From Rhynchobatus australiae (taxonomy: Eukaryota): DNA of 64,000 nucleotides. Both the position numbers and the translations under genes were made by a program. Shown piece after piece: positions 1 through 64,000 of the stretch. Position 1 is the stretch's first letter, and every line of letters begins with the position of its first letter. The notes beneath the pieces are model-generated. The model made no database searches and was not told the origin of the DNA. It saw only the letters and a list, made by a program, of their open reading frames with translations. The stretch lies in the NCBI GenBank assembly GCA_034780895.1, contig JAUZTB010000075.1, positions 4,936,523-5,000,522 of the forward strand, given 5' to 3'.

Positions 1-1249
1 CTTTAGCCTCACCCCTGCCATGAAAGCTTTCAGTTAACACACACCAGATAGGATACTTCAATTGAATTTCTGGCTACTCTGCTGGGTAGGGAAGTATGGG
101 TTTTAGCAATCTATTTGTGTTGTAATTCCTACTGGTAGTTGTCAATATGAAAAGAGCACTGATGCCTAACCCCATGGATTTAACATGTGGACCTGTAGAA
201 AGAGCACAGATCCTTGTATTGTATAGGAGCTGTAGACCAGCACTTGGACTCTTGGATCCCAGTGTAGCAAATACCTTCTGAAAATGAGGAGAACAAATTG
301 ACAAAAAGTCTGACTACTAACTTGATTCTCAAATCTGAGTGACACTGTACCACGTCATTCTGCCAAATTATGGTTTCTTAGGATAATATCGATTACATGT
401 TCACCTTAATGGCATTCCTTCCCCAGGAGTTCAAGACCTGAGCATGTAACCTGGACTGGCACTTCAGTAAAGTATTGAGATGTGGCTTTGTGGGAAATGT
501 CTAATTGCAGCAAGATCTTGAGCTCTGTAACTATTTATTTTTCATTTAAGATCCCACAGAATGAACTTGGATCTTCCAAAGATCTTTTGACAATGTACTT
601 TGCTAATGAGGTAATTTAAGTCCAGTCAGTCATTGCTGTACTTACAACATATAGGATTTGCACACAAGAAACTGCCACAATCACAATGATCCTGAATTTG
701 TTTTAGTGACGGTAACTGGGGCACAGCACTCTATTAGTATAGTTCAAGTATAGAATGCATTCCAATGTCTCTGCCAACATTCCTCTATCAAATTTGATTA
801 CTTGATAGGTTTGTAGGATGCGGACATGCTTATTTATGTAACAGCAATAATATTTAAATGGTCTACTAGTTGTCTTGCTTAATTGTGTCATAAAGATATG
901 ACTGAGGTAATATCGGTGCTGCACAAAGCTCACCTGGACAAATGCCAAACCATCTCATTGGGCAATGCACTACTGGCCATTGTGTCTCATTCCATTGTAA
1001 ACCCATGGACTAACCTAAATTCTGCTCGTCCCTTTCACCCATCACCTCCGTGCTTGTTCCTGGTTGTAAAATTGACATTATGCAATCTCCACAATTCAAT
1101 TTTTATGCAGAAGCTTGTCCCTCCTCAGCTTCTTAATTTCCTGCAATCATAAAATCCAACACAGTGTATGTTGTTTTTTTTTACATTCCTCACTTTAGGC
1201 AGTTGTACAACGGTGCACAAATGGTTGGGAATAGCTACTGGAGTTAACA

Positions 1250-3130
1250 GACTAAGCTGGCCAAGTCGAGAACGACACTAGGTTGGAGTTGTGGCAGGTA
1301 GTGAACAAACATCATAAGCTCTAGACTTACTTGACCTTGTCTATGTAGGATTAATTGATGCTGGTGCACCTGTCTACTCACTCAGTTACAAAAGTGACCA
1401 CCGTGATGCAGAGATGGGGTCCCGACTTTGCAGCAAGGATGCACTTATTATGTGGCACTAATATAACTGTGCTAGATGGAGTCAAAACAAACCTAGCAGA
1501 TCAAAATTGTGCATTTGTGATTCACTGTGGACCATCAGCAGCAGAAACATGCACTACTACCATAATCTGTAACCTTGTAGCCTGGCATATCCCTCATTTG
1601 ACCATTACTGTCAAGGTAGGAGATCAACCATAGTTCAGTGAAGAGTGCAGAAGGGCACTTTGGGAGCAGCATCGGGCATACCCTTTTAAAAACAAAAGAG
1701 AGCCGCCAGCATAGAGAAGTTGCAGCACAGGACTGTACATACTAGGCAGCAAAACAAGCATGCAATAGACAGTTAAGCTATCTACAACCAGCAGACAAGG
1801 TTAAAGCTCTTCATGTGGAATCCACCCTTCAGTCAAATTGATTCACTGCTTTGTAATGTTGTATCTTTTCTGGATGTAGCTAAGGCCACAGAACCAGTGA
1901 ACATGCGTGCTGTAGTACTAAAGGCTTGTGCTCCAGAAATAACTGCATCTCCAGCCAGGCTGTTCCAGTTCAGTCGCGACTCTGGCATCCACCCAGCCAC
2001 CTGGAAAATTGTTCAAATAGGTTCCATTTACAAAAACAAAGTCCATTCTGGCTTATCTGATCAGACCACTCTTGATCTTTAGCGGTGTTGGAAGATGTCG
2101 TCAGTAGTGCTATCAAGCAGCACTTATGATGACAACGTATGCCTCAGTTTGTATTTTTTTTATTTTACCAGGACAATTTGGCTGCAGACCTCAACACAGC
2201 CTTGATCCTTGAAATGGAGAACTGAATTCCAGAGGTTAGATGAGAGCCACTGACTCCCCTGGCATCAAGGCAGCATTTAACCAGACTGAGCTCTGATAAA
2301 ACTGAAATCAATGGGTACCAAGGGGAAAATACTCCAGTAGTTGGAATTATACCTTGCACAGAAAGAATATTGTGGGAAGCCGATCATTCCAGCTCCAACT
2401 TCAAGAGTTCCTCAGGGCATTGTTGTAGAACCAACTATCTTTGCTGCTTCATCAAAGTCCTTCCTTCCATCATAGCATCAGAAGTGGGATTATTGATTCC
2501 ATTACTTTTAATTTCATTTGCAATTCCTCAGCAAACTCAAAAAGCTTGCCTGTGTGCAGCAAGACCTACGTAACATTCAGGCATAAAATGACAAGTAACA
2601 TTCAAGTGCCAGACAATTACCATCTCCAGTGGCAGAATCTTGCCACTGGCCCGACATGTTCAATGGCATTACATCATTGTAGCGGGTCAGAACTTGTGTT
2701 TCCTGATGCTAATTACTTTCCTAGCACTCACATTTCCATAATTTGCAGTGCCCGTTTCAGGAGTAGGATATGCCTAAACTCCAACCACACCTGAAGCTTG
2801 ACGAGGAAACCTCCTTAACTGACACCGCATTCACCACCTTTAATGTTAATCATTCCACCACTAGGTGGTTGCAATATGTGCCATTGATAAAATGTATTGT
2901 AGTTGATTAAGCTACGCTGACAAACTCTCAAAACCAAGAGCTCTCGCACCAAGAAGGGCAAAGGTAGCAGTCACATGGGAACCTTGCCACTTGCAGTCCC
3001 TTCCCCAAATTGTGTGCCAGCCCGAGTCAGAAGTCAGTGGTCTTCATCATCATTGTTCTGAGTCTCAGAACTCCCTATACTACAGCTTTGTGGGAGTACC
3101 TTTAAGTGCACTGCAACATGAACACGTGTA
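1250..3130 (+). mobile_element. Decayed non-LTR retrotransposon (CR1/L2 group) ORF2 remnant
   Basis: ORF 1813..2082 reads KATEPVNMRAVVLKACAPEITASPARLFQFSRDSGIHPATWK, a decayed KA.GPD.IP..VLK.CA.EL..PL..LF..S...G..P..WK pre-RT motif. RT-like remnants follow, with many frameshifts. Confidence 0.75.
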
Positions 3131-3139
3131 TTGGGGAGA

Positions 3140-4105
3140 GGAGTAGAACATCTTGTTCCTCAACTCCACTCCACCATTTAATATGATCACAGCTGATTGT
3201 GACCTTTTCTCCCTGTGCCTATCCAGGATAATCTTTCATTCCCTTATTTATCAAGTATCTATCTCTGCCTGAAAAGTATTCAAAGTCTTTGCTTCCTTTA
3301 TCCTTGAAAGAAAGTTCTGGAAATTCAAGAACCTTGTGGGGAGGGGGGCTGGTGGGAAGGTTCAATTTATTAAATGAGCAGCCCCTTATTTTAAATAGTG
3401 ACCCCTATCCTGGATTCACCCACGAGAGGAAATGTACTCTCTGCATCCGCACTGTCAAAATCCTTGTGAACCTGCAGGTTTCAATCATCCCGCTCACCTT
3501 TTCTAAATTCTACCTGATCAAACCTTTCTTCATTAGACAACCCATCTGTTTCAGCTATTAATCTTGTAGATCTCTGAACTGCTTTGACACATTAACATCC
3601 TTCAAATAAAAAAGCCAGTTATAGTACTCACTACTTCTGATAGGGTCATGCTGTTGTAGAACCCCCTACTTTTGTATTTATTTTCCTAGCAATAAACAAT
3701 GCTTTATCTGGCCACCAGCCTTCTGTGAAATGTGCACTAGGACACCTGGATCCCTCTGCATCTTTGTACTCTGCAGTCTACCATTTTTCCTGACAAAATG
3801 GTCAATTTCACATTTTCCCACATATATTCTTATTTCCCAGATCTTTGCCCACTCAGTTAACCTATCTATATCACTTTGTAGCCTCCTTGTGTCTTCTTCA
3901 CAACCTACTTTCCTGCTTCGTGTCTTCGATAAGTGTTGAGCCCAACACCAATCCTTGTGGCAATACCCATTGTAACATCTTGCCAAACTGTAAAAGACCC
4001 ATTTATGGCCACTCCCTGTTTCCTGCTAGTTTGCCAGTTTTCTATTTATGCCAATATTACTCCTCTACCAAGAGCTTTTTTTTTTGCAGTAACCTTTGAT
4101 GCATC
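3140..4105 (-). mobile_element. CR1 LINE 3' fragment
   Basis: ORF 3678..3986(-) reads EEDTRRLQSDIDRLTEWAKIW...GKCE...QRDPGVLV, the CR1 RT C-terminal signature. Confidence 0.85.
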
Positions 4106-5269
4106 CCTTCATCAGGTCAATAAAGTGGCAACATCACCTCATTAAGGGCAATTAAAAATGGGCCATTAGTAATGCCCACATCCTGAAAAATTTAGTAAAT
4201 AAACTTTCTCCTCCAGTAGTGTTTTGTCTTTAGCTGTCATGGCTATAAGCTCTGGAATTCCTTCCCTTAGTGTCTCTTTTCTACCTCTTTGATCCAGCTT
4301 TTATTCATCTGTCCTGTAACATGCTTTGCTATATATAAAAATGTTGTTGAATGGTCTGGATCTGCATTGTATATTCTAGATCAAAATTGCAGCCAACACA
4401 TGAATCTTTAATGACCATTGGTTNNNNNNNNGGCTTTGTTGCTCTGCATGTCATGGGTTTTGAATGAACTAATTTTACTCTACTGAAGATCAACAGAATG
4501 AAGGGTATGTTATGGAGCTTTTTGGAACGTTGATCCGTATACCAGTTGAGCTCGGTGCTAGATCTAACCTGCATTTCTTCAAAAATGGAGTTATTCCTTA
4601 AAATGTGTACAAAAGGATACTATAAAAGTACAAAACTGGGGATTGATTAATTGGATTTTTTTGGCATTGAAGGTTGCTGGGAGCTGGGTGGCAGCGGAAG
4701 GTTAGCTGAGAATCCTGTGAGGTGAGAGCTGAGCACAAGTTGAACAGCCAACAAAGCAATACATTCTGGGGATTAATGTATCTCCGTTTATAGGTTCATA
4801 CAGGTTATCTGAAATTGACTTCTAGCACAAAGTTTTAATTGTTAAATGGCACTGCCTCTGTCCTTGAAATGCACGTGAAGGTGATTAGCAAGGAGGAAGT
4901 ATTGATAGTCTCCTGTTTTCTTTCCCTTAAAGTTTGCCATCATTATCCCTTTGCCAACCTTTGATCCTTGCAAACTTTGGTCCAACTCCAACATCTGTGT
5001 CAATCTTACCCAGATTTCTGTTTGACGCACCTCAGTCACGTTATTAACCATTGCCACAGTTGCAAAGCAGCACTTAAAGTTACTAAAAGCATCCTCCATC
5101 CATGTCTCCTTGATTTTCTCAACCTAGCTTTGGTCTTTGACCAAGTTCACCATCCTTAGTGCCTCCATGGTCAACTAAGTGGGTGTGAACCAACTTGCCT
5201 AGTTGCATTCTTACCTATCAGTTGTAACCAGAGAATCATGTGCAATAGTTCCTCTTTTTATCCAGACGC

Positions 5270-8200
5270 TCATGATTTAGGAGGGGAGGAGAGTAGAAAA
5301 GAAGCAGGAGGTACAAGATGGGGAACAAAGTTACTTTTAGAAATTAAAAAAGTGGTGTGAGTTATAACTGGTACCAGATGCTTCTGGTTGTCAGGGCCAG
5401 TGTTTGACATCACAGGTCAGCAGGACGGTGATTGGTGAGTATTTCTTCCTGGTCTCTTCTAATTTGCTATGACACTTGAATAGAAATTATTGTAGCCAAG
5501 AAGTATAGCAGGTTAAAATAATTAAATCCATCTCATCTAATTAATTAATTGGAACAGGAATAGCTGAGCTGGTAATGTTTTGTAGTTGCAATATGTGGAC
5601 CCCATTGTGTTCACAGTGATCACAGTTGAGTAATCAAGGGACTTTGGCTCGGGGTGATGAGCTGGAGTCCAAGCTTCAGACACTGTCGCACATCGGGGTA
5701 GGTAAAATTACCTGGACAGTGTGTTCCAAAAGGGAGTCGCATCCCTTGGATTGACTTCGTAATATTTAGCCAGTTATCAGGAATTGGAGAGGTGCAAATG
5801 TAAAAGAGACAGGTAGAGGGATCCAGGGTGTAGCACTGGGGGAGCCTCATCTTTTATCCTTGCCTAACAGGTACGAGGTTCATGTGCCGTTTGGGCCAAG
5901 GTGCCATCTGTCCATAGCACAAGAGGTCATTCAAGTGGGAGTAATATAGTCGTCAAGGGGATAGCATTGTTAGGGGAACAGACATTTCTCTGCTGCAAAG
6001 ACTGTCCTGAAGCTGTGTTGCCTGCCTAGTGACAGGGTCAAGGACATCACTTCTGGGCTGGAGAAGAGCCTGGAGTGGGAAGTGAAGGGATCCAATTGTT
6101 GTGCTCCATGCAGGCACTAATGACCTTTGCAGGACTAGGAAAGAGGTTCTGCTGAGGGATTGTGAGCAGCTTGGGGCAAAATTGAAAAGCAGAGCCACTA
6201 TGGCAGTGATCTCCCAATTATTACCTGAGCCGCACACAATAGGCAGAGGGTAAATAGGATTTGAGAAATAAACACAAGGCTCAAAGATAAGAGTGGGAGA
6301 AATAGGTTGTGATTCATGGGCCACTGGTACTGGCACTAATACTGGGGAAGGAGGAAACTGTGATATTGGAATGGACTTCACTTGAACTGTGCTGGGACCA
6401 GTATCCTGGTGAATTGCATAAACAGGGTTGTAGAAAAGGTTTCTAGTTACTTAGAGGTGGGGNNNNNNNNNNNNNNNNNNNNNNNNNNNNNNNNNNNNNN
6501 NNNNNNNNNNNNNNNNNNNNNNNNNNNNNNNNNNNNNNNNNNNNNNNNNNNNNNNNNNNNNNNNNNNNNNNNNNNNNNNNNNNNNNNNNNNNNNNNNNNN
6601 NNNNNNNNNNNNNNNNNNNNNNNNNNNNNNNNNNNNNNNNNNNNNNNNNNNNNNNNNNNNNNNNNNNNNNNNNNNNNNNNNNNNNNNNNNNNNNNNNNNN
6701 NNNNNNNNNNNNNNNNNNNNNNNNNNNNNNNNNNNNNNNNNNNNNNNNNNNNNNNNNNNNNNNNNNNNNNNNNNNNNNNNNNNNNNNNNNNNNNNNNNNN
6801 NNNNNNNNNNNNNNNNNNNNNNNNNNNNNNNNNNNNNNNNNNNNNNNNNNNNNNNNNNNNNNNNNNNNNNNNNNNNNNNNNNNNNNNNNNNNNNNNNNNN
6901 NNNNNNNNNNNNNNNNNNNNNNNNNNNNNNNNNNNNNNNNNNNNNNNNNNNNNNNNNNNNNNNNNNNNNNNNNNNNNNNNNNNNNNNNNNNNNNNNNNNN
7001 NNNNNNNNNNNNNNNNNNNNNNNNNNNNNNNNNNNNNNNNNNNNNNNNNNNNNNNNNNNNNNNNNNNNNNNNNNNNNNNNNNNNNNNNNNNNNNNNNNNN
7101 NNNNNNNNNNNNNNNNNNNNNNNNNNNNNNNNNNNNNNNNNNNNNNNNNNNNNNNNNNNNNNNNNNNNNNNNNNNNNNNNNNNNNNNNNNNNNNNNNNNN
7201 NNNNNNNNNNNNNNNNNNNNNNNNNNNNNNNNNNNNNNNNNNNNNNNTTTACTCTGTACTGTTATTGTTTTTACCTGTACTACCTCAATGCACTCTGTAC
7301 TGACTCAATGTAACTGCACTGCATGATGAATTGACCTGTACAATCGGTATGCAAGGCAGGTTTTTCACTGTGCTTCGGTCCATGACAATAATAAACCAAT
7401 ACCAAAGAAAGAATCAACGCAATGCCGAGTAGTGAAATGAATGCAGTGGATAGTGATGGAGAATCAATTTGGGTGGAAATAATGAAAAGCAGGGGAAAGA
7501 AGATACTGGTGGGAGCAGTCTGTAGGCTCCCAAGGTGTTGCTCCTTGGGGGCACAACTTAGGCATGTAAGAGTGAAACTGAAATTATCATGGGTGATTTT
7601 AATTTGTGCATTGTTGGACTAATCAAACTGGCAAGAGTACCAGTAAAGTGAAATTTGCATAGTGTCAGGGATGATTTCTTAGAGTGGTTTGTTACAGAAC
7701 CTACCCACAGGCTATTTAAGAATTGGTTACGTGTAATGTGGTATGATCAATAAAAGATGTTGTGGTTAAGGGTTCCCAGTAACCCTAATGTGGTAAAATC
7801 CAGATACAGTGTAGTTATGAACCTGCATCTTTGCTCTCAATGTCCTCAACTCAAATAAGGGCAATTAAAATGGTTTGAAATAGTGTTGTCTGGAGTGGAC
7901 TGGGTAACTTGACTAAGGCATAGGTCAGTGGATGAGTAATGGCAGATAATTAAACAGTTAAATTGTAACACACAGCAGAAATTTATTCTAATTGGAAAGA
8001 GGGATCCCAGAAGAAAGTTGAACCATCCATGGTTAACAAAGGAGGTCAAAGGTAATGCTAAAGTGGGACAGGCTAGTGGTGGACCAGAGGAATGGGAATT
8101 TTATAAGAACCAGCAGGGAGAGACTTCAGAAGTTAATAAGGAAGGAGAAAATTGAGTGGAAACTGGCAAGTAATGTGACTCCAAGAGGATAAAAAGTGGG

Positions 8201-9345
8201 AAACTATAGACTTATTAGGTTAACAAATGTTGGAAAGATGCTGGAGTCTATAATGAAAGAAGAAATAGCTAGTCATTTAGAGAAGTTTAATGTATTCAAA
8301 CCAAGGTAACATAGTTTTATGAAAGGCAGATCATGTTTAACAAATTTGCTGGAGTTCTTTGAGGATGTAAAAGGAGAGTCAGTAAAGGGGATGCTATAGA
8401 TGAAGTGCATTTTGATTTTTCAGAAGGCATTTGACAAGCTGCCGTACAAAAGGCTGCTGCCCAAGGTTAGAGCTAATGACATTAGGGCAAGTTTATTAGC
8501 GCGCCGTGAAGATCAGTTGTCGCAAGGAAGACTTGGGGGCAAAAACTCAGCAAATGGAGTTTAATGTAGGAGAATGCAAGGCCACACTCTCTGGCAAGAG
8601 GAATCAAAAGGCAGAGGATTATCTGAACGGAGAGAGATTTCTGATGTGTGAAGTACAGAGAGACCTGGGTGTTCCTGTGCACAAATCACAAAAGGTTTAA
8701 TAGGACAATGCAGGAAGTAGTTTGGAAGGCAAATAGCTTATTGGCCTTTATTGCAAGAGGTTTGGAGTTTAGCAAAGGAGGAGAATTGTTACTATTGCAT
8801 GGGGTGCTGGTGAGGCTATACTACCAAAGGGGATAGTTTTAGTCCCCTTACTTAAGGATATAGTAACATTAGCAGCAGTCCAGTGGAAATTCACTAATTC
8901 CTGGGAAGAGAGGGTTGTCCTATCACTGGCAGCTAAAGAAATTACATCTACATTCCCTGGAGTTTAGAAAATAAGGAGTGATCTTATCGAAATATGTAAG
9001 ATCCGGAGGGGAGGTGACAGAATAGATGTCAAGATGTTTCCACCAGTGGGAGAATCTCAAACAAAGGGATGTAGATACAAGATTAAGGGTGTTCATTTAA
9101 AACTGAGGTGTATAGAAACTTCTCATAGAGGGTGGTGGGTCTCTGGTATTCTCTTCCCCGGAGGGTTATGGAGACTAGATCACTGGGGGTATTCAAAGAG
9201 TAGGTAGACATTTTTGAAAGATCAGGGAATTGAGTTGTGGGGAACTGGCACAGAGAGCTGAGGCCTGGGGCAGATAAGCCATGATCATATTGTACAGCAG
9301 GGCAGGCTCAAGGGGCTTTCTCTAGCTCTCTTCTTGTTCTCTAAT
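5270..9345 (+). mobile_element. Near full-length decayed CR1 LINE (ORF1 with SGNH-esterase remnant, ORF2 endonuclease and RT, 3' UTR), interrupted by a gap and a nested insertion
   Basis: GDSIVRGTD and VCCL..RVKDI...VVLHAGTND near 5957-6125; ESIWVEI...KILVGAV (ORF 7422); IIMGDFN near 7585; QMEFNVGECK...QRDLGVPV (ORF 8506); CR1-type 3' tail to about 9345. Confidence 0.85.
7248..7402 (+). mobile_element. 3' tail of a younger retroelement (Rex/Babar- or L2-like) nested in the CR1
   Basis: Ends ...gacaataataaaccaatacc. Its reverse complement recurs with high similarity at about 56622-56790. Confidence 0.65.
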
Positions 9346-9892
9346 GGACAAATGGAGGTTTTTTCCTAAGAGTATTAGTATTTTGTAAAACCATGGACCA
9401 ATAAGGATAACTGAAAGAGAACAATAGAGCAGCAAAACAATTGAGTAAATCAGGGGATTTCAAAATAATGAAAAGATACAGGAAAATAGGTTTATAAAAA
9501 TATATTTAACATGGATAGGAGATTTGAATTGTACTTGTTTGCAGTGCAGTTCAATGATACACCAGTACATTTCAGAGCAAGAAGAACCACTTCTGTATAA
9601 AGACCAATTTTCCCGTACCCTTTTCATTATTTTGAAATCCTCTAATTTACTTAATTGGTGGAGTATATTTAACAGTTCAATAGATTTCCAAAGCATCTAC
9701 TTCTCAACAAAACATTTTTTTAACCTTTGTCACATCCAGTGGTTATTTCTCAATGCTTTACCACTATTGCTTAATGATCTTAGAAGTTCTGAAAATGAAT
9801 TGCACCAGGATTATAATTTTATATTTTTAATGATTAACAAGTTGAATTTAAGCCAATCTGAAAACTCTTCGTCTAAGATTTTGGTTGCATAC

Positions 9893-10294
9893 TGTGATAG
9901 TCGACCCACGCTGTAGTAAATCAGGCAACAGCAGAACCAAAGAATGTACCATTAATGCTTTATTATTTTAATGCTAGCGGGAGTGAGGGGTACAGAGAAA
10001 GTGTAAACAGCGTAACCGGAGCTCTGTACTGATCCTCACTGGGAGATTTACTGGTTAGTGTCCCTACTTTTATACCTAATCTGTGGGAAGTTGCACATAC
10101 TAAGGCAGTTGCTTACAGCAAGCTTTTAGCAAAACAAGATGTGTCTTAAAAGCTTCTTTGTTTCTCATCAACACCTGCACATTTTACAGTCACCCCATGG
10201 TTGAGGCAATATCACGCCATGGAAAGAATAGCTGCACACCATTAGCCCTTCTGTTTCCAGTCATTAACTCTTACATTTTCAGATATCTTTTACA
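9893..10294 (-). mobile_element. Solo LTR (402 bp) with 4-bp target-site duplication ATAC
   Basis: TG...CA termini; ATAC at 9889-9892 and 10295-10298. On the minus strand, TATAAAA (10074-10068) is followed by AATAAA (9964-9959), the U3-R-U5 order. Confidence 0.75.
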
Positions 10295-12069
10295 ATACTT
10301 CCCACGTTACAGGAGTGACTAGATTTCAGAGCAATACAAAAAGTAACAATGACTACGGTATTGTTAACAATTTAACCCTGTGCTGTATGATAGTTTCTTG
10401 GGTTCTTGGGCTGCCTAGGCACTTTGTAAAGTCAGGCAGTGTTGAGAATATGTGATGGTTTTCTCTAATGTTGTCGAAATGTTATACTAGTTACAGGTCA
10501 TGATATAACACACTGCACAAAAACCTGTTGCTGCTGGGTGGAGAACTTTGGTTTTGTTTGCTTTGTGAGCCAAAATGCCACACCTACTAATGTATGGGGA
10601 AAAGCTATGCCTTCAGAAAGGAGAGGTTTAGTCCTTTGCTGCAGCTCACTCCCCAAGTCGTTGGCCTATAATCAGACAACCAACTAAGAGTGTTAAGAAG
10701 AAGTGACTGTTTCCTCCAATGCTGCCCAGATACTTCATAGTCAACCCAGCCCTAATGCAGTGCGTAAATGTGCATTTTCTAGTAGAAGGTCGGGATTCCT
10801 GGTCAAAGGATCCTGACCGAGGACGCATTTCCTCTCAGTCGATGAACCATCTGGCAAGTGCTCACACCTTTTCTGGCTGAGGTCCACTAACTGCACAAAT
10901 TGGAAAACTTCAAGGTAAGTTTGGCTTTGTACGGATTTCACAGCAAGCTTCTTCTGGTAAAGGGAATTCAGTGTTGAGGGAAGGTCAGTAAAGCAGTCAA
11001 TGCAAGTGGGTTTGATGCAAGCTGATGTGCTTATTTGTTGACTTGCATGAACTGTCAGCCCTTGCAAGTGTATTTTTATAAATCATGTCTTCCCAACTCT
11101 TTCCCCTTCATATGCTCTACTGTTGATAACTGCGTGCAAACTTGCCCTCACTTGTTTCTCTCCTCTTCTTCTGCAGCTCCCCACCCAAACATCATGGAGC
11201 TTCCTTTCTTTTAAACCATTCTCGGTGGTTTCCCCCAGCATTACTGAGCACTTGCTGTCAGCAATTGATTTCATCTCTCCTGTTTTGGAGGAAGTTTTTT
11301 TAAATTTTAAAAATTTTATTATTTACAGCATGGTAACAGGCCCTTCCGGCCCAACGAGTCTGCACCGCCCATTTTAAACCCCAAATTAACCTACCNNNNN
11401 NNNNNNNNNNNNNNNNNNNNNNNNNNNNNNNNNNNNNNNNNNNNNNNNNNNNNNNNNNNNNNNNNNNNNNNNNNNNNNNNNNNNNNNNNNNNNNNNNNNN
11501 NNNNNNNNNNNNNNNNNNNNNNNNNNNNNNNNNNNNNNNNNNNNNNNNNNNNNNNNNNNNNNNNNNNNNNNNNNNNNNNNNNNNNNNNNNNNNNNNNNNN
11601 NNNNNNNNNNNNNNNNNNNNNNNNNNNNNNNNNNNNNNNNNNNNNNNNNNNNNNNNNNNNNNNNNNNNNNNNNNNNNNNNNNNNNNNNNNNNNNNNNNNN
11701 NNNNNNNNNNNNNNNNNNNNNNNNNNNNNNNNNNNNNNNNNNNNNNNNNNNNNNNNNNNNNNNNNNNNNNNNNNNNNNNNNNNNNNNNNNNNNNNNNNNN
11801 NNNNNNNNNNNNNNNNNNNNNNNNNNNNNNNNNNNNNNNNNNNNNNNNNNNNNNNNNNNNNNNNNNNNNNNNNNNNNNNNNNNNNNNNNNNNNNNNNNNN
11901 NNNNNNNNNNNNNNNNNNNNNNNNNNNNNNNNNNNNAGTTACAGCACTTGTGGTTTATATATTTCTTACTGGTAATGTAGGTATTTTTCTCAAGTTTTAC
12001 TGTTTAAAACTCGGGATTTCTTCCTTCCCAATTTTTAGAGCCACTATGTTCTTATTTTTGTTTCCTTAG

Positions 12070-12258
12070 TCTTGGGATGTATTTTTTCGAAATGCTAACA
12101 CAGGAGCAGCACCAGGCACTGCTTACCAAAGTCCTCCTCCACTGGGTGCAAGTCTGACTTCCTTATCTCAAGCCCAGTCCATGATAGTTGCACAGCCAAA
12201 CGTGGACAAGTTAGTGGAGGATCATCTGGCAGTACAGTCACTCATCAGAGCCTATCAG
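12070..12258 (+). CDS. OGDH: OGDH exon 3 equivalent (189 nt): [63 protein letters not shown]
   Basis: ttccttag|TCT...TATCAG|gtaatc; phase 0/0. Not in the supplied ORF track. Confidence 0.95.
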
Positions 12259-14476
12259 GTAATCAGCTGAGCATTAATTAAAGTGATTCTTTTCTATTTT
12301 GTTAATATCTTCATCAGAAGTATTTTGTTGTAAATTTTTGGGCATTCTGCATTCATTTGCCATGTGCATACAGGTAATGCATATCTAATGAATGCTTATC
12401 TTATAGTGTTAGATTATGATTTTTAAACAAGCCTGTGATCCTTTTCAGTAGAACTTTGAACCTTGAGTCCAGACATGAACCAGGCTTTGTAAATGCATTA
12501 TATGGATTTATGGGCATTCAGTCTCATCTCGCATAATGGCTGTGTTTCCCAAGCAATGGGCTAGAAATATTCTCTTGCTGTGAGAATCATATATAATGTT
12601 CACCTTGTTTTGCCTCTGCTCTCTAGCTTGTGTGAATGCAAAGAACCTTGAATTCCGCTAATGTCCACATAAGCTTCCTTTGCAGCAGGAATTGCTGACT
12701 AACGGCCAAAGTTGACATTTATTCCCCACCTAACGGACCTTTTGCTTTTACTGTATTAGAAATTAAATTGCTGTAAGCCTCAAATCTTAAAATTCCGTTG
12801 GGAAGAGAAAATGTATTTTCGCACTCTAATACATCGACATACGGTCTATCATATTTTACAATGTTCTGTTGCATGCTGACAATCTTGGAGCCCTCCCTGT
12901 CAAGTTACTAAAAATCTTATTTTTTTAGTGAAGAATATTTGTCAATTTATGAAAATACAGTAAAACTACATTTCAAATAACATCTTTCTCACCAATTGCT
13001 GTCCTTTGACAACCTATTGGTATATTGTGCATTGACCATAATTGTATAATCTTTAACATAGATTGGGTTGGTTGCTTTAATATTGATGAATGGAACTTTG
13101 TTGCTTAATACACCTTCAGCTAATTGGTACTGCCACAACATTGGTAAACGCCATCTGTTGAAGTTTTTTTACCTGCCATTGTTTACATCCACCTCTCACT
13201 GAATAACTCATGTTCCCTTTGTCATCATGAAAAGATCCACAGCGCTCAAACTTCAGCAGAACTGATGCTACAACACCAGATTTCTCACATGCACACAATA
13301 TTGGCCACACTGTATGTAAAGAAAATCCTGAGATCCATTTGTTGCTCTGCTGACTTTAATTCCTTTGATTTGTTACTGGCCTATCATGAATTTGGTCTCC
13401 TTGCTGTAAACTGTCCTTGAGAGTATAGGTAGGTGTTGCTCATTGAGGAACAACAAAAAGAGTTCCGGGAAACAGATATCCAGGGGAATCATGGGCCTAT
13501 TATTGGCCATTCTTGCCAATGACCAAGACATGGAGTTAGAAGAGAGCTGTGCAGGTTACAGAGGAAACTCTTGAGGTTGGAAGCCTATCGTTGAAGAATA
13601 AATAGAAGAGACAAAAATAGAAACAGTTATGTAACACTGTTTTCTGTGTCTCTGTTATCCCATCTCCTGCATGCACAGTTGACATCCGCTTAAAATTCCA
13701 TTTTATCTGCATGGAACACGTCAATAGAGAGATCTTGGAATAGACTAGCTAGTCATTTTTATTGAAATTTGGTTGATCTGTTCTCCTCTCTCAATGTGGG
13801 CCATACATCACAGGTATAATTTCTTACTTTTAACCATATTTTCTTACACCATAGAAGGAGGAATTTGTGACTGTTGAGTCTGTGCTGGCTCTCAGAGCAA
13901 TCCCATCCACTTGCAGTATTCCTCCACTTACAGTATTTCCCCGCAATATATTCTTAAGTGTCCAACAACTTTTTCTCCCGGCCCCAGCCTCGATGAATAT
14001 CGTGTAATCATAACATCCTTTGTGGCAGTGCATGGAAGCGACCAGAGCTGCCTTTACTGATCACCATCATCTGCTGGGATACAAGCATCAAGTGAGGACC
14101 AGATGAGGCCTGGCTGTTATCCCCTCTGTAGTAGAATATCCCATTGTTCCCACAGTCACATTGGTCAGTCCTTGAAGCAGCTGGTGCTTATGGAACTGAA
14201 GTCAAGCCTGTCTTAAGCACCATCAGAAGAGGTTGTACTACTTCATTTTAATAGCTATTAAACCTATAATTCAGCCTATATAATTCACTTTAGTCAATAT
14301 TATACACATCATTCAAACTATATAATTCTATGTATTTCAGAGTGTTCATTGTAAAATTGGAGAAGCATGCAATCCATGCTAAGTGATCTAATGAAGGTAA
14401 TTGTAATGTGTAAGTACTTGTGCCATACCTCAGCAAAGCATATCTGTTCTTGAATATTCTTGTTCCTTATTCACAG

Positions 14477-14576
14477 GTCAGGGGTCATCACATCACTAAA
14501 CTTGATCCGCTTGGCATTAATGTAGTAGATTTTGATGAGTCTCGTACTGCTTTTCCGGTTGGCACCTCCAGCCTTG
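14477..14576 (+). CDS. OGDH: OGDH mutually exclusive exon 4a (100 nt; type lacking Ca2+ site 1): VRGHHITKLDPLGINVVDFDESRTAFPVGTSSL
   Basis: tattcacag|GTC...CTTG|gtgaga; phase 0/1. Paralogous to the adjacent exon and similar to the mammalian VRGHHIAKLDPLGI... alternative exon. Confidence 0.92.
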
Positions 14577-14689
14577 GTGAGATGTTTTAAAATTATGAAT
14601 GTTTTCAAAAATATGTAAATTGTTCTTTTTCCTTCCTTCCCCTTCTCTTCCACCGTCCCTTCTTCTCCATTCTTTTCCACTTTTTCTAG
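14577..14689 (+). promoter_or_regulatory. 113-nt intron between the mutually exclusive exons: extended polypyrimidine tract with a 5'-proximal branch region
   Basis: No AG from 14582 to 14687. An almost pure C/T tract runs about 14620-14687. The last TnA-type adenosines are at or before 14619. Confidence 0.75.
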
Positions 14690-14792
14690 ATACGAGGGCA
14701 TCATGTTGCGCAACTGGACCCTTTAGGAATTCTGGATGCGGACCTGGAATCGTCCGTTCCAGCTAACCTAGCCACTTCCTCAAATGGACTTG
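14690..14792 (+). CDS. OGDH: OGDH mutually exclusive exon 4b (103 nt; Ca2+ site 1 type): [34 protein letters not shown]
   Basis: Long pyrimidine tract ending ttctag|ATA...CTTG|gtgagg; phase 0/1. Matches the canonical [19 protein letters not shown] sequence. Confidence 0.95.
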
Positions 14793-16954
14793 GTGAGGGC
14801 TCTCGAATGGATGGCGTTCCTTTGTTTGAGCTCCTCTGTCTAGTTTTTGCAACCTAGAGTTTTGGCTTTCAGTTTTGAGCTATGAAAGATGCATGAACCT
14901 CTGAACCCATCCCTCGCCTATTCTGTAAGCTGGCTCTGATTCCAAAATACTGACTTATGCAGGCTTATTTAAAGCCAGTGCCTAGGTGGGGCCCTGCAAC
15001 ATGGTACTCTGAACAAGCTGTGTCTCTGGCTTTCAATAGCCAGGTTAGCCTTTTTAAAAAAAAACAAATTGTTCACCCTCTCCCCAAAGCAATTAAGTAT
15101 GAATTCTCATTCTGGGCTATGCAATAGCTCTGGACCTTAATACAAAATCTGCTGTCACTTAACTTAATTTCACATTTACATAATTGGCCTTAATCATTGA
15201 AGGTGGTTTTTGAGAAACCGAAACCACTTTAACTCAATTGCATTTGTTAATTTTCACAATTTTTATTCTATTTGGTTTTATATTGAATGCAAATTTGAAT
15301 TGTGACTCCTTGCCACTCTGTTAAGGGTGTTGGTTGGTACTGGAGTCCAGCCACACACATAAGAAATATGCTTTTGGAGCCTTCTTTTCAGTGGCTGTTC
15401 TCCACATCCAAGCCTCTTTGGTGAATTTCAGGTATTCGAAACGTGGCAGCTGAGTCTGATACCGAAGTGCTCACGTGTACTTTCTAGCTGAGCCTGTATA
15501 TCAAATCTTTTTTTTCCTGCTGCCACTTCCTTGACCAAGTTAAAACAACTTCATTCTTTTCAGTCTAATTGATAATGGGCAGTGCTACCCAGTGGAGGCT
15601 TATGCATGGGAACTGTATAGATCCTGAGACAGTGTCCTGCCTAGGTGAGCATGAATATGGCCTGAAGTTAATACCAGCTGTTATTGGGCTGGTGTCACCT
15701 TGATACATTGTACAGATGGAATCCAAAAACTTCAAAGCAGCATACAGAAATAACTTCCTGAACATTTCAAAATGTGGTTGTGGTAATGTTTTCCTTAACA
15801 TTTCTGTGCACACTTAATCCTGGAATGATTTTCATTTTAATTCATGCACTCGTTTGAATCTGCTCACTAATCTTTTAATTAGCCATTAACCATAGAACCG
15901 AGATTATTTCTGCTGATTTGCTGGTTTTGCTTCCTCTCAATGTCACACGGATGCCTTGTTGTGTAAACACATTCCTCAATTGGTTCCCATTAATACGCAG
16001 TGAGAGGTACAGTTTGCTGTGTGACCTTTTGTAGCTGCTTTTAGGAGCATGGATAGATTTTGAAAAAGAAACATTTGTTCAATATTTTCAGTTCTCCGGT
16101 TTCTCCAATTTTCTTTTAATCATCCCGGACACTTGCATGCTTCCTTTCATAAGGAAGGTAAACTGCGTTGAGGACATATAACCCAGTAGCTGTTCTGTTG
16201 ATCAGAAATGTGTGGGGAGGTAGAAAAGAGGCTGTGGATGGTGAAATTATTGTGATAATTTGTTGTATGAACTGGGGCTGAGTCTGTTCTCTGCAACTCA
16301 AGCTGGATACAATAACAAAGGAATCGCAATAAAGCAGTGACTTTGCTCATGACCGTCCCATTAAAGAATGGCAGCGATGGAGTTACACCAGAAGATGTGA
16401 ATGTACCTGAGATGTGAGCAGCAGTGTTGGTCTCGTTCCCATTTGTTTCTAACATTTACAGTCAAGCAGAACGTGGTCAAGTGGAAGAGCAATTAGAGTG
16501 TAACTTGCCAAGTTCCAGACTAACAAGGAAGGCAGCTCTAATCAACTGGTTAAAGAGCAGCATTGGCAGAACCTGGGGAGAAGGCCACCTTCCTATTTTG
16601 TGAATTGAGATAATACATGGGGAAAATTTTTATTTACTAAAAAGCACAAATAGGAACTAGAGTGATTCAAAAGCCCTGAAGTCCCTTGCCTTATCGTTGT
16701 CATATCTTGATTTTTAAAACTTCCCTTGGAAGTGAAATTCACAGTATTATGTTGTGTAGCAGGAGGTCACTTGACCCTGCTCTTTTTCCTTGGTCATTCC
16801 AGATTTTGATCACTTCACCATTACATTCATCTGCTGACTCCCTAAATTCTAGAATTCCCTCCCTACACCTCTATCTTTCTCTCCTCCTTGGTGACGGTCA
16901 TCACTTTTGCACCTGAATCAGACGTTTTGTAGGTTCAGCTTGCACCTAGTGCAA

Positions 16955-17295
16955 AAATCTGGACTGACCCTCAGGTCTGAGTACTTAAATACTGTTGGAA
17001 GTGCTATTTTTCAGAGGACTGTCTACCCCCTCGGGTCTATGTAATAGATGTTATGGCATTTGTTCTGATACTTATTGTCCCTTGTATCCTGGCCAATATT
17101 TATCCCTCAATCTACATGACTTTTTTTTAGATTAAAACAAAACTGTTATTGTTATCATTCTCACTTTGCAATTTGCAGAGCATACCATGCCCGTTAGCTG
17201 CCACATTTCCTCTAACAATGACCAGGCTTCAAAGTTCTTCAGGATATCCTGAAAGGGACGCAAGAGCTGCGACATGAATACCAATCCTTTCTTTC
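16955..17295 (+). mobile_element. Ancient Deu-domain SINE (SacSINE1/AmnSINE-like); further fragments at about 420-700, 19340-19510(+) and 22050-22230(-)
   Basis: Conserved core tcctggccaatatttatccctcaa, with a typical tail (gctgccacatttcc...cttcaaa...gggacatcctga-like). Confidence 0.65.
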
Positions 17296-17659
17296 CTTTT
17301 ACCATTTTTAAAGCTCATCTTTTGTGACCAAAGACTTGGTCAATGACTTAATATCTATATCTAGGATTGATTTCACAGTTAGTTTGATAAGTCCTGTACG
17401 ATACTCTTGGACATATTACTACTTTAAGGAGGATATCTAAATGCTAATTGTTGTTGATCTATGGAGAATGACTCTGGTTGTCGTACGGGAAAGAAATCTG
17501 ATATCCTTTTTCCATTGTCCATTTGAGACTCCAGACCCACCAAAGTAATTGACTCATAATTACTGCTTCAGTTCAGGATCACTTAGAGAAGGACAATAAG
17601 TGCTGACATTGCCAACAGTATCCGTGTTCCATGAGGGAATAAATAATGGGGGGAAAAAG

Positions 17660-19030
17660 GAATTTTCTGGTATCTCCATGTAAACTGAAATCTTTCATTC
17701 TGAATGTCATTCTTACAAGTCTCTTCAGCATTCTCTTGCTATCATTCCAAAAGTTCAGTGACTGGATTTGCCTGCAGTACTCCTGCTGAGGCCAAATTGA
17801 TGAGTTATAAAAGTTCAGTATTTCTTCCTTGCTATTTACTTTTATTTTTCCCCTCCTGTTTATAAAACTAAGGATCCTTTTTTTTAAAGTAAGCTTCCCA
17901 ATCTGGTCTACCATCTCCAAATGTACATTTAATTCCAGATCTCTGTTCTAGCCTCTATTTTAAAGTAGTTCCATTTGTGTTACCATGAGTCATCATTCTT
18001 ACAAAAATGCATCCCTTAATGCAATAAATTTAATTCGACACAGTTCTGCCCATTTCATCCGCAGGCCCTCCTGATATTCGTCAGTACATTTGAGGTTTAT
18101 ACCATCTGTATATTTGAAGTTATCCTCTGCACACCCACTCCAGATCATAACATACTATGAGGGAGGGTAGTGACCCTACCACTCACTGCAGGGGAATGCC
18201 ATTGCACTCTTCTAACTAGTCCTTAAGAATCTGCTCTATTAATGTAATTTTGTATTAACCTTGCAAGTGTCCATTTTGAAGCTTGTAACCAGGTCTATTT
18301 CGTGGTACCTTGTTAAAAATCCACATACACCTCAACCATACCAATTGTGTTACCTCTCTGATACTTAATTATAAAATTCAATGAAGTTAGTCAGGCACTG
18401 TTAGTCATTAACAACGCTACGCTGGTATATTTCAGGTGTGTAAAATGGTTTTTTCCCAGAATAATGTCACAATGTGTTTCGTCACCTCTGACGTGCTGTG
18501 TTTATTCCTCTTTTAGTTTTGAAACAGGGATGTAAAATTCTGCTTCTTCAGTCCTTTGGTAGCACTGCCATACCTGAGAATACTTTGCAAGAGCCCCCAC
18601 ACTTTTCATCCTTGCATTTATCAGCAATCAAGGATACATCCTGTCAAATCCAGGAGACTTGCAACTTGGAACATTGCAAACTTTTTAAGTACCACCTTAT
18701 GCAAATTTTATCCAGTTCCAATTCTCTCTTTTACCTCCTCCTTTGCAGTGAAAGTTAGCTCCTATTATTGAAGACATGCAAAGTTCATGTTTATTATCCC
18801 AGACTTGTTCCCTTTTTGGACCTTATCAGTGCCATCCTATTTTGACTACCTTTCCACTGGTGTTTATAAAGGCCTTAGTTCTTGTAAATCTATTGTTTCC
18901 TTTTCATTTTTTTCAGTTCTCCCTTGTACTTTTCAAACTTAACCTTGTTCTTGAATTAATATACCCAACATACCAAAGTTTCTATTTCATTTTTAGTGTT
19001 TTTTATTATCCAAGGATTTACAGCTTTGAG
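17660..19030 (-). mobile_element. Highly decayed CR1 LINE
   Basis: ORF 17579..17920(-) ILSFINRR...EEILNFYNSSIWPQQEYC resembles the CR1 ILG.I.R...E.IL.LY..LVRP.LEYC motif. Confidence 0.7.
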
Positions 19031-20419
19031 TGGTTAAAACTACAGTATTTATCCTAAACAATGCAAATTCCAAAAATTAAAAAGCTGTTTGAAATAAAAC
19101 AGTGTACATCCTTTCCTGGAAGGTTACTGAACACAGTAGTGGGGAGAATAAACAAATGGCTGCAGCACCCATCTCAAATATATTTGTGTATTTTTGCTGA
19201 TGATTCAACACCATTTGCAATATTAAGCAAATAAATGTCTGTCAAAGGAAGAATGATGTTAAACTTTGGCTTTGCCTGACTGTTTGGCTGGTCTTTAAAT
19301 CTCTCAGAAATGCTCAACATCCTGTCCTGGAACAACAACAAAAGCAGCTCAAGTGCAATTTATTTGCTGTTATTTGTGGCATGCTGTCTGTGAAATAGTT
19401 GGCAGCTCTGCCTACATCATGACACCACTTCAAAAGTAATTCATTGTATATGAAGCACTTTGAAACAGTTCTGAGGTATCTGATAAAACACTATAAATGT
19501 AATTGCTTGGTTATATTTGTTTCAAGTTGAAGCTGAACCACAGTAATCACAGTGACCCATGTAGCCTTTCACACAGCAGAGGTGACGTGGTTTGGCTGCC
19601 CTTTCCCATGTGACGTTGCCAGTATCTGCAACTGTGACTGCTGCTGCACTTATGATAATGTTCTTAGCTATAAGTAACAGGGCCTATTGGCAGTCCCCAT
19701 TCATCTGGAGTTCCTGCATGTTCCAGGCCTGTTGTATGTAATGGTAGACTCTGTCCTTGGCCTGCAGTCCATTGTCAGAATTTGTTCTTCAGACATCAGG
19801 GCAAAAGAACACATTACACAAAATGCTGCTGATTAGACTAATCACAAAAAACCAAACAGTTTTTTTGCTCCTTGCAACTATTGATATACTAATGCTCTAC
19901 AATGGCTGGTTTTGCAATGACCCTGGTTTGTTGTATTGCATGACACTCTTGAGGCCTTTGACCTCAAACAACCTCTATACAGCCTATTTTATAGATCATG
20001 AATGGACCATCACAGCATGAGAGAACATTTGGCCCTTCTGTGTCTGTGCCAGCCCTTTTTAGAGGAATCCAATCAGTTTCTTTCTCTCCTTCCCCCTTAG
20101 AATAGCAATGTTGTATTTTAAAGTATTATCCAATTGCATTTTGAAATTGAATCTTCCACTGTTATGTTCCAGAATTGTTTTAATTCCTTTTTCACACTCT
20201 GGATCTTTTGTCATTAGTTTAAATCTGTATCCTTTACTTCTGGATCACTCTGCTAATGACATGGTGGCATAGAAGTACTTCACCATTGGTAAAAGGATGC
20301 TGTGAGCTCTTGCGTCGTGTGCTCACTCCGCTTCTCCTCTTCCTCCTCCCCCCACCCCTTGGTGTTTCAGATGAAGGGACTCAACCTGAAATGTTGACTG
20401 TCCATTTCCCTTTATAGAT

Positions 20420-20706
20420 CAGATAGATAGAAAGGATCTTTATTGGTCACATGTACATCGAAACACAAAGTGAAATACATCTTTTTGTGTAGAGTGTTCT
20501 GGGGGCAGCCCACAAGTGTCGCCACACTTCTGGCGCCAACATAGTATGCCCACAACTTCCTAACCTGTACGTCTTTGAAATGTGGGAGGAAACCCATGCA
20601 GACACGGGGAGAACATACAAACTGCTTACAGACAGCGGTGGGAATTGAACCTGGGTCTCCGGCACTGTAAAGCGTTAAGCTAACCGCTACACTACTGTGC
20701 CTGCCC
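20420..20706 (-). mobile_element. tRNA-derived V-domain SINE, inserted into a Penelope terminal-repeat remnant (20365-20740)
   Basis: The reverse complement shows A/B boxes (gtagcggttagc...ggttcaattcc) and the V-domain gttctccccgtgtctgcatgggtttcctcccac. The flanks rejoin as ...tccatttccc...agat|gcctgacctgctgagttc. Confidence 0.85.
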
Positions 20707-21271
20707 CTGCCTGACCTGCTGAGTTCTTCCAGCAGTTTTTTTTTAAACCGGTGCTTTCCTCCTTGTGCCCTTCAGCATACAAAGAAAAATACAATACGCC
20801 CTGGGATTAAAGGGGGAATAGGTTGGAAATTTAGCAACCCAGTTAGAATCTAGTGGGGGCAAGGGAGTTCAGCAGGCAATAGAATATGGTGTACAGTGGT
20901 CTGGGTCTTGGGAGGTTGTGGTCTGGAGATCAAGTCCAGAGATTTTTCCCTAGAGGTAGGGTGCCAAGTATGTGTTTCTTTGGGCAGTTCTTGTTTAATA
21001 CCTCAGGCATGTTCCCTGTCACAGTCATCTTTTCAGACCTTACCAGTGCCATCCCACGTGACTACCCTTCAACTTACTACATCTTTACAAAAGACCTTAA
21101 ATGTGAATCTACTCCTATATACTTTTGCCTTTCATTTTTTCAGTTCTCTCCTGTACTTTTCGGATTTAGCTTGTTCTTGAATTAATATACCCAACACATA
21201 CCAAAGTTTCCATTAATTTTTGGTTTTTCTTTTCAATATCTTGGATGTCCCAAGTGTTTTTTGGGCAATGA

Positions 21272-21730
21272 AAGGCAGGAACAGTAGTGTAGCAGTTATC
21301 ATAATGCTTTACAGTGCCAGGGACTGGGTTCAATTCCGGACGTGGTCTGTAAGGAGTTTGTAAGTTCTCNNNNNNNNNNNNNNNNNNNNNNNNNNNNNNN
21401 NNNNNNNNNNNNNNNNNNNNNNNNNNNNNNNNNNNNNNNNNNNNNNNNNNNNNNNNNNNNNNNNNNNNNAGTGCCAGGGACTGGGTTCAATTCCGGCCGT
21501 GGTCTGTAAGGAGTTTGTAAGTTCTCCCCGTGACTGCGTGGGTTTCTTCCGGGTGCTCTGGTTTGCTCCCACATTCCAAAGATGTACAGGTTAGGAAGTT
21601 GTGGGCGTGCTATGTTGGCGCTAGAAGCGTGGCGACACTTGCGGGCTGCCCCCCCAGAACACTCGATGCAAAAGATGTATCCACTGTGTGTTTCAATGTA
21701 CATGTGACTAATAAAGAAATCTTATCTTAA
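21272..21730 (+). mobile_element. tRNA-derived V-domain SINE (same family as 20420-20706), with a false ~60-bp duplication across a 100-N gap
   Basis: B box gggttcaattcc, V-domain and tail gtacatgtgactaataaagaaatcttatctta. Confidence 0.88.
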
Positions 21731-24700
21731 AAGCTTTTGAATTCGTAGTTACAGATGTATTGAAGGAAATGCAAGCATTCTTCACACTGTGGACTCCCAA
21801 ACAGTGTTTGTTTCTTTAAACACTCATTATTCTGCACAGCTCAACCACCTAGCTGTCTGCCCTCCTTGAGCCCTCAATGTGCTGACCACACACACTTGGC
21901 ACACTACAGCCAGAGAAAAGTCTCTCAACCCCCAATCCCCAGCCCATGACTTCCCATCCCAGGGCCCAGATCTCTAGACACCACCTTCTATTGCCTGGAA
22001 AACTCCCTGTCATCCACCAGATTTGTGATTTGTCTAATCAGGACTTTTCAGGTTATGCATTTATGCTGTAGGGCCTACTGTAATCTTGGAATGTCCCAGG
22101 TGTTTTGCAGGCAGTGAAATACTTTTGAAGTGTAGTCACTGATGTATTGCAGGAAACACAAGCATTTTTCACAGTGAACTCCCACAAACAACAATAATGA
22201 CCCGATATTTTTAGGGATGTTGGTTGAGACATGCATATCAGCTACTAATGGTGACTGCGAGTTCACTAACTTCCACCGTGTCCTATTTAATGCCTGGAAT
22301 AGCCTGTTTATTTAACAGACGTACTAATCCCCTGCATTTTTTCACTGATTGAACTTCAGTTTTCTCCTGTCTAAAAGTTTTTTTTTGGCATTCAGGCCAT
22401 TGGCAGTCTTCAGTACGTCTTCCAAGCAGCTATTCTTGTGAGCATGCAAAAGCTTTTGGGACTGTTCAGTCGTGGGGCACATCACACCTTAACTAAACCC
22501 AGTTCTGTATCGAGGTTCCCGTGAGCACACTTTCCACTAGGGGATTGCTGGATAGGCATTGGCTGCATTTGACCTTCTGGGCACCTGGGGTGTCTTGAGG
22601 TGGTATTATCTAAAAAGTCAAGGATGAAGATATAAAACCAATTTACAATGTGCCCAGCAAATTATACATTTAAATTTTATTATTTTGGACAAAGTAGAAA
22701 GATTTGGAAAGGCCCTTTAACTTTTCACTTTCTCCATAGAGATAACCAAATACCTTTCTGGTGGTAGATTGTTTCATGAAGATTATCGTTATTTGCATAA
22801 GTTAAATCCATTCTTTTGTGTGACATTAGTAAATCATCAATAGCTACACATCTGCATGAGCAAAATACAATTTAACAGCAAAGTATGTTTTGCACTTTCT
22901 GAAACTAACTTTTTTGAAGCGAAGAACACACACCTCTTGTCTTTCCTATGTGTATCTGTCTTTAAGATCAAGGAATTAGTCTTGATGTGCTCCAGTCACT
23001 AAATAAGACTATTAACACTCTCGCTACCTTTTTAATTGCATATTGTCTTGTTTCAGTATTGGCCCTAACTCTGGTGTTAGAAGACTTCATGGACAGCTGA
23101 AATTCCCTTGTATCTAGGAGAACCATATAGATGTTTGCCCTTCCTATAAGGAACTGCACCCCATTTCCAGCTGAGCATGAATTAGGGACAGCATTAGAAA
23201 TTTAGACTTATTGCATTCCATATTTTTAGTGTCCTTCAGTGCCACAAGAGAGAAAAATGAAATGGCTTCCTGTTTCTCATGTTTCCTGCTACAATTCACT
23301 TGGTGGGCAGAACCTGAAGCAGCATTGCCTCGATTTAGCACATCTTTTCAGATCTTGATTCCCAGACACATAGGTAGATAATCGCCCCATCTTCATTCAC
23401 AGCCACTTGACCATGCTATTGGAAATGATCACCTTGTTCTCACTGCAAGCAGTCTCTACATTTGGCTTTTATCAGATACTCCTTCATTGCTTTCGTACAC
23501 TAGAAGTAACTGGTTAGCTATCTAGCCCTTTGGCTTGCCTGTGATTCCTTAGAATTGGATTAGATTTTCTCTTTTTTTATGCAATTAGAACAAAAATTGT
23601 ATGCACAATTAAATCTTTGGGATTGTGATTAAAATATTTTGGAAAGATTAACTCCATGTAGTGGTAAAAGATTGTTCATCAACGTTTGTCACTTGTAACA
23701 ACCACATATGATGTTGCTTTATTCCTGAACCCGCACAACCAAGGGCTGTTTTTAAATTAATCTGCTATTTTGCAACTGCAAAGATGACAATATACCACAC
23801 AGGATGTGGGACTTCAGGTAGAAAGAAGCCTATCTCTAAACTCAATCTGCCAAAGGCTGTTCTTTAGATAACCAGTGGAATAGAGTTAATGTTTTTCCTC
23901 TGCCAGTTGGTTGAGCTGCTCATGTTCCCTCATCCATACTTCTAGTTCTACATTGTTTTGGCTTTACCTGGTAGAAAATGGATGGTAGTAAAGGTGAAAT
24001 TTTTTATATTTATACTGTGTGCTTTGACTGCAAAACTTTAAACCCTGGAGGCCTAATGTTTTTGAGTGGAGATGTTACTGTGAAGGGCCCTGTGAGTGCT
24101 TGGAGGCTGATAATTTGGATACTAATCTATGACTGCACAAATAGCAAAGTTTAGTTTTCATCCACTGCCCTACAATATTGTTTTATATTTTAGTCTGCAT
24201 GATCCATGAAAATCACTTTCATTTAATTTCATTTTATTTTTATGCTGCATTATTAATGCTTATGATGCAGTTAAGACCCAAACAGGGATCAGCATCTGAA
24301 TCTATACTGAAAATATGTGTCCCTGTGTAATTCATGTTATTTAGAAATTGGAATTTGTTAAAATTTCAATTTCTTTCTCCAATATCAATTAACACCATCT
24401 TCCATTAAGAAGAAGGGATCTTTTGCATTTTTTGTAATATATATTTGACCAGCCAGAATTGATAGATGTTTTCTAAAGACCCATTGGGACCATGCCTATG
24501 GTAAGAATGAAATATAACCCCTTAATGGTGCAGTATGTGGGAGCTTTGGGCCTTTTTAATCCCCCTAAATTTGATATTTTTAAATTTAAAAATAACAAAC
24601 ATTCAATTTTCTTATGAATTGTGGGTGAAATACAGAGTAAGAGCATTATTCTGGAATAAATTGGTGTTCAACTCAAAAGCTTTATAAAGTGCCCAACCTG

Positions 24701-25129
24701 CCAGGGGACTCATTATTACAGTCCCTAGTGTAACTAGATAAAGCAAGGCAACGGCTGCAAATTCAAAGTGTTCTTGGCTGCATTCTTTGCCTCGAGAGCC
24801 ATTCTCATTACAATTCCAAATTTCTACAATAGCTAAATTTCAGAATTGCCAACCCCTGGATAACTAAGTGTACGTATAAAAGTTTCAAAAGCTCTGTTTA
24901 TTTTACTTTTATTTCAGTATTTTGCTGTTGATCCATTGGTGTGTTTACATTGCATCAGCAATCATGAAATTGCAGCTAATTAAATTTGTCTTGCATTGCC
25001 AAGGGCTTAATTGCAACTATTCAAATAATCTTTGATCTTTTGCTTATGACACCTCTTATACTGTTTCTTTTAAACTAACTATTTTGCTCGCTGTTCTGTT
25101 TTGTCTGTTTCTTGCACTCTTACCCATAG

Positions 25130-25174
25130 ACATCGCAGTCTGCAAGGAGCGTCTGAAAAAGTTGACGGTAGGAG
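25130..25174 (+). CDS. OGDH: OGDH 45-nt in-frame cassette ('insert') exon: (D)IAVCKERLKKLTVG
   Basis: CTAAC branch motif at 25075-25079, pyrimidine tract, cccatag|AC...GGAG|gtaggc; phase 1/1. Resembles the mammalian insert peptide DLAVFKERLRMLTVG (recalled from memory). Confidence 0.9.
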
Positions 25175-26209
25175 GTAGGCAGATGCTGGTGGTCTTGCTG
25201 TTCAGCCAGTTATATTTTGCTTTTTCAGCTTTCTAAATCATTTTTTGAGTAAGTCTGTTGTGTGGTGGGAGGGCAATAGTTGTGTTCAAAATCATTAGTA
25301 GCATCCAGGTATTTGTGTGCTGATTGCTGATTTTAAATGTACTTAAACCTGATTTCAAAATCATTGATGTCATGCTAAGGTTCAAGGCTTTTAGTAACTT
25401 GCTAATCTTTGCCAGGAATTTGTTGGGTCTTCGCCGCTCTGTGGTAGGGGGGAATTGAGCTGGCATTTTTAAAAACTTGTGTGTTAAATGGAGATGAAGT
25501 CACGGTCTCATAGCAGTAGAAAAAGATTGATCTAAACACTCAAAAACTAAAATGAATGAAAAACCTGTAGGAGCATTCTTTATTCTTACTCCATCAAATC
25601 TTGTGTCCATGGTATAGTTGTGTTTCAGATTTTGCTCCTCGTATTTTAATACAGCAAAGTTCAATCTTTGCAAAATTTTAAATACTAGATCCACCTTTTG
25701 TACATTTGCACTGATTTGAATGGGGTTGTCTTCATTCAATGGATAGAATGCCTAACGAAACAATTATCTCTCACACGTTGCACAAAACAAGAGTGTGTCA
25801 CTAGGTTTTCATTACCAATTAATTTCAGAAGTCCCAGTCCAGACATAATGTAACTCCTAACACAAATTTCTGCAGCACATTCCATCGACAAAGCACGGTC
25901 AAGTCAAGAATATATACCCACACATAATGATAGAATAATGTATTCTGAATATGGGGTCTAAAGTTCTTACCCGAGTAGAAGATCTCATCCACTTATTTCC
26001 AGCGGTACTGTTCCAAGTTTCAAAGCTGTTATGTCCATTTTGTTTAAAGTTTCCAGGGACCAAACTGAATATTTAATTCCCCTATTCCTGCACTGTGCCT
26101 TGAGCATCCACCTATATCCTCTTAATTTCTCTGAAGAATGATGTGGCAGATTCTTGACTGTTTGCTAATAAATATATGGTGAGTATTTTATAAACCCAAG
26201 TAAAGGAAG

Positions 26210-28630
26210 GAGGGGTAAGGCATTTGTCCCCTTGTGTCTGTTCCACCATTCAAAGAGATAATGGGTGATTTTTTTTAACCTCAGCATCAACTTCCTGCAG
26301 ATCCTTTGAATCCTAGAATATCCACAAATCTATAAACCTTTTCCTTAATCATACCCAGTGACTGAGCCTCCTCAGCCCTCTTGAGTAGTGAATTCCACTG
26401 ATTTACCACCCTCTGGTGAAGAAATTTCTTCTCATCTTAGTCCTAACTGGCCATCCTCTTATTTTTAGACTATGATCCTGGGCTCCAACATTGCATTTCA
26501 GGGGACACGTCATCCTGTTCAAACCTAGTAAAAATTTTGTACATTTCAATTGCATAATTTCTCATTCTTCAGAACAGACCCAGTCTGCTTAATATGAGAA
26601 TGTTGCCAGGACTCAAGGACCTGAGCTATAGGAGAGGTTGGGCAGGCTAGGACTTTTATTCCTTGGAACGTAGGAGACTGAGGGGTCTTACAGAGGTGCG
26701 TAAAATCATGAGGGGCATAGATGGGGTGAGTGCACACTGTCTTTTTCCCAGGGAGAGGGAACCAAAAACTAGAGGACATAGATTTAAGATAAGAAGGGAA
26801 AGATTTAAAAGGAACCTGAGGGGGCAGAAGATGGTGCATACATGGAATGAGCTGTCAGGCAAAATGGTTGAGGCTCATACTTTAGTAACATTTAAAAGAT
26901 GTTTGGACAGATACATGGATAGGAATGATTTAGAGGAATTCAGGCCAAACGTGGGCAAGTGGGACCAGCTTAGGTGGGCACCTTGGTCATCATGGAGGAG
27001 TTGGGTCAAAGGACCTGTTTCTGTGCTGTATTACTCTGTGACTCTAATAACTTCTTACAACAATCACCCCATCCCAGGAATCAATCTTTGATTCAGGAAC
27101 CTTTGCTGCATTCATTCAATCATGTGCGTCTTTCTTTCAGTAGGGAGATCAAACTTGTATACAATGTTCCCAGTGTGGTTTCAACATTGTTCTGACCTCA
27201 GTCCAATCCCACATGATGAANNNNNNNNNNNNNNNNNNNNNNNNNNNNNNNNNNNNNNNNNNNNNNNNNNNNNNNNNNNNNNNNNNNNNNNNNNNNNNNN
27301 NNNNNNNNNNNNNNNNNNNNCCCACAAATCCCACTCCCATAGATCCCAAGATCCCAAGAATCCAATTTGGTGTTCACTGCATTCCTTCTATCACAAATAG
27401 ATCCTTTCTTAGGAAGGGAAACTGGACCTATATGCAGTCTTGTAGATATAGTCTCACCAGGATGCTATACACTGCAGGAGTGCATCTTTATTCTTGTTCT
27501 CAAGTCCTCCTTGTATTAACGACCAATGTACCATTCGTGTACAAAGATACCCAGGTCAGTCCGAACAGCACCAACTTCCAATCTCACCATTAAGTATACG
27601 TAGCCGTTTTGTATTTTGTATACCAAAATGGATATCTTTACAATTTTCATTTTTATATTCCATCTTCTATGTCCTTGTCCATTCATTAAACCTGTCTATA
27701 ATCCCCCCGAAACATCTCTGCATCCTTCTCACTGCCCACTCTGACACCCGGCTTTTCGTCATTAGTAAACATGGATACATTGCACTTAGACCCCTCAGTC
27801 AAATTGGTGATGTGGATTAAGAACTGCTGGGGCCACATCACTCATCCTTGCTGAACCCTCCATCACAACTTCCCAACCAGAAAATGACCCGTTTATGTCC
27901 ACTGTTTTCTGTCATTTAACCACTCCTTCATCCATACCACGTGCTCTGAATTTGTTTAATGGACTCCTGTTTGGCACCTGAAAATCCAAATATATCATAG
28001 CCCCTTCTCTATTATGATTGCTACAACACTAAACCAAAAAGCTGGAATAGATTTGTCAAACATGATTTCCATTCCATAAATCCTATTATTATTTCCTAAG
28101 TATCCTGTCACCATTTCCTTAATAATGAATTTGAGTATTGTTGATGTTGGTCTAACTGGTCTGTGAGTTCCCTATTTTCTCTCTTGTTCCTTTCTTACAT
28201 TGTTGGATCACACTNNNNNNNNNNNNNNNNNNNNNNNNNNNNNNNNNNNNNNNNNNNNNNNNNNNNNNNNNNNNNNNNNNNNNNNNNNNNNNNNNNNNNN
28301 NNNNNNNNNNNNNNGATCACACTTCCTTCCTTCCATTCTGAGGGAACTGTTCAAGGATCAGTGGAATTTCTGGAAGATGACAACCAGTACAGCCCCTAAA
28401 TCCATAATAACCTTTCAAAACCTTGGGAAGCATGTCAACCGGTCCTGGGGATTTATAGGCTTTCACCCCCATTAATTTCTCCAATCCTTTTTTAAACAAA
28501 TGCGAATTTCTTTGAGCTCGTCATTTACTCCAGACCTACTGTTTTCCATCATCTCCTGGTGGTTTTCTGCGTCTTTTCCATGAAGACAAAGGCAAGGTAT
28601 TTAATTTCCCTGTCACTTCCTCATTTCCCA
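26210..28630 (-). mobile_element. Decayed CR1 LINE(s) on the minus strand, interrupted by a younger plus-strand CR1
   Basis: ORF 28317..28499(-) LMGVKAYKSPGPVDMLPKVLK (KSPGPD motif) and ORF 27149(-) LKPHWEHCIQ; 3' UTR near 26210. Confidence 0.8.
26598..27045 (+). mobile_element. 5'-truncated CR1 3' end (nested)
   Basis: ORF 26663 ERRRLRG.LTEVRKIMRGIDGV...TRGHRFK is the CR1 C-terminus; tail ends ...ctgtattactctgtgactct. Confidence 0.9.
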
Positions 28631-29690
28631 ATTTAATTTCAGCTTCCTCAAGAGTATCAGAATATATACATAAATATTGAATTCTCCAATTAAACAAACT
28701 GCAATGTTTAATTTTGACTGTAGATCCTGAAATCTTTCAAGGGTTATGGTGACCACACTTAGAAAATTAGACCCAATTGTTGTCAGGAGGGAGCAGATTG
28801 ATGAGCACAGCATGCCTCAGACTGTGCAGAATAATGTGTGCAGGGTGTAACAGTGGTTAGTAGCTTCTGTTAATGGGATTTGTATGAAGTTACCGAAAGT
28901 GCATGTGCTTCAGTAAATTCTTTGTCTCAGCCCTAAACTGATCATTTGGTTATCCATTTAAATAACTTTCACAAGTAATTTGGTTTGGGGATTTGCCTGA
29001 GCTCCATGGGTTTTTAAATCTCAAAAGGACAGCAGTTGAATGGTGAAATACGTGACAGAAAGCAGGCAAATTCTCGTCCATATCATGACATCTCTGACTT
29101 GTAATCAATTACATTATATATTTTATTAATTCAATTTTTCCATTTGACATTGACATTGGTTGATTAAAGATTCATTGACATAAATGTGTAGTACGAAATG
29201 TTCTTTTGTAACTAATATCAGAATTGTAAATACCATGACTGATTAGATGGGAGTGAAAGGACAAATTTGTTGTCAGAACATTTTGTTATTTGCAGAAGTG
29301 TGTCAATGTGGTTCTTCCATAATATACCAATGAAATGCCTTGATGATTGCTGAGTCTAGCACTTTTCATGGAGAAAGTGTAACATATAGCTCTTTGCTTG
29401 TTTCCAAGAATATGTCATCTCTTTCAAAAAGATCATTTCCATTTCCCAAAAAGGTTTAAGTGTTTTTGTTTAGAAGCTATGGTTAAATCCCTTCAAGTAG
29501 CTTGAAAGGATTGTCATTTGTTGTTTCAGATGTATTGATGTTAATCTTGAGTCAGTAAGGTTGTTTCATCAATTTTGTTAGTGTCTCTGCTTACATTTAT
29601 TATAGTCCACATTCTTTAATCCCAAACCCTGGAAATCTGATTTGGAATCCCAACACATAGAANNNNNNNNNNNNNNNNNNNNNNNNNNNN

Positions 29691-29970
29691 CACAGAGGCC
29701 ATTCAGCCCATCATGTCTATGTTGGCCATCAGAGCAACCTCATCAGTCCTATTTCCCCCACTTATTCCACTGTGACTGATTTTTCTCTCTCACATGCCCA
29801 TCAACTCAACCCTGATTTTTCTACCACCCACTTACAATTTACAGTAGCCAACTAGCCTACCAACCAACATGTCTTTGGGAAGTGGGAGGAAACGGAAACA
29901 CAGGGAGAAAGGGTAAACTCTACATAAACGGCACCCAAAGTCAAGGTCAAACATGTGCCACTGACAGTGC
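29691..29970 (-). mobile_element. HE1-like V-SINE; further copies at 34015-34155(+), 46645-46848(-), 55155-55485(-), 60025-60380(-) and 63370-63680(-)
   Basis: Shared ctttgggatgtgggaggaaac...cagggagaacatgcaaactccacacagacagcacc...ggattgaacc (V-domain plus B box, reverse complement) and a CR1-derived tail. Confidence 0.8.
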
Positions 29971-30144
29971 AAACAGGGTGGGTAGGTACTTCAGGTTGTA
30001 ACATACACTCACCAATCTTCAAACTTTCACTGCCATGTATTAGTTAAACTTTGACACCTTCACTGGTTTAAATCATTGCATCACGGATGGCCTGGATCTG
30101 CACACTGGCAGTAAAGAAACAGGCCTGAAAGTTAAAAGGCTCCA

Positions 30145-30340
30145 TGTATTGGAAATCTGAAATAAAAACCGGAAATGCTCGAAACACTCAACAGGTCAGG
30201 TGGCATCTGTGAGAAGAGAAATAGTTAATGTTTCAGGTCAAGGAGTCTTCCAAGGGTTTTTGACGTGAAGTGTTAACTCTATTTCTCTCTCCACATATGC
30301 TGGCTGACTGAGCGTTTTCAGCAATATTTTTGTTTTAATG
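30145..30340. mobile_element. Fold-back (inverted) Penelope-like terminal repeat remnant
   Basis: Arms at about 30165-30242 and 30259-30336 are imperfect reverse complements of each other. Confidence 0.7.
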
Positions 30341-31549
30341 TGAAGGACAGACCTGATTGACATTCATGTAACATGATAGTATTTTAAACTACCCATGACT
30401 TGATCTTTTAAGACTTTTTAAATCATTTAATCTTAGCAGCTAATTATCACTAAACTGGGGACTTTTTCTCACCATGGCCTTTCCTATCATGTACCTCATT
30501 AATTCCTGTCCTGGGATATACGTGGCAATCTCCCTCTTTTTTTAAAATATTTGATCTCCCTTTGTCTGTGTTGTGTGACTTCTGTTCATTTTCAAATTAT
30601 GTTATTATTTTAACATTGAATGTGTTGAATACTTGATAAAAGAATCTGGGCAGCAATGGTGCCAGCACAATAGATCTTAAAACATTTGTTTCCAATGTTA
30701 AGTGTGTCAGGACAATGCAATTATTTTCCCCATGATATATGCTTAAATGTAATGTTTGTGTATGTTGCAACTTTAATCACAAGCCCACACGTGGCATGTT
30801 TCACAAGTTAGTGTGGAATTGGTCACTTTAATCAGGATTATCATAATGGCACTGATTCAAATCCAGACTTCTTCTCTAAAACCTGGATTAGTTTTTGATA
30901 GTGCAATGGGGTTTACAGCTGTTATTAAAAAGCACTCCAGCTGAAATCAGAGTGTCACGCAACTGTTGAGGATTTAAAATAAATTGCAACAGTTTACCTG
31001 ACTAATCCAGTGTGTCAAAATTCACATCTTAAAATTGCCCATTAATAATCCAGAATGCTTGTTTCCATTTTTCTGTGGTGCCCATAGGATAGTGCAGTGC
31101 TCAATCCAGTCCTGTTGCTGAGATGTGTGCTAGCATAGTGCAACAGTGCATTACTTCCAGCTTTTGTGAGGAGGATTAACTTTTTGGATATTGTTCAATC
31201 TGTGTGTTTGCAGTGTTTGTTCTTATTTTCAAAAAGAACCCGTAAATGGAATTTGAATCAAAAGTGTTAAAATTGTGAAATCTATTGTTACCTTCAGGTT
31301 CTAACAAGAAAGATTTATTTAAATTTAAAGGGGAAGAAGAGTATCTGTGTTACAGTCCGAATTCTGCTGAATTACTCTACTAATTGCTAGGTGCATGTGC
31401 TTGCTTGGGCAGTCACCATTGAGTGAGGACACTGATTATTAGCTTGTAGTGTGTTCACTTGTGCATGCTTGGTGTTTAAGTCTGTGGTTTATCTGTGCAC
31501 CTATTGTGCCTGTTTATGGAAATACAAGTACGCTAGATAGTTTTGCAAG

Positions 31550-32037
31550 ATAATTTTGAATACTAAAAATTAACTTTTATTCTTCTTGTTTATCCCTTCT
31601 CACTATCCTTTCCTTGTCTCTAATTGTGTACACTAATGTATCTTTTTCTATGGTGCTTCCTTTTTCTGTTTAAAATCTACAAATTGAATAATCCTCATTT
31701 TCTCATTAATGCATCTTTTAATTGCCTTCCACCTGTTTCACTCTGCCTCTTGCTTCCCTGGTGCATTCTAACGTTGATGCCTTCTGATATTGCTTGTGTT
31801 TGCAATACTTATTTTGCAATATTTATATTGCACTTTTAAACCTTGTTTCATTTTTTTTCTCTATTACATCCTTTGTTGTCACCAACTTGCATTGCATGCT
31901 TTTGCACTGCCTCCTCTGCACCTCCTCGTGTTTATTTCTTACTTCATACTCTTGATCTATATGCCGCCACTTCCTTTCCGCGCTGCCCTATGGCTTTCTG
32001 CGTCCTCGTGTCATATCTCACGGACAAAATTGTGCAG
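31550..32037 (+). promoter_or_regulatory. 486-nt AG-exclusion zone and candidate distant branch point region upstream of exon 5
   Basis: No AG between 31548-31549 and the acceptor AG at 32036-32037. Pyrimidine-rich. Branch-like motifs TACTAAA (31561), CACTAAT (31631) and CTAAC (31768); TGCATG at 31893. Confidence 0.8.
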
Positions 32038-32153
32038 CATTTTATGGCCTAGATGAGACTGATCTCGACAAAGTCTTCCACTTGCCCACGACCACCTTCA
32101 TCGGAGGCAATGAAACCGCCCTTCCTCTTCGCGAGATCATTCGGCGAATGGAG
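32038..32153 (+). CDS. OGDH: OGDH exon 5 equivalent (116 nt): (A)[38 protein letters not shown]
   Basis: tgtgcag|CA...ATGGAG|gtatgt; phase 1/0. Confidence 0.95.
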
Positions 32154-32769
32154 GTATGTGATCAAACTTGAAATCAACCGCATATTTTTGCTTTCCATCA
32201 GGATGTATGTGCAAAGTTCATTAGTATTTATACAGCCAAAAGACCAATTCAAAAGTGATCAAAACTTTGTATTTTGGTCTTTCATTTGTGTGTTGCATGA
32301 CATATTTAATTTATGAAACAAAAATGGAAAGGGATCCGGTGTGGAGAAATGCCTTCAGTTTGGTGTGAAAGAGGAAGACATGTGGCTGGCCTTTAGTGTC
32401 ATGCTTGCTTTTTGGCATCAGCAGGTTTCTTCATGTCAGAGCTGGATTTACTATTGGCGACACTGGCATATCCACAGCAGAAGTAATGTCCATCTCAATC
32501 ACAGCCAAGAAAAGTACTAAATACATTGAAAGAGCAGCCAGCCCCTGGTTCTGCCAAGTATAGCTTCGTGTTTCCTTAAAGAAAGCAAAAGAGCCAAAAT
32601 AACAGTTGAGCAACTTCTGGTGCTCGTTATCACATAGCTATCTCATTCAGTAGGGGAAGGAGACAGATCTGGGTATTTTGTATTTTTCTTATACTTGTAC
32701 ATTGGCAAAATGCCATAATCTTCACTTCTGCTGATTTACTTCATGCAAAACATTTATACCTCCCACAGC

Positions 32770-35130
32770 GTTACATAGAATATAAGAGTAAGGAGTTTAT
32801 TCGACTCTTCAAGCCTGTNNNNNNNNNNNNNNNNNNNNNNNNNNNNNNNNNNNNNNNNNNNNNNNNNNNNNNNNNNNNNNNNNNNNNNNNNNNNNNNNNN
32901 NNNNNNNNNNNNNNNNNNNNNNNNNNNNNNNNNNNNNNNNNNNNNNNNNNNNNNNNNNNNNNNNNNNNNNNNNNNNNNNNNNNNNNNNNNNNNNNNNNNN
33001 NNAACCCCCTCCTATCCATCTACTTATCCAAATATTGTTTAAATGTTGTTGTACCTATCTCAACCACTTCCTCTGGCAGCTCATTCCATGTACACACCAC
33101 CCTCTGCGTGAAGAAGTTACCCCTCAGTTCCTTTTTAAGTTCCCCCTCACCTTAAGCTAATGCCTTCTAGTTTTTAGTTCCTTTTCCGTGGGGGAAAAAG
33201 ACCATGTGCGTTCACCCTATCTATACCCCTCATGATTTTAATCACCTCTATAAGGTTGCCCCTCAATCACTTGGGTTCCAAAGCATAAAGTCGAGCCTGC
33301 CCAACCTCTCCCTATAACTCAGGCCTCGAGTCCTGGCAGTATCCTCTGATTGAATATATTTAATGTTTTGCCATCAGCTGCCTTCTGTCTTGGAGAACCA
33401 CACAGATTTCCCACTCTTTTTGGGTGAAGAAATTTCTCCTGTTCTCAGTCTAAATGGCTTACCCCACATCCTTGGGCTGTGACACTGAAGTCATGGGCTC
33501 TCCCAACGTTCTTGCAAGAAGTCTGTCCAGTCCTGTCAGGATTTTGTACGTTTCAGTGAGGATCCTCTCATTCTCATCAATTCAAGTCCATTAAATAAGC
33601 CCATTTGTACCAATTGCTCTCCATTCATTAAGCTGCCATCCCGGGAATAAATCTGGTGAACCTTTGACAGCGAATGCCAGGTGAACGTACCAAGTCCTTC
33701 CTGTTGACTTGTCTGCTTCCCCAATTCCACACTTCCGGGACATGTAAACTTTGAAAGGTCCAAAGTTTTAAAGTTTTTTACTTCTGATTTGAAGTTGCTC
33801 AACATGTTTTCCTGATTTATTCTCTTTTTAGTTCATGTGTCTTTACTCCCATCCCCACCTCATGAAACCTCAAAGGTGAAAATACTTTAGTCTTTGACTT
33901 ACAGGAAGACTAAATAACAAGCAGTTTTCAATTTTTTAAAAGCACGTCTATGTTGATGCAGCGATCAAAAAATGTTTTTGAGTGGGGATAAAAAACCTTT
34001 TATATTGGGCGAGGCAGATGGTGCTGCTATCTCACCACTCCACAGACCCAGGTTCAATCCTGACATCAGTCTTTGTGAAATTTGCATATTCTCCCTCTGA
34101 TGTTGTGAGTTTGTCCCATGTTCACCAGTTACCTCCCACATTTCAGACATGCTGATTACATAAAATCATGGAATATAGAAATTAGGGAAGGCTGGTTAGT
34201 CCTTCAAGCTTCCTCTGCTGTTTAGCACAGTCATGACAGATCATCCAAACTTCCTGCTTTCTCCCCATGTTCCTTCAGCCATGAGAACTGTACCCAACTC
34301 CTTATTGAATATATTTAATGTTTTACTCTCAACTGCCTTCTGTTGTGGAGATTTCCAAAGATTCACTACTCTTTCTGGGTAAAGAAATTTCTCTTTGACA
34401 CAATCCTACATGTCTTAACCCACATTCTTGGGATCTGATCCTTGGTTCTGTACTTCCCCACATTCCTGCATCGTCTGCCTAGTTCCATCAAGGTTTTATC
34501 AATAGACAGATAGACAGACATCCCTCTCTCAGACTAAACAGCCTTCCCCTACTTCGATATTCCATGTAATCAGCAAGATAAGGAGACCAAAACTGCACAT
34601 AATAATCAAGGTGTCTCATCAACCCCTGTAAATTGCGGTAAGACATTCCTGTACTGAAATCCTCTTGTTATGAAAGCCAGCACACCATCTGCTTTTGTGA
34701 GCATTTGCATACTTATTTTCATTAACTGATATGCAAGATAGCCCAGATCTCATCAAACCTTGCCCTTTCCTAATCTTTTACCACTCAGATAATCTGCCTT
34801 CCTGCTTTTGACACAAAAGTGGTCAAGTTTGTTTATACTGCATCTGCTTTGCGCTCCTTCAACCTGTCCAAATCCCCCTGGAGCCTCTCTGCAAACTCCT
34901 CACAATCCCATTCGCTTTAGAGTTAGAGCAATACAGCACGGATACAGGCCCTTCAGCCCAACCAGTCCATGCTGACCACGGTGCCCAGCCAGCTTGTCCC
35001 AATTTCCTGCGTTCGGCCCATATCCCTCCAGGCCCCATCCCACCATGTACCTTTTGTATTGTTCAAAAATCAGAGATTCTATTTAATTTCCTCATCTAAA
35101 TCATTAATCAAAATCATGAATAGCAGTGGG
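32770..35130 (-). mobile_element. Cluster of nested CR1 3' fragments and a SINE
   Basis: Repeated CR1 3' motifs (cacttcctctggcagctcattcca...caccctctg.gtgaagaa; catagaa/tacagcacgg..acaggcccttcagccca). Confidence 0.75.
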
Positions 35131-35209
35131 CCAAGGATTGAACCCTGTCAAACTGTGCTTGCTTTTCTCCATTCTTACACTGAGCAAATTGTTGCTTGCT
35201 TCTCCGCAG

Positions 35210-35364
35210 ATGTCTTATTGTCAACACATTGGAGTCGAGTTCATGTTTATCAATGATCTGGAGCAGTGCCAGTGGATTAGGCAAAAGTTTGAGACTCCAA
35301 GTGCAATGCAGTTCACCAATGAAGAGAAACGGACCCTTTTGGCCAGGCTGGTCCGCTCCACTAG
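35210..35364 (+). CDS. OGDH: OGDH exon 6 equivalent (155 nt): [51 protein letters not shown](R)
   Basis: tccgcag|ATG...ACTAG|gttagt; lies inside ORF 35126..35386. Confidence 0.96.
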
Positions 35365-36129
35365 GTTAGTCCTTCAACAGCAATAATAAATGCTTCTCTG
35401 TGCATCTATACATCCCTAAAGGTATTTCAATCAATTAAGTGCTTTTGAATTGTAGTCATCTTAGAAAATGGAGCAAAACAAAATTGAGTGCAGCATTGTG
35501 GCCCGACTTTGTCTTTCTGCAGCTCATCTGTACCTCAGCCAGCACAAAGCCATTAGTCATAGAGCATGGAAACGGGCCCTTCAGCCCAACTGGTCCATGC
35601 CAACCAAAATTCCAATCTAAGCTAGTCTCGTTCGCCTGCGCTTGGTCTATATCCCTCTAAACCTTTCCTATCCACATACCTGTCCAAGTACCTTTTTAAG
35701 TGTTGTTAATGTACCTGCCTCAGCCACTTCCTCTTGCAGCTCATTCCACATGCTGAGTATGGAATGGGATGTACAGTTTTCTAAAAATACATTTATTTTA
35801 CTTAAATTCTTTCACATACTTATCCTGCATGGAGATGAGAGAAATATTGATGACTCTACAAATCAGTCTAGGTGAAATACTAGAAATACAATCGTGCAAT
35901 GTTTGCTAGTCTTCAACAGACCTGCTTTTGTGTTTCTTTCTAAATAATCAGTTCAATTTTAGTCAAAGGTAGTGGTGGAGTCAGGGGGAAGTAAAGTCTC
36001 CTGTGCTGAAAAGGGTGTCCTCTATGGAGAGCCAGAAACCTCTTCACAAAGTTAGCCCAACAAGTAAAATCAATAGCAATTGGCAGTACCCATTGCTCTA
36101 ATTATCCATGCAAAACCTCTCCTTCCACT

Positions 36130-36775
36130 TCTTTCCACCACATAGGGACACATATGCTAACATTCATCTAGGTGAAGCAACGATTCACTTAGTCTTCCAA
36201 TCTGGTGTACTGCATTTGTGTTCACAACGCGGTCTCCTCTAAACTGGAGGAACCAAGCGGAGATTGGGTGATCACTTTGCAGAACACCTGCATTTGGTCC
36301 ACAGAAGTGACTCTGAGCTTCCAATAATTCACCATCCGACTCCCACCCTGACCTTTCTGTCTGTGGTCTCCTGCACTGTTACAGCAAGGCCCAAAACAAA
36401 CTTGCGGAACAATGCCTATTCCTCCTTTGGGGCACATCGAAGCCTTCCAAATGCTATCAAATTCTCTACTATTGGGGAACCCACTCTTTCTGTTTGTATC
36501 AGAACTGGTTGTTCCTGCCCTGTCATTATTTTAGCGGAATTTTTCATCTTTTATTTGTATCACCTGGCCTGTTAGGCCTGTTTCACAACCTCTTTTGATT
36601 GCCCTTTCTCCTTGTTCTGCCCTCCCCATCTACAAACCTTGAAAACTAACTTATTTTTCTGGCTTTCCTAGTTCTGACATAGGATCTGGACCTGAAACCA
36701 TAAACATTTCTCTTTCCACAGATGCTGCCAGACCTGTTAAGTGTTTCCAGCTTTCCCTGTTTTATTATCATTGTA
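36130..36775 (+). mobile_element. Penelope-like element 3' remnant (GIY-YIG endonuclease plus terminal repeat)
   Basis: Decayed VKQRFT..SSNLVYCI.CSQ.GLL..G.TKRRLGDHFAEHL (ORF 36264 begins GDHFAEHL), followed by terminal repeat ...gacctgaaac...ccacagatgctgccagacctg... Confidence 0.8.
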
Positions 36776-37045
36776 TTAACCTAGCATGAACGACAAGGTC
36801 CACACCAATCTGAGTTACCTAACCACAGGCATTATACGCAACAGCCTTCTTTGCTTTGTCCTTGTCTGTAAGATGGGCCCTTAACTTTGAAATTAGTGTT
36901 AAATATTAGGATTGGTTGGATCATTGCCATATGTTAATATCATGTGTTTTAAGGAATTGATTTGCCTGGCTTTAAATTAGTGTGTTTGCTGTTGATTTAT
37001 CAAATGATTGTGCCCTATCGTCGTATCTACTGATTTCTCTCAAAG

Positions 37046-37192
37046 GTTTGAGGAGTTTCTGCAGAGGAAGTGGTCATCTGAGAAACGTTTTGGTTTGGAA
37101 GGCTGCGAAGTATTGATTCCAGCACTGAAGACCATCATTGACAAATCCAGTGAAAATGGTATTGAGAACATCATTATGGGCATGCCTCACAG
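37046..37192 (+). CDS. OGDH: OGDH exon 7 equivalent (147 nt): [48 protein letters not shown](R)
   Basis: tctcaaag|G...CACAG|gtaatg; lies inside ORF 37008..37196. Confidence 0.96.
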
Positions 37193-38028
37193 GTAATGCG
37201 AATGTGTGGCTGGGAAGTGTGTGTTCCTGTTGGGAAATGGTCTTCTGTCTTGGGGAGAAAAACCTCAAGCTTATTTTTTCTACATCTCTGTTACTTATCT
37301 GTCTGGTTTATTACCTCCAGTCTGTTAGGTAGCTACTTGACACAGTTATCATCAGCTTTGGAAATCTCCTCTTGCCTTTTCTCATCTAAATCCATCTATC
37401 CTCTAGTTCTTTCTCCCTCGCACTTGTTCAGCCTCCCCTGCACTGCCTCTGCCACTTCATGTGGTACCAGTGTTTAAGGTAAAGATATTTCTTCCAAATT
37501 CCATATGTGATATGTTGGTGACTGTCTGCCATTGATGGCCACTAAGGTAGTACTGGAGCCTCAGAGCTCCAGCAACCAGGGTTCCATCCTGACCACTGGT
37601 GCTGCAGGACTGGAGCTTGCAAGTTCTTTCTGTGATTGCTTGTCAATTGTTCTTGCAGTCAATTGGAGCTATGCAGCTAAAGCTCAATAACTTGAACACA
37701 AAATAGATTGATAAAACAGTTGTCAAAAAGTGTCTGGGTCCAATTGGTTTTAAGTGACTGTCAAATTTTGGGAGAAAATTCATGTGTCAAAGGCATCTTC
37801 CAATGTTTGTATTTAAATGAATGGATTACCCTTGTCCCTCTTCAGATAAGTTTGCAATCTTTTATCAAACTTGGCTATGATGTGATTTCTGTGAATAAAA
37901 TAGGTTATAACCCCAAATATTGTACATAGGATAAAACTAGCCAATAGTGTTTGTCATTGTGTGACCTTCATTGTGGATATTAGATTTTGCCTGTGGTTCT
38001 TACTGCTCGTCACACAGATCTTGATTAG

Positions 38029-38250
<222 letters not shown>

Positions 38251-38523
38251 TGACTTGTTTTTATCTGTTCTATTATTGGAATAAGTTCTTTACAAGTGCC
38301 ATCATTACCTTTTAACATTNNNNNNNNNNNNNNNNNNNTACAAGGAATCTATTGGGAGAGTTTTCCCTGCCCACCAGTCTTGATGAATTTGTAAGACTGC
38401 TGCAGGATCATGTGGACAAATTACTGAGCAGCCCATTGAGCAAAATGTTAATGAACCTGGGTATTTACCAAAGCTCAGTGTTGCCAGTACATGATTATAT
38501 CTCGTGCTGTTCTGTATGCACAG

Positions 38524-38764
38524 GGTACTGGTGATGTGAAGTACCATTTAGGTATGTACCACCGGAGGATCAACCGTGTATCAAACAGGAACATAACCCT
38601 TTCACTCGTGGCTAACCCATCCCATCTGNNNNNNNNNNGCACTGCACAGGTCAGCACGTTCCAGCCTTCTCACTAACCCATCCCATCTGGAAGCTGTAGA
38701 TCCTGTGGTTCAAGGAAAGACCAAAGCAGAACAGTTTTACCTCAGTGACACAGAAGGAAAGAAG
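38524..38764 (+). CDS. OGDH: OGDH exon 9 equivalent (180 coding nt = 38524-38628 + 38690-38764; 61 extra nt including a 10-N gap as assembled): [60 protein letters not shown]
   Basis: gcacag|GGT...AAGAAG|gtaaag. Removing 38629-38689 restores a 60-codon exon. Confidence 0.9.
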
Positions 38765-39848
38765 GTAAAGCTTCGAACTACCAACTGGTGTATCACTGTT
38801 ATTTTACAACTAGTTGCATTGCTGAAAATAAATGGGCATGTTCTTTGAGAGAGCATATTGATTGGTGTGATGTGGAATGTAAAACGATGCATCTCTTGTG
38901 CAGCAGGGGTTGGGACTGGGGAATATTGACTGGATCACAGCAGAACTATACATACCCTGAGAGATCTTATAGGATATATTGTTATCTTTTTGATGAGCCC
39001 CTTATTTTCCTTTTAAGCAATATTTATTTCTTCTGTCTTATTCAAAGATGAATTCTAATTATTTATTGTAGGAAGCGTGATCATGTCTTGCTCGTTTGTG
39101 TGAAGCTGTGTTCACTGCTGCTACCTCTTTCTATTTGGGACAGAGATTTTTCTATGACTATGTGGCCCTGAATGAAGGACACAATATTCCAATGCTGCAC
39201 TTTAGCTAATATCTACTTATAGAAAGTCTGTCTGGTTTAATTGTGTCTTCAGCCAAGGTGAATACAGTATGTTGTCTGAAGCAGTAAAAATTGTTTTGTC
39301 TGATAACTCTGGCACGTTGTTGGATCTTCAATATCCAACTTGATTAACATTTCTTTATCTTAACCCAGCAGTGATTGGGAATACATATTGTAGTCTCACT
39401 TTATTTCACCTCTTGGAGAGGGGGGTGAGGGAGAGGGGATGGAATTCCATGAACGTTAAGTGTGTGCTTCACAAAACTGCAAGATACCAAAAATCTTCAC
39501 ATTTGTTTCAACTGTTATGAATACAATGAGAAATGGTATTTTTGTCAACTGAGCTTGCTTTTCTCAAGATCTTGCAATAAGTTCTGTTGAGTAGCTACAT
39601 CCAAGCCAGCAGTCTTTTAAAGAGATAACTACCCTTTCTTCCCCCCTTGGGAAACATTTATAATATCTACTGACATTCCATGCAATTTGTGGTACAGATC
39701 CTAATGGTGCAAGGATAAATTGTTCTCCCACATTCAGTATCCCTTGTATTGACCCTGTGTAAAGTGAATCTGAAGAAACCAAAACTGTAATTGGTTCATT
39801 AAGAATCAAGGATGGAACAGATTAAATCTTGATGTGTGATTGTTGCAG

Positions 39849-39977
39849 GTGATGTCAATTCTCTTGCACGGTGATGCAGCATTTGCAGGCCAGGGAATTG
39901 TCTACGAAACCTTCCACTTGAGTGACCTCCCATCATACACCACCCACGGAACAATTCACGTAGTGGTAAACAACCAG
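39849..39977 (+). CDS. OGDH: OGDH exon 10 equivalent (129 nt; ThDP/Mg-binding motif): [43 protein letters not shown]
   Basis: gttgcag|GTG...AACCAG|gtacgg. Confidence 0.96.
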
Positions 39978-40509
39978 GTACGGTAATGGCTGAGTGGATT
40001 GCGTGCTCTTTGATTGTCTCTAACCAAATTATCTCCTGGTGGAGGTGGAAACTAATTACCTTGCCTTTAAAGAAGCTGAAATCATAAATTAGAATTTGCA
40101 AGGAACTTTTGAATAAAAATCTTAGATAAAATCTGCAGCTAACTTCAGCTGTAAAGAAAATTAGAGAATGGAGATGTGTTGAATGGTTTGCAGCAGCAGA
40201 AGGGCAACGTCCCAGGCCTTCCAAGGAAGCTGACATTGAAATGTGGTCAGGCACTCTCCAAGATAATACTGCTGGGGAAAATAATAGTGTTAAAAAGCAA
40301 CAAGTACTCAGAATCTTGTTGCTTCCACTCTGAACTTCAAGGAGTTTCAAAAATTGAAGCTGTAGCTACTCTGAAGCATTGTAAATGTCTCCAGTACAAT
40401 TTTTCAAAGTTTTCTCACATTACTTTTATTTTAGAAAGGCAAGATGGGAAAACCAGAGACTTAATGAGCAGTTAGCTTGATGTGTTACTTGCAAATTATT
40501 GTTGTAATT

Positions 40510-42500
40510 ATGAATAATGACACTTTCATTTAATCAGAGATGCAACATAGATGGCTTGTGCCTCATGACCCTGATTATTCTGTTTTAAGTGAATTGGGGG
40601 GGGATGTCCATGGACTTATTTATATAGACTTGGCCCAAAGGCACTTAATAAAGTACTTTGTAAGAGCTACTAGCTCGGCTTGTGAAATGGAAGGCAAATT
40701 ATTGATTTGGATGGGAAAGTAACTGAGAGGCAAGGGGCAAGAGTAGAAATAACAGACAGGTATTCAGATTGGTAAGTTATGACCTATGGTTCACTGTATT
40801 TACTATGAAAGCAACTTATCCAAATTTGCCAATGGAACAAATATGGGCAGTATTACAAGCAAATTGTTGAAAGCTGACCCAGAATTTAACATCAATATTT
40901 GAACAACAGCACTTCCCACTGACTGACAAATAAAAATTCTCCAGTGATCTCTATACCAAAAAGCATCTCATTTTATATTGCCCCCTTCCCTCAGGCATCA
41001 GTTCAAAGGGGCTCCCTGTGTCAGGCAGCTGTACATTCACCAAGCTGGTCATTCAGTTAATCACTTGAAATCTCGCATTGGAAGCCATAATGTAATATTT
41101 AATTGATTTTTTAAATATTAGCCAGTGTGCTAAATTGAAGTGTAAACATTTGATTAAAATAGCTGAAATATAAATTTATTAAGATGGTTAAAATAGTGTC
41201 CATAGAACAGTACAGCACAGAAAACAGGCCATTCAGCCCTTCTAGTCTGTGCCAAAACGTTATTCCGCTTGTCCCATTTACCTGCACCCAGTCCATAACC
41301 CTCCAGACCTCTCCCGTCCATGTATCTATCCAATTTATTCTTAAAACNNNNNNNNNNNNNNNNNNNNNNNNNNNNNNNNNNNNNNNNNNNNNNNNNNNNN
41401 NNNNNNNNNNNNNNNNNNNNNNNNNNNNNNNNNNNNNNNNNNNNNNNGATAGTCTTAGGCGAGGTTTAAAGGTCGGCACAACATTGTGGGCCAAAGGGCC
41501 TGTATTGTGCTGTACTGTTCTATGATTCCATGATTAAGATGGATAAGGTTACAAATAGCACAGCTATCTATTCTGTACTCCCTCCAAAGTCAATATATGG
41601 TGTGGTGCCAAGACCTGCTTGTTGAACTCCAGCTCTGATCTAGGCCCGAGCTTTATACAACTTCTCTATCCTTCCCGATCTATGCATTGCTGTTGGGTAG
41701 GTGGAGTGATGATGTGTCACCATTCACTTTGCCAATGATACTTCTGCAAAATCTGGACCTGTAAATTACAAAATAATACGAATCAATTAATGAAAGGGTA
41801 AAACTGGCAAATGGATTTCAGTGTAGTAAAATTATTTCATACACCTTGATCCTAAAAGGATAGAACAGAGTATATTTAAATGATGAAAATCAAGAAACAG
41901 AAGGTGTTTCTTGAAATAACACAGATCATTAAATTATTACAGGTGGGCTTAGAAAATCAGGAAGTTTAATGGAAGGTTGGCATTTGTAAAAGAATATAAG
42001 CGTTGACATTAGGAATATAAAAGTTGTATTACGCCTAAACAAAGTTCGGAGCTAGATCTGACCTGCAGTACGACAAGCAGTTCTTGGCCCCACACCTTGT
42101 AATGACTTTGGAGGGAGGGAAGAATAGATTTACCTGGACTCCAGATTTAAGTATGAGGAGAGATTACACAAACAGATTGCGCTCCTTGAAATGTAAAAGG
42201 TTCAAGGGTAATCTGATCAGCACTCTAATCGTTTAAGGGAAAGTAAGAATGCATAACAAGGCAATTTATTGCTGTTGGATGGATAAACTAAGCAGAAGAA
42301 ATTTTTTTTAAAAATTCCTCCTACAAATGGCAATTTTTACAATGTTAATTTTGTATCAAAGCTTGGAAGATTTTTGTTTACCAAAGGATTAAGGAATGTG
42401 GAGCGGGGTGGTGGGCATGTGGAGTTCGGTTACAGCTTAGCTATGTCCTCACTGGTAAAACAGGCTTAAGTGGCTGCATGCCCTACTTCTGCTCCTACGT
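40510..42500 (+). mobile_element. Decayed CR1 fragments, with an inverted pair of young CR1 3' ends at 41200-41530
   Basis: RT-like LIYIDL (ORF 40540), ccaaatttgccaatggaacaaa (KFADDTK-like), and a C-terminal remnant at 41790-42500. Confidence 0.65.
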
Positions 42501-42576
42501 ATAGAGGAATAAAAACGTCTTGGGACAACAGTGTATTATTAGGTGTTGTAACATGTGCTTTGGATTATTATTTTAG

Positions 42577-42765
<189 letters not shown>

Positions 42766-43757
42766 TGATCATTCAGTGGGTTAGCAATTTTTCTGGCTCT
42801 TCACGTGTTTGATCACACGAGCAGAAACTTATAGCTAAACTCCATTTTTTGTTCGGGTTGTTGTAGAAAATTTATGCCACGGGGCAAGTATCTCTCAACT
42901 ACAAAAGATGGTTTAGTAGTTTTGCTGCTCAAACATAGTAAGAAAGGAGTACAAAAATTCTTTTGAACAAGCCAATCCAGCATTGAGACAAAAGTGGTTG
43001 TTTTAGGAAACTGGTAGCTACAGAACTATANNNNNNNNNNNNNNNCCTCTCCAAGATAATTACCCGTATGGGTGGCTTACGTTACTTTGGTAATGTGTGA
43101 AACTGGGTAGACAAATGTCAGCAGGAATAAGTATTTCTAGAATACACTGAATGAAGTTAGAGAGCCTCCAAGGAGTACTGAACAAAACCAAGAGGAAAAT
43201 AGTATTGTCTCTTCAACAAGAATCGCTCCAAATCAAGACGCACTTGTTCTGTATCTTTTCAGAACACTTTCATTTCAAAAGTATATATTCTCCACCACCT
43301 GTAATCTGACCTTTCTGTTCTCAATAATAAAATAATACTGTACCTAATCATGGTTCAGAGTCCTCAAAGGTATCGTTTAAATGTAACCAAATCCATTCAA
43401 GTTTGTACCTGACAACTATTAACATTATAGAAGACCAAGTAATTCATCTCCATCTATGTGTCTCGTTGATCTATTGTACTTGCAGAGTGCACTCTAAAAT
43501 TCTTTGCTCTAGGCATGGATTGTCACTTGAAAACAACAGTTCACAGACTGCAGAGGTTCTCTGGCACTCTAGCCACAGTGTGTGTGAAAGCTGGCGCAGT
43601 TCTCGAGTAAAGTAATTCTGCCACTGCCACAGTCATCCGCAGGGGGAGGTTAAGAGTGGGAGAATATTGGTGATGTGATGGCAGATATTCAACGCCAAGC
43701 AAATGTGACAGGGATAGTGAATGGAAAGCCTGAGCCCACCTGTTTGTGTATTTAAAG

Positions 43758-43910
43758 GTCTGCTTTCGACGCAATGGGCACAATGAGATGGACGAGCCGA
43801 TGTTCACCCAGCCACTGATGTACAAGCAGATCAAGAAGCAGAAGCCTGTGCTGAAGAAGTATGCAGAGAAACTGACGTCCGAGGGAGTTGTGAGTCAGCA
43901 GGAGTTTGAG
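43758..43910 (+). CDS. OGDH: OGDH exon 12 equivalent (153 nt): [51 protein letters not shown]
   Basis: tttaaag|GTC...TTTGAG|gtttga. Confidence 0.95.
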
Positions 43911-45544
43911 GTTTGAAGTTAAATTTTTCAATCTTGATGCGATGGACTGGTTATTATTAATTAACCGATAATCCAGAGAATGAATGTTCAAATCCCCACC
44001 TCCTCCTCCTCAAGCAGTCTGAGAACTTAATTGCCATTTTATTGAAAAAACAAGTCTGGAAATAAACAACTGGCCTCCATAAAAAGTGTCCATGAAACTC
44101 GAGACTGTGGTTGAAAAGCTGCAAAGGCCTAATTGGAAACCTGTCATTTTGCCTGATCCAGCCTGTTGTGACTCTAACCCACACTATTGTTGACTCGTAA
44201 CCGCACTAAACATTTAGCTTATTGCCAAAGAATATCAGCCATACCAATGACACCAAAGAAGAAACGGTACACTTCTGCTTTAAATTCCTTGGACAATATC
44301 TTCACTCAAGTAAAAGTCACCAATATCTTTGCAAATCTGCAAACTTTATCTTTGATATCACTAGCAGAAATTCTGTGCGATGGAAAGTGAGATTGAGAAT
44401 CAGGACACTTGAGAGTCTGGAAGAATAAATCAATGTGTTTAACACCAAAATAGTACTTCCTGACCTTGCGCCATAAATGGCTAAATTAAGAATCTTGTAA
44501 CTTTCAACCCAAGCACCATGGAGTAGCTAGATCACATCATGCAGTGATTCAATAAACCAATTCATTGCCACCCAAGGGAAATCAGAGATGCAGGTTAAGT
44601 GGTAAACCAGTGAGGAAATTAAAATAAGTGTGTTAGCCTCAAAAGTAGCTTTTAGAAAAAGTTGAATATCCCCACTTAAACTTTACTTTCTCAATTGTTA
44701 GATCTGATGAAACTTTAAAATTTTAAACCAATTAAGTTTGAAAAATTGAACAACTTCAAGCTCTTAGCAAGTGTCGTGATTATTTAGTGTTTAAAGGCAT
44801 TTGCCTTTGCAGCAAATCAACCCCAATCTTCCACACACTTAACTAGGCAAAAAGCCAGCCTTGCACTCCCAGCTTGGTGCTGGCCCTGGCACACCTGTGC
44901 CCACCCAGCACCTGCACACACCTGAGCCTGTACCAGCTTAGCTCATGCAAGTCCATAGGCCCATTGGAATCAGTGAAAATCAATATCTGCAGATGGTGAA
45001 AATCTAAATAACAAACAGAAAATGATGGAAACGCGCTGCAGGTTGGGCGGCATCTATGGGCTGAGGATGGATCGGGTCCAATTTCCTTCATTAGAAGTCA
45101 CAAAGGGTCTTGGAGCTGAAACGTTAACCACAAATGTTGACTGATCTGAATGTTTGCAGTATTCTCTGCTATTTAAATCAATGAGATGGAACAAATTGAT
45201 TTTCATTGGATTTAAGTCATTTTCAGTTGTTAATTTGGTGCATTTTAATAGCATTTTTATTTTACTATAGTGCTTGTCATTCACAACCATTCAGTTTAAA
45301 CAGCTTTGACACCAGTGAGCTGGCTGTTCTGGGGGTGTAACCTGACACTTGCACTCAGAGGGTCACTGTGCCATGCTTCAGCTCCCGGCAGAAGGCAGCA
45401 TTTGAGAGCATGCTGCAAGAAAGAGCATCCTCCAAGGGCAGATGACTGGTGAACTTGGGTGGCTAACTGGTCAGATGACCCCGCCTCCAAGATTCTGATG
45501 AAGACAAAGAAGCACAATGATAGTATCAAATATTTTGAAGCAAA

Positions 45545-48235
45545 ATTTACTTAAGCCAAAAGAAAATCATTGGGAAGGCATGGATTAATCAAGGACAGTG
45601 CATGGATTTCTTAATGGAAAATCATGTCTACCTATTTTCAAGTCTAAAGTCTTATAGATTATGACATTTTGGCTCCTTATTCAAGTACTTTTAAAAATAA
45701 TTAGTCCCGTGTTTTAGACCCCATCACTGCACATGGGAACAAAAAGATTCCTCAACTCCCCTCTAATTCTTCTAAATGTTTTAAATCTGTGTCTTCTGAT
45801 TGTTGTTTCTTTCGGCAGAGAAATCAGGCCCTTCCTATCCAAGTTACAGAGGTCTGTCTTAATTTTATACACTTCGTTTTCAACCAAAAGTGCCGAGTGG
45901 GTGGTTGGTCTCTGAATCCTCTTGAGGACCTGCCAGAAGCCAGTCATCAGCCTGTTCAATCACTCCACATGAAATTAAGAAATGGCTGAGCGCACTGTAA
46001 AATGCAAAGGCTAAGGGAACGGACAACATTCCATACACAGTGCTGTAGATGTGCCCCAGAAGTAGTAGCACTTCCAGTACAGTTATCTGCCATTTCTTTG
46101 TTTCCTCTTAATAATTCACCAGCCTCATTCTCTTAGGCTCCCATACTTACCTTAGCTGTCTCCTTCCTATTTGCATAACCATAGAAATTATTACTGTTTT
46201 GATATTACACACAAATATTTTCTCAAAATCAAATGTTCTCCCTTTTGAACTTCTTAGTCTTACACTGCCGGCTCCTTAAAAACTTCTCCATCCTCTGGCC
46301 CACCACCAGCCCCTGCCATTTTGTATGCCTACTTTTCAATTTAACATTATCCTTGACCTCTTGTTAACCACAGGTTATGGAATCCTTTCTAACTGGGATA
46401 AATTCCTGCTGAGTATTATGGACCTGCTGCCATATCTGCCACTTTTCATCTACTAATCTGCCTCTTAGTTTAAGCAGTCCACTTAGGACAACTCCACCTT
46501 CAGACCATTGTAATTGTCCTTATTTAAGTCAAAGGCAATGGTTTTGGTCCTGTGGTGTTCACCCTCCACTGCATTTGGTATTCTATCATAAGTGTGGTCA
46601 CTATCTCCTAGTCTATCTTTAATCACTTATAGATCTTCTGTACTAAGAATAATTTACAGTATCCAGTTAACCTACCAACCAGTGTGTCTTTGGAATGTGG
46701 GAGGAGATGAAGGCCCCTGAGGGTAGCCCACACAGTCACAGAGAAAACACACAAGCTCCACGCAGGTAGCATTGGAGGTCGGGATTGAACCCAAGTTGCT
46801 GGAGCTGTTAGGCACCAGCACTACCTGCTTCACCATTGTGTCACCCCCTACAAGCAATGTCAGAAGCATGGTGAATACTCTCCTCTTACCTGGATGAGTG
46901 CATCTCTAACAACACCTGGGAAGCTCAGCACCATCCAGGATAAAGTAGGCCACTTGATTGACATTATTCCTACCACTGCCAGTACAGCATGGCTGCAATA
47001 TGTCTATCAACAAAATTGACTTCAGTTACTCAACTAGGCTTCAACAATGGCCCCTTCCAATCCATGACCTCCACACTTAGAAGAACAAAGGTTGCAAGTA
47101 TATGGGAATGCACTGTCTGTGGATTCCTCCAAGTTGCACGCTATCCTGGTTTGGGAATATATCACCCTTCCTTTATTGTCACAGTATCTAGAAACTCCCT
47201 CAACAAAACTGAGGGGGTATTTTACCAGAAAGACTGTAGTAGTTCAAAAAGACAGCTCACAATCATCTGAGCAATAAATGTCAACAAGCAAAAAAAAAGA
47301 ATGCAAGTGGTTTATTAAAAGGAATGGAATCCTACTAAACTTGGGATACAAGGTGTATGTGATGGAAAAAGGTCAGTGGTGGATGCAACACACACAAAAT
47401 GCTGGAGGAACTCAGCAGGCCAGGCACCATCTATGGACAGAAATAAACAGTCGACGTTTTGGATCGAGACTGTTTTCAGACTGGGAGATGGTTTGCAAAT
47501 ATGTTTCCCAGGGATAGGCCTTGGCTTTTCATTAATTATGAATAACCCAGACTTGGGTATAAAGTTGGCAAGTGATATGAAACCTGACAATGCAGTGAAT
47601 ATTGGTTACTGGCTGAATTTTGAAACTATCCAGAAACACAGTAACATGTAGAAATCCGTGCTCCTTAGTAAGACTGCTGTGCAATGGCAGTGTAATATAA
47701 ATGCCACGATCCTGAAAAGTGAGAATGAGCAGAGAATTGGCATCCACACATACAAATGTTTAAAGATGTCAGAGCACTTCAGTTAAAAATAGAATATAAA
47801 AGTAGAGCTCGTGTTGCATTGTCGTAAATCACTCGCCTGGAGACCTGTAATTTTCTGGAAATTTACTAGAGGTGAGGAAAGGTTGGAAAAGCTTGGGCTA
47901 CCCCGGAGCAAAGAGGGTTAACATGTAACTGAACAGAGTTTTCGAAGTGACCAGAGTTGCTGAAAAAGAACTATTCCCACCAGCAAGTGGACCTATGTCA
48001 TTACCGTATCTAGACAGGAAGCTGAGGATTTTTTTAAAATGCATTGTTGGGTTTTGGAGGCTCTACCTGCAGCAATAAAGTCAATTGATTCCATAAATAG
48101 AATTGGACAGTATTGAGAATGAAGAACTTAATGGGTTGTGGACTAAAGACAGGAACTTGTAAGTTCTTCTGGTATTCGAGAAACTAGCATCTACACACAG
48201 CCAAATGGCCTGCTTCTGTGCTCTGAGTTTCTGCA
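45545..48235. mobile_element. Mixed decayed CR1, SINE, LINE-tail and Penelope fragments
   Basis: ORF 45714(-) TTIRRHRFK...RGELRNLF; ORF 47376 KLASDMK; V-SINE at 46645-46848; Penelope repeat at 47380-47485. Confidence 0.6.
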
Positions 48236-48337
48236 AGTCTATCATCACCGCTATCTCAGCGTGTATACTGCAGTAAATTGGTACTTGCTATATTTGTTAC
48301 TTCTGAATATATTTTTCTTTTGCTTCTTGGTGTCTAG

Positions 48338-48440
48338 GAGGAGATGGCCAAATACGATAAGATTTGTGAGGAAGCATATACTCGATCCAAAGATGAGAAA
48401 ATCATGCACATTAAACACTGGCTAGACTCCCCATGGCCTG
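48338..48440 (+). CDS. OGDH: OGDH exon 13 equivalent (103 nt): [34 protein letters not shown](G)
   Basis: gtctag|GAG...CCTG|gtatgt. Confidence 0.96.
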
Positions 48441-48909
48441 GTATGTACTTGAGTGGGCAAAGCCAGGTCTTCAAAGCTCTCTCTTTGATTTAATTTGACA
48501 AACATACAATATAAAGATCTAAACTAGAGCATAACTCCAACTGGCAGTGCTGTATAGAAAGGACTGAAGTGTCTGCTCTATCATTCTACAGGCAAAGATC
48601 ATTTTGTATCCTTCCTGTTTGGATCTACTTAACATGATTGGGAGGAAGTTTGCTTGGTGATGGGGAAGGCTTAGAGTGCTGGTATTTGATTATTTCATGT
48701 TGGGTAGCTGGTGATTATTGTACTCGTTTGGACTTCATGTTTCTATAGAACGGACTCTATATAGACCAGTTCCCAGATATCCTTGGATCCCTTCTGTAAC
48801 TACTGAGAGCTTCTGAACTCTGCATTTGCAGAAGGCAAGCTACCCACGTAATCCCAAGCGTGTTCGATAATACAATTGGGTGTCTGATGCTGATTCTCAA
48901 TTCTGTGTG

Positions 48910-49580
48910 TGGCAGACTCATTCATTGGCACTGATTCATGTGCCCTATGTGTAATGTACTTGCATTGCTTCACATCCCCCATAGGAAATGCACTATTGCA
49001 AGCCTCTGGTATGTAACACACCCACTCACCGATTCTCAGCATCTTTGCTTAACACACTCATGTTTCACATCCCCAGCATGTAACTCACTACTGCCTAGTC
49101 ATGCGTTCCTNNNNNNNNNNNNNNNNNNNNNNNNNNNNNNNNNNNNNNNNNNNNNNNNNNNNNNNNNNNNNNNNNNNNNNNNNNNNNNNNNNNNNNNNNN
49201 NNNNNNNNNNACTGGTTCATGTTCCCTATATTTAATACCCTCATTGGCATTGATGTACACCCCCTGTGCTTATTGCAGTCTCTGCCATTAATTCACATCC
49301 CCTATGTATAATGCACTTGCTGGTACTAATTCACACCTGTGGGTAACACTCTTGTGTCAGCACTGATTCACTTCTTTGTGCAGTGCACTCACTGAAACTG
49401 ATTAATGCCCATGTGTGACATTCTCGCTGGCACTTACCCACCCCTTCCCCTTTATATAACACACTGTGTGATGTACACTTGTGCCTTTTCACATCTCTTG
49501 TGTGTAATATACTCACTAACATCCTCTATATATAAAAACACTCATGCAAGTTCATGTTCCCTCGTGTAACAAAGTGCACT
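48910..49580. repeat. Degenerate minisatellite, unit about 35-38 bp, approximate consensus ACTGATTCACATCCCCTGTGTGTAACACACTCACTGGC
   Basis: Recurring units, e.g. actgattcatgtgccctatgtgtaatgtacttgc, actggttcatgttccctatatttaataccctcattggc, attaattcacatcccctatgtataatgcacttgctggt, actgattaatgcccatgtgtgacattctcgctggc. Contains a 100-N gap. Confidence 0.7.
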
Positions 49581-49813
49581 TGCTACAAGAAGCTAAGTAT
49601 TGGCAATAAATATCTTGCAAAGTCCTCATTTCAGTACCAGATGGTAGGAGGAAAAAGACTCACTTTTTTCCAAAGATGAAACAATGAACAAGAAAACCAA
49701 TCACAGCAGTGGCTGGCAATAGTCTATCCATTCGTATGGTCTGTAGGTAAAAGTAGAAAGAGAAGAAAACTGTGTTGTCTTCTTCAAGAATTGATTCATT
49801 GTGTCTCCTCTAG

Positions 49814-49942
49814 GTTTTTTCACTCTCGATGGCCAGCCTAAAAGCATGACCTGTCCTTCTACTGGTCTTAGTGAGGACATGTTGAATCACATTGGAAAAG
49901 TGGCCAGCTCTGTGCCAGTGGAAGACTTCACGATTCATGGAG
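49814..49942 (+). CDS. OGDH: OGDH exon 14 equivalent (129 nt): [42 protein letters not shown](G)
   Basis: cctctag|GT...GGAG|gtaaat. Confidence 0.96.
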
Positions 49943-51570
49943 GTAAATCTGATTAATTTCTGCAGACTCCAGTCCAACTTCTTGTTCACCCAGCGACATC
50001 GGCCATAGTTTGGATCACAAGAATATTTCACAGCTTGTTAAGAGGGATAAGAATGACACTTTGGTCCCTCATTTCTCACCTTGTTTATCTAATTATTCAT
50101 AATAGTGCTAACATTTGGGTAAAAGGGTAACAGCAAAAGCGGGGGGCGGGGGGGAATCAGGTGTGTAACATGAGGAGAAATCCATCTGACTCAAAAAACT
50201 GAGCAGACTCAGGCCAATGATATTCCCCATGAAGCATCGACAATTGAACTTGGCTTGCATCAGTCCCCAAGATCTAAATTTCCTTAAAACGTGAACAGAA
50301 GTGGCCATCTTTACCTGTTAGACTGGTTTTACAGACTTGCTAACTTTATCTTGTTTTCCATATACTACCGATTGCTTTCAAGCACATATCACCAATGAAG
50401 TACATTCTAACATTTAATTTGCCCTCTTTCCCTCAACTGAACTGTGTACAGATGTTTAAGGTGTTTTACTTTTAAATTCTCCTGAATCTTTTCATGCAGA
50501 CTTTTCCTAGGGCTGCCTTTAAAATAGGAAACCCGTTTGCACAATCAGCACACGAGATTCTATCCCACAGTTTTGAAAATGATCTGGACGGTTTTTCCTG
50601 ATGTTTTGACCAACAGTTGTTCCTCATTGAAACTGGGGAAAGGAAAAGCAGACTCTGACTCTGTCACTGAAAACAGAAATGTACTTACTATCACTATTCA
50701 TTGTAAGAATGGCAATACCCCAAGTCTCCTACATTTGTTTTTTAAATCAAAATATATCTTTTCCAAATGGTTGCATATCACCCCAATGCACTCCCCAAGT
50801 CGCCTTTTTCCATATATTAATTTCCCTTAACAGTTGCTTCTTATATTCTTGGATTCAGTCAGTTTGTTTCTATCCTTTCCGAGTACTCTTGGGGTGGGGA
50901 AGAGGGGATCAAAATGATACGTGATAAAATAATTTCTCAGAATCCTCTCACCCAGACTGTGTGCGGCAGAAAGGAAATGGGCAGGGCAGGTTTTTGTTAC
51001 ACTGTACATAGCTTTAAGTGTGGCTGTGCTTTCATGTGGGTACACTCTTAGCTTTACCTATATACAGAGTAGTAGTGGACACTTGTGACAAGTGGCTGGC
51101 TAACCCAGGAAAAAAAATGTTATTGAACTTGCCATTTAAGCCTATCATACCTGACCCAATGCTAATTCTAGAACAATCCATTACAATTCTATTTTGTTTA
51201 TTGCTTGTGTTTTATATATATATTCTACTTTCCCATGCATTTATTAATTCCTTTTTAAGTTATTATATTGGCTCAAGTTCAAGTTTATTGTCATAGGCAT
51301 GCATACCCACAGTATAAATGCCATGAAAATTAGCTTTTTGCAGCAGCAGCACAGTGCGTTACAGACATAAGTTAACATAAACTTAAATTGTACATAATTT
51401 ATCTATCTTAGTTTCCATCTTGGATATAACATTGCAGGTTTCAGTGTTTCTTTTTATCTTCCTCTTTTGTTCCTAAATGATATATCCTGAGTGTATTAAG
51501 CAATTTAGTGTGATTGAATTTCTCTGCAGCACTTGTTCTGCTGTGCTGAATGGTTTTAATTCTCTTGCAG

Positions 51571-51721
51571 GTTTAACTCGCATCCTGAAGGGCCGTGGAG
51601 AGATGGTGAAGAATCGCATGGTGGACTGGGCCTTAGCAGAGTACATGGCCTTTGGATCCTTGCTTAACGAAGGTATTCATATCCGCTTGAGTGGACAGGA
51701 TGTGGAGAGAGGAACTTTCAG
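51571..51721 (+). CDS. OGDH: OGDH exon 15 equivalent (151 nt): [49 protein letters not shown](S)
   Basis: cttgcag|GT...TTCAG|gtaata; lies inside ORF 51477..51725. Confidence 0.96.
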
Positions 51722-53694
51722 GTAATAGTCAAAGTGAGATACATCTATACTTTTATTAATAGGTCACCTATTCATGCTACCTTTCTCTTCCTGCATAAAC
51801 AATCACAGGTCATGAAGCACTTTACATCCTCAGGATATCTCAAATGTGTATAACAATGAGTTACTCTGTGCTGTGAGCTTTGTAACATGAACCATTTCAG
51901 CAAAACTTAGTTTGTGCTGATTAGCCTTGAGATAGATTTCTGCAAGCTTTTCCAAAACCTACGAAACTGGTCTCGGTTTAAGTGCAACTATTCCTTGGTT
52001 CATTAATTACTTTTTTTTAAAAAGTGCTAATTTACCTAAAGAACATTTGGGGAGTGATTTGATTCAATTAATCACCGACAATGCAAGTGTGTTAATTTTA
52101 TTTGAACATTAATGATGTGCCCTACTAGGGTTACTTAACAAGTGTTTTTGGCTCAATACGCACCCCTGCCCTCAAGTGCTTACCCTCTACCTCCAACGCC
52201 TACCTTCAGATCCTTCTATCTGCTTCAGTGGTGGAATGGTTTTGATTGACTTGCCTTCCTGAAGTCCAATCCAATCATTGAACTTAGAACAGTACAGCAT
52301 AGGAACAGACCCCTTGGTCCACTCCTTGCATGTTCATGTGTCTGCCCGAATGCCTCTTAGTGTTGCTGTCTTATCTGCTTCTACAACCTCCCCTAACAGT
52401 GCGTTCCAGGAACCTATCACTCACTGTATAAATAAAATGGAAAAAAGAGCAACTTGCATTGCACACCTCCTTGAAACTTTCCTCTTCTTGTTTAAGCATA
52501 TGCCCTCTAGTATTTGACATTTCCACCTTGGGGAAAGAAACTGACTCTCTAGGGTCACCAGTCCCACTTCTGCTGCCTCTGAATCCAAGGGGTAGTTGGA
52601 GAGTCCTGCTGTAGTGGAATGCCTGAAGAAAGCCCCCTCACTGTTGCATTGACGGTGACGGAAGGGGTTGACAGAATGGAGAATGTGGGTGGAGAAGGAG
52701 AAGAAGAAATCAGTGTGGGAGAGTTAGGATCATTACAAGTGAGCTCTTGCTAATTGGAGAGAGTGTGGTCAAATCCAGACCTGTTTACATACAACATGCA
52801 AACTAGCCCTTTGCTCAGCAGGGGTTCCTGTGATTCTTTTGAAGTCCAGTCATACCACAGCCACTGTTCTTCCTCATTCGTGCTGCTAGGCACATCTTCA
52901 AAACAAAATGAAATTCTGTTTGACAAATCTAGCTTTCATAATACTACATTGATTCTCCAACTTGTATTGTGGTTGGACGAGTACTATGTCCTGAGTCATA
53001 GGCGTCATCATTTTTCCAGCAATTGATGTCAGCTTACTGTTGTACAGCCCCCTATTTTCTGTATCCAGTTTAAGAAAGGACAGATGTTACATTTGCCAAC
53101 TTCCATTCTGTTGAGCCCAGGGAATTCTGCAGATGCTGGTTTTAAAACTGCATGCGGGTGGTCAGGTTCAGTAGATTTATGGCTGCCTCATTTTAATCTT
53201 TTCTACAGTTTTTCTCTAGTAATACTAATTTAGTTTAAGTTCCTTGTTATCATGTGACCCTTGGTTTCCCAGTATTTCTGGTACATTTATTGTGCTTTAT
53301 TTAGCAGAAAGATGTTTTTGTTTAACATTTCAGCCTTTTTTTTAGTTCCCCATTATAATTTCTCCTCCCTCTTTGATACCCAAATTTATTGTTACTATTT
53401 CCTTTTTTGCATAGTTATAGAAGCTCATGCAATCTTTTGTTATATTTCTTGCTAGTTTACATTTTTAATCACTTCTCTCTACATCCTAACCCCAGGATTG
53501 CTACTGGGCTCAACACCATTTAAACATTTAGTCTAGTGCTGTCCTTTAACTACAAGTGGTCTGAAGTGAGGATTGAGCTTGCATGCTAGGGTATACACAG
53601 TAAGGTGTTGAACTATAAATGCATAATTTTGCCACTTATAGCTTGTGATTTTTTTTTTGCTATCTGCCATTCAAGCAAACATTCAGTTTGAAGT

Positions 53695-54310
53695 CGCTGT
53701 AACAACAAACAATCTGCTGGAGGAACTCAGAGGGTCAAGCAACATATGTGTGGGGGGAAAGGGGTGGGAATAGGGGAAGGATTGGTAACGTTTTGGGTGT
53801 GGACTGAGTGGAGAGAGGAACTACCCTGTTTCGAGAAATGTGGCAGAGTAGTAAAACTGAGGCCAGAGGTGATTGGTGGACCGATGGGGAGGGGCAGGTG
53901 TGGAAGGATGACATGCAGATCGAGCCAACTAGCAAGGGGAAGAGCGATATGGAGGCAGTCGAAAAAAGGGAAGCTCATGGGGTTGGGGAGGGTGAAGGTG
54001 GAGATGGCTGCTGGAGGGTGATAAGCAGGAATACAAAGGGCTGCCAGTCCTGGAACCTCATAAGGAAGGATGGTGATCATGGGAACCATAGGGGAGAGAT
54101 GAAAGGCAGAAGGGACCAAAACCAGAGACAAGAGACTGCAGATGCTGGAATCGGGATCGACACAAAAAGCGCTGGAGGAACTCAGTGGGGCAGGCTGCAT
54201 CTGTGGAGGGAAAGATGGAGGGTCTTGACCCAAAACATTGACCGTTCATTTCCCTCCATACATGCTGTCTGACCCACTGAGTTCCTCCAGCACTTTGTGT
54301 GTTGCTCGAG
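53695..54310. mobile_element. Penelope-like terminal repeat cluster (purine-rich minus-strand copy plus fold-back at 54158-54305)
   Basis: gctggaggaactcag...gcatctgtggagggaaa occurs in both orientations. Confidence 0.75.
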
Positions 54311-54670
54311 GAACCAAAACCATATGGGGAGGGGGGAGAGCCAGTGGGATAGGACAGTCATTGTGACGTGATTGTGAGTGAGAAATGGACGGAGCAGTTG
54401 ATGTGTTGTCATTAACCATTCTTTAATTGTCTTGATGGTGTACCAACTCTTCAACGAAATGCTTCTTGGGTTCACTCTTCACCATGTGTTGCACTTCCCA
54501 TCCAGGTTGTGTAGATACCAGTTGTGATACTNNNNNNNNNNNNNNNNNNNNNNNNNNNNNNNNNNNNNNNNNNNNNNNNNNNNNNNNNNNNNNNNNNNNN
54601 NNNNNNNNNNNNNNNNNNNNNNNNNNNNNNNTTTTGATACTAATGGAACCCTTGTGTTTGCCTCTCTCAG

Positions 54671-54798
54671 CCATCGACATCACGTGCTGCATGACCAAAA
54701 TGTTGACAAAAAGACCTGTATTCCCATGAACCACCTTTGGCCCAACCAAGCTCCGTACACCGTGTGTAATAGCTCACTCTCGGAATACGGGGTGCTGG
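54671..54798 (+). CDS. OGDH: OGDH exon 16 equivalent (128 nt): [42 protein letters not shown](G)
   Basis: ctctcag|C...CTGG|gtagga. Confidence 0.96.
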
Positions 54799-55595
54799 GT
54801 AGGATATTTTACTCGTTTATTTACAATAAAGCCTCTCCAAGCTTGCTGAGTAATCCGATGTGGCAATGCAGAGTGTGAATGTGACAAGGGGATGGAGTAA
54901 TTTTGTGTACCATTCTGATACTCTGTGAATAAATGGGAACAAAGACACAATGGGGGCAGGGATGGGGGAATGGCGGCTTGCTTTAAGATTCCTGAATTTG
55001 TTGGGTCTGTAACTAAGCCCACACATTAAACTGTCAAAACCACAGCCTCTGAGTTGCTGCTTGGTATTCAAGTAGAGTTAAACAGTGACCATTTGCTGCA
55101 TTTTCTGTCCCAGGCTTGTGCAAGCTTTGATTATCACCTCTCTCAAAGAGTTGGTCATAACTCTGCAGAAACAGGCCCTTTCTCCCAGCAAGACCATACC
55201 AAGCATCAAACACCCATTTCCACTCATCCCTACACTAATCCCATTTTGTTTTCCCCACATTCCCATCACCCTCTCCAGATTCTACCCCTCACCTACACAC
55301 TAGGGCAATTTACAGCAGCCAATTAACCTACCAATCTTCGTGTCTTTGGGATGGGGGAGGAAACCAGAAAACTGGAGAAACCCCTGCAGTCACAGGGAGA
55401 ACATGCAAACTCCACACAGACAGCATCAGGGATGAGGATTGAACCGGGGTCTCTGGAGCTGTGAGGCTCTACCATCTGCACCACTAAATCTTCCTCCAAG
55501 CCACTTTTGTATCATCAATAAACTTGATCTCCCCATCCAAATCATTAATCGGGATTGTGAACAGCCACAGTCGCAGCAGATTCTCATCGCTCTAA

Positions 55596-55895
<300 letters not shown>

Positions 55896-56124
55896 TGATG
55901 TTAGCTTCTGTGAGATGTTTAACCACAAGCAGCAGGAGGTAGAAAGGATATAATGAAACCCGGTGTGGCAACTAAAGGCACAGTAGCCATGGCAGTGAAA
56001 TCATTGCACCCTTCGTATTTTTGGGTAAGCATTATTTTGTATTGACTTGCAGGACAAATGATACACTAAAGAAACTCGAGTGCAAAATTTTATTACATGT
56101 GAAAATGTTTTAAAACCAACTTGA

Positions 56125-56620
56125 AGTGTAAAATAAAACCAGGAAGTGCTGGGAATACAAAGCAAGCTTGTCAGCGTCTGGATTGAGAGAGCGCGGGTCA
56201 GGAAACCCCGCTAGAACATCTCCTGCCTTCAACCCCCAACGTTAGACACAAGACTGCAGATGCTGGAATCTGGAGCAATAAACAATGTGCTGGAGGAATT
56301 CAGCAATGTCAAGCAGCATCCATGGAAGGAAAGGAATTGTCAACGTTTTAGGTCAAAACCCTCCCTCTTCAACCTGAACTATCAACAGTTCCTTACTCCC
56401 CACAGATGTCTACTCGACCCTCTGAGTTCCTCCATTAGGATGTTTGTTGCTTCTATGTATACGTCTTCTGATTCAGTTTCATTTTCTGAGTATTAGAGAC
56501 ACAGACTGCAGATGCTAGAGTTTGGAGCAAAACATAAACTGCTGGAGGAACTCAGTGGGTCAGGCAGCATCTGTGGAGGCAGAGGGATGGTCACCATTTC
56601 AGGTCAAGACTCTGAAGTGT
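56125..56620. mobile_element. Penelope-like terminal repeat cluster (three adjacent copies, one fold-back)
   Basis: gactgcagatgctggaatctggagcaa...gctggaggaa.tcag is repeated; inverted arm at 56370-56452. Confidence 0.75.
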
Positions 56621-57891
56621 AGGGTATTAGTATTGGTTTATTATTGTCACTTGTACCAAGGTACAGTGAAAAACTTGTCCTGCACACCAATCGTACAGAT
56701 CAATTCATTACACAGTGCAGTTACACTGAGTCAGTACAGAGTGCATTGAGGTAGTACAGGTAGAAACAATAACAGTACAGAGTAAAGTGTCCCAGCTACA
56801 GAGNNNNNNNNNNNNNNNNNNNNNNNNNNNNNNNNNNNNNNNNNNNNNNNNNNNNNNNNNNNNNNNNNNNNNNNNNNNNNNNNNNNNNNNNNNNNNNNNN
56901 NNNNNNNNNNNNNNNNNNNNNNNNNNNNNNNNNNNNNNNNNNNNNNNNNNNNNNNNNNNNNNNNNNNNNNNNNNNNNNNNNNNNNNNNNNNNNNNNNNNN
57001 NNNNNNNNNNNNNNNNNNNNNNNNNNNNNNNNNNNNNNNNNNNNNNNNNNNNNNNNNNNNNNNNNNNNNNNNNNNNNNNNNNNAATATGCTGGATGTTGG
57101 CGCCAGTTTTGATGTGGGTAGAACAGTATTTGAGTTGGTTGAAATGAGGAATTAAAAAAATATTTTTTATCACCTCAAGTGAAGCAAACCTCAAATAGTA
57201 TGCTATTTATACAGCAGCTGGTAGAAACGATGACTGATGAATTTGCTTTTAAGTTGCACTTTATTACTTCTTAGCACTTACTGTGGCTTTTAGCTGAGTG
57301 AGGAAGGAAACCACTTCTGATGTTCTTTTGAAAAAGAAATTCAGAAGTTTCCTGAAAGGGCCAGAAAGCTTAATAAAGAATTTAAAAATCTACTGCAATT
57401 TGAACTTCTATAAAGCAAACAGCCCATGATTGTATTGCTTTCAAATTCTCAAACTCCTCCAGGATGAAAGAGAAGCAATTATTTTGGGGTTAAAACTCAG
57501 ACATGTCCCACAGGATCTTGATGCTGCCTCTGGGACTGTGAGCTACATTTGAGAAAGAATTGTTTATGGAAACATTAGTACTGGAAGTAAAGATGTAACT
57601 GGGATGTATGCAGCTTCAATTCGGACTCTAATATATTGCAATTTTATCAAGTTTAAGTAACCAGTCTAAGTAGATTAGTTAAAATAGTGCTGCTTTCTGT
57701 TGAGCATATTCTGTTGAGGGCTGATGGTTATTTTGTGTTTCAATGCTATTGCAATCAAAAGCAGTAGAATTACTCAATCTCAGCCCCTACTTGATCTCCA
57801 TCACGCGCACAGTCATTCGATTAGAGATGGGCATTCACGTGGCATTTTATAGTGAGCTATGAGTGATTTGTGACTTTTCTCACGGCTGCAG

Positions 57892-57963
57892 GGACCTGAA
57901 CATTCCTCTGCAAGACCAGAACGATTCCTGCAGATGTGCAACGATGACCCTGATGTTGTTCCA
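57892..57963 (+). CDS. OGDH: OGDH exon 18 equivalent (72 nt): [24 protein letters not shown]
   Basis: gctgcag|GGA...GTTCCA|gtaagt. Confidence 0.96.
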
Positions 57964-58065
57964 GTAAGTGTCTGACTGAGGCATATCACAAGCAGTCTGT
58001 ATGGTTGAGTAGGAGCTCCTGGTGTTGTGGGATTGTACTAACCTTGGAATGTTCCTCTACTCCAG

Positions 58066-58191
58066 AAACATAACGAAGATTTTGTGGTGCGGCAGCTGTA
58101 CGACACTAACTGGATAGTCGTGAACTGTTCCACGCCGGCTAATTACTTCCATGTGCTAAGGAGGCAAATAATGCTGCCCTTCAGGAAACCG
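58066..58191 (+). CDS. OGDH: OGDH exon 19 equivalent (126 nt): [42 protein letters not shown]
   Basis: Preceded by a 102-nt intron with a perfect TACTAAC branch site (58036-58042); actccag|AAA...AAACCG|gtcagt. Confidence 0.95.
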
Positions 58192-60441
58192 GTCAGTACA
58201 GCCTCAGTGTGCACATATGTCTGTTGTTCCCACTGCTCAAGTTTCCCCGCACCTGGTACATCGTTTCTCAGCTGAAGAGAAGGTCAAGCCTGCTTCCTAT
58301 GGCTGCCTCTGCCACGTTTTGCCATTTCTCACTGATCTGTATTCATTGGCTGAGAATCAGCTGCCTGAGAGCTCGGAATTGTACCCCGCATTGGCACAGA
58401 CAGGAGCCAAAACCTAGAGTAGGAATAATGCTAAGGAAAGCAAAACTGCTCTGCTGTTTCAACATCTCTGCCACAAGAACGGAGTTTTAGACCAATTGTC
58501 GGTCATATTTATAAATAACTTGGAAATAAGTAATTCCTCATGGACTCAGTGCTTCACTGAACTACCGAGCTCAGGAAGCTCTCTGAAGTGAACCTCTGTT
58601 TTCAATTATCCAACCACAGTCAATCTCCAACTCTGGGTGGAGGGGGAGGAGGAGGCTTTGACTGAAATTCAATGAATGCTGATGGAAAATGTTTGTTCAA
58701 GGAAACCACACTGGCCCATGTTATAATAGCCCCTCAGTGGGACAGGCTGCTGACCCTTGGTGTCCAGGCAGTCTCGTAAAGGGTGTCCAGTTGGGTGACG
58801 TACATTGAAGGTTGTGGAGCGGCACTGTGTAAGAGGAACTGAGGGACAGATAAGCCGATTGAATATTATAGCCAGATCAAGGAACAGAATATACAGCTCC
58901 TGATCCTATGTTCTTGTAATCAGATATGCAACAATGCTAAGGCAATGATGTCATCATGAGTTGGTCATGGTGATCTGAGTCGGGAACCGCACTTTTGTTC
59001 GAGTTCGCATGTGTACGCATTTCTTTTGCTTCTCATCTGAATTTGTTGAGAAGGAAGAATTAAGATAATTGAGAGAATTTCTGTTTGAGATCTGAAGTGC
59101 ATTAGCAAAGAATAGTTTGTTAATATTTTAGCCCATATGACACTATGTGCCTGTGATGCAGCTGCAAGTAAGTTTTCCATTGCACCTGTGCACACATGGA
59201 CTTGTGCATATGACAATAAACTCGACTTTGACTTCAAAAGAAACATCTTCGCACAGATTGAGGAATAAGACAAGGACTGCTCGGATTTGGCCAAATTGCC
59301 GCGCTGATCCAAAGAGAGGCCTCTTCTAAAATGATCCTCTTTTCCTGCTTCCTTTTATTCTCTCATTTTTTTTTGTGAACAGTTGCACTGTGAGGTGAAT
59401 AAACAATTGAACAGGAAATGGGGCACTGGCAACAGGAAGAATTTCTTTGCAGAGAGATTGATTAACAGTGAGAGCTGATGGCCAGGTTCCTGAATTACTT
59501 ATTTTCTAGTGAAGGAAGTAAGATCTTGCCTCTGTACAACACCTGGGTTTAACTATTGTGGTGCAGAACTTTAACTAAAGTTTTTAATTCAGCATTTCCT
59601 TTTCATTTGTAGGTGCTTAAATGTTGGCACCAACAGATCTTGAAGTTCTCTTGTAGGATTAATCCATCAGTGAGGCAGTAGAACTAAAAGTTCCCCATTT
59701 CTATCCTCCAAACCTGCACCGTTCAACCTGCAAAATGTAGCAAATAAAAATTGTGAGCACGTGGTATTAAAATGCCTGTCTGAGAGCTGTATCCTAAGCT
59801 GTAAAGATGCCCAGGCTGCAGTTTAGGCATGTCAGCTGAAATACCGACTTCCAGAAAGATGAGGGGTCACTTGTTTGAGGTGCCTACTTAAAACCAGTCC
59901 TGTAAAATAAGTTGCCTAAGCAGTACCTGCTGTCTTGTATGTCTTCTTCCAGTGGAGTTTGAGCACACCCCAGCAACTGTCTTATTTACTCCTACCCTTT
60001 CTTCCACTCCTCCCCCCTCCCAATTACACAAAGAAGCCATTCCGTCTGTTGGCTCTGTGCCAGCTCCCAGCAAACCAGCCCCGTTCCCTCGACCCCCTCA
60101 GTTCCCTGTAGTCTTGCAACTTGTTCTATCCCACGTGCTGATCAGCTCCCATTTGATTCTCGTTGCCACTTACCGACACTTAAGGGGTAATTTGCAGTGG
60201 CAAATTAACCTACCAGCACATCTTTGGGGTGCGGCAGGAACCCGGAGCATCTGGAGGAAACCCACACAGTCATGGGGAGAACATGCAAACTCTGCACAGG
60301 CAGCACCCAAGGTCAGGATTGAACCCACATCCTCTGAGCTGTGAGGCAGTGGCACTAACTGCGACACTGCAGCACTGCCCACCCTTTGTTCTTAAGCAGT
60401 CTTCACAGGAAGCTAATGTGTTTTCTTTCCTTCATTTTCAG

Positions 60442-60514
60442 CTGATCATCTTCACTCCCAAATCATTGCTTCGCCACCCGGATGCCAAATCCAGTTTTGA
60501 TGATATGCTGCCAG
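60442..60514 (+). CDS. OGDH: OGDH exon 20 equivalent (73 nt): [24 protein letters not shown](G)
   Basis: ttttcag|CTG...CCAG|gtgtgt. Confidence 0.96.
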
Positions 60515-60684
60515 GTGTGTTGGTGTAACCTAAAGAGTGATCAGAATTTGGGGATTGTGTTTACAGTAATAGTGTAGTAAAAATTAAACTGCAGTCCTGG
60601 TCCCCAGATTTGGTTCCAGATCTCCAAGGTACTGGCAGTGCAGAACTACAATGGATCCAGTGTAGCCCTGTGGTCAGTTGTCAC

Positions 60685-62030
60685 AAGAACACGGAAATGG
60701 GAGCAGGAGTAGGCATCAGGCTCTCTAAGCCTGCCCTGCCATTCAATATGATCGTGGTGATCTATGCCGGCTTCAGCTCCTATGCCATTTCTCCATGCCA
60801 CTCTATTCCTCAATGCATCAAATATTCATCCACCTCCACTTCTAATGATCCAGCTTCCACCACCCACCAAGGCAGAGAATTCCAGAGAGTCACCACCCTC
60901 TGCACGAACAAATTTCAACACGCCTCAGTTTTAAATCACCGGCCCCTTGTAGTTACGTCCCCTTTTTCGAGACTCTCCCACTCGTGAAAACATCCCAACA
61001 TCTACCCTGCCAAGCCCCCTTGGAATCTTTGAATAAGGTCACCCCTCATTCTTCTAAACTCCAAGGAATACAGATCCAAACTATTTACTCTCTTAGTGGG
61101 ACAGCCGTCTCATCCCAGGGATTGCCCAGGTGAATGTCCTGCATATTGCCTCCAATGTTACTTGGTGAGGGGACAAAAACTGCACACTGTTCCAGATTGA
61201 GACCTCACCAGCACCCTGTACAATTTCAACAAAACCTCGTTATTTTTAATGCACCGTTCCACTGGCTGTACCAGGACATTCAATTGCTGTTGGTTTTTGT
61301 TAAAATGGAAAACATCAGTAAACCTGAATTCTTATCAATGAAGCAAGGGAGCCAGAAATAATATGGAAAGAGAAACAGGTCGTCTTAAGCTCTTCACCCA
61401 TATCTGAGAATTTTGGTAATCACATTGGGTATATGATGGAAGTAAAGCTGTACATGTGTAAGTCTGTCCTGTCTAGTTTGTACAGTGTAGGCTTATCCTA
61501 TGCCTATTTCCAAGTAGTACTCCAGTCCTTTGTTGGGTGACCGTGGTTGGAACACCTGTTTATTCAGAAAGGCAAGGGTTAATGGCCTTTGGATTCTCCT
61601 ATTCTGCTCTTAAAAATGGATTGCGTAACCATCTTCAACTACACTATAGTAGGGGAGTGAGACTCAGGTGTGCAAGTACATAATTACCTGAAAGTGGCAA
61701 CACAGGTAGATAGGGTAGTGAAGGCAGCATACAGCACGCTTACCTACTTTAGCCATGGCACTGAGTACAAGAGTTGGGACACGTTACAGTTGTTGGCTAG
61801 ACCGCACCTGGAATATTGTAGGTTGCCACACTATTGGAAGGATGTGATTAAGCTAGAGAGTTTGGGCAGGGGAGTTGCCACACTAAGCTATGATGCACCT
61901 GAATAAGATGCTTTCTGTGGTGCATATGTAAAAAAATCAGTGAGGGTCATCGGGGACACGCTGAATTTCCTTAGCCTTCTGAGGAAGTAGAGGCGCTGGT
62001 GCGCTTTCTTGGCCGTGGCGTCTAATTAAC
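60685..62030. mobile_element. CR1 fragments (60685-61240 minus, 61655-61865 plus) and another LINE fragment (61865-62030)
   Basis: ORF 61670 QVHNYLKVATQVDRVVKAAY...LARPHLEYC is the CR1 C-terminal region. Confidence 0.8.
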
Positions 62031-62362
62031 TTCCTCGTACTTGGTAGACGCTTGCTTGTGAACAGTGATCATTTGACCACCTACAATATGCTTGTAGCTT
62101 TTGGAAATTGTAGGGCTGTAAATGGTTCAGGGGTCGGGGGATTGGGAAGCAAAACATTCTGCANNNNNNNNNNNNNNNNNNNNNNNNNNNNNNNNNNNNN
62201 NNNNNNNNNNNNNNNNNNNNNNNNNNNNNNNNNNNNNNNNNNNNNNNNNNNNNNNNNNNNNNNNNNNNNNNNNNNNNNNNNNNNNNNNNNNNNNNNNNNN
62301 NNNNNNNNNNNNNNNNNNNNNNNNNNNNNNNNNNNNNNNNNNNNNNNNNNNNNNNNNNNNNN

Positions 62363-62404
62363 AGAGGCTTGGAATCTGAGGTTGCGATCACCCGGGTGGA
62401 GCAG
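62363..62404 (+). CDS. OGDH: OGDH exon 21 equivalent, 3' part only (remainder in N gap 62164-62362): RGLESEVAITRVEQ
   Basis: VAITRVEQ matches the conserved VAITR(I/V)EQ, followed by donor CAG|gtgagc. Confidence 0.88.
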
Positions 62405-63037
62405 GTGAGCATTGTGACCTTCTCTCTTGCTAAAGGAGACTGCATGTTTACATTGTCACTGTGTCAATCACCACGAGTGTAGCAGAAGATGCTGGCTGCA
62501 GCTTTTATTCACAGCCCGTGCAGACTAGTTTGTTTTACTGTTGGCCATTGAGAGGCAAGTCAGTGGTTCTCGGTCACTGCTCCAGGCTGCTGGTTAACAT
62601 GCTTCCCGTGTTCACCAGCCTGCAGTCTAGATGTGAACGAAGGAGACTTGCGGTGCCTTTGGGCTGTAGGTGGTTAAAACCCTGCAGGAACCTTCAGGAG
62701 GAATGATGCAAAGTCAGATGGGAGGTCAGATTGGCCTAATTCCTGGAAGTGCCGTCTGGTGGCGGTGTGTGACACAATAGATCCTAGGTAAATGTACCTG
62801 GCAGAGGTATGTTGCAATGAATTTACCATTGTTCATTCTTCAAATTGCCTTCATTCTGTGCAGTTTTTAAAAAAGACCAAGGCACATCCCGTTAGATAAT
62901 CAAAGGAGGCAGCAAGCTCATCTTTATAAAACCCTTTCTGTAGTGATGAGGGAAAATGTAGGCTGCAGCATACACATTGGTTTGTACTAGCACCGCTGTA
63001 AGATGGTTCACCATCGTGTGCCTGATTCTCTCTCCAG

Positions 63038-63192
63038 CTTTCCCCCTTCCCATTTGACATAATTGAACAAGAATCGAAGAAGTACTGCAACGCTGAGATT
63101 GTGTGGTGTCAGGAGGAACACAAGAACCAGGGTTACTACGAGTATGTGAAGCCACGGATCCGTGCAACCACTCACCGCAAGCGCCCTGTCTG
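63038..63192 (+). CDS. OGDH: OGDH exon 22 equivalent (155 nt): [51 protein letters not shown](W)
   Basis: tctccag|CTT...GTCTG|gtgagt. The terminal exon is not seen in the remaining 800 nt. Confidence 0.96.
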
Positions 63193-64000
63193 GTGAGTGC
63201 AGTGACCGTGTGTTCCCTGTTAGTCGTTATTAATACACGGACTTGAAGTTTCCCGGTTTTATTTTGGGACTGCGTAGAACTGGCTGAGCTCCTTAGGTGC
63301 ACCTTCGTGGCCGGGTGTTGTTGAGAGGAAGTGGGATGGGGCTGGAGGAGGAGGTCTCCATTAGTGAGTAAGAGGAAGCCCACCAAGTCCCCTAAATGTC
63401 CATTTACATTAATCCCCATTTATTCTCTCCACATTCCCATCAACTTTCTCCCGTTTCTGCCACTCACCCATACGCCAGGGGGAGTTTGCAGCAGCCAATT
63501 AACCTACCAACCCGCACCTCTTTGGGATGTGGGAGGAAACCGGATCATCCGGGGGGGATACCCACACAGTTACAGGGAGAAGGTGCAAACTCCACACAGA
63601 CAGCACCCGAGGTCAGGATTAAACCTGGGCCAGTGGAGCTCTGAGGCAGCAGCTCCACTAGCTGTGCCACTGTGCTGCCAATGTGAATTAAAGGAACTCA
63701 CATGTACTCATGGTTAGTCTAGGACTGAAAACTAATGGAAGGAGTGAACTTCTAGATGAAGTAACTAAGTCAAACACATGGAATTATTTAATTGATGACT
63801 GTTTTGTGGAGATCACATGCTCAAGAGGAACCAAAATGACTCTCCTGTTCTGTAACAACTCTGTGAACTTGTCCAACTTGACTCAAGACTCTGGTGTGCC
63901 TGGCAGGACTGCCTTCCAGTGCAGAGTGCCTGTTAGAAGGCAGCTTCTGGCACACTGGCCTTCATCAGTCAGGCCACTGAGTATAGGAGGTTATGGTGCG

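Follow-up and report, generated by a model that had tools for sequence, protein, structure and literature searches.

An AG-free zone of 486 nt upstream of OGDH exon 6 in Rhynchobatus australiae: a candidate distant branch point region

OGDH splicing sets the response of mitochondrial NADH supply to calcium in muscle and neurons, and OGDH is a recessive disease gene (PMC9905285). Within this gene, distant branch points have been published for intron 4a (Kralovicova et al. 2021, PMC7969005; PMC6093180), and the published branch-point work covers this intron only. A limit of about 50 nt is given there for the steric constraint on the spacing between donor and branch point. In the published numbering, the target exon is exon 6, and exon 5 is the 45-nt insert, which is enriched in neurons and has a conserved activator described as unidentified; the acceptor labelled exon 5 in the original prediction is therefore that of exon 6. 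The main text of PMC7969005 mentions exon 6 once, for the ESDLD motif, and ‘intron 5’ nowhere.

Outside OGDH, the closest described systems are the exons with long AG-exclusion zones collected by Gooding et al. 2006 (PMC1431707). In the entries listed there, the zone measures 381 nt at PTBP1 exon 11 (branch point at -351), 438 nt at nPTB, 287 nt at GABBR1 exon 23 (-275) and 590 nt at Fugu PTB exon 11 (predicted at -566). Only 165 of 67,334 human exons reach a zone of 150 nt, and lengths of 873 and 1126 are also listed. A signature at the 5′ edge of the zone located verified distant branch points, and a fifth to a half of the zones of at least 100 nt are estimated to mark such branch points. 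Neither ‘OGDH’ nor ‘oxoglutarate’ is found among the supplementary entries listed. The original prediction was not aware of a distant branch point in OGDH. This does not hold for intron 4a (PMC7969005) but stands for the intron before exon 6, for which we found no description in the openly accessible articles searched.

Gene context and properties of the zone

The window, that is the whole stretch of 64,000 nt analysed, contains the OGDH features collected in Table 1. Exon 6 matches human OGDH (PDB 7WGR, E 1.6e-17) and carries ETDLD where the human E1 ‘site 2’ motif is ESDLD. The RNA evidence consists of raw reads of a close relative (relative C, 3 runs) and not of the organism of the window itself. 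Junctions of exon 5 with exon 6 are covered by 9, 4 and 5 reads in the three runs. Direct joins of exon 4 to exon 6 are covered by 6, 3 and 11 reads, with majority letters of 4a, 4b and 4a, respectively, and exon 6 is spliced in turn to exon 7. As originally predicted, exons 4a and 4b as well as the 45-nt insert are all spliced to this acceptor.

Table 1. Coordinates of the OGDH features in the window (distances are relative to exon 6)
Feature	Position	Strand	Remarks
OGDH exon 3	12070-12258		
Exon 4a, mutually exclusive	14477..14576	+	100 nt; joined directly to exon 6 in reads
Exon 4b, mutually exclusive	14690..14792	+	DADLE; joined directly to exon 6 in reads
Exon 5, 45-nt cassette	25130..25174	+	spliced to exon 6 in 3/3 RNA runs; own AG-free zone 124 nt
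Two TGCATG hexamers	31392..31467	+	at 31392 and 31462, just 5′ of the zone; unchanged in relative B
Conserved block over the 5′ end of the zone	31372..31730	+	0/359 differences in relative B; 0/166 over 31539-31704 in relative C
AG-exclusion zone	31550..32035	+	486 nt, 69% pyrimidine; 3′ end of OGDH intron 5 (25175-32037)
Best candidate distant branch point cluster (predicted)	31561..31615	+	TACTAAA, A31566 = -472; ATTAAC, A31573 = -465
Second candidate branch cluster	31618..31670	+	CTCTAAT, A at -415; CACTAAT, A at -402 (A31636); adjoining tract
TGCATG hexamer within the zone	31893..31898	+	
Acceptor AG of exon 6	32036..32037	+	first AG downstream of the zone
Exon 6	32038..32153	+	116 nt; encodes ETDLD

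Some features of the neighbouring exons are worth recording. The Ca2+-binding motif DADLD, described as essential for Ca2+ binding, is retained in the OGDHL of the same genome but reads DADLE in exon 4b. Intron 4a (14577-14689) comprises 113 nt, is AG-free over 106 nt and contains a long pyrimidine tract, which corresponds to the published steric distant-branch-point layout. Upstream of exon 5 (25002-25129), the 124-nt AG-free zone is accompanied by ACTAAC about 55 nt upstream and by TGC about 17 nt before the exon. This arrangement recalls neuronal SRRM4-type acceptors. At 38500-38800, an OGDH coding exon is broken by a 10-N gap with short duplicated flanks, probably an assembly artefact.

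AG dinucleotides are located at 31548-49 and 32036-37 with none between them, which bears out the predicted lack of AG from 31549 to the acceptor at 32036. The base composition of the zone (T216 C121 A93 G56) agrees with its predicted pyrimidine richness. About 30 AGs had been expected, a number that is correct as a window-wide rate (30.3 for this length) but not for the composition of the zone itself, since its high pyrimidine content lowers the expectation to 10.7. None of 20,000 mononucleotide shuffles of the zone was free of AG. The reverse dinucleotide GA is only mildly low (6 against 10.7 expected), so the depletion is specific to AG. The AG-free length thus exceeds 150 nt beyond what composition accounts for, upstream of an acceptor used in 3/3 RNA runs. 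Among the N-free AG gaps of the window it is the longest on either strand, followed by 201 nt (+) and 131 nt (-); two longer gaps span N runs and were left out of this ranking.

The zone contains a single tandem repeat of 34 nt, and no microsatellite in it accounts for the lack of AG. Its sequence has one match in its own genome, in a search that skips common words, and no self-match within the window; the claim that it is TE-free is supported to the extent of these two observations. The segment 31926-32150, which extends from the last part of the zone into exon 6, is the densest in CpG of the window per 225 nt (15 against 12 in the next) and is not especially conserved in relatives.

The 5′ edge of the zone is sharp. 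Four AGs fall within 31527-31549, the second AG gap upstream is as short as 7 nt, and TACTAAA and TTAAC follow within the next 25 nt. The positions predicted for TACTAAA (31561), TTAAC (31570) and CACTAAT (31631) were all confirmed, and the ACTAAT of the second cluster also fits the QKI motif. Scoring was done by a simple pairing count and not by SVM-BP. Of 37 TNA sites, the top three by pyrimidine richness of the downstream 40 nt all lie at 31572-31579, and the tract that follows the 31561 cluster is the best of the zone (87.5% in 40 nt).

Branch consensus and pyrimidine tract are thus adjacent at the 5′ edge, while the proximal signals are poor. With a proximal pyrimidine fraction of 0.44, the exon-6 acceptor ranks lowest of 16 OGDH acceptors (the others range from 0.56 to 0.94), as expected from the original remark that it has almost no proximal tract. 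A CTCAC of the yUnAy type does exist near the acceptor, with its A at -18, but the bases between it and the AG, GGACAAAA, are purine-rich and therefore leave no tract for U2AF65. At 12 of the other 15 OGDH acceptors examined, the AG-free zones measure 21-63 nt; the other long ones belong to exon 4b (106), exon 5 (124) and one acceptor whose zone crosses an N run (147).

TGCATG, the RBFOX motif, occurs at the three predicted positions (31392, 31462 and 31893), but only the last of them is inside the zone. Together with a fourth hexamer at 32294, four copies are found within 903 nt (31392-32299) where 0.41 are expected, in a segment picked post hoc. UGC is present 21 times in the zone against 6.2 in shuffles. 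The many YGCY motifs and CU-rich runs noted originally are sustained in part: YGCY is modestly enriched (12 against 6.7 in shuffles, p=0.025), whereas the CU-type motifs TCTT, CTCT and TTCT do not rise above the level given by the composition of the zone.

At an intronic depth of 0-5, at which lariats are hardly to be expected, the reads of relative C contain no lariat joints, loose ends or read-start piles at the candidate branch points, and no step in depth at 31560 (mean 3.6 upstream, 3.1 inside the zone). In 3/3 runs, reads of the sense strand are present over the upstream intron (summed mean depth 3.5), but the initial 300 nt of the intron that follows have none. With a rough p of 0.001-0.03, totals of 31, 17 and 52 reads per run and a read filter that may thin depth, this contrast is a weak hint that the intron before exon 6 is removed late. 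In run X17, two reads at 31320-31499 are oriented opposite to the OGDH reads.

Relatives, paralogue and other species

Relative B is represented by a contig of 1,591 nt for which all 30 differences are listed: 23 in 30511-31371 (861 nt), none in 31372-31730, 6 in 31731-32035 and 1 in the exon. Compared with the upstream 23/861, the invariant block of 359 nt gives p=0.0007, the block having been picked post hoc. A similar contrast is obtained for relative C (0/166 against 23/558 upstream, p=0.004), while for relative F the difference over the 5′ edge is not significant (5/157 against 40/604, p=0.13). Both candidate branch clusters are free of differences in relatives B and C, whose upstream flanks differ by 3-4%. 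Since the 5′ edge is invariant in these two, the putative branch-point edge appears to be under constraint in two of the three assessable relatives. Taken over its full length, the zone in relative B (6/486) shows no significant excess of conservation over the flank (p=0.12).

In relative B the zone is likewise AG-free. For relatives C, D and F, the comparison of the zone rests on the differences listed, with 113 and 28 more beyond those. Among the listed differences of the relatives, 8 substitutions fall in the zone and none creates an AG; only 8-10% of substitutions would do so, and the absence of AG among these changes therefore lacks test power. Relatives C and D share a deletion at 31429.

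In the paralogue OGDHL, the AG-free zone measures 44 nt. OGDHL has one exon 4, and no match to exon 4a or exon 5 was found in the 30 kb searched, which include 3,877 N. A metagenome scan yielded 7 loci, and the four examined comprise one vertebrate-like locus (L004) and three invertebrate-like loci (L005-L007). The fish-like contig L004 shows an AG-free zone of 147 nt including a CA repeat, on a gene for which OGDH and OGDHL were not told apart. At the DNA level, the best match of our zone to OGDHL or L004 has an E value of 0.068. The invertebrate-like contigs L006 (175-650) and L007 (700-1100) contain tandem duplicated exons for the same RGH..LDPL segment, a 4a/4b-like pair outside vertebrates.

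A possible human counterpart may also be considered. If human exon 6 starts at 44,706,335, a branch point at chr7:44,706,211 would lie at -124 and be a far-distal site. This branch point (hg19, plus strand, 2 reads) is reported in File S2 of a human branch-point catalogue and is the one plus-strand branch point in 44.70-44.71 Mb among the rows listed (PMC5959240); human OGDH exons 3-4b are located at hg19 44,684,925-44,687,358 (PMC8039021). The rows listed in the tables of Taggart 2017 (PMC5378181) contain no branch point at chr7:44705-44706 kb.

Weighing the explanations

A stretch of 486 bases without AG, a weak proximal tract, branch motifs with a tract at the 5′ edge and the conservation of this edge together make it likely that exon 6 uses a distant branch point about 400-470 nt upstream and that the spliceosome scans from there until it meets the first AG. 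U2AF and U2 snRNP would assemble on 31561-31670, the lariat would form at A31566/A31573 or at A31636, and scanning would proceed from the branch point to the AG at 32036-37. Assembly of U2 at such a distance, followed by scanning to the first AG, implies that AGs are purged from the intervening sequence, as any new AG within the zone would be a false acceptor and would be removed by selection. Speculatively, the long spacer with its UGCAUG, UGC and ACUAAU elements may bind regulators that slow or tune the exon-6 acceptor. Such tuning might alter how often the neuronal 45-nt exon is included, or how long the intron persists, but not the choice between 4a and 4b. Exon 5, intron lifetime and exon-6 skipping with decay are plausible points at which the acceptor could exert an influence. 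A bolder proposal, which we regard as doubtful, is that OGDH has a second, vertebrate-wide distant branch point on a constitutive exon that receives all the alternative exons. It would serve as a downstream timing gate tunable by RBFOX, QKI or MBNL, where a slow exon-6 acceptor keeps the intron open for the decision on the neuronal 45-nt exon and for coupling to 4a.

Some observations speak against a distant branch point: neither the whole zone in relative B nor the edge in relative F is significantly more conserved than the flank, the zone of L004 includes a CA repeat, and the human site has 2 reads, depends for its distance on the exon-6 start used and is missing from the Taggart rows listed. 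Others also speak for the main remaining rival, in which the proximal CTCAC at -18 is used and the zone is a pyrimidine- and UGC-rich tract, either regulatory or neutral. CTCAC fits yUnAy and could act as a branch point, the far candidates yielded neither lariat joints nor read-start piles at an intronic depth of 0-5, and the estimate of Gooding et al. (PMC1431707) leaves many zones of at least 100 nt without a distant branch point. In addition, an AG that arose downstream of a tract of this kind would act as a strong cryptic acceptor and compete with the weak real one, so that selection against cryptic AGs would produce the same AG-specific loss. Nonetheless we judge this reading unlikely, since the purine-rich GGACAAAA offers U2AF65 no tract, the zone begins exactly at its best branch-plus-tract site, no microsatellite explains it, and the invariant part is the 5′ edge while the proximal part varies (the 6 differences in relative B at 31731-32035).

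A distant branch point might also serve a different purpose, namely a switch between inclusion and skipping of exon 6 with nonsense-mediated decay, as for PTBP1 exon 11, or a detained intron that lowers OGDH output. The length of exon 6 is not a multiple of 3, so that skipping would shift the frame and direct the mRNA to decay. Alternative splicing is more common among exons that have distant branch points (PMC1431707), retained introns show an excess of far-distal branch points (PMC5959240), and reads are found on the upstream intron but not on the initial 300 nt of the following one. Against this, read coverage is the same before the zone as within it, the read filter may thin depth, the stretch used for read mapping could not have revealed exon-6 skipping, read numbers are tiny (31, 17 and 52), and our literature searches retrieved no report of it. 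We consider such a switch quite improbable.

The gating role originally proposed for the far branch point, to choose between the Ca2+-sensitive (4b) and the Ca2+-insensitive (4a) isoform, is not supported, as the 4a/4b choice is already set by the intron-4a distant branch points, which together with U-binding proteins account for it in minigenes (PMC7969005). The acceptor is indeed common to all three upstream exons, the long zone is present in OGDH with its alternative exons and lacking in OGDHL, where none showed, and the four TGCATG copies exceed expectation, albeit in a segment chosen post hoc. Yet the zone lies 17 kb downstream of 4a/4b and serves both exons, its base pairing with the 4a/4b flank is not beyond controls, and exon 4b here encodes DADLE and not DADLD. 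Gating of the 4a/4b choice is thus very unlikely; an acceptor that lies downstream and is common to all isoforms could, at the most, shift how often the 45-nt exon is included or when splicing takes place.

Two further readings place an additional element in or beside the zone. The donor-like CAA|GTACGC (GT at 31528) precedes the candidate branch points by 38-45 nt, which is below the steric limit of ~50 nt, and might belong to a hidden exon sterically exclusive with exon 6 in the style of intron 4a. A 47-nt exon at 31481-31527 would preserve the frame without a stop, and the conservation in relative B reaches upstream to 31372. We find this highly improbable, given that 15% of 40-nt windows contain a donor match of 6 of 9, that the acceptor tract is poor and the peptide unlike exon 6, that no loose ends are seen at 31527 or 31481 at the low read depth available, and that relatives C and D are deleted at 31429. 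It is scarcely credible that the last part of the zone, which is rich in CpG, holds an internal promoter or provides an alternative N-terminus in frame with exon 6. The 225-nt segment with the highest CpG density in the window would fit this reading, and the frame of exon 6 is open for 28 codons upstream and resembles an Arg-rich leader; but there is no in-frame ATG (those present, at 31961 and 31990, are in other frames), substitutions in relative B alter residues, relative F differs at 11/170 positions, no read-start pile is present, and only a fifth of the zone would be covered.

Several other candidates were rejected. Folding of the zone plus exon and of its 3′ part as a structured RNA gave z values of -2.0 (20 shuffles) and -0.8 (200), which is unconvincing, and an Rfam scan of 30500-33000 returned 0 matches at E<=1. 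An RNA bridge to the flanks of 4a/4b and exon 5 would form duplexes of -34 and -40 kcal/mol, within or at the edge of the range of 10 control segments (-31 to -44 kcal/mol), and the best long-range helix of 16 bp lies outside the zone and is cut by the deletion in relatives C and D. Coding use was discarded because there is no in-frame ATG upstream of exon 6 and the longest open stretch on the minus strand comprises 69 codons. Steric mutual exclusion would require a used donor within ~50 nt of the branch point; the nearest one is 6.4 kb upstream, and the site at 31528 is at chance level and without reads.

Significance and comparison with known systems

The candidate distant branch point at exon 6 is best read as an addition to the known class of AG-exclusion zones with distant branch points. 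The layout itself is known, and the interest lies in the gene and in the location on a common exon. If confirmed, a second distant branch point would be an added control point of OGDH, most plausibly for the neuron-specific 45-nt exon, and deep-intronic variants that create an AG over 100 nt ahead of human exon 6 could disrupt a disease gene yet escape exon-focused screening. The downstream gate, if real, would represent a case in which a distant branch point controls the exons that precede it instead of its own.

The human branch point at chr7:44,706,211 (Pineda and Bradley 2018) is on the plus strand, 19 kb 3′ of exon 4b and likely in the same intron; it differs in its distance, about -124 from the exon start given above compared with -400 to -470 here, and is an unannotated table row with 2 reads.

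With the exons of Gooding et al., the locus shares the long AG-free stretch, the tightly spaced AGs upstream (7 nt here), the branch motif and U-rich tract at the 5′ edge, and the use of the first AG. Its 486 nt belong to the top class of the available list without being a record (873 and 1126 exceed it). Unlike those exons, OGDH exon 6 appears to be a common downstream exon and not a cassette, its branch point is a candidate predicted from sequence, and UGC and UGCAUG are enriched in place of PTB-type CU motifs, which do not go beyond composition.

Intron 4a is the nearest relation, as it shares the gene and its alternative region, an AG-free zone, an extended pyrimidine tract and a distant branch point, which is putative at exon 6. 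Intron 4a is short, and its branch points, located less than 50 nt from its donor, enforce mutual exclusion (PMC7969005), whereas the exon-6 candidates are 6.4 kb away from the exon-5 donor, and steric exclusion does not follow from such a distance.
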